The notes below the pieces were generated by a model that had not been told where the DNA came from, ran no database searches, and saw only the letters and a program-made list of their open reading frames with translations. From contig NZ_LT671858.1 of the NCBI RefSeq assembly GCF_900083515.1, positions 750,001 to 782,000 of the forward strand: a DNA stretch of 32,000 nucleotides, given 5' to 3'. Source of the DNA: Cuniculiplasma divulgatum (lineage in GTDB: Archaea > Thermoplasmatota > Thermoplasmata > Thermoplasmatales > Thermoplasmataceae). This document shows positions 1 to 32,000 of this stretch, one piece after another (the stretch's first letter is position 1; each line of letters starts with the position of its first letter). The position numbers were made by a program, and so were the translations under genes.

Positions 1-331
1 TCGAGATAAGACCTATCATTATGGTAAAAACAAATAATCTGTTGATCTGACCAAATATTGGTTGCTTAAGGCTTTCTGGATGAAAGATCGGGATCATTGA
101 GATCATCACAGTGTAAGCAGCCATCATAAGACCCATAATTGTCCCATAAAAAGTTAGGATCGACGAACTGGAATAGAAAGAAGCAATCTTCGAGGTTAAA
201 AGAGTATCTGTTGGAATATATATCTTTCCTATATTGGTTGTCAGAAAAAAAGTAATAATAAATGACAGAATCACTACATTTCTCAACTTATAAAAGGAAT
301 CCAATCTACCCTTAAGCCTGACCTGAGCCAT
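1..331 (-). CDS. hypothetical membrane protein, N-terminal part only (gene runs off the window edge)
   Basis: Not in the supplied ORF track. Reading the minus strand from the ATG at 331-329 gives MAQVRLKGRLDSFYKLRNVVILSFIITFFLTTNIGKIYIP...GTIMGLMMAAYTVMISMIPIFHPE... with no stop down to position 1. It has at least two hydrophobic helices. No family recognised. Confidence 0.5.
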   Translation of the reverse strand, partial: MAQVRLKGRLDSFYKLRNVVILSFIITFFLTTNIGKIYIPTDTLLTSKIASFYSSSSILTFYGTIMGLMMAAYTVMISMIPIFHPESLKQPIFGQINRLFVFTIMIGLIS

Positions 332-394
332 GGAATATTATAGTTATCCGGTATAAAATTTTTTATTAGAATATGGCTAAAAATTATGAAATTT

Positions 395-748
395 TCAGAA
401 AAATCTGAAAGTTGATTGATCTATAAGCTCTGTAAAACTTTCTAAATCTATCTCCCCATCTTTAAAATTTGCAACTAGTTCTGTCCATCTCACTTCAAAA
501 TCAAACGAAAGTTTCTCGCCTTTTACCGTAAAGAGTAAACGGGTAACTCGGTCTACATTCTCCTTGTCAGGGAAATCAACACTTTCGATCTCTTCGTTAT
601 TATCCGCATTTTTAACATATGTGTGGGAAATGTATTCAAAGGAAAAGTTATGAAGGGGAAAATTTCTTCGTTTCTGTATTGCAAGCATCCTCACAAAATA
701 TTCAATGATATTTCCAAAATCACCTTCTATCTTAGTCGGCTCTTGCAT
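395..748 (-). CDS. hypothetical protein (117 aa), no family recognised
   Basis: Clean ATG-initiated ORF with ordinary soluble-protein composition (MQEPTKIEGDFGNIIEYFVRML...). It lies 63 nt upstream of the edge-truncated membrane ORF on the same strand. Confidence 0.6.
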   Translation of the reverse strand: MQEPTKIEGDFGNIIEYFVRMLAIQKRRNFPLHNFSFEYISHTYVKNADNNEEIESVDFPDKENVDRVTRLLFTVKGEKLSFDFEVRWTELVANFKDGEIDLESFTELIDQSTFRFF

Positions 749-877
749 ATATTTAAATCCCTATATGGTTTTTAAATTTTTTTAATTTTTCATATTAGAT
801 ATACATTTCTTAAGAAAGAGCAATGCGTAAAAACTTTTTTTCCAAAATTTATTATGTTGTGATTGAATAAAAGAAAT

Positions 878-1906
878 ATGACGGATGATATTCCAGAGGT
901 TAGAACAAAGCACCCTTACTTAATGTATGAAATGCTCAAGGAGACTCCAAAAGCTCTAAAAACTACTATAAAAAATGTGATTGATGAAGAAATTGATTTC
1001 AGACGCGGTTCTGTAACTGTAACAGGAAACGGAACATCATATCATGCAGGAGTTCTTGGGTTTCAGTCTATTTCTGATGAAAATAAACCATGGAATCATA
1101 TACAGTCATATGAACTTGAAAATTACAAAACGCCTGGAAATAATATTGTTGCATTCTCACATACCGGTAAAACGTATTCAACTGTCCAGTCAATAAGAAA
1201 ATATCCAGAAAAATTCAGTGTTGGTGTGACTCATGATCAAAATTCTTCACTGGCGCAAATATCCAGCAAGAGTATAGTTATTCAGGAAAAGGATAAATCT
1301 CTATGTAACACAAAGGCATTTTTTGATAACTCTTTAGCGTCTCTTATAATCGCCAATAAGTATGAAAAATCAAAGTATGACTATGAAGGGTTTATTTCCA
1401 TGATAGATAAGAATCTTATGAGGGCAGATATTGAGATGAACTCGATTGTTAAGGAAATCGGAAAGGTCAAAAATATTTTTGTGCTAGGGGCGGGGAACAA
1501 TTTTATAGCCGCACGGGAAACTGCTCAAAAACTAAAGGAGGCAACACACATACATAGTGAAGGCATAGAACTGGAAGAATATAACCACGGTTGCACATCT
1601 GTTACAAATAAAGATACTCTGCTTATTAACATATGCAACCGCGAAGATACATCAAGGGTAGAACAAATAAACAGAGGAATAAAATATGTTGGAGCGAAAT
1701 CTATAGGCATTGGTGGCCCAGGAGACTTTGAAATAGAACTTGATGTCAGAAATAGCTTTGAATTACCTATACAGGCAATAACTTATACCTATTTCCTTGC
1801 CTACCATCTTGCAGTTAAACTTGGAATCAATCCAGATATACTTAGATTCGACGAAAAAGACTATTATGATTTTGATATGGAAATATTTCCAGCCGGCCAG
1901 CACTAA
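878..1906 (+). CDS. double SIS-domain sugar-phosphate isomerase/aminotransferase-like protein (GlmS isomerase-domain / GlmD / FrlB-like)
   Basis: N-terminus HPYLMYEMLKETPKAL is typical of GlmS-isomerase-type SIS proteins. There are two SIS-like halves (VTVTGNGTSYHAG... and IFVLGAGNNFIAARETAQKLKE). The ORF is open from a TTG at 863. I prefer the ATG at 878 because an A/T box (aaatttatta, 845-854) sits about 27 nt upstream. Confidence 0.85.
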   Translation: MTDDIPEVRTKHPYLMYEMLKETPKALKTTIKNVIDEEIDFRRGSVTVTGNGTSYHAGVLGFQSISDENKPWNHIQSYELENYKTPGNNIVAFSHTGKTYSTVQSIRKYPEKFSVGVTHDQNSSLAQISSKSIVIQEKDKSLCNTKAFFDNSLASLIIANKYEKSKYDYEGFISMIDKNLMRADIEMNSIVKEIGKVKNIFVLGAGNNFIAARETAQKLKEATHIHSEGIELEEYNHGCTSVTNKDTLLINICNREDTSRVEQINRGIKYVGAKSIGIGGPGDFEIELDVRNSFELPIQAITYTYFLAYHLAVKLGINPDILRFDEKDYYDFDMEIFPAGQH

Positions 1907-2079
1907 GAGATTTTCTTATTGGCCTTTTCTATCTTATTCTCAATTTTCTTAAGTTGGAATGGGTCAGTAGGTTGCTTACTCTTAAGCATTTTATTTCTCA
2001 ATTTTTCCCTCAGTTTATCATCCTTGCATAAATTCAGAACACTAATTTCGAATTTCTCAAGCTCTCTCATTTTTATCAT
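1903..2079 (-). CDS. small lysine-rich helical protein (58 aa), unannotated small ORF
   Basis: Hand translation of the minus strand gives MIKMRELEKFEISVLNLCKDDKLREKLRNKMLKSKQPTDPFQLKKIENKIEKANKKIS*. The ATG at 2079 is 3 nt downstream of the CinA-like stop (2085-2083), suggesting cotranscription. The stop (1905-1903) overlaps the stop of the convergent SIS gene. It falls below the length cut-off of the ORF track. Confidence 0.4.
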   Translation of the reverse strand: MIKMRELEKFEISVLNLCKDDKLREKLRNKMLKSKQPTDPFQLKKIENKIEKANKKIS

Positions 2080-2082
2080 GCC

Positions 2083-2856
2083 TCATATGGATAAGCTGAA
2101 TTTATTTTTAACTCTCTGACTGAATTCTTTATATGTAGAATTTATTCTATTTTCAATATCGTCCTGACTATCTCCATATCCGTAGAATTCAATTATTAGA
2201 ACTGGATTATTAAATTCAAAGGATTCTGGATGGGATTTAATATTTATTCCATTGTTCATAACGTCAAATACTTCTTTTATCAGTGGAGCAATGGCACTTT
2301 CCATTATCCCATTTACCCTTATTTCTTTGCTCATGTAAGCTTTTTTAGACACGCCCATATTTAGAAGGATTTGTGGTAACATAGATCTCATCTCCCTCGG
2401 CACGCCTGGAACAGAAAATATTATTTTTCCATCATATTTGAGAAACATGCCAGGTGCGGTACCGCCTTTATTTTCTATTATTTCTGCACCCAGTGGCATT
2501 TTCGCCATTTTTAATCTCTCTTCTGTCAATTCTAGTTTTAGAGATAGATATTTTGTCTTTAAAATATCCACTGCATGAGGATTCATTTCTAATGGTAATC
2601 TGAGGCATTTACTGATAGATTCAATAGAAATATCATCCATAGTTGGCCCAAGTCCGCCAGTTGTTATAATAACATCAACTTCATCTAATAAAAACTTCAA
2701 TGATTTGCATATTTCATCTGTTTCATCCTTACACGCAATGTGATAAGCTACATTGAACCCGTTTGATGTTAGAAATGAGGATATTTCTGCTGAATTAGAA
2801 TCAACAGTTCTTCCCTTAACAACTTCATTTCCAATGGAAATAACAGCTATATTCAT
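2083..2856 (-). CDS. CinA-like protein with molybdopterin-binding (MoCF biosynthesis) domain; no PncC deamidase domain
   Basis: MNIAVISIGNEVVKGRTVDSNSAEISSFL...VDVIITTGGLGPTMDDISIESI is the classic CinA/MoaB/MogA-fold signature (IGxE...G...D.N; TTGGLGPT.DD). At 257 aa it fits the short archaeal CinA-like form. Confidence 0.85.
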   Translation of the reverse strand: MNIAVISIGNEVVKGRTVDSNSAEISSFLTSNGFNVAYHIACKDETDEICKSLKFLLDEVDVIITTGGLGPTMDDISIESISKCLRLPLEMNPHAVDILKTKYLSLKLELTEERLKMAKMPLGAEIIENKGGTAPGMFLKYDGKIIFSVPGVPREMRSMLPQILLNMGVSKKAYMSKEIRVNGIMESAIAPLIKEVFDVMNNGINIKSHPESFEFNNPVLIIEFYGYGDSQDDIENRINSTYKEFSQRVKNKFSLSI

Positions 2857-3077
2857 ACTCTCACTTCTAAATATTATTCAGATAGGAAACGTAGAACATG
2901 AGTGCGGACATCCCAACAAGCACCATCATGAATATGAGCATTTGTCTCTTTCTGTTTTCCAAGTTTATCTTTTAATGATTACTATTAATCTATTTAACTT
3001 TTACAAATTGAACGATTTAATTATAAATGGATAGGGACATATTTATTTTGTTAAGTTCATTACCTCTTGATCTTAAT

Positions 3078-3082
3078 AGGTG
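3078..3082 (+). promoter_or_regulatory. Shine-Dalgarno-like AGGTG for the DUF211 gene
   Basis: aggtg lies 9 nt upstream of the ATG at 3092 and is complementary to the usual archaeal 16S 3' end (CCUCC/CACCU). Confidence 0.35.
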
Positions 3083-3091
3083 TAGTAAAAG

Positions 3092-3376
3092 ATGAACATA
3101 AGGAGATTAATTCTCGATGTTGGCAAGGGGATAAACAGGCCAACATTAATGGAACTTTCAGAGATAATTAGTTCGGTGAAGGGTGTAGAAGGAGTAAATA
3201 TTATCGTTACTGATATGGACATAGAGACCATGGGTGTTAATATTACCATAGAAGGGAATAATATAAATTATGAACAGGTTCTAAAGGGTATTGAAGAAGT
3301 TGGAGCTGTAGTTCATTCAATAGATGAAATAGCAGTAGGCAGTAAACTAATTGAAAATATAAGGCGTGATGAGTGA
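3092..3376 (+). CDS. DUF211-family small archaeal protein (94 aa)
   Basis: MNIRRLILDVGKG..PTLMELSEIISSVKGVEGVNIIVTDMDIETMGVNITIEGNNINYEQVLKGIEEVGAVVHSIDE matches the DUF211 pattern (RRLVLDVLKP...; V.V.EvD.et....itieG..id.e.i...IE..Ga.iHSIDeV). Confidence 0.8.
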   Translation: MNIRRLILDVGKGINRPTLMELSEIISSVKGVEGVNIIVTDMDIETMGVNITIEGNNINYEQVLKGIEEVGAVVHSIDEIAVGSKLIENIRRDE

Positions 3377-3897
3377 ACGAAGATGACTCTTTTGCTCTAA
3401 GCATAGGAGCAATAGACGGACTAATCACATCGCTGATGATAACAAGTAATGCAATAATAAGCAAATCTAACATCATGCTAGAGGCAGCCCTAAGGATCAG
3501 TTTAGGGTCAGCGGTTGTCGGAGCGGCAAGCTTCTTCGTTGCAGAATATGGAAGACTCAGGCAGGGAGAATACAGGATAGCTCATTTACTGAAACCATCA
3601 TCAAATCCAGGTCAGAGCAAAACATCTGTAATGAGAAGAAATCTAAGTGATGCATTCAAGGGTGGTTCATTATCGTTTATCATGGGGTTTGTTGGAGCGG
3701 CAATTCCAATAGTAAGTTATTCATTACTGCATAGAGAAGGGATTTATTCTTTAACTTTCTCATATCTGGCATTAGGTATAATGGGGATATTTCTAGGGAA
3801 AAGTTCTGGAGGAAAAGCATCAAACTGGTTTATTTCTCTGGTTATACTGGGAGTTATAATGACCGTGGCTGGATATTACTTAAGAATAGTATCATAA
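3373..3897 (+). CDS. VIT1/CCC1-related membrane protein (archaeal short form), putative metal transporter
   Basis: The GTG start overlaps the DUF211 stop (GTGA, 3373-3376). The N-terminal SIGAIDGLITSLMI resembles the VIT-family G.nDGl.S motif. Several TM helices and a charged central loop (RLRQGEYRIAHLLKPSS...). The family call rests on motif and topology only. Confidence 0.6.
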   Translation: MNEDDSFALSIGAIDGLITSLMITSNAIISKSNIMLEAALRISLGSAVVGAASFFVAEYGRLRQGEYRIAHLLKPSSNPGQSKTSVMRRNLSDAFKGGSLSFIMGFVGAAIPIVSYSLLHREGIYSLTFSYLALGIMGIFLGKSSGGKASNWFISLVILGVIMTVAGYYLRIVS

Positions 3898-3940
3898 AAT
3901 AACAAATTGATGAAAAAGATAAACTAATCGAAGTAATACA

Positions 3941-5380
3941 GTGCAGGTGCATCGACTAGTATATCTTTTGTTACTGAGCGTCATTTATTTTCTCTCAATT
4001 ATAATAGAGATAATTGAAGGCATATTCATTTTCTCCGGACAGATATATTACTTATTCTATTCAATCATAGGATTGATAGTATTAATGCCACTATTGGAAT
4101 ATATTTCATATAGAAAAATAAGCATTTTAAAGTTTTATCCTATAAGTATTTTCATTCTATCCACATTTTTAACCATTTTAATGGATTTCAACTATTTTCC
4201 TGCCCTTGCTCTTCAAATAATCGCACTCATATTTTCCATAAGGTACATTATGGATAATGACAGAATGAAGAAATATCATTTAGTTTACATAATTTATGGT
4301 TTTCTAATGCTTCTTCTTTCATCCCTTCTCAGGGTGATTTCATTTGAGAGATTATCTCAGGTTTTGATTTTTAACATAGGTGATGATATTAATGTTAAAG
4401 GGGTCCCATTTTTCTTCAGCAATGGGGTTGTGATAGCTGGAATGAGGTATTTCGTGTTTTCCTTCAGTTTTCAGTATATGATCATAATACTAATTTTGGG
4501 GTTCCTGCTTCTTGAAAATGCAAGAAAAATAATTCAAATATCAAAAGTCAAAAATCAGGGGAAAAGCAACTTACTCAATTTAACATCCATGAGCTTCTCT
4601 GTATTTTCGTGCCAATGTGAAACCGTCACATCCATAATCCCAGCCATTGGTGCTGAAATTCTCGGCATAATATCACTGCCCATAATAACAGAAAGTCTCA
4701 TTCTTTCAATAGGAACATTCCTGTATCTTCATTTTGTCCAAAGGGAAAGATATGGAATATTTGGCAAACTTTGGAATTCAAAGAAAAAGAGAAAAGGCTT
4801 ATTATTCATAGCCCTCCTGATAATGATTCTAAGTCCAATACTGATAACCTTTGGTGTATATTTTGGGTTGCAAAGAAACCTCCTTTTCTATTTTGGAACT
4901 AATCTCGGTCTATTTGCGGTTTCATCCTTAATATTCACCCGTCTATTTAGTGAAATCAGGATTAGTATTGGTATATCAAAAGTGTTGTATGTTGTTTTGG
5001 CTCTTCTCACAATCTTCTTCATGGTTGTATGGTATGTTCCAGCAGTTCTTGATGTTGCAGTGAAGAACGGGTTAATCTTTTCAATCATGGGCCTGTTTTC
5101 AGTGCTTTCCGGTATTCTATTATCATTAATGCTAACACCAATTAATAAAATAGGGAGATCCATAATATATGAATACATAACTGGGATGTTTCCAGTAGTT
5201 TTTGTAATAGTACTTTATTATACTGTTATTACTTCAAGCCAGATTTGGCCAGCTTTCAGCATAACGAGTCAACTAATATTTGGTCTTGTGCTATTGGGAA
5301 TAAGCCTTCCAATTATGTGGTTTTCCACTAATTATTCAATATATGGAAATTATATAGCGAACAAAGACACACACAGATAA
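3941..5380 (+). CDS. polytopic integral membrane protein (479 aa), unknown family
   Basis: Long ORF with a GTG start and at least 10 hydrophobic segments. It has a membrane-proximal Cys pair, FSVFSCQCETVTSIIPAIG. It begins 43 nt after the VIT-like gene. The start codon is uncertain. Confidence 0.7.
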   Translation: MQVHRLVYLLLLSVIYFLSIIIEIIEGIFIFSGQIYYLFYSIIGLIVLMPLLEYISYRKISILKFYPISIFILSTFLTILMDFNYFPALALQIIALIFSIRYIMDNDRMKKYHLVYIIYGFLMLLLSSLLRVISFERLSQVLIFNIGDDINVKGVPFFFSNGVVIAGMRYFVFSFSFQYMIIILILGFLLLENARKIIQISKVKNQGKSNLLNLTSMSFSVFSCQCETVTSIIPAIGAEILGIISLPIITESLILSIGTFLYLHFVQRERYGIFGKLWNSKKKRKGLLFIALLIMILSPILITFGVYFGLQRNLLFYFGTNLGLFAVSSLIFTRLFSEIRISIGISKVLYVVLALLTIFFMVVWYVPAVLDVAVKNGLIFSIMGLFSVLSGILLSLMLTPINKIGRSIIYEYITGMFPVVFVIVLYYTVITSSQIWPAFSITSQLIFGLVLLGISLPIMWFSTNYSIYGNYIANKDTHR

Positions 5381-5468
5381 TGTACATAGTCTGTTTAAAA
5401 CGAATTAAGCATTTATCATATGATGTTACAATTAGAAATGCGTAAATATTAAGTTCAAATCAAAGCCT

Positions 5469-6281
5469 ATGCAAATTGAAATAGTTTCTGAAAATGGTAA
5501 TCTTTTTCCAATTGCTTACGAAAATGGCTCTGTTAAGAAGGGAAGAAAGATTTCAAATCTAAATAAATTCTACATGGAATTAAGTGAAAATATAAATTCT
5601 GCAGAATTTGTGCAGGGTGATACAAAAAGTTATACGAGTGTCATTCCAGTTAATCCTGGCAAAATTCTTTGTCCTGCTTTGAATTTCAAAAATCATTCCG
5701 CTGAAACTGTACAGAAAAGCCCTGAATTTCCATATTTTTTTCCAAAATTCTCCAATTCATTAATACCATTTAATGGAAAAATATTAAAACATGAAGGTAT
5801 AAAACAGCTGGATTATGAGGGAGAAATAGCAGCAATAGTAGGAAAAAAGACGTCAAAAGCTTCAAGGAGTGAGGCTCAGAATTCCATAGTTGGTTTTGCG
5901 GTAGTGAACGACGTAAGTGCAAGAGATTATCAAAATCAATTTTCACCCAATTTAGGAAAGAACTGGATAATGGGAAAAGCCGCAGACACTTTTCTTCCTG
6001 TAAGCAAAACTGTGTTTATAGGAAAAGAAGAAGAATTTTCAATTAAGACTTTTGTGAATGGTGAAATTCGTCAGGATGGTAACACAAAAGACATGATATT
6101 CTCATTTGCAGATATGGTATCTTATATAAGCAAAAATATAACACTGGAACCTGGAGACATGATTCTCAGCGGTACACCAGCTGGTGTTGCAGCATCAGGT
6201 AAATACCCATATCTTGGGAAAGGAGATATGATAAGGATAGAATCAGAAAAAATTGGCAAACTTGAAAATGTTGTTGGATAA
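5469..6281 (+). CDS. fumarylacetoacetate hydrolase (FAH) family protein, FAHD1/HpcE-like
   Basis: DYEGEIAAIVGKK..., VVNDVSARDYQ, GKAADTFLPV and MIFSFADMVSYISKNITLEPGDMILSGTPAGV are the canonical FAH-fold motifs. Confidence 0.9.
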   Translation: MQIEIVSENGNLFPIAYENGSVKKGRKISNLNKFYMELSENINSAEFVQGDTKSYTSVIPVNPGKILCPALNFKNHSAETVQKSPEFPYFFPKFSNSLIPFNGKILKHEGIKQLDYEGEIAAIVGKKTSKASRSEAQNSIVGFAVVNDVSARDYQNQFSPNLGKNWIMGKAADTFLPVSKTVFIGKEEEFSIKTFVNGEIRQDGNTKDMIFSFADMVSYISKNITLEPGDMILSGTPAGVAASGKYPYLGKGDMIRIESEKIGKLENVVG

Positions 6282-6305
6282 GATTTTTGTATATTTATCA
6301 TTTAA

Positions 6306-7190
6306 ATGATATTCGAGGAAAGCAAGGAAGAGCTGTTTCAGGCTAAAATTCCATTCCCCATATTCATTCCTGAAAATGAAGAAATTAAATCATCTATCAG
6401 ATTTTCATATAATGAACCTATTTCAGTCAGGATTGAAGTTGGATCAGACAGAGAAAGAATCTCAATCAAGGAATCATTCATGGACTGGTTCTATTATGGG
6501 TTTCCAAAAAACCATATGAAGAGTTCTGTTGAATATTATGGAAAGGAGACAGTACAAATAATGGACATAAACGGTGAAAAAAGTGTAATTTTTTCCGGAC
6601 GAGATTATTTAGGCCGATCATCATCAACTGCTTTCTTTAATGGAACTATGCTTGAATTCAGGTACGAAGAAGGAATGGAAGATGCAGCTCTGAATATGAT
6701 TAGAGATATAAGGACCCATTCAGTCGGAGCAATAAACTTTATAGACAGTTCATTCCTTTGTAATTATCATTCAAATTTTCAGTGGTTTGAAAACGAGAGA
6801 ATCGGAAGGCTATCCTGGAAAAAAATATGGGGAGAGGGACTATGGAATTACTTTCCTGATTCCACTGGAGAATTCCAGCACCTTCATAAAATCACAATCT
6901 TTAAAAATAGATTGAACGAATTTATGTGGGTTGATGTTTCCAGGAAGAATAGTGGCATTAAAAATTTAAGGTACAGATTTTCAAGAGGTGGAAATATTTT
7001 TAAACTAATGAAAACCAAGGATAATTCTTTCTATGGGGCTATTTCTGACATAGGACCTTATCTTTTTCAGAACGAAGATGAGAAATTCGTTTATACAGTT
7101 ACAGTTCCCAGAATGAAAGAATTTGAAAAGAACTGTCAGAATTTTTTTTCACATATGGAAAATTTAAATTTCAGCCCATTTTTACCGTGA
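6306..7190 (+). CDS. hypothetical protein (294 aa), no recognisable family; translationally coupled to the downstream ATPase
   Basis: Clean ATG ORF with soluble, apparently beta-rich composition, aromatic-rich (W/F/Y). Its stop at 7188-7190 lies 3 nt before the ATG of the next gene. Confidence 0.7.
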   Translation: MIFEESKEELFQAKIPFPIFIPENEEIKSSIRFSYNEPISVRIEVGSDRERISIKESFMDWFYYGFPKNHMKSSVEYYGKETVQIMDINGEKSVIFSGRDYLGRSSSTAFFNGTMLEFRYEEGMEDAALNMIRDIRTHSVGAINFIDSSFLCNYHSNFQWFENERIGRLSWKKIWGEGLWNYFPDSTGEFQHLHKITIFKNRLNEFMWVDVSRKNSGIKNLRYRFSRGGNIFKLMKTKDNSFYGAISDIGPYLFQNEDEKFVYTVTVPRMKEFEKNCQNFFSHMENLNFSPFLP

Positions 7191-7193
7191 TCA

Positions 7194-9098
7194 ATGCCTT
7201 TCAGATATGATATTGGTATCTCCTCTGGAAAGAGAATTCAGGGAGAAGGTATAGAGATTGGGAATGGAGCTTCAGGTTATCCATATTTAATTAATGCCCG
7301 ATCTCTGATGTTCCACACACTAATCACGGGTAGAACCGGAACTGGAAAATCCAATCTTCTATTAAATCTTTGCAAGAATATTCTTAAAGTAGAGAGTTCA
7401 AATATGATCGTAATAGACTTTCACGGTTCACTTTCAGACCATATTATTACAATGATAGATAACAAGAAACTGATCTATCTTGGGAGTTCACCAGATGGTA
7501 AAAGTGTTGTGAAAATGAATATATTAAAAGGTGCCTCCCAATCTTCTGTATCATTCTACCTTATACAGGAAATATTCTCCAGGGAATCTTCACTCTCAGG
7601 AGGAACATGGGGACCGAGATTACAAACCATATTCACTTCAGTACTGAGGGAAATATTACTAAGAGAGCCAGAAGCAACTTTAAGTGACTTCATGGACACA
7701 CTTCTTTCAAAGGAGATGATGAAATCGCTTTCTGCCAGTTGCACCAAGGAAAGCAGAAAAGTGATAGAAAATCTTATATCAAAATGGCAGTCATGGATAG
7801 AATATAGCTCCAGTTCAATAAATAAGTTATATCCAATTTTAAGTGATCCTAAGATAAAATCACTGGTTTCGTCAAGAAATGAAAGCGTAGATATTATAAA
7901 GGAACTGACTGAAGGTGATAAAGTAGTTGTAATAGACGTGTCAAAGACAAGATTTTCTACAACTCAAGGCAAAATAATTTCTTCACTAATACTAAACAGA
8001 ATCTGGACAGAAATCCTTAAAGAAGGAATAACTCCACAAACAATGATTGTAGCAGACGAGGCGCAGAATCTGAATTCTAGCGTGCTGTCTGAGATTCTAA
8101 GTGAGGGAAGAAAATTTAAAACCTACCTTACCGTAGCTTCTCAGTATCTGGATCAGTACGATCGATATACAAAGGGGTCTCTCCTTTCAAACTGTGGTTC
8201 GATTTACTCATTCAATGTATCTGAAAGGGACGCTATGGAAATCACTAACGTTATTACAAACAGAAAGAAGAAGACTGAAGCTTTAAAATCTATACTGCTC
8301 GGAACACCACATAATGTAACACACTTTAATTTCCTTTCGAAAAGTGGAATAGAAGTGGATAGTTTTATCCCTTACTTAATTGATACAAAGGTAAACAAAA
8401 TTGAAGTCGAATCTAGAGTAGGGGAAAGTTTAGATCTGTATGGTAACGATACAGATGAGGAGCCAATGTCAGAGATTTTAACTCTGCCTGATCATACTTA
8501 TTTATCAACATTTATGCTGCGGTTCCTTGAAAGTAGAGATATATTTCCAGAAAGAGAAAGAAAACTTAACAGTCTAAGACCAGATATTTTATTCTATTAC
8601 AACAACCGGCCTGTTGTTGTCGAAATTGAAGTTTCAGATGTGGGGAAGTTTTCAAGGGTAGTTGAAAAAGCCGTAAATTACAGTTCTTTAAAATTGATTT
8701 TTCTATGTGGGAGAAATATGGGCAGAATACTATATGAAAAATTTTGCAACAGAGACTCCATGCGAAATAGTCTTGAAAATCTGAAAATGAAAGGGTCCGG
8801 ATCATATTATGATTACAGGAACATTCTAATATGTGAGGAAAGAAATGGTATTCTGTACTTAGTTGTAGGTGGGAAACTGGTAAGATTTTCAATAGATAAA
8901 CTTGAAAATTACAGGACCTTCGTGGAACAGTCTGTCATGGGGTCATCTTTTATCGAGATCTGCATGAATGAAATGAGGAGAAAATCGGATTACTTTCTTT
9001 GTATTGAGGAAATAAACAAATTATGGGATAAAGCACATTATGCTGAATCCTTTAATTTTAGGAATGAAAGCATTACAATATTTGATTTATATAAATAA
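7194..9098 (+). CDS. FtsK/HerA-superfamily P-loop NTPase (DUF87/AAA_10/TrwB-VirD4-like core) with an additional C-terminal domain of about 200 aa
   Basis: Walker A is HTLITGRTGTGKSN (GRTGTGKS = nt 7329-7352). Walker B is TMIVADEAQNL (8043-8060). It is followed by EGRKFKTYLTVASQYLDQY....GSIYSFNVSERDA, the pattern seen in TrwB/TraD/VirD4 and HerA-like ATPases. No TM segments. Residues from about 430 to 634 lie outside the ATPase core. Confidence 0.85.
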   Translation: MPFRYDIGISSGKRIQGEGIEIGNGASGYPYLINARSLMFHTLITGRTGTGKSNLLLNLCKNILKVESSNMIVIDFHGSLSDHIITMIDNKKLIYLGSSPDGKSVVKMNILKGASQSSVSFYLIQEIFSRESSLSGGTWGPRLQTIFTSVLREILLREPEATLSDFMDTLLSKEMMKSLSASCTKESRKVIENLISKWQSWIEYSSSSINKLYPILSDPKIKSLVSSRNESVDIIKELTEGDKVVVIDVSKTRFSTTQGKIISSLILNRIWTEILKEGITPQTMIVADEAQNLNSSVLSEILSEGRKFKTYLTVASQYLDQYDRYTKGSLLSNCGSIYSFNVSERDAMEITNVITNRKKKTEALKSILLGTPHNVTHFNFLSKSGIEVDSFIPYLIDTKVNKIEVESRVGESLDLYGNDTDEEPMSEILTLPDHTYLSTFMLRFLESRDIFPERERKLNSLRPDILFYYNNRPVVVEIEVSDVGKFSRVVEKAVNYSSLKLIFLCGRNMGRILYEKFCNRDSMRNSLENLKMKGSGSYYDYRNILICEERNGILYLVVGGKLVRFSIDKLENYRTFVEQSVMGSSFIEICMNEMRRKSDYFLCIEEINKLWDKAHYAESFNFRNESITIFDLYK

Positions 9099-9120
9099 TT
9101 TAGTATAATTAATAGATAAT

Positions 9121-9137
9121 TGACCTTATTAAGGTCA
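9121..9137. repeat. 17-bp perfect palindrome TGACCTTA-T-TAAGGTCA
   Basis: Read directly: tgaccttattaaggtca, with 8-bp arms around one central base. It sits between the ATPase stop (9098) and the TATA-like box of the next gene. Possible operator or weak hairpin; the function is not established. Confidence 0.4.
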
Positions 9138-9145
9138 GAAATATA

Positions 9146-9152
9146 TTTATAA
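9146..9152 (+). promoter_or_regulatory. TATA-box-like element (TTTATAA) for the heme-oxygenase-like gene; leaderless geometry
   Basis: tttataa is centred about 24 nt upstream of the ATG at 9173, the spacing expected for an archaeal leaderless transcript. Confidence 0.3.
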
Positions 9153-9172
9153 GGCATTTGACATGTAAAATT

Positions 9173-9871
9173 ATGATATCTGAAGAGGTAAATGAAAATA
9201 ACTTCTATAAGAAGACATATGAGTTTGTAAAAAAGCATAGCGCCATAGACAATGAGTTCATAAACAGATTTGCAAAAGGTGATATTAGTGTAGAAGAATT
9301 TAAACGTTTTTCTGTGGAATTCTTCCACTTTACCAGGGAGTGGCCAGCAATTCTCTCAACCTTGCTGGTTAACACTCCAGATGAGTCAGATGCTGCTAAC
9401 CTTACAACTATTCTCGTTTCAGAACTCGGTGATATGGATCCAACCAAGAGACATGAACTTTTATACAGAAAGTACCTTAGAAGTCTCAATATGGAACCCA
9501 CATCCCTTGTTAAGGCTAAGCAACTACCAACAACAAAGGCTTGGCTAGACGGTATGAGAAACTATTTTTCATCAGATTACTATGAAGCACTTGGAGCGGA
9601 ATTTGGTCTTGAAAATATGGCTATTCCAATGTGGGACAAAATACTTTCAGGTTTCAAAATCTTCACGCAGAAACATCCTGAATTCAAGGGTGTTGACATA
9701 GAGTACTTCACATTTCACAGAGAACTTGAAGAACACCACGAAGAGGCAATGGAAGATGTTCTTGGAACTCACAAGAGTGATCCAGATGCAAGGGAGAAAT
9801 TTTTCAAGGGAGCAAAAGGAATACTTGATCTGGAAAAGAATTTCTGGCTAGGACTTTCGGATAAACACTGA
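9173..9871 (+). CDS. heme-oxygenase-like fold, iron-containing redox enzyme family protein (CADD/PqqC/TenA-like)
   Basis: FINRFAKGDISVEEFKRFSVEFFHFTREWP, ILVSELGDMDPTKRHELLYRKYLRSLNM and FHRELEEHHEEAM match the E..G.G....H..L and E..H di-metal ligand pattern of this family. The ORF is open from a TTG at 9158, but the ATG at 9173 fits the promoter geometry. Confidence 0.75.
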   Translation: MISEEVNENNFYKKTYEFVKKHSAIDNEFINRFAKGDISVEEFKRFSVEFFHFTREWPAILSTLLVNTPDESDAANLTTILVSELGDMDPTKRHELLYRKYLRSLNMEPTSLVKAKQLPTTKAWLDGMRNYFSSDYYEALGAEFGLENMAIPMWDKILSGFKIFTQKHPEFKGVDIEYFTFHRELEEHHEEAMEDVLGTHKSDPDAREKFFKGAKGILDLEKNFWLGLSDKH

Positions 9872-9899
9872 AATAAAGATAATCTGGGAAATCTCAACC

Positions 9900-9910
9900 T
9901 TTATTTTTTT
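9900..9910 (+). terminator. oligo-T tract (TTTATTTTTTT), candidate archaeal terminator
   Basis: A run of 7 T preceded by TTTA lies 29 nt after the stop at 9869-9871. Archaeal RNA polymerase terminates at oligo-T tracts. Confidence 0.35.
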
Positions 9911-10007
9911 AAGAATCTTTTGTCCATAACTGAGGTTTTGTAATTTATGTTCTTTTACAAAAGGCGAAAAACATTAAATTATATTGAGGTCTTTTCCAGT
10001 GTAGAAG

Positions 10008-10550
10008 ATGAAAGTCTATTTTGTAAGACACGGTGAAACAGAGTGGAACCGGGAGGGAAGATGGCAGGGGAGTTTTGACATTGGTCTGTCGGAAGAAGGT
10101 AAAAAACAAGCTTTAGATGCTTCATCGCAGTTTGAAAATAAGCCCGTAGATGCCATATATTCAAGTGATCTCAAAAGGGCATATGAAACCGCACAATTCA
10201 TTAGTGCTAGGACAGGATTAAAGAATATAATACGAGATCCAAGACTACGTGAAAGAAGACTGGGGGAGATAGAAGGTAAAACATCGTTGGAGGTATCACA
10301 GTTATTATCGATGAACATTAATCTTCTAGATATAATAGGCAAAGATCTACCTGTAGATGGAATGGAACCACTCAAGAGTCAGTTTGATAGAGCCAGCCAA
10401 TTTATAAACGATCTTAGAAAAAGTGATTATAAAAATACGGTTGTGGTCTCACACGGGGTGACCATAGGAATAATGATCGAAATCATTACCGGAGAAGATT
10501 TTAGAAAGAGAAAGATTGGAAATTGCGAAATTATTGAGGTAGTAGTTTAA
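10008..10550 (+). CDS. histidine phosphatase family protein (phosphoglycerate mutase-like / possible alpha-ribazole phosphatase)
   Basis: MKVYFVRHGETEWNREGRWQG is the RHG catalytic motif. SSDLKRAYETA and VVSHG are the downstream conserved blocks. Confidence 0.9.
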   Translation: MKVYFVRHGETEWNREGRWQGSFDIGLSEEGKKQALDASSQFENKPVDAIYSSDLKRAYETAQFISARTGLKNIIRDPRLRERRLGEIEGKTSLEVSQLLSMNINLLDIIGKDLPVDGMEPLKSQFDRASQFINDLRKSDYKNTVVVSHGVTIGIMIEIITGEDFRKRKIGNCEIIEVVV

Positions 10551-10557
10551 CATTACT

Positions 10558-10995
10558 TTAATAAATGGCACCAAGTGCCATGAATATAAGTGTTAAAACT
10601 GCAAAAGTAAGTTCCAGAGTCACGTATTTCTTAAGATCCTTTCCCTTTTCTGGATTAATATGCTTCGCAAGTCTCATCGCAAATCCCTCACCGAATATCA
10701 CATATGATACGATGGCAAAAAGGATGCCAATGGAAAGCAGTATACCACCTGTAGAATTAAAGCTAAAAGAAGCATGCAAATATCCAGTCAGGGCAGCCAC
10801 TATAATACCTAATAATATGGCAAGACCACCCATCATTCTTGAAACATTACCGGAAACCATCAATCTACCAGCCCTTTCTTCAGAGGGAGAAGATAAATAT
10901 GCTGAAACTGCCGTATAAAACCAGAATATCATAATTATCCACAGGACTCCAATAACTCCGTGTACTTCAGCGAGTGCCCTGAACGTTGTATCCAT
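10558..10995 (-). CDS. small integral membrane protein (145 aa, about 4 TM), unknown family
   Basis: ATG ORF with four clear hydrophobic helices (VIGVLWIIMIFWFY, GGLAILLGIIVAALTGY, GGILLSIGILFAIVSYVIF, LTFAVLTLIFMALGAIY). The + strand ORF at 10565-10918 is its shadow. Confidence 0.7.
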   Translation of the reverse strand: MDTTFRALAEVHGVIGVLWIIMIFWFYTAVSAYLSSPSEERAGRLMVSGNVSRMMGGLAILLGIIVAALTGYLHASFSFNSTGGILLSIGILFAIVSYVIFGEGFAMRLAKHINPEKGKDLKKYVTLELTFAVLTLIFMALGAIY

Positions 10996-11366
10996 TTTAA
11001 ATCAGATCTAAATCATGTCTAGCCTATTATAATTTTTTAATCTAAATATTTAGAATTTATTTCTTAAGCAAAGATAAAAAAATCATTTTATTTTTTCAAA
11101 CCAACAACAAGATGAGATACTAGATTAAACTAAATCTTAAATTAATCAACAAATACTGTCACACTCAAATTCAGTCTAAGTCGCAAAAATGATATAGAGA
11201 GTTTTGACCTAAAAATACAAATTTCTGAAAGTAACGCTGGACTCTGTTAAGTTTTGAGATTTACAAAAATGCGTTGGAATAAATTATGAGGTGGAATTCA
11301 TTTTGCATTATGGCTTTCTATTTCTGGAATAATTTGGGGAAAAATTGTCTAAATTTCCACAATAGA

Positions 11367-11375
11367 TTTAATATT
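11367..11375 (+). promoter_or_regulatory. TATA-box-like element (TTTAATATT) for the PPC/DUF296 gene
   Basis: Centred about 23 nt upstream of the ATG at 11394. This supports the short start rather than the 11286 start in the track. Confidence 0.3.
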
Positions 11376-11393
11376 TGTAAAACATACTACAAT

Positions 11394-11810
11394 ATGCAAC
11401 ACAGAAAAGACGGAAACTTCGTTATAGTGAAGCTAGATGAAGGGGAGGATATAATAAAATCACTGGAAAAGGTTCTGGTTGAAGAAAATATAAAGAACGG
11501 TTTTATAGTTTCAGGAATAGGAGCTGGAGTTGAGCTTGAGATTGGTTATCTGAGAGGAAAAACCTATGAGAGAGAAATATTCAGTCCGCCAATGGAAATC
11601 ACATCATTTTCCGGAAGCATAACTGAGGGAGACCCAAAGATGCACATCCATATCAACGCAGCAGGACCTGATCATGTTACTTACGGGGGGCATCTTTTCA
11701 GTGGGAAAACAAAACCTCTAATGGAAATATTATTATTTTCCACAGAGTCAATAAAAATGACCAGGGAGTTAAAGGAAAGCAGTGGTATGAGAGAACTCAA
11801 GTTTCTCTGA
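11394..11810 (+). CDS. PPC (DUF296) domain protein
   Basis: FVIVKLDEGEDIIKSLEKVL...GFIVSGIGAGVELEIGY...SGSI.....MHIHINAAGPDHVTYGGHLFSG fits the PPC/DUF296 pattern (...hlH..l....G...GGHL). The 36 residues upstream in the track ORF (MRWNSFCIMAFYFWNN...) are N/F/C-rich and look non-coding. Confidence 0.8.
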   Translation: MQHRKDGNFVIVKLDEGEDIIKSLEKVLVEENIKNGFIVSGIGAGVELEIGYLRGKTYEREIFSPPMEITSFSGSITEGDPKMHIHINAAGPDHVTYGGHLFSGKTKPLMEILLFSTESIKMTRELKESSGMRELKFL

Positions 11811-12846
11811 TCAGTTCCCTGATCAGTTCAAGATGCCAGGGTTCCCTATTCTTCAATTTAGAGTATATTTCATCTGCATCCTTTTCTTCAACACCATATT
11901 TGGAAAGACTTTCACTAAATCCAAGGGATGCTATAAATTCTTTTACCAGGAAATAAGCATTTTCAGGATCCTCATCACTGACATTTTTTCCAGAAATTGT
12001 TGCTGCAATCTCTCTCATCGCCTCTGGAAACAGTGTGGAATAATGTTTCATAACAGCCGGGAGTGTTATGCAGGATGTAATTCCATGAGGAATCTCAAAT
12101 CTTGATCCAACAACTTTGCCTATGTTATGGCTTATTCCCATAGGAGAGTCATAGACCTGCCAGTAGGAGTACCAGGATGCTATCTGACACTTTAATCTGG
12201 ACTCCAGATCGTCCGATTCAAGATTATCAAATAGCAGTCGTATACCCTTTAATGCAGCGGTTCTAGAAATTTCCAGAAGATTTGGATGGATAATACTTTC
12301 AACGCAGTGATCCAAAGATCTTATGCCTGTAGATCTCCAGAGTCTTTCAGGGGTTTCAACCGTTATTTCTGGATCAAGTATTACTTCCTGAGGAGTGATC
12401 TTCTTATCTCTGATCCCATCCTTTTCTCCTCCTATGGTATATCCTGCGATGTGTGAAAATTCAGATGCAGATAATGTTGTTGGAACTGCAATATGCAGTG
12501 TTTCAATATCATAATAGTACTTTACCACCTTTGCAGCGTCAGTAACGCTTCCACCGCCAATCGAAAGTATTGAATCACAGTGATTGTTTCTGTAAACTTC
12601 CACAGCATGTTCTATTTCCTCCATTGGAGAATGCTGTGTTATCTGGTTCATGATGAAATAGTCTGTTCCAAGAATATTTAGGATTTTATTGAAACTTTTT
12701 GTTTTTGAAACTGAGTTACCAGTTATTATTAACAGTCTCTTCTTCCTTGTCTGGGTTAGAATAGAATTTATATTTGAAACAGAGCCCTTTCCATATGTTA
12801 CCCTGTTGATTGGAACATAATTAAATTCTTCTTTCACTGAAACCAC
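11797..12846 (-). CDS. iron-containing alcohol dehydrogenase family protein, maleylacetate reductase-like
   Basis: The N-terminal FNYVPINRVTYGKGSV resembles the maleylacetate reductase N-terminus. ILSIGGGSVTDAAK is the Fe-ADH nucleotide-binding block, and SLDHCVESI and IPHGITSCITLPAVMKH are the metal-His blocks. The GTG start at 12846 overlaps the hmgA 3' end by 13 nt. An alternative GTG at 12837 would give a GTGA start/stop overlap. Confidence 0.8.
   Translation of the reverse strand: MVSVKEEFNYVPINRVTYGKGSVSNINSILTQTRKKRLLIITGNSVSKTKSFNKILNILGTDYFIMNQITQHSPMEEIEHAVEVYRNNHCDSILSIGGGSVTDAAKVVKYYYDIETLHIAVPTTLSASEFSHIAGYTIGGEKDGIRDKKITPQEVILDPEITVETPERLWRSTGIRSLDHCVESIIHPNLLEISRTAALKGIRLLFDNLESDDLESRLKCQIASWYSYWQVYDSPMGISHNIGKVVGSRFEIPHGITSCITLPAVMKHYSTLFPEAMREIAATISGKNVSDEDPENAYFLVKEFIASLGFSESLSKYGVEEKDADEIYSKLKNREPWHLELIRELIRET
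11807..11829. repeat. 12-bp-period tandem duplication (CTGATCAGTTC x2)
   Basis: ctgatcagttc at 11807-11817 recurs at 11819-11829. On the minus strand it encodes the C-terminal ELIRELIR of the Fe-ADH protein. It spans the stop of the convergent PPC gene (TGA 11808-11810). Confidence 0.7.
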
Positions 12847-13976
12847 GATTTTGAATAGTCTGGATCTTCAATTTCTTTTCCCTTCTTTGTAAGGAATAGG
12901 TGATCATAAGTTTCAATCATTACTGCAACCTCATCAGTTCCCTCCTTGCCAATGGCATTCTCCACTGCTCCTGGTTGTGGACCGTGAATTATTCCTCTTA
13001 CATGAAGGGTAACAGAACCGGGCTCTATTCCTTTCCTGCTCATGAAGTTTCCTGAAGAATAGAAAAGGAATTCGTCCACATCTATATTATTGTGGTAATA
13101 TGAAATAGGTATGCTTTTTGAATTGAAGTCAAATTTTCTGGGTAGAAATGTGCCTACCATCATTGACCTAGAAGAAAATGTTTCATGAACAGGTGGGGGC
13201 ATATGGATCTTGCCAACTATGGGTGCCATTATATCTGTATTTATAGCATATGGGTAGAGATAGCCATCCCAGCCTTCCACATCAAGAGGATTATAATCCC
13301 TCTCTTCAATAACCATGTTGTTATCAAGTTCAACAAAAACCTGATAATTTCCAGTTTCGTCCTTTGGTTTCTGAAGTATTGGTACCCTTATGTTTCTTGT
13401 ATAGTATGGCGATCCCTCTTTTATCTGACCATAAAGGTTTAGATATCTCCTGGGAAGTGTTATATCATCCTTAGACTGGAATAAGAGAAAATAGGATTCT
13501 TTTGAACATTCTATTCTGAATGTAAGCCCCTTAGGTATGTATATATAATCTCTCGGTCCAAATTCAATATCTCCCAGTACCGATATTAATTTTCCCTTTC
13601 CATTATGCACAAACAGAAGCATATCATATATTCCATTCCTGTAAAAGTCCATGGTATTCTTTTCAGGTTTTAATATCTGAACCTTGATCCGGTCATTCAT
13701 TAGAATGGTTACTTTTCCATCTATAATCGTACCATTTCTTGGAATATCAGATGTTTTTAGATGTCTGTGTGAATACGGGGAATCATCAAGTGTCTCTTTC
13801 TGAATTTCCTTGCTAATGAATTTCTTCACTCTAGTAGGCTCGTTTATGTGGTAAAGGAGGCTATACGGCCCATCGAAACTCTCCTCACCAAACAACTCTT
13901 CTCTTCTCAATTTATTCCTATCTTCATATGTGTGCCTGCTTTCAGGCATAACTCCCTGTTTTACATAAAACACCAT
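12834..13976 (-). CDS. hmgA: homogentisate 1,2-dioxygenase (short prokaryotic form)
   Basis: The cupin-type Fe site pattern YHNNIDVDEFLFY....GSVTLHVRGIIHGPQPG corresponds to the H....EF......SLH....HGP motif of homogentisate dioxygenases. The N-terminal ELFGEESFDGPYSLLYH is also typical. Confidence 0.88.
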   Translation of the reverse strand: MVFYVKQGVMPESRHTYEDRNKLRREELFGEESFDGPYSLLYHINEPTRVKKFISKEIQKETLDDSPYSHRHLKTSDIPRNGTIIDGKVTILMNDRIKVQILKPEKNTMDFYRNGIYDMLLFVHNGKGKLISVLGDIEFGPRDYIYIPKGLTFRIECSKESYFLLFQSKDDITLPRRYLNLYGQIKEGSPYYTRNIRVPILQKPKDETGNYQVFVELDNNMVIEERDYNPLDVEGWDGYLYPYAINTDIMAPIVGKIHMPPPVHETFSSRSMMVGTFLPRKFDFNSKSIPISYYHNNIDVDEFLFYSSGNFMSRKGIEPGSVTLHVRGIIHGPQPGAVENAIGKEGTDEVAVMIETYDHLFLTKKGKEIEDPDYSKSWFQ

Positions 13977-13977
13977 T

Positions 13978-14853
13978 TCAACTCACCTCATTTTTTAAAA
14001 TTCCTAAAGTTTCTGATCTTATTTCCACCATATCACCTGCCTGCAACCATCTTGTTTCAGGTTCATTCTTCTCAAAAAGGCACCCACCAGCCATAGTACC
14101 AGTCATTAAAATATCACCTTTTTTCAGGCAGCTATCCATCGAGCAGTACTCAATCATTTGACCTATACTGAAGTACATGTCCTTCATATTAGATCTCGAA
14201 AACGGTACACCATTTACGCTGGAATCCACATCTATATCGAATGTTTTTCCATTCCATTTTTTTGCTAGCTCATCTGTTGTGGTTATGTATGGACCTATGC
14301 TTGTTGCAAAATCCTTGGATTTAGAAGGCCCAAGATTAAGAGCAGCCTCTTTCCTCCATAGGTCTCTTGCACTCCAATCATTCATTAGCGTCAATCCATA
14401 GATATATTCCAGAGCCCTATTCTTTTCTATATTCCTCCCCTCCTTTCCAATTATTATTCCAATTTCAATTTCTAGATCCAGTTCACTGGTAAAAGAGGGC
14501 TTCGCTATTTTTTCACCACTAGGTCTCAAAGCATCCTTGTTAGTATAATAATATATAGGAATCTGGTACCACAAAGGATTCATTTCCAAACCTCTATTTT
14601 TTCTGGAATTTCTTACATGTTCTTCAAACGTATAGAAATCTCTTACCTGATTAACATCTTTCAATGGAATCAGCAAATTGTAACTTTCATTTACTAATTG
14701 AAATTCTGAAATATTGTCCAGCAAGGTCTTGTTGTTTAAATCAAATATGGACAGGTTATTCTTATAAAGATAATCAGACATTAAATAAGTGTCATTTCCC
14801 ATAAAAACAGCATACGAATCTGTTCCATGGTAAGAGATTCTACCTATCTTCAT
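13978..14853 (-). CDS. fumarylacetoacetate hydrolase family protein (candidate fumarylacetoacetase of the operon)
   Basis: LDLEIEIGIIIGKEG, GLTLMNDWSARDLW, GPSKSKDFATSIGPY and GDILMTGTMAGG are FAH-fold motifs. The stop lies 1 nt from the hmgA ATG. Confidence 0.85.
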   Translation of the reverse strand: MKIGRISYHGTDSYAVFMGNDTYLMSDYLYKNNLSIFDLNNKTLLDNISEFQLVNESYNLLIPLKDVNQVRDFYTFEEHVRNSRKNRGLEMNPLWYQIPIYYYTNKDALRPSGEKIAKPSFTSELDLEIEIGIIIGKEGRNIEKNRALEYIYGLTLMNDWSARDLWRKEAALNLGPSKSKDFATSIGPYITTTDELAKKWNGKTFDIDVDSSVNGVPFSRSNMKDMYFSIGQMIEYCSMDSCLKKGDILMTGTMAGGCLFEKNEPETRWLQAGDMVEIRSETLGILKNEVS

Positions 14854-14863
14854 ACTTATCTAA

Positions 14864-15949
14864 TTAAAGATTTCCCCTTCTGGCCTGATCCTTTTCTATG
14901 GACTCAAAAAGTGCCTTGAAATTACCCTTTCCAAAAGACGTCGCACCTTTTCTCTGGATAATCTCATAGAAGAATGTGGGCCTATCACCGGTGGGTTTTG
15001 TGAAAATCTGAAGAAGATAACCATCATCATCCCGATCAACCAGAATATTGAGAGACTTCAGCGTGGCTATATCTTCATCTATTTTGCCAACTCTCTGAGC
15101 CAACTCATCATAATAAGAATCCGGGGCCGATTGGAACTGTATTCCCTCATTCTTCATTTTGGATACGGTTCCAATAATATCATCGGTATGAAGAGCTATA
15201 TGCTGTACACCTGGCATATGATAATAGTCAAGATATTCCTGTATCTGTGATTTCTTCTTTCCTGGGGCAGGTTCATTTATCGGAAAAACTATCTTCCTGT
15301 TGTTATACTGAACAACTTTTGATCTGAGGGCGGTAAACTCTGTACTTATATCCTTATCATCAAAACTTATAAGTGGTTCGAATCCCATTCCATCAACGTA
15401 GTAATCTACCCAGCTATCCATTTTCTTATCCTCTACATTTCCAACTATGTGATCAAATCTCGTAATTCCACTTCCCTTTGTTTCAATCATTTCCACAGGT
15501 TCAAAATTTGGCGGTAACTTTGATTCAAATTCACCATAATCTATAAGGGAGTGAACAGTTTCTCCGTAGGTAAATGCCCTGGCCTTATGAACAGTACCGT
15601 TTTCTGTTTTAATATCCTCCGCTTTCTCATATTTTACAACTTTTCTTTCTCGTAAGTCATTAAGGGCATCATCGAGGCTGTTTACTCTGATGGCTATATC
15701 TTTCACACCGTCACCATGTAATTTAACGTGGTTTGATATAACAGAATCAGGATGAAGTGAATTTGTGACCATGACTTTCACCTTTCCCTGCTCCATAAGG
15801 TAAGATACTTTATCCCTCACCCCTGTCTCTGGTCCACTATAACCTATGATGTTAAAACCCAGTCCAAACTTGTGATAATACGCCCATTGTTTTGCAGATC
15901 CCACATAAAATTCAACATAGTCAACCCTATCCAGAGCCTTTTGTGTCAT
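14864..15949 (-). CDS. hppD: 4-hydroxyphenylpyruvate dioxygenase
   Basis: The C-terminal LLQIFTKPTGDRPTFFYEIIQRKGATSFGKGNFKALFESIEKDQARRGNL is the diagnostic HPPD signature. VQHIALHTDDI is a metal-His block. The ORF is open from a TTG at 15964, but I prefer the ATG at 15949 (MTQKALDRVDYVEFYV). Confidence 0.93.
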   Translation of the reverse strand: MTQKALDRVDYVEFYVGSAKQWAYYHKFGLGFNIIGYSGPETGVRDKVSYLMEQGKVKVMVTNSLHPDSVISNHVKLHGDGVKDIAIRVNSLDDALNDLRERKVVKYEKAEDIKTENGTVHKARAFTYGETVHSLIDYGEFESKLPPNFEPVEMIETKGSGITRFDHIVGNVEDKKMDSWVDYYVDGMGFEPLISFDDKDISTEFTALRSKVVQYNNRKIVFPINEPAPGKKKSQIQEYLDYYHMPGVQHIALHTDDIIGTVSKMKNEGIQFQSAPDSYYDELAQRVGKIDEDIATLKSLNILVDRDDDGYLLQIFTKPTGDRPTFFYEIIQRKGATSFGKGNFKALFESIEKDQARRGNL

Positions 15950-15965
15950 ATCAGATAATAACAAG

Positions 15966-16000
15966 GAGAGTATATGAATATTTTCATAGCATATATTCTC
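15966..16000. repeat. 11-bp inverted repeat (10/11) with 13-nt spacer just upstream of hppD
   Basis: gagagtatatg (15966-15976) pairs with catatattctc (15990-16000); the reverse complement of the first arm is catatactctc. It lies 17-51 nt upstream of the hppD ATG, downstream of a strong A/T box (tttatataaa, about 16038-16047). Candidate operator or 5'-UTR hairpin. Confidence 0.4.
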
Positions 16001-16156
16001 TGAATACGCCTGTTACTCATTCTCACACAACTCGAAGTTTTTATATAAATTTTAATTAAGGTAATATAATTTAAATTGTAACTCATTACATTTGTCAGGT
16101 GACGTAACTCCAAAAAAAAGATAAAGTAGCATGAAACACTTCCAATAATCAAAACA

Positions 16157-16164
16157 TTTTAATA
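16157..16164 (+). promoter_or_regulatory. TATA-box-like element (TTTTAATA) for the pilin-like gene
   Basis: Centred about 28 nt upstream of the ATG at 16188. Confidence 0.3.
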
Positions 16165-16187
16165 CAGATAAAATTTAAGTGTAACAA

Positions 16188-16637
16188 ATGAAGGAAGTTA
16201 TAACTGAAGATAGGGCAGTTTCTCCAATTATTGCTACAATATTGCTTATAGCCATAACTGTCGTTTTAGCAGCGACCCTGATCTCAATACTTTCAACATT
16301 TACAAATTCCTCACACATAGAGGATATAGATTCTTCACTGAGTCTTAGCGGTGTAATAAACAATACAAAAACGAATTCTTATTATCTTAATATCTCGTCT
16401 ACAAGTACTTCCCCATCACTATCGAAAATATTTGTAGAGATATTTGACGGTTCCAGGGTAATATATGATGGTTCACTTGCGCCTGGCACCCACGGTAATA
16501 TAACTATATATACAACTACATCAACATTTTCTCCGCTTAATAATATTGAACTCACACTCAAGGGCAAATATAGTACAATTACAGAGGTAGAACTGATATA
16601 CGCGAGTTCTGTATTTGCAACTGTAACTCCGGTGTAA
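16188..16637 (+). CDS. archaeal type IV pilin-like protein with class III signal peptide (DUF1628-type N-terminus)
   Basis: MKEVITEDRAVSPIIATILLIAITVVLAATLISIL has a short charged leader, an R-A-V-S-P prepilin-peptidase-type site and a hydrophobic helix, as in archaeal pilins/archaellin-like proteins. The S/T-rich body carries N-x-S/T sequons (NSS, NNT, NIS, NIT). Confidence 0.8.
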   Translation: MKEVITEDRAVSPIIATILLIAITVVLAATLISILSTFTNSSHIEDIDSSLSLSGVINNTKTNSYYLNISSTSTSPSLSKIFVEIFDGSRVIYDGSLAPGTHGNITIYTTTSTFSPLNNIELTLKGKYSTITEVELIYASSVFATVTPV

Positions 16638-16640
16638 AGA

Positions 16641-18632
16641 TCATTTTTTCTGTGACTTCAAATAGTTCAGTATACTCTCGAAGTTAACACCATTAAGAAC
16701 ACAGGCTGCTGAGTTGCATAATGAGTATGTGTTTGATTTCAAAGAATCATCACGTTCAAAGTAAACACTGGAGTAGCCTTTTTCGAAAAGGTTTTCACGG
16801 ATTTTAATCAAATCATCTATTTCATTGTAATTTCCCTTAAGGAGAATAGAATTCTTTCTTTCCATTTCGGTTTCCATTCTGAATGTGAAATATGATGGGT
16901 ATTTTGTTATATTCTCCACAGTTTCAGATGTAGATAAATTTATCAATTCATTGTACTGGCCTGCCATATTTGCATAGAGCTGTGTTCTCTCATAAACAGC
17001 AAACTGGGATGGAATGGAAGAGTCTTCCTGAGAATTCAGGGTACCAATGAACGCACTTCTGTTTTCATTCATTATGGTATCCCGCTCAGCATTTAGTTTA
17101 AGGTATAACTGGTCAGCGATCTCTTTTGCATTATCAATTGCCTGATTGTTTGCAGTAGAAAATCCGAATTTAAAGAAGCCCATTGAAAGGAATGCGTAAT
17201 CTGATAGATAACCAGAAATAGTTTTCCCGCTTGGATAAATCAAATGAACACATCTACCATTCTTGACATATTTATTTGAGAGAAAATTGTATAGGTCCTC
17301 TGCGTATTTTAAAAATCGTTTATCGTTGGTTGAAGAAAATGCTTCGCTTAGGGAATATAGAAGGAATCCATTAATGTCTCCACAAATCTTTGTATCCGTT
17401 TGAGGTGGAACCCGTCTCTCCCTTGCATTCTTCAGTTTGCCAAGACTCTGTTTTATCACTTCATCCAGCCAGAAGAATCCATTTTTATTGAATCTTTCAG
17501 TATAATTCTTTTCATTCTCAACGTACAGAATATTTTTTCCATTGGACATTCCCTTCGGCTCTTCAATGTAGTTACCATCTTCACGTACATTGAAGGTTGA
17601 TGCAAATTTAGTGTAGTCTTCTCCCAGCAATCTCATTAATTCTCCGGAGGTCCAGAGGTAGTATTTCCCCTCTACCCCTTCACTATCAGCATCTATGGCA
17701 CTATAATAGCCACCCTCTGGAGATAACATTTTGTCCCTGAGGAACTCCATCTCTTCATTTATTATATCTATATATTGCTTCTTTGACGTTGCGGTGTATA
17801 GTTTAGATAATGCCATTATAAAATTTGCCTGATCATAGAGCATCTTTTCAAAGTGTGGGATCTTCCATCCAAAATCAGTGGCATACCTATGGATACCATT
17901 TCCCACATGGTCATAGATTCCACCCATTCTTATGGCTGCTGCAGTTGTTTCTGCCATTTCAAGGGCTTCATTTGCTTTGTATATATTGTAATAGTTAGAG
18001 AGGAAAGACATTATATGTGATGATGGAAATTTCATGTTTCTACCAAATCCACCATAACTCCTGTCAAATGAGCTTTTAAGCTGATTGTAAGCTAAAGTTT
18101 CCAGATTTTCATTTTTATAATTAGTGGCCTTTGGAATTTTGTTTACTGTTAATTTTTCATTCTCCTCTACCTTTCTAAATATTTCCTCAGGGCTATTAGT
18201 CCATAATTCATGAATACTGTTCAGAAGTTCTATTATTCCTATGGACCCATACCTTGACTCTCTTGGAATATATGTGAATGGAAAGACCGGCTTCAGGTCT
18301 GGAGTAAGAATTATATTCAGTGGCCATCCAGCATTACCCGCGACTCTGTTTGCAAAATCTATGAAATAAGCATCAACATCTGGCATCTCCTCCCGATCAA
18401 CTTTGATACTTACATATTTTTCATTCATTACCTTTGCGACATCATCTCTGCTGAAGCTTTCTTTTTCCATCACATGACACCAGTGACAGGTGGAGTAGCC
18501 TATGCTTAGGAAGATGAGTTTATTATCTTTTTTGGCCTTTTCGAAAGCTTTCTTAGACCAAGGGTACCAGTCAACTGGGTTTGATGCATGTTGAATAAGA
18601 TAAGGGCTTTCTTCATTTTTCAGATGATTCAT
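16641..18632 (-). CDS. thioredoxin-domain protein of the DUF255 / YyaL / SSP411 family (thioredoxin-like N-domain plus six-hairpin glycosidase-like domain)
   Basis: [59 protein letters not shown] is the hallmark of this family. The ORF is open from a TTG at 18665. Homologues typically start M-N-x-L-x-x-E-x-SPYL, so I prefer the ATG at 18632. Confidence 0.9.
16644..16649 (+). terminator. T6 tract immediately after the pilin stop, inside the 3' end of the convergent gene
   Basis: The pilin stop TAA is at 16635-16637 and tttttt at 16644-16649. The convergent DUF255 gene stops at 16641-16643, so any + strand terminator must overlap its coding sequence. Confidence 0.3.
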
Positions 18633-18874
18633 GGTACTACTACTCATGTTAACCACATCAATCAAAGATTATTATTATTAATGTATTTTTACAGATTAAA
18701 AACATGATTTTTTCATGCAAAGCCTGTTATGATTCTTTCTAGAATTCTATAATTATTTTCCTCTGGTTTTGAATCTTTCCTCAATTAGAGGTAACGGACT
18801 TTGATGTTATAACTAAGTTTTTCCAGATCGAGCATATTTAATGCCAGGTTAGAATTATGAACAGTATGTAATAT

Positions 18875-18879
18875 GGAGG
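18875..18879 (+). promoter_or_regulatory. Shine-Dalgarno-like GGAGG
   Basis: ggagg lies 10 nt upstream of the ATG at 18890. Confidence 0.4.
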
Positions 18880-18889
18880 AATAAATTGC

Positions 18890-19489
18890 ATGATTAAAAA
18901 TAGAAAAAACATCGCCATACTGGTCAGGCATGGAGAGAGCCTGGCAAATGTTAGAAAAATTGTATCGGAGGATATAGATGGATTCCCCCTTACCGAATTG
19001 GGGGTTAAACAGGCAGTAAAAACTGGAAAATTGCTTGAGTCAATCTCCAGTAGTGTTAATTTATTTATATCAAGCCCAATCATTAGAGCAGTTCAAACTG
19101 GTCTTAACGTAATGAAGAGTATGGGTCTGGAAATGGATGTAATAAGGGATGATCTTCTTACAGAAACAAGATTTGGGAAATACAACAATATTAGCTTTAG
19201 CGAATTTCCTAAGTTTCATAAGAGGGAGTTCGGAATTGAAGCTTTTGAAGATAATGGTAAGAGAATGATGGAAGCCATAAAGAAATATCCCGGGATCAAC
19301 ATCTATTTCTCTCATGCATTGCCAATCAAGGCATTGATATGTAATATTATGGGGCTGGAGGAAGAAGATTCTGGCGGAATCCAGATAGAGAATTCATCAA
19401 TTTCAGTAATAGACGTGGTGGAAAATAAGATTCTGTCAATAGGTTCTCATCATATTTCAGAGAGCCTTATCAATTTTATAAACTCCTGA
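18890..19489 (+). CDS. histidine phosphatase family protein (second paralogue)
   Basis: IAILVRHGESLANV is the RHG motif, and SSPIIRAVQT and YFSHALPIKAL are the later blocks. The 3' end overlaps the convergent MFS gene by 33 nt. Confidence 0.85.
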   Translation: MIKNRKNIAILVRHGESLANVRKIVSEDIDGFPLTELGVKQAVKTGKLLESISSSVNLFISSPIIRAVQTGLNVMKSMGLEMDVIRDDLLTETRFGKYNNISFSEFPKFHKREFGIEAFEDNGKRMMEAIKKYPGINIYFSHALPIKALICNIMGLEEEDSGGIQIENSSISVIDVVENKILSIGSHHISESLINFINS

Positions 19490-20641
19490 ACTGGCAATGA
19501 CAAAAAACAATCCAGCAACAGTTCCTATTATAATTACAGTAGTAAACGATACCGGGAGCAAATAATTTCCTCTAAGAAATAGCAGGAGGGCACCCTCAAG
19601 AATTGCTCCAATTCCATTTCCAGAATACTGAAATGCATAAAATATCCCAAAGGATAGATTTCTTTCTCTATTGCTCAGGACCCCTGCCAGGAGAGGAATT
19701 ATAACAATTTCATATATGGAAAAACCCGTGAAAAATGGTATTAAGGCTATCATATAAAGTATATAATTCAGGTGAAAAATGAGTCCTAAATAGACTGTGG
19801 TTATTCCAACAAAAATAAGAACTGAGGATAGGCCAATTACATTGAATTTTCTAATTCTATAAACACCCTCCGAAATTGTTACTGCTATTATGCCTGAAAT
19901 AAGAACGCTAAGAAATAGAATGAGTCCATACTGAAATAAACCAAAATAGGGAACAGCATAAATTTGAACTGATAAAAATATCATGAAGCTAGCCGAAGAA
20001 AGCAGAAATGCACCAGTATATATGAGATAATCTTTGTGTTTAAGTATAGTTTCATTCATATGCTTTTGATTTACTGTGTGTTTTGTCTCTTTGATTCTGG
20101 TTATAATAAAAATTGCCCCTATCCCTAAAATTGCCGAGATCAGGAAGAAATTTCTTACCCCTATAAATGTGGCAATTAGTGGTGAAAAACCAATTCCTCC
20201 CATGAAAGCAAATCCTATTCCTATTCCTGTTATGGCCATTGCAGTATTCCTTCTGTCTTCAGGAACAGAGTCAATGGCCATAGATGTAATTGGGGTACTT
20301 ATTGCCCCAAGCCCTGCGATAAATCTACCAGTTATAAGAAGCCATATATTATTTCCAGCATAACTCAATATGTTCCCGAGAATAAACAGAGATAATCCTA
20401 AATATATGTAATTCTTCCGTCCTATAATTCTTGATAAGTATCCACTTGGAATTTGCATCACTGCCATGGATATTTCATAAGATGCAAGAGCAAGTCCTAT
20501 AAGTATACCATTTTGTGTAAATTTTGATGCATATACCCCAATTAATGGAATAACGAAGAAGATCCCTGTCAATCTTAAAAACTGCACCAGAGATAGTTCC
20601 GACAATGTTCTGTATTGGTCTTTATTTAACCTGGAAACCAT
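19457..20641 (-). CDS. MFS transporter
   Basis: About 12 TM helices. The loop 2-3 motif GYLSRIIGRKN is MFS signature G..sDr.GRr-like, with a central hydrophilic loop (RIKETKHTVNQKHMNE). Confidence 0.85.
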   Translation of the reverse strand: MVSRLNKDQYRTLSELSLVQFLRLTGIFFVIPLIGVYASKFTQNGILIGLALASYEISMAVMQIPSGYLSRIIGRKNYIYLGLSLFILGNILSYAGNNIWLLITGRFIAGLGAISTPITSMAIDSVPEDRRNTAMAITGIGIGFAFMGGIGFSPLIATFIGVRNFFLISAILGIGAIFIITRIKETKHTVNQKHMNETILKHKDYLIYTGAFLLSSASFMIFLSVQIYAVPYFGLFQYGLILFLSVLISGIIAVTISEGVYRIRKFNVIGLSSVLIFVGITTVYLGLIFHLNYILYMIALIPFFTGFSIYEIVIIPLLAGVLSNRERNLSFGIFYAFQYSGNGIGAILEGALLLFLRGNYLLPVSFTTVIIIGTVAGLFFVIASSGVYKIDKAL

Positions 20642-20642
20642 T

Positions 20643-21104
20643 TTAATCTGAAAGAATCTTTACCTGATTTGATATTAACTCTGAAAGTTGCGAAACAAAT
20701 TTCTCATCTTCCTTAGTGAATGCTCTGGGACTATCTGAATCAATATCAATTTCCCCAACTGGTGAGCCATTGGCTCTCACTGGAACAACAAGCTCAGATT
20801 TAGTTTCAACCGAACAGGCAAGGTATTTAGAATTTGAAGTTACGTCAGGCTCGTTTACAATGTTATTCTGAACAATGGCCTGACTGCAAAGCCCTTCTCC
20901 TATGGATATTTCTTCGTGAATTGTTGGTTTTCCAACATAACTTTCTAGTATCAGCTTATTTTTTCTCAGCACATACACTCCAACCCAGTTGTATTTAGGA
21001 TTATTTTCAGAAATATATTTGCAAAACTGATTAAGCATATCTCTAGCAGTCTTTATTCTTAAAGAATCTACATCTTCTATCTGCTTTTCAAAGCTTATAA
21101 CCAT
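20643..21104 (-). CDS. GAF-domain protein, free methionine-(R)-sulfoxide reductase-like (YebR/fRMsr family)
   Basis: NWVGVYVLRKNKLILESYVGK....ISIGEGLCSQAI....YLACSVETKSELVVPV..NGSPVGEIDIDSDSPRAFTKEDEKFV aligns by eye to E. coli YebR (INWAGFYLL...GVCG...HIACD..S.SEIV.P....G.LDIDS...F..ED). The stop lies 1 nt from the MFS ATG. Confidence 0.75.
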   Translation of the reverse strand: MVISFEKQIEDVDSLRIKTARDMLNQFCKYISENNPKYNWVGVYVLRKNKLILESYVGKPTIHEEISIGEGLCSQAIVQNNIVNEPDVTSNSKYLACSVETKSELVVPVRANGSPVGEIDIDSDSPRAFTKEDEKFVSQLSELISNQVKILSD

Positions 21105-21198
21105 GCCACTGTAATACCGATCGAATTATTAAATTTCATTTCTTCAGTATGGGTTTTATTTTCATTTAGCAACCCAGAATTTTATGGTAACTTAATAT

Positions 21199-21924
21199 TC
21201 ATGCATCTTCTATCTTACACAGGATTATGGTGATATTATCCCTACCGCCATTGTTAAAAGCTGCTTCTTTAAGGTCAGAAATAAGCTGATCAGTTGTCTT
21301 TTGCCTATTGCTTAAGATACTTGATATGAGCTCATCCGATACCATATCTGTCAGCCCATCTGAACTGAGAAGTAATATATCATTTTTATGAAGTTTAATT
21401 GAATCTGCATGTATTACAGGGATGTTGTCAACACCTATACAGGATGTTAAATAACCAGTAAAAGGTTCCCGATGCACCTCACTGAGTATCCTTAGTTTTT
21501 CATCAAAAAGCATTATCTCACTATCTCCGGAATTTGCAAAGGTAATATTTTGTTCATCGAGAACGAAAGTGGAAAGAGTGCTGGCCATATATTCAGAACT
21601 TTTCTTCTTTTTGTTTCTTGATAGCACATAATCATTTGCTTCCAGCATGCACTTTTCGATTGAAGAAATAGATTTTGAGCTAAATGTCTCCGAATTTATT
21701 TCAATCAGCACTGTCTCCATAAAAATATTAACAGAGTCCCTGCTTGCAATTTCTCCATCAGACATGCCACCAACGCCATCAGCCAGGGCGGCTATCAAAA
21801 ATTCTTTTTTATTGTGCCCAGTAAAAGATTCAATTCTTGCACTGTCTTCATTATTATTTCTTATGAGTCCTGTGTCAGTATCTATTGAATATTGAACCGT
21901 AAAAAAGTTGTTTTTGAATATCAC
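21199..21924 (-). CDS. PP2C (PPM) family Ser/Thr protein phosphatase
   Basis: DTGLIRNNNEDS, ALADGVGG, LLSSDGLTDMVSD and NNGGRDNITIILCKI are PPM motifs I, II, VIII and XI. There is no in-frame ATG upstream of motif I, so a GTG start at 21924 is assumed. Confidence 0.88.
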   Translation of the reverse strand: MIFKNNFFTVQYSIDTDTGLIRNNNEDSARIESFTGHNKKEFLIAALADGVGGMSDGEIASRDSVNIFMETVLIEINSETFSSKSISSIEKCMLEANDYVLSRNKKKKSSEYMASTLSTFVLDEQNITFANSGDSEIMLFDEKLRILSEVHREPFTGYLTSCIGVDNIPVIHADSIKLHKNDILLLSSDGLTDMVSDELISSILSNRQKTTDQLISDLKEAAFNNGGRDNITIILCKIEDA

Positions 21925-21956
21925 TTTGAAATAATACTGATATAAATAATAAATCT

Positions 21957-24578
21957 TTATTGTTTTTCTCCATTCCTGTGAAAGATTGAAAGCATAGATG
22001 GGAAGTAGAATGTTCTAATGACAAATGTATCTATAACAAGTGATATTACAAAGGCAAGACCCAATTCTTCCAGGAATGCAACCGGAATAAATGCCAGTGA
22101 TCCAAGCGAGATTGCAAGAATTAACCCAAGGGATGTAACTGTTTTTGCACTTCCAACCATTCCCTTTCTCAAACCCTCCTCGAAGTTTTCTTTTTTAACC
22201 TCTTCTATAATCCTTGAACTAATGAATACTGTGTAGTCATTTCCAAGACTAAAGAGAATTATGAAGAGAATTATTGGGATTAGATATATTAGCTGTATAT
22301 GCAGTAAATAGTTTGATATGAGGTATAGAATAAACGTGCTCCAGGATATACTGAAGAATGTTCCTGTTATTGAAATGATTGGGTATCTCAACTTCCTGAA
22401 GGATGCAAGTAATATCAGGAAAATAGCAACCACTATAAATATCTCAAGTTCACAATAAGTTTTAACATTGGTTGATTGCTGATCAATTACAGAGGAAGTG
22501 ATGCCCCCTACAATAAAAGAGTCGTTGGCTCTCATAGAACTCACTGTTGATATCGATTGACTTGAATAAGGAGAATTACTTAGGGAGACTATAAAAAGAT
22601 AATATTTACCATTGTCAATTGCAAATGAACTTGATATGGAATTATTTGTAATTTTCATTCCACTGACATAAGGGCCCTCCACGGAACTAACACCTTTGTA
22701 TGATAAAATTTTTTTGGCTGTTTTCTCAAGTGTATTGATCTGCACATGAGTAAGATTCTCACTATTAAAATTGCTCTTGTATATAATGTATGTTGGGAAT
22801 ATCACTCCATCTCCAAAATTATCTTCAATTTCATTTAGGCCATGAACAGAACTCAAAGATTGAGGGAGACCTGTATTAAAGTTGTACGTTGTTGGTGCAG
22901 TAAAGAAGAAATAACCACCGGCAGCACCAAGAATTATAATTACTGCAGCCACTGCAAACTTCTTACTTGAAGAAAATGAGGTTGTCTTATAAAATACAGA
23001 TCTTCTGTGATGATTTTCCTCCAGTGGTTTTGAACCCAACTTCATTATAAGTCTCTTTGACAGAAGTTTCATTGCAACTGGAAGCAATGTAGTCTGAAGT
23101 ATTACTGTATATATTATTGCCTGAAACAGAACGACTCCCCAGTCAAAGAAAGATGGAACAAGTGAGAAAGTCAACAGGGTTACTGCTACTGTTATACCGC
23201 TAATAATTACAGCTTTTCCAGCCCTGTTTATGGCTATATCTAGGGCTTCCTCATACTCCCTCCCTTCCCTTAACTCCTGCCTGTATCTTGCTATAAGGAA
23301 TACGAGATAATCTGTTGAAACTCCAAGAATTACTGCTGTCAGTGTGTAATTTACAATAAAACTAACACTTCCTATCAGAAATCCTGTTATGTAAACTGAA
23401 ACATAACCTAGCAAAAGTGAAATACCTACAAATATAAGTCCAAGAATAGAAGCCCAGTATGAAACAAGGGTTATGAAAATTGCAATTAGCAGAAATATGA
23501 AAATGAGACCGAAGGCAAATCCAGACTTGGCAGTAACCTGAGCTGTTTGATAGGCAATTGCTCCATTTCCTGTTACTATGGCATCTTTCCCAAACAAACT
23601 GGCAGAATATTTGCTCAGGGTTGGATAGAATTCCTGTGCGGGAGAGGAGCCATTTTTGAATTCGTATCCCGAAGGAGTATTGAATTCGACTGATACAATG
23701 AATATTTTATGGTTTGGACTAACTGTCTGGTTAACTAGAAACCCTGGAGCATCCAGCAATGCAAAATTTGTTACATAACCATTTCCTGGATTACTAAAAT
23801 TTATAACAGAATATACTAGATTCCACGTAATATGAAAACCCGTTAAATTGCTAATGTAGTATGCCGTAGCCTCACTCAGTGAAGTCGAATTACCGTAGGC
23901 ATAGAAGTTTACATTCTTTAATATATAGGATGTTTCCGGCAATAGGTTAAAAGATGAGTTCTTAGCATCACAGATTATGGAATTCGCCACAATTTCCTCT
24001 CCATTTCCAGAATATTTATTAAAGGAAGATTTAACATTTGAAATGAAAGTTTTTTCATAGTTTGAACCATTGTATCCACTGGAATTTGCAGCTTGCTGAA
24101 TGCTATTTTCATTATAACCTGATATTTTCCAATTAATATAGAAATTATAGGAAAACTTGTAAATCATAGAACTGTTGGATCTGACACTCAAATAAGTTTG
24201 CATTATTTCACTACCAAAGGTCTTTACTGTAGTATTGTCTATATAATTTGAATAATCAGTATAAGGGTCGGTTGTTTGATACACATTATTATCCGAATTT
24301 CTTATCATTCTTTCTAATTGAAACGTACTTCTGGAAAGTGTAGAATTGTAAATTGGATTTCCATTTATAACAATGGTTAATGACTGATGTGTTGTCTCTA
24401 TTTGTGAGACTAGCTTTTGCGCCTGAGCAGATTCTGAACTGCTATTTGTTGATGTGGAGTTAGCATAGTTGAGGTATGAACTATAGTGAAGGACTGCAGG
24501 TATTGCAAGTAGAAGAACAACTATCCATACTATGATCACAACATTTTTTTTCGATAGCAAACTTTTTGCATTAATCAC
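21957..24578 (-). CDS. MMPL / RND-superfamily membrane transporter
   Basis: Two MMPL-type TM bundles carry the signatures GVSTDYLVFLIARYRQELREG and SLGNDYTVFISSRIIEEVKKE. There are two large extracytoplasmic loops. I count 13 N-x-S/T sequons by hand in the first loop. GTG start. Confidence 0.88.
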   Translation of the reverse strand: MINAKSLLSKKNVVIIVWIVVLLLAIPAVLHYSSYLNYANSTSTNSSSESAQAQKLVSQIETTHQSLTIVINGNPIYNSTLSRSTFQLERMIRNSDNNVYQTTDPYTDYSNYIDNTTVKTFGSEIMQTYLSVRSNSSMIYKFSYNFYINWKISGYNENSIQQAANSSGYNGSNYEKTFISNVKSSFNKYSGNGEEIVANSIICDAKNSSFNLLPETSYILKNVNFYAYGNSTSLSEATAYYISNLTGFHITWNLVYSVINFSNPGNGYVTNFALLDAPGFLVNQTVSPNHKIFIVSVEFNTPSGYEFKNGSSPAQEFYPTLSKYSASLFGKDAIVTGNGAIAYQTAQVTAKSGFAFGLIFIFLLIAIFITLVSYWASILGLIFVGISLLLGYVSVYITGFLIGSVSFIVNYTLTAVILGVSTDYLVFLIARYRQELREGREYEEALDIAINRAGKAVIISGITVAVTLLTFSLVPSFFDWGVVLFQAIIYTVILQTTLLPVAMKLLSKRLIMKLGSKPLEENHHRRSVFYKTTSFSSSKKFAVAAVIIILGAAGGYFFFTAPTTYNFNTGLPQSLSSVHGLNEIEDNFGDGVIFPTYIIYKSNFNSENLTHVQINTLEKTAKKILSYKGVSSVEGPYVSGMKITNNSISSSFAIDNGKYYLFIVSLSNSPYSSQSISTVSSMRANDSFIVGGITSSVIDQQSTNVKTYCELEIFIVVAIFLILLASFRKLRYPIISITGTFFSISWSTFILYLISNYLLHIQLIYLIPIILFIILFSLGNDYTVFISSRIIEEVKKENFEEGLRKGMVGSAKTVTSLGLILAISLGSLAFIPVAFLEELGLAFVISLVIDTFVIRTFYFPSMLSIFHRNGEKQ

Positions 24579-24732
24579 AGCAATTCATTATGTATGGGTA
24601 ATTTAAAATTGGTTAAAATTTTTTTAACTTTTGATAAATTAATATTGGTAAGCTAACAAAAATATTGTTTATTTTCACAAAAAAATTAATTAACGTCAAT
24701 TTTTAATAATAGTTAGAATTACTTGAATAATC

Positions 24733-25509
24733 ATGGATACAGTTGATAAAAAAATTCTTTTCAGTCTCTTGAAAGATGGCAGGACGCCACAAAGGCAGAT
24801 AGCGAAGGAGATAGGTATCTCAGCGCAAACTCTGAATTACAGAATGACAAAGATGATTGAGGATGGAATAATTGTTGGATTTATAGTCCATATAAATTCT
24901 AAAATACTTGGAAAAGTGGAGGCATTTGCTGCGTATGTATCAGATAAGGAAATTGACACCGGCTACTTTACAAGATTAAAATGTCTTGAAAAAATAACAC
25001 TCTATGGTTTTGACGGAGATACAGTTGATGAGGTAGAAAAGAAAATAGAAGATGCATCATTAAAGTTAGGACAGCCAGTAATGAAATACAGACCAGAAAT
25101 TAATTCATATTCTGGAAACTCAAAAAATATAGATTTTCAAATTATTGATCAGCTTAAGAAGACACCACGCGCAAAAATATCAGAGATTGCCAAAGCTCTA
25201 GATATGCCGGTAATAAGAATAAAGAGAAGATACAATTTCCTCAGAAAAAGCCATCTTGTTGCAGTAATGGCAAAGATCGATCTTTCAAAGACAGATGTTG
25301 TCATTTTCAGTATCTTCACAACAGATCAGGAAAAGATTGAACACATTCTGGAAGATGTGACAATTTTTAAGATAACGGATAACAACACGGGGGTTTTCAT
25401 ATGCTTTGCAGAAAATATGGTTAGCGCGAGGGCCCTGATAAACAGTTCAAGGGAAGCTGAGAAAAAAAGTGAAGTGATGGTTATATATGACTATGAGTTC
25501 ATTCACTAA
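24733..25509 (+). CDS. tandem-duplicated Lrp/AsnC family transcriptional regulator (HTH-RAM-HTH-RAM)
   Basis: There are two AsnC-type HTH units: DKKILFSLLKDGRTPQRQIAKEIGISAQTLNYRMTKMIEDGII and IDFQIIDQLKKTPRAKISEIAKALDMPVIRIKRRYNFLRKSHLV. Each is followed by a region of about 65 aa that looks RAM-like. It is divergent from the MMPL gene across 154 bp. Confidence 0.85.
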   Translation: MDTVDKKILFSLLKDGRTPQRQIAKEIGISAQTLNYRMTKMIEDGIIVGFIVHINSKILGKVEAFAAYVSDKEIDTGYFTRLKCLEKITLYGFDGDTVDEVEKKIEDASLKLGQPVMKYRPEINSYSGNSKNIDFQIIDQLKKTPRAKISEIAKALDMPVIRIKRRYNFLRKSHLVAVMAKIDLSKTDVVIFSIFTTDQEKIEHILEDVTIFKITDNNTGVFICFAENMVSARALINSSREAEKKSEVMVIYDYEFIH

Positions 25510-25609
25510 ATAATATCTAAGATCACAACTTCAACCAGTCATAAAAGTAGTTTTTATCAAAACATTCCCGTGTAACAGAATGAGTTTGGAAAATCAATAA
25601 AAGTTAATT

Positions 25610-26782
25610 ATGGAATTGCGATTAAACTTTGTGTTATCAAAGAGAGTAATTAATGTCTCTGAATCTGCCACTGTATCCACTTCTGCAAAGGCGGCCCAGA
25701 TGACTGCTGAAGGAAGAAAAATTATAAACTTTGGGGTAGGAGAACCGGATTTTACGACGCCTGCTGGAGAGATAAACTATGCATTTGAAAAGGCAAAGGA
25801 GGGATTCACTCATTACACTCCGTCAAAGGGATATGTGGAATTGAGAACTAAGATATCTAAGAAGATCAATAATAATATTCACAGCCTGAATGCAGATAAT
25901 ATAATTGTAACTCCAACAAAATTTGCTATTAATCTAGCAGTAATGGCCATCGCAGATGAGGGAGATGAAATCATCATACCGGAGCCATATTTTCTTTCCT
26001 ATCCTGAAATATGCAGGATTTACGGTGTAAAACCAGTGGAAGTTCCAACCAATGATGATTTTTCACTTAACCTTGAACGCATTGAAAATTCAATAACACC
26101 CAGAACGAGGGGCATAATCATATCAAATCCTGCAAATCCAACGGGAAAAGTTTTTTCGACCGACGAAATCAAGGCACTACAAAAGCTGTGCATAGATGAA
26201 GAAATCTACTTTATTCAGGATCAGATTTATGAAGAACTTGTGTTTGATGGAAAAATTCAGGATATAGTAGAAATGGATCCAGAAATGAACCATACCATAC
26301 TAATCAGTGGTTTCTCTAAAAGTTATGCAATGACAGGATGGCGGATAGGATATCTCGCTTCATCCAGAGAATTTATTGGTGCTGTAGATAAGTTGCAGCA
26401 GCAGACCATAACTTGCGCACCCTCTATCTCCCAAATGGCCGCCATATATGCGTTGGATGATGATGAGAGCCCTAAAGCCATGAAGGAGGTTTTCAGAAAG
26501 AGAAGAGAACTGGTTTACAATATGATTAGGGACATTAAAGGTCTGAATCTCATAAAACCAGAGGGAGCTTTTTACGTATTTCCATCATATGACTTAAATA
26601 TATCATCTGTCGAATTCTGTAAGAAGATCCTTGATTCTAAGGGTCTACTACTCACACCGGGGTCGGCATTTGGAAAACAAGGAGAGGGTCATTTCAGAAT
26701 TTCCTACGCGTTATCCGAAGATAAACTGAAGGAAGGAATCGCATTGCTGGCGAGCTTTATGGACGAGCAGAGTAAGATTTAA
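25610..26782 (+). CDS. class I pyridoxal-phosphate aminotransferase (aspartate/aromatic aminotransferase type)
   Basis: FGVGEPDFTTP, NPANPTGKVFS and SGFSKSYAMTGWRIGY (PLP lysine) are canonical class I aminotransferase blocks. Confidence 0.92.
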   Translation: MELRLNFVLSKRVINVSESATVSTSAKAAQMTAEGRKIINFGVGEPDFTTPAGEINYAFEKAKEGFTHYTPSKGYVELRTKISKKINNNIHSLNADNIIVTPTKFAINLAVMAIADEGDEIIIPEPYFLSYPEICRIYGVKPVEVPTNDDFSLNLERIENSITPRTRGIIISNPANPTGKVFSTDEIKALQKLCIDEEIYFIQDQIYEELVFDGKIQDIVEMDPEMNHTILISGFSKSYAMTGWRIGYLASSREFIGAVDKLQQQTITCAPSISQMAAIYALDDDESPKAMKEVFRKRRELVYNMIRDIKGLNLIKPEGAFYVFPSYDLNISSVEFCKKILDSKGLLLTPGSAFGKQGEGHFRISYALSEDKLKEGIALLASFMDEQSKI

Positions 26783-27766
26783 ATGGGTTTGAGTTTCTTA
26801 ATTGTTCCACTACTTATCACTGTTCTTGTTATTTTGGGAATCAGTTTATTTTTAACGTTTTTCAATTTTAGAGCAATTAGGCTATTTAGCCAAAAATATG
26901 AGGAAGATATTGAAAACTATAAGACAACTGTCAATGACTTCGAAGAAGATTTTACCATATCTCCTGATGATGAGATAGAAGAGGATGATGAAATAGAGAA
27001 AGAACACACCAGAGAAGAAGTAAAGCTAGAAATAGATAAGGATATGGAGAGACTCACAAACGAAATCAGAAAGAATGAGTTACTAATGGAAAAAATGGAA
27101 AAACACTATTCAACTCTGAGAAAAGTTTCTAAGGACATGATGGAAAGCATTATTCCCCCAACAAAATTTCAATCTTTTTCAGATACCTATGCACCAATAC
27201 CACTGATCGATGAAAAACCACTATGGAATGATCTTGTTAGAAATCATATTCCGCCGGATCAGGGAAATCTTTACGAAATGTGGGGTAAATATGTTGAACT
27301 CACTGCGAAATATTCTCATCAGAAGGTCGAGTCCATAAAAGGTATACTGGATAAAATTTTTGGCAGGACAGAGTATCGGCGATTAGATCAACCTGATATC
27401 AACAATAGTGGAGAAACATACTACGCAGCGAAACCAGTGCTTCATATCCTGAATAATCTTTTCTTTAATGAACCAGAGATTCAATTTCTTCTAGAGGATG
27501 GAAAAAAGGAGAAAAAACTTGGGAGATCATCAACACTTCTGGTAAACAACGAAGAATTTATACATGGAAAAACGTCTGAAGTAATGGCATTTCAGTCAAT
27601 GTTCAGGGAAATTCTTGATACGAAGAATTACTCCATATGCAAGGAGACTCAAAGACAGAAAGAGTTAAAAAGTGAAATAGACGACATTATTAAAAATATA
27701 AAGAAATTATTAAACTGGTTCATATTTGAGGAAGATAACATGATACAGTGTAAAATGCTGGAGTGA
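26783..27766 (+). CDS. hypothetical membrane-anchored protein with acidic/coiled-coil linker (327 aa)
   Basis: The ATG directly abuts the aminotransferase stop (TAA 26780-26782). It has an N-terminal TM anchor (LSFLIVPLLITVLVILGISLFLTFF), an acidic tract (DDEIEEDDEIEKE) and a K/E-rich helical stretch. No family recognised. Confidence 0.7.
   Translation: MGLSFLIVPLLITVLVILGISLFLTFFNFRAIRLFSQKYEEDIENYKTTVNDFEEDFTISPDDEIEEDDEIEKEHTREEVKLEIDKDMERLTNEIRKNELLMEKMEKHYSTLRKVSKDMMESIIPPTKFQSFSDTYAPIPLIDEKPLWNDLVRNHIPPDQGNLYEMWGKYVELTAKYSHQKVESIKGILDKIFGRTEYRRLDQPDINNSGETYYAAKPVLHILNNLFFNEPEIQFLLEDGKKEKKLGRSSTLLVNNEEFIHGKTSEVMAFQSMFREILDTKNYSICKETQRQKELKSEIDDIIKNIKKLLNWFIFEEDNMIQCKMLE
27760..27763 (+). 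promoter_or_regulatory. Shine-Dalgarno-like GGAG(TGA) for nadM
   Basis: ggag lies 8 nt upstream of the ATG at 27772, embedded in the end of the preceding ORF. Confidence 0.35.
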
Positions 27767-27771
27767 AAGAA

Positions 27772-28287
27772 ATGTCAAGAGCATTCATTGTTGGAAGGTT
27801 TCAGCCATTTCATCTCGGTCATCTGGAAGTAATACAGGAGATTCTGAAAGATCATGAATCTGTGATTATTGGAATAGGAAGTGCACAGTATTCACACACC
27901 CTTCAAAACCCGTTCACAGCAGGAGAAAGGCATCTGATGATCTCAAACACTCTGGAAAGCAGGAAGATCTTTAACTTCTATATAATCCCAATAGAGGATG
28001 TAAATTCTAACCCGCTCTGGGTCGCACATGTAGAATCACTAACCCCACATTTCTCAAGTGTATATACAAATAATCCTCTGGTAAAAAGACTGTTCTACGA
28101 GAAAAAATACAATGTAAAATCAATGGAACTCATAAACAGGGTGGAATGGTCAGGTACCAGGATAAGAGATAGAATGATAAGGGGAGAGAACTGGGAAAGG
28201 GATGTTCCTGAAACGGTTTCGGAAATAATCAGGGAAATTGATGGTGTTGAAAGGCTAAGAGCACTTTCAGAGTCAGATGATCTCTAG
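27772..28287 (+). CDS. nadM: nicotinamide-nucleotide adenylyltransferase, archaeal type
   Basis: MSRAFIVGRFQPFHLGHLEVI has the (H/T)xGH nucleotidyltransferase motif in the archaeal NMNAT context. WSGTRIRDRM is the ISSTxxR-equivalent block. The track start (GTG 27763) would overlap the upstream stop as GTGA; the ATG at 27772 has the SD. Confidence 0.92.
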   Translation: MSRAFIVGRFQPFHLGHLEVIQEILKDHESVIIGIGSAQYSHTLQNPFTAGERHLMISNTLESRKIFNFYIIPIEDVNSNPLWVAHVESLTPHFSSVYTNNPLVKRLFYEKKYNVKSMELINRVEWSGTRIRDRMIRGENWERDVPETVSEIIREIDGVERLRALSESDDL

Positions 28288-28302
28288 GGTGAAAAAAAGA
28301 AA

Positions 28303-29499
28303 TTATTCAGAATAAACCAATTTCTCAATTGTTTCCCTATCCTGTAATATCTGATCAATTATAACATATTCATCAACCTGATGAGCAACATCAGGGACGG
28401 TCGTGCTCCACACAACTGCATCATAACCAAGTCTTCTGAAGAAAGCTGCGCATGTGCCTCCCCCAATACCAACAACCTTTGGCTCTCCGCCTCTGCTTGA
28501 TAACGCCTTCACCAATCTTGTAACGACTTCCGAATCCCTGGAAGTGGGTACAGGTGCCTGTTCTCTCTGTACAAACTCCATCTTAATCTTTGACTTATGT
28601 GTTCTTTCGAATTCAGAAATCTCTCTTGAAATATCATCCACTACACTATCCACATCATAGTTAGGTAGTATCCTGCAATCCATGTAAAATACTTCTTTTC
28701 CCGGAATCGTGTTTATATTGTCCACATTCTTTTCGTGCTTGGTCGGTTCAAACGTTGAATAGGGAAAGTTAAAAGTATCATCCTTATCGGTATATTTTGA
28801 ATGGAGCATCTTATCTACTGATAGCATGAATTCCATTCCATCTCTTGCAGCGCTTATGGCGTTGCTTGGCATACTTGCATGGTACTGCCTACCATTAACT
28901 GTGAATTTTATCCAAACAATGCTTTTTTCGGCAATCTCCAGTTCCATTCCGTCCATTGAACCCGCGTCTGGGACTATTATCAGGTCATCCTTCTTGAAAA
29001 TATTCTTATCAAGTAGGTACTGTATCCCGTACACACTCCCAACCTCTTCGTCTGCAACAAACGCAAGGCCTAAATTCATTTTAAGTTTGGATTTATCAAG
29101 CTTCTTAAGAAGTAGAAGAGAAAGGAAAACTGCCTGTCCATCATCAGACGTACCGCGACCATATATTCTGTTGCCTTCAACTGTTGCCTGAAATGGTGGT
29201 CTTGTCCATAGATTTGGGTCACCATCCGGTACAGTATCTATATGGGAGACAAGCCAGAGAGTACGATCAAAATTTCCAACTTTCTCTATTACACTGGATC
29301 TTTTAAATCCCATCTTATCTTCAACATCATATCGTACTGAATCTTCATACCCAAGCTCCTTCAATATACTAACTAGAAGATCTGCCCTCTGCGATTCTCC
29401 CTGTCCACCAGAGGCCGGACTTATAGATTTTACTGGTATAATTCTCTTTGCAAGTTCAATTATAAACTCTTTTTCATCAGTTATATCTTTTAAGTTCAT
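28303..29499 (-). CDS. M20-family metallopeptidase/deacylase (ArgE/DapE/LysK-like)
   Basis: LWLVSHIDTVPDGD, IYGRGTSDDGQAV and FVADEEVGS are the M20 metal-ligand blocks. The ORF is open from a GTG at 29505, with an ATG at 29499. Confidence 0.88.
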   Translation of the reverse strand: MNLKDITDEKEFIIELAKRIIPVKSISPASGGQGESQRADLLVSILKELGYEDSVRYDVEDKMGFKRSSVIEKVGNFDRTLWLVSHIDTVPDGDPNLWTRPPFQATVEGNRIYGRGTSDDGQAVFLSLLLLKKLDKSKLKMNLGLAFVADEEVGSVYGIQYLLDKNIFKKDDLIIVPDAGSMDGMELEIAEKSIVWIKFTVNGRQYHASMPSNAISAARDGMEFMLSVDKMLHSKYTDKDDTFNFPYSTFEPTKHEKNVDNINTIPGKEVFYMDCRILPNYDVDSVVDDISREISEFERTHKSKIKMEFVQREQAPVPTSRDSEVVTRLVKALSSRGGEPKVVGIGGGTCAAFFRRLGYDAVVWSTTVPDVAHQVDEYVIIDQILQDRETIEKLVYSE

Positions 29500-29619
29500 T
29501 ATCACTAATTGTTGTTCTGTTAATAAACAATTACTCCTTTTAACTTATCATTATGTGTTTTTATTAGCAACACCTAGTATCATTAATGAATTAGTGCTGT
29601 TAATTATAGTGTAGTCTGT

Positions 29620-29666
29620 TGAGTATTGTATTAAAGATATCAGATCTAAGATCTATACAAAACTCA
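29620..29666. repeat. 47-bp composite inverted repeat (12-bp arms, 11/12) enclosing duplicated AGATCT
   Basis: tgagtattgtat (29620-29631) pairs with atacaaaactca (29655-29666); the reverse complement of the first arm is atacaatactca. The 23-nt spacer, taaagatatcagatctaagatct, contains gatatc and two agatct palindromes. It lies in the divergent M20 / proS intergenic region. Confidence 0.4.
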
Positions 29667-29719
29667 GAGTAATAGTCTTCAAGCAAAATAACCAACTCTA
29701 TCTTAGCGACTTGCAATAG

Positions 29720-29727
29720 TTAAATAA
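29720..29727 (+). promoter_or_regulatory. TATA-box-like element (TTAAATAA) for proS; leaderless geometry
   Basis: Centred about 26 nt upstream of the proS ATG at 29750. No SD-like sequence lies in between. Confidence 0.3.
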
Positions 29728-29749
29728 TGACGAATTTATTTACAAGGGA

Positions 29750-31135
29750 ATGGAGCATAAAAAGGAAGATTTCAGTGAATGGTACAATGAAATAATAGAC
29801 ATTTCCCAGCTCACCGATAAGAGATACCCTGTTAAGGGAATGAATGTTTGGATGCCTTATGGATATAGCCTCATGAAAAACACTGATGAAATGATCAGGA
29901 CTAAGTTCTATGAAGATGAGTATGAGGAAGTGATGTTTCCTTCATTAATCTCAAGACCAATGTTTGAAATTGAATTCGAACACATAAAGGGCTTTGAAAA
30001 AGAACTATTCTGGATCACAAGGGGCGGAAGGGAATCTCTGGAAGAAGATCTGGCCATGAGACCCACAAGTGAGGCTGCAATTTATCCGATGCTAAAACTG
30101 TGGATACGGGATCATGCTGATCTACCAAAGAGAATCTTCCAGATTGTTCAGGTATATCGTTATGAAACAAAACATACCAGGCCGTTTATAAGATCAAGGG
30201 ATATTCACTTCATAGAATGCCATACTGCCCATGATTCATACAAAGATGCAGAGGAACAGATGAACCTTTACAGGAGAGAGTGGGACTATTTCACAAAGAA
30301 ACTCTGCCTTCCTTATATGGAGGTAAAGAGACCTGAGTGGGATAAGTTTCCAGGTGCTGTTTACACCATTGCATTTGATACGCTTATGCCTTCAGGCAGA
30401 ACGCTTCAGATTGGAACAATTCATGAATACGGTAGTAATTTCTCAAAGAATTATGATGTGAAATTTGCAAAGGAGGATGGAACCAGTGAATATGTAAATC
30501 AGACAACATTCGGTATGAGTGAAAGATTGATAGCTGCGTTAATAGGGATTCATGGTGATGATAAGGGACTAATTCTTCCACCATTCGTGGCTCCTACGCA
30601 GGTAGTGATTGTTCCAATCACCTCTGCAGATTCAAATTTTGAATCTTTTGTAAGTGAAATTGAAAACTTAGTTAGGAATAGTGGATTTAGGGTATTAGTA
30701 GATAAAAACGACAACTATACTCCCGGTTATAAATTCAACCAGTGGGAAATGAAAGGTGTCCCTTTAAGAATAGAAATAGGTAAAAGAGAGGCAGAATCTA
30801 ATTCAATTACCATATCCTTAAGAACAAGAAAAGGGAGAATAAAGCTGAATAAAGATGATATATCGCAGATAAAAAATTTGCTGGATGAGGTAGAAAGTGA
30901 TCTTCTTAACAAAGCCCGGAAGATCCTCTCAGATGGAATAGAAGGGATTAAAACTAGCGGACAGGAATCAAGCATTAAGACTTTTATTCTATGTGATAAT
31001 GAAAAATGTGCCAGGTCCATAGAGGCAAAAACCGAGCTAGATATGATGGGACATATACTGAATTATGGGTCAAAAGGTAAATGTGAGGTTTGTGGAAATG
31101 AAGGGAGAACTGCCCTCTTCTCTAGGCCATACTGA
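29750..31135 (+). CDS. proS: prolyl-tRNA synthetase, archaeal/eukaryote-like type
   Basis: EDFSEWYNEIIDISQLTDKRYPVKGMNVWMPYGYSL is a typical N-terminus. Class II motifs are present (AMRPTSE, FRYE..HTRPFIRSRDIHFIECHT, QTTFGMSERLI). The C-terminal Cys-rich domain (CDNEKC...CEVCGNEG) ends in the conserved terminal Tyr. Confidence 0.95.
   Translation: MEHKKEDFSEWYNEIIDISQLTDKRYPVKGMNVWMPYGYSLMKNTDEMIRTKFYEDEYEEVMFPSLISRPMFEIEFEHIKGFEKELFWITRGGRESLEEDLAMRPTSEAAIYPMLKLWIRDHADLPKRIFQIVQVYRYETKHTRPFIRSRDIHFIECHTAHDSYKDAEEQMNLYRREWDYFTKKLCLPYMEVKRPEWDKFPGAVYTIAFDTLMPSGRTLQIGTIHEYGSNFSKNYDVKFAKEDGTSEYVNQTTFGMSERLIAALIGIHGDDKGLILPPFVAPTQVVIVPITSADSNFESFVSEIENLVRNSGFRVLVDKNDNYTPGYKFNQWEMKGVPLRIEIGKREAESNSITISLRTRKGRIKLNKDDISQIKNLLDEVESDLLNKARKILSDGIEGIKTSGQESSIKTFILCDNEKCARSIEAKTELDMMGHILNYGSKGKCEVCGNEGRTALFSRPY
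31085..31089 (+). promoter_or_regulatory. Shine-Dalgarno-like GAGGT inside the proS 3' end
   Basis: gaggt lies 8 nt upstream of the ATG at 31098. This supports that start for the HAD gene. Confidence 0.4.
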
Positions 31136-31793
31136 GCATACTCCAATTGTTTTTTTTGACATGGATGGGGTTCTCACAGTAGAGAAAAGTAGCTGGAACT
31201 ATGTCCATTCAAAATTTGGGGTTGATAATGATTTTAACTATTCTCTTTTCAGGACCGGAAAGATAGATTACCACGAATTTATGAGACGGGATATTAATCT
31301 GTGGATACAGGAAATGGGTGAAGTAAAGGTCAACCAAATAAGGGAAATCCTTGATGAAATAGAATTGTTTCCAGGAGCCGTTGAGGCAACTCAAACACTC
31401 AGCGCTGAGGGGTTTCACCTGGTAATAGTATCAGGTGGATTAATGTGGCTTGCAGAAAGGGTTGGAAAACTTACAGGAATAAGTGATATTTATGCAAATG
31501 TGATTTTATCGCTGGGTGGAATGGTTCTTCCCGATGGGAGAGCCCTGGTTGACCCGAAGAGGAAGGATATAGTTGTGAATAACGTGATAAATACTTATAA
31601 ACCAGATTACTCAATTTCAGTAGGAGACTCTCCAGATGATGAAAAGATGTTTATGGTTACTGACTATTCCATAAGCATGAATAATGAGCCTGGTTTTATT
31701 AACGCAAGGGGTTTTGATCTGAAAACAGATAATCTTCAATCATGTGCTGATCTCATTCTAGGGATCAGGGATCAGAGAAATGAAATCACCTGA
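31098..31793 (+). CDS. HAD-superfamily hydrolase, phosphoserine phosphatase-like (subfamily IB)
   Basis: HAD motif I is VFFDMDGVLT, motif II IVSGG and motif IV SVGDSPDDEKMF. The ORF is open from 31065. Starting at 31098 gives a 38-nt overlap with proS. Confidence 0.85.
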   Translation: MKGELPSSLGHTEHTPIVFFDMDGVLTVEKSSWNYVHSKFGVDNDFNYSLFRTGKIDYHEFMRRDINLWIQEMGEVKVNQIREILDEIELFPGAVEATQTLSAEGFHLVIVSGGLMWLAERVGKLTGISDIYANVILSLGGMVLPDGRALVDPKRKDIVVNNVINTYKPDYSISVGDSPDDEKMFMVTDYSISMNNEPGFINARGFDLKTDNLQSCADLILGIRDQRNEIT

Positions 31794-32000
31794 AATAAGA
31801 AGGGAAGAGAAACTTCCCTTTGGGATTGGGTGCATTGATCAGTTTCTTGAGGGAGGCATTGATCCTGGCGTAATCACACAGATATATGGTGAGGGCGGTT
31901 CCGGTAAGACAAACATGGCACTTCAGCTCACAGTTTCTGCTCTGTCCAGAGGTGAAAGGGTCATATATGTTGATACAGAGGGATTTTCAAGCAACAGGTT
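31780..32000 (+). CDS. radB: RadB-type RecA-family recombinase paralogue, N-terminal fragment (continues beyond the window)
   Basis: Hand translation gives MKSPEIRREEKLPFGIGCIDQFLEGGIDPGVITQIYGEGGSGKTNMALQLTVSALSRGERVIYVDTEGFSSNR. The Walker A sits about 38 residues from the N-terminus with no HhH N-domain, which fits RadB rather than RadA. The ATG overlaps the HAD gene end by 14 nt. Not in the ORF track. Confidence 0.85.
   Translation, partial: MKSPEIRREEKLPFGIGCIDQFLEGGIDPGVITQIYGEGGSGKTNMALQLTVSALSRGERVIYVDTEGFSSNR

Follow-up and report, generated by a model that had tools for sequence, protein, structure and literature searches.

A HerA/TrwB-like ATPase with a nuclease-like domain and its orphan partner: a candidate DNA-processing module of Thermoplasmatales-type archaea

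In this study we describe two tightly coupled archaeal genes, one for a 634-aa ATPase of the FtsK/HerA/TrwB superfamily and one for a 294-aa orphan protein, here called X. We give a probability of roughly 0.5 to the reading that they form a vertically inherited chromosomal two-protein DNA-processing module, composed of a translocase-nuclease and X as its accessory subunit. This reading draws on domain identities, invariant residues of catalytic type, the coupling of the two genes, their co-conservation through a swap in gene order and a core synteny, which we establish below. As judged from its gene context, the locus is chromosomal and vertically inherited, and it is known so far only from Thermoplasmatales-type archaea.

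RESULTS

Gene organization of the locus

The pair is present in one copy within the window, by which we mean the whole stretch of 32,000 nucleotides that was analysed (Table 1). The stop codon of X (TGA) occupies positions 7188-7190 and the ATG of the ATPase follows at 7194, 3 nt further on. This agrees with an earlier sequence-only reading of the same DNA, which had placed the end of a 294-aa ORF 3 nt before the ATG of a 634-aa protein; the two ORFs run 6306-7190 and 7194-9098. Given the base composition of the window, stop-free runs of 294 and 634 codons have chance probabilities of ~3e-10 and ~3e-21. Because such long runs are improbable and conserved homologues exist for both proteins, we regard X and the ATPase as real genes. 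The FAH-family gene ends at 6281, which leaves 24 nt to the start of X, and is probably co-transcribed with the pair. The palindrome behind the ATPase, judged from its terminator-like sequence, is likely to mark the end of the transcription unit.

The sequence-only reading had called the neighbours metabolic and had seen no conjugation, secretion or integrase genes. Our searches bear this out: the upstream gene is of the FAH family (PF01557), a heme-oxygenase-like gene (PF14518) lies downstream of the ATPase, and the 10 largest other ORFs of the window are all housekeeping, with no conjugation, integrase or defence gene among them. As further members of the system, an upstream 479-aa membrane protein and a 174-aa protein (a Ced-like channel) were considered. 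They were excluded because they are not kept beside the pair in loci of the order FAH-ATPase-X, where the 479-aa gene is absent from the region compared and the 174-aa gene lies ~6 kb off on the opposite strand.

Table 1. Features of the locus (positions in the window)
Feature	Position	Strand	Basis or remark
FAH-family hydrolase gene	5469..6281	+	PF01557, E 5.8e-56; NCBIfam: generic HpaG-like; conserved 5' neighbour
X (294-aa soluble, beta-rich orphan; presumed accessory subunit)	6306..7190	+	
ATPase (634 aa, FtsK/HerA/TrwB superfamily, with PD-(D/E)xK-like domain)	7194..9098	+	DUF87, TrwB_AAD_bind
Walker A GRTGTGKS (aa 46-53)	7329..7352	+	invariant in 22 homologues
All-alpha insertion (aa ~118-240) from Walker A to Walker B, holding the invariant GTWGPRL loop	7545..7913	+	
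Walker B MIVADE (aa 284-289)	8043..8060	+	D288 and E289 invariant
PD-(D/E)xK-like nuclease domain (aa ~431-510)	8484..8723	+	invariant residues, secondary-structure order, weak profile matches
C-terminal tail domain (aa ~540-634), variable	8811..9095	+	modelled beta-hairpins and helices
Palindrome TTGACCTTATTAAGGTCA, then A/T-rich tract	9120..9138	.	terminator-like match, both strands

An ATPase of the FtsK/HerA/TrwB superfamily

The larger gene encodes a soluble ATPase of the FtsK/HerA/TrwB superfamily, 634 aa long and with a TrwB-like all-alpha insert. It shows Walker A and Walker B motifs, a conserved arginine, a sensor glutamine and a RecA-like core, all features of this superfamily. The HerA/TrwB-like assignment made from the sequence alone was correct, and the motifs named there are present, with EGRKF at aa 304, VASQ at aa 314 and SNCGSIYSF at aa 332 following the two Walker motifs. 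GRTGTGKS (22 homologues compared), the hhhhDE pattern at 284-289, EGRKF at 304 and SQ at 316-317 are all invariant. Helices of the insert are modelled at aa 118-225, where S135 and G137-L143 do not vary.

The AF2 model of the ATPase (pLDDT 82.9) matched DndH-C, HerA and TrwB in Foldseek at E-values of 1e-11 to 1e-13 with a probability of 1.00; including SIR2-HerA and TdpAB, the overall range was 1e-9 to 1e-13. TrwB gave the best target-normalised TM-score (0.59-0.64), and a profile search of the PDB matched HerA. Besides DUF87, we noted TrwB_AAD_bind, PF10412, at 22.8 bits (cut-off 20.5), the NCBIfam HerA models at 19-22 bits (cut-off 800) and a weak match to NCBIfam CedB at 23 bits (cut-off 700). 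The best PADLOC match was mad8 (PDLC04140, 9.7e-15), accompanied by several HerA models. The mad8 profile has 314 positions, and its match (aa 39-354) ends short of the nuclease domain. One homologue is annotated as 'type IV secretory system conjugative DNA transfer family protein'. Only ~40 residues stand ahead of the Walker A motif, and since this motif starts at aa 46 the ATPase is without a HAS barrel. The highest Kyte-Doolittle mean over 19 residues is 1.08 in the ATPase and 0.51 in X; neither contains a TM-like segment, as had been claimed before, and the ATPase has no membrane anchor.

A putative nuclease domain in the same polypeptide

The C-terminus of the ATPase is likely a PD-(D/E)xK-type nuclease-like domain, as suggested by sub-threshold profiles, predicted secondary structure and residue conservation. 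Seven of its residues are invariant (H434, D464, E477, E479, D482, R488 and K492), and the signature D464...E477-x-E479 has a glutamate where the canonical lysine would be expected. A D...ExE triad binds metal in BamHI. The elements of the AF2 model run in the order alpha-beta-beta-beta-alpha-beta (H433-446, short strands, E465-469, E472-479, H486-495, E500-505). CoiA_nuc, a family of the restriction-endonuclease fold, was matched below threshold by 4 of 14 members (best E 0.015), and the L072 homologue gave sub-threshold matches to the restriction-endonuclease-fold families MTES_1575 (4.6e-4) and AHJR-like (0.15). All sub-threshold Pfam matches of the domain belong to families of this fold. 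Searches of the PDB returned nothing for the domain, neither with the A5 profile nor with the single L072 sequence.

The nuclease-like domain is kept even in the shortest (550-aa) homologues. The tail is missing from the 580-aa P0017 protein and the 550-aa L072 and L068 proteins. We considered the tail (aa ~575-634) as a docking element for X, since homologues not beside X lack a conserved tail. This idea was rejected because the gene of P0017, which is also tail-less, nevertheless overlaps X. The sequence-only reading was right that the protein extends beyond the ATPase core, but its view of the partner as an effector or sensor is in part revised: the motor already carries a putative nuclease effector in its own chain, and X is therefore probably not the effector.

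An orphan partner protein

X came close to a family threshold in none of Pfam, NCBIfam, PADLOC and PHROGs, and its family amounts to 45 clusters among 1.84 billion (1.84e9), with all organism-named members from Thermoplasmatota. Its AF2 model is confident (pLDDT 84.7, pTM 0.85). Against the PDB and BFVD, Foldseek found no match at E<=1e-3, and only very weak matches to PCNA, 9-1-1, TBP-like and PsbP folds were seen. The earlier description of X as an orphan thus holds at the level of both sequence and structure. A motif K55..D60-W-F..P67-K68 is invariant in the family, as part of a patch that reads KEFFMDWFYxGFPK.

Several identities for X were tried, of which NurA and HEPN were rejected. X resembles NurA, the housekeeping partner that would have spoken against a new system, neither in sequence profile (PDB) nor in fold. 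An internal duplication with clamp-like or TBP-like pseudo-symmetry, to which the very weak Foldseek matches had pointed, obtained an hhalign probability of 0.3% (N-half against C-half) and is not supported, and a viral origin found nothing in BFVD or PHROGs. For HEPN the only candidate was RDIRTH at aa 133-138, which had already been judged insufficient by itself, and rightly so: there is no HEPN case for X because the string falls in a poorly conserved, variable region, and both its R and its H vary across 35 family members.

Conservation of the gene pair

X and the ATPase are adjacent in ~17 lineages although their order has flipped between FAH-X-ATPase and FAH-ATPase-X. The window, L001-L010, L014, L067 and L082 have X directly upstream of the ATPase, L011-L013, L015, L016 and L075-L078 have it directly downstream, and the spacing ranges from -20 to +6 nt. 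In most loci of either order FAH stands directly upstream of the pair, and in relatives it overlaps the next gene. It is missing from L013 and L076, and the downstream genes vary. Because the adjacency survives the flip in gene order, we argue for a functional link between X and the ATPase.

The two genes can also occur apart. They are separated by 1-2 kb in L068, L072 and L074, and X has no ATPase within 6-8 kb in L063-L066, L069-L071, L073 and L079-L081, where it is coupled either to a coiled-coil ORF or to epimerase and CoA-binding genes. Oxyplasma meridianum and UBA582 have the ATPase with no X beside it. The earlier proposal of a two-gene system is thus retained as regards co-conservation and adjacency through the order swap, but not as a strict association. 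In other contexts of X, three lineages have a convergent UDG gene that overlaps its 3' end, and DNA ligase and SSB adjoin it in Thermogymnomonas.

A block of FAH, the pair, heme-oxygenase-like, His_Phos_1 and homogentisate genes is shared by Cuniculiplasma, Caldiplasma, E-plasma and Thermoplasmataceae MAGs, with ATPase identities of 26-76% among the matches listed. Mobile or defence genes were found neither among the scanned window ORFs nor in the neighbourhoods examined, relaxase or T4SS genes neither in the window nor in the loci of relatives, and mre11/rad50 in none of the loci examined. The sequence-only reading had asked whether the pair is patchy and close to mobile DNA; instead, the housekeeping synteny around it is constant in every close relative examined.

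DISCUSSION

We favour the reading of a chromosomal DNA-processing module. The 634-aa protein would be a soluble P-loop translocase of the ring type, presumably assembling into a ring, and its C-terminal restriction-endonuclease-fold domain with the D...ExE triad would cut DNA. X, made from the same transcript as the ATPase and coupled to it in translation, might contact it and, rather than being the effector, most likely help as an accessory subunit with substrate recognition, loading or gating of the nuclease. The role of the module would be a housekeeping one, in repair or processing, and we count the UDG overlap and the ligase/SSB adjacency of X as hints of DNA repair. Counted against this reading are the several lineages with X and no nearby ATPase, the two with the ATPase and no X, the sub-threshold profiles and the glutamate in place of lysine in the nuclease-like domain, and accessory arCOG05334 entries of Cuniculiplasma that stand beside cdc6 and Mod methylase rows.

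Might the locus instead serve a lineage-fixed defence against viruses or plasmids? The motor would then track or capture invader DNA, the fused nuclease would cut it, and X would sense infection or distinguish self from non-self. A HerA/FtsK-type ATPase combined with a nuclease is a recurring theme of defence (PMC10853773), the PADLOC matches to mad8 and HerA models and the Foldseek matches to SIR2-HerA, TdpAB and DndH-C agree with it, and so do the strain-specific arCOG05334 rows just mentioned, which make a defence role plausible for that family. However, the PADLOC matches are confined to the generic ATPase core, the pair is single-copy in the window, and methyltransferase, integrase, transposase and other defence genes are absent from all neighbourhoods examined. 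The same housekeeping synteny across genera, neither patchy nor mobile, weakens the reading as a defence island, and we hold a defence role to be unlikely, though worth serious thought. Of the earlier idea of an effector or sensor joined to a motor, the motor with a co-conserved partner has survived, but X is probably not the effector and the defence context is weakened.

The adjacency could also be inherited synteny in compact genomes and carry no functional meaning. X would then work, for example, with the FAH, epimerase/CoA-binding or UDG genes, and the ATPase-nuclease would act alone. At least seven distinct loci with X coupled to other genes and no ATPase nearby, an ATPase standing alone in L018 and L019, and a region syntenic as a whole, whose neighbours would persist by descent, all speak for this. 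Against it, X and the ATPase remained side by side at close spacing through the order swap while their flanks varied, FAH being absent from L013 and L076, and L068, L072 and L074 keep both genes within 1-2 kb. We find this explanation rather improbable.

We think it very improbable that the protein is a coupling-protein-like (TrwB/VirD4) ATPase for DNA exchange between cells with X as an adaptor. The top TM-score to TrwB, PF10412 above threshold, the name of one homologue and the CedB match point in this direction, but the CedB score is far below its cut-off, a TM anchor is lacking, no relaxase, VirB4 or pilus genes were found nearby, and a fused nuclease is not known as a feature of T4CPs. 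A divergent form of the housekeeping HerA-NurA end-resection pair can practically be set aside: the ATPase is indeed a HerA-superfamily member with a partner coupled to it, but the HAS barrel is absent, X does not match NurA, and Cuniculiplasma encodes canonical NurA, HerA, Mre11 and Rad50 (CPM_RS03095-03110) separately from its arCOG05334 gene.

A bolder version of the favoured module, which we offer as speculation and would not bet on, is that X is a new fold and the specificity or regulatory subunit of an unrecognised chromosomal class of ring-translocase-nucleases. In wall-less acidophilic archaea this class would be a core machine that processes DNA damage together with UDG and ligase and runs parallel to HerA-NurA, and mobile arCOG05334 paralogues might be its defence derivatives or ancestors.

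Motors of the HerA/FtsK type that work with a partner of their own play a central part in archaeal DNA repair and in many recently described defence systems. The present locus would be a third arrangement: the motor carries a nuclease-like domain in its own chain, the partner lacks recognisable relatives, and the pair belongs to the core genes of one archaeal order, in which canonical HerA-NurA is retained as well. If X and the ATPase indeed formed a complex, a function could be assigned to an orphan family whose fold may be new, arCOG05334 would gain its first mechanistic context, and there would be a test case for how parts pass between the core machinery of DNA maintenance and mobile defence systems. 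Among cultured hosts, Cuniculiplasma divulgatum has a likely orthologue of the ATPase and Thermogymnomonas acidicola has X.

The ATPase-nuclease architecture as such is already known as arCOG05334, whose described architecture, compared by description only, equals the one deduced here independently; its name mentions no partner protein. In supplement 1 of PMC10354927, a core C. divulgatum member is CPM_RS03215, an 'ATP-binding protein' of ~620 aa that matches homologue P0024 in size and name. It is listed apart from the canonical rad50-mre11-herA-nurA cluster, and the strain-specific members beside the cdc6 and Mod methylase rows have ~590 aa; examples of accessory copies are CSP5_RS00275 and CSP5_RS08515. 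The locus tags next to the core gene, sought in a truncated copy of the supplementary tables for an arCOG annotation of the C. divulgatum orthologue of X, did not turn up. Literature main texts yielded nothing on arCOG05334, experimental work included, or on DUF87 in Thermoplasmat*.

Compared with HerA-NurA, the locus likewise has an FtsK/HerA-superfamily ATPase beside a dedicated partner gene and a nuclease, predicted here, attached to the motor. Unlike there, the ATPase has no HAS barrel, the PD-(D/E)xK-type domain is part of the motor chain, NurA being a protein of its own to which X is unrelated, and mre11/rad50 do not adjoin the pair. With the TrwB/VirD4 coupling proteins it shares the all-alpha insertion in the nucleotide-binding domain, the top TM-score and PF10412, but it lacks their N-terminal membrane anchor and T4SS/relaxase context and carries the additional nuclease-like domain. 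MADS is an operon of eight genes, mad1-mad8 (bioRxiv 10.1101/2023.03.30.534895); mad8 is the best PADLOC match, limited to the ATPase core, and no other mad component, such as a methyltransferase, is among the window or neighbourhood genes. SIR2-HerA/Nezha, DUF4297-HerA, TdpAB and DndH/DptH equally join a HerA/FtsK-type motor to an effector, such as a nuclease. DndH, which acts with DndF and DndG, even carries an REase domain and a HerA/FtsK domain on one polypeptide, a multidomain protein of ~1700 residues (PMC10853773). The present ATPase has 634 aa and no DndF/DndG neighbours, and SIR2, DUF4297, TdpB and the ~900-residue N-terminus of DndH are likewise absent. Those systems are patchy and mobile, whereas the locus described here is core and syntenic.

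The gene pair and its neighbours

Our best reading, at a probability of about one half, is that the orphan protein X is coupled to a ring translocase-nuclease, the adjacent FtsK/HerA/TrwB-superfamily ATPase, which would cut DNA under the control of X. Both ORFs were found at the positions claimed by the sequence-only reading, separated only by a 3-nt spacer (TCA) between the X stop and the ATPase ATG. At the base composition of the window (G+C ~35%), stop-free runs of 294 and 634 codons have chance probabilities of ~3e-10 and ~3e-21. All motifs quoted for the two proteins could be located, neither protein shows a TM-like stretch, and Pfam confirmed the flanking genes: an FAH-family gene (PF01557, E 5.8e-56) stopping 24 nt 5' of X and a heme-oxygenase-like gene (PF14518) following the ATPase. 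Among the matches listed, close homologues with organism names all come from Thermoplasmatota (Cuniculiplasma, Caldiplasma, E-plasma, A-plasma, Thermogymnomonas, Thermoplasmataceae MAGs); the assembled metagenome contig ACXJ01010979 (L067) is 99% identical to the window at the protein level.

Between the ATPase and heme-oxygenase-like genes lies an AT-rich spacer with a perfect palindrome, which has a terminator-like score on either strand. Its role may be that of a terminator, or of an operator acting on the downstream gene. For that gene, the in-frame ATG, just 3' of a TATA-like stretch, looks a more plausible start than the TTG of the mechanical ORF.

Features and gene orders in the window and in homologous loci
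Feature	Locus	Position	Strand	Remark
174-aa protein	window	3373-3897		
479-aa polytopic membrane protein	window	3941-5380		
FAH	window	5469-6281	+	
X	window	6306-7190	+	294 aa; TGA stop 7188-7190
ATPase	window	7194-9098	+	634 aa; ATG start
Palindrome TTGACCTTATTAAGGTCA	window	9120-9138		7-bp arms
Heme-oxygenase-like/CADD-family gene	window	9158-9871		TTG 9158; ATG 9173 (aaaattATGatatct)
Homogentisate/tyrosine-degradation cluster	window	11797-15964	-	Fe-ADH, HgmA-like dioxygenase, second FAH-family gene, HPPD-like glyoxalase
327-aa ORF	window	26783-27766		
X + convergent UDG	L015	9900-11515		
X + convergent UDG	L073	5980-7612		
X + convergent UDG	L080	8001-9554		
X without adjacent ATPase	L080	7693-8864		
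Epimerase/dehydratase, X, CoA_binding_2 block	L063-L066, L070, L072	~4900-7350		
Split ATPase gene	L019	6101-8148		79-aa N-terminal fragment in different frame
FAH-X-ATPase	window, L001-L010, L014, L067, L082			
FAH-ATPase-X	L011, L012, L015, L016, L075, L077/L078			
ATPase-X	L013, L076			FAH absent
ATPase, oxidoreductase, X	L074			oxidoreductase on opposite strand
Epimerase-X-CoA-binding ... 179-aa ORF-ATPase	L068, L072			ATPase 550 aa; 1.7 kb from X
X alone	L063-L066, L069-L071, L073, L079, L080/L081 (Thermogymnomonas acidicola)			ATPase absent within 6-8 kb
ATPase alone	L018 (Oxyplasma meridianum), L019			X absent

The ATPase and its C-terminal domain

Membership of the FtsK/HerA superfamily is supported by above-threshold Pfam matches (DUF87, the HerA central domain, and TrwB_AAD_bind), by a 22-homologue profile that matches HerA chains in the PDB, and by Foldseek. 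The AlphaFold2 model (pLDDT 82.9) matched the DndH C-domain, Sulfolobus HerA, SIR2-HerA, TdpAB and TrwB at E 1e-9 to 1e-13, TrwB having the top target-normalised TM-score (0.59-0.64). Walker A begins at residue 46, and therefore the protein lacks the HAS barrel that HerA has; like TrwB, it carries a helical insert between Walker A and Walker B (aa ~118-240), here with an invariant SxGTWGPRL loop. Scores against the NCBIfam HerA, CedB, VirB4 and TraD models fell far under the cut-offs, and the best PADLOC match, mad8 (9.7e-15), covered the generic core alone.

The extra 200 aa noted earlier do contain a domain beyond the core, which is probably a nuclease fused to the motor, so that the partner X is probably not the effector. 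In 22 homologues (27-76% identity to the window ATPase), H434, D464, E477, E479, D482, R488 and K492 are invariant (RPD...VEIEVSD...R...EK). In the model they lie on an alpha-beta-beta-beta-alpha-beta unit (H433-446, E465-469, E472-479, H486-495, E500-505), the order of the PD-(D/E)xK core. The relevant Pfam matches, all sub-threshold, are to restriction-endonuclease-fold families: CoiA_nuc in 4/14 members (best E 0.015), and REase_MTES_1575 (4.6e-4), CoiA_nuc and AHJR-like in a divergent homologue (L072). A profile of the domain matched no PDB sequence. The canonical Lys is replaced by Glu; BamHI has a D...ExE triad. Homologues of 550 aa miss the last ~90 residues and still contain the domain. 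A PD-(D/E)xK nuclease fold is thus probable, not proven.

The X family

Profile, Foldseek and PDB sequence searches agree that X is an orphan. Nothing in Pfam, NCBIfam, PADLOC or PHROGs came near a family threshold, and no sequence relative, NurA included, was found in the PDB. When 1.84 billion representative proteins were scanned in full by HMMER with the family profile, only 45 members came back, nearly all of 280-320 aa and, where a source name exists, always 'hypothetical protein'. The AF2 model (pLDDT 84.7, pTM 0.85) is mainly beta with three longer helices. Foldseek found nothing at E<=1e-3 in PDB and BFVD; the best but poor matches were RseB/MucB, PsbP/Mog1-like and clamp-like folds (query-normalised TM-score <=0.25), and a search for internal duplication found none. 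Family-wide invariants are F17, R32, K55, D60-W61-F62, P67-K68, G98, Y101, E117, W160, E162, W171, G188 and Y223. The RDIRTH string is not conserved and hence, as cautioned earlier, is no evidence for HEPN; that idea fails.

Conservation of the locus

Housekeeping or metabolic genes make up every examined neighbourhood: those for DUF211, a VIT1-like protein, a 480-aa membrane protein, FAH, heme-oxygenase-like, His_Phos_1, PCC, Fe-ADH/HgmA/FAH/HPPD, ribosomal proteins, RNA polymerase subunits and DnaK/DnaJ. In none of these neighbourhoods did we see an integrase or transposase gene, a methyltransferase gene or any gene known from defence. This fits a vertically inherited core pair rather than a defence island, and the suspected defence module loses that part of its case. 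Might the pair be a defence system fixed in the lineage? HerA/FtsK motors with nucleases are a general defence theme and accessory copies of arCOG05334, an arCOG with the same ATPase and nuclease architecture, exist; the core synteny of the locus argues against it, and we consider it rather doubtful.

Several neighbours deserve mention in their own right. The homogentisate cluster is syntenic in L004, L006 and L082, and its FAH-family gene gives the window two FAH paralogues ~8 kb apart. The 479-aa and 174-aa genes lie syntenically upstream of FAH in FAH-X-ATPase lineages only; neither window copy matched Pfam or NCBIfam, a Cuniculiplasma orthologue of the latter has a weak VIT1 match, and the membrane protein family is itself uncharacterised. 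The 327-aa ORF abuts an upstream aminotransferase gene with zero gap and has no Pfam match at E<=1e-5.

Linkage was surveyed with X and ATPase HMMs on six-frame ORFs of 80 loci, combined with gene calls. Adjacent genes are spaced by -20 to +6 nt, and between lineages their order is swapped, with contiguity and chromosomal locus kept, heme-oxygenase-like and His_Phos_1 genes being downstream in both orders. It is chiefly this contiguity that speaks for a functional link. The proposed co-conservation holds through the swap, although X or the ATPase occurs alone elsewhere; given these unlinked loci, linkage in an operon is not obligatory, and there is room for adjacency through synteny only, which the contiguous swap makes unlikely.

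In three divergent lineages the 3' ends of X and a convergent uracil-DNA glycosylase (UDG) gene overlap by 17-22 nt. In cultured T. acidicola, X forms a start/stop overlap with a 102-aa ORF whose product is highly charged and probably coiled-coil; flanking X upstream are a divergent DNA ligase gene and an SSB gene. The UDG, ligase and SSB genes weakly hint at a DNA-maintenance link. In the tight epimerase block of another clade, the NAD-dependent epimerase/dehydratase gene overlaps X in L063 and L064, and an HU/HTa-type DNA-binding protein gene follows CoA_binding_2 in L063-L066. The split in Thermoplasmatales archaeon UBA582 (L019) indicates a frameshift or assembly error; with no X nearby, this may be a decaying copy.

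Discussion

In our best reading, both proteins are made together from one coupled transcript. Reasoning from HerA, TrwB and FtsK, we infer that a ring of ATPases could move along DNA via K52, D288/E289, R306 and Q317, and that its six cis-fused PD-(D/E)xK domains might cut tracked or captured DNA. X would bind the ring and control loading, substrate choice or nuclease firing. The data show the domain identities, the conserved residues, the coupling of the genes and their co-conservation; assembly of the ring, its substrate, its activity and the part played by X are inferences. A T4CP-like DNA-transfer ATPase is very improbable.

How does the pair compare with known systems? We reject a HerA-NurA resection machine or its replacement, since Cuniculiplasma has canonical nurA, herA, mre11 and rad50 genes (CPM_RS03095-03110) listed apart from its arCOG05334 gene and X has no NurA relative in the PDB sequence search; a divergent HerA-NurA is scarcely credible. 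Bacterial core relatives, among the matches listed (L020-L051; Patescibacteria, Gammaproteobacteria, Planctomycetota, Actinomycetota), share 21-27% identity over ~aa 41-350; most ORFs are ~750-850 aa stop-to-stop, the ATPase occupying their C-terminal half, none has an X homologue or nuclease-domain match, and some loci have a second ATPase-like gene downstream. C. divulgatum PM4 and S5 share an arCOG05334 member (CPM_RS03215/CSP5_RS00830, 'ATP-binding protein', ~620 aa), and strain-specific copies of ~590 aa are listed beside cdc6 and Mod methylase rows (PMC10354927, supplement 1). The homologous ATPase P0024 agrees with the shared member in size and name; through this match and the architecture, the window ATPase is assigned to arCOG05334 indirectly. 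The combination of motor and nuclease thus already has an annotation, and modules of a motor plus a partner are of a known kind. New, first, is that the pairing with an orphan family, whose confident model finds no structural neighbour, is conserved through a change of gene order; second, that the pair is core and syntenic within one archaeal order; and third, that the partner is probably not the effector.
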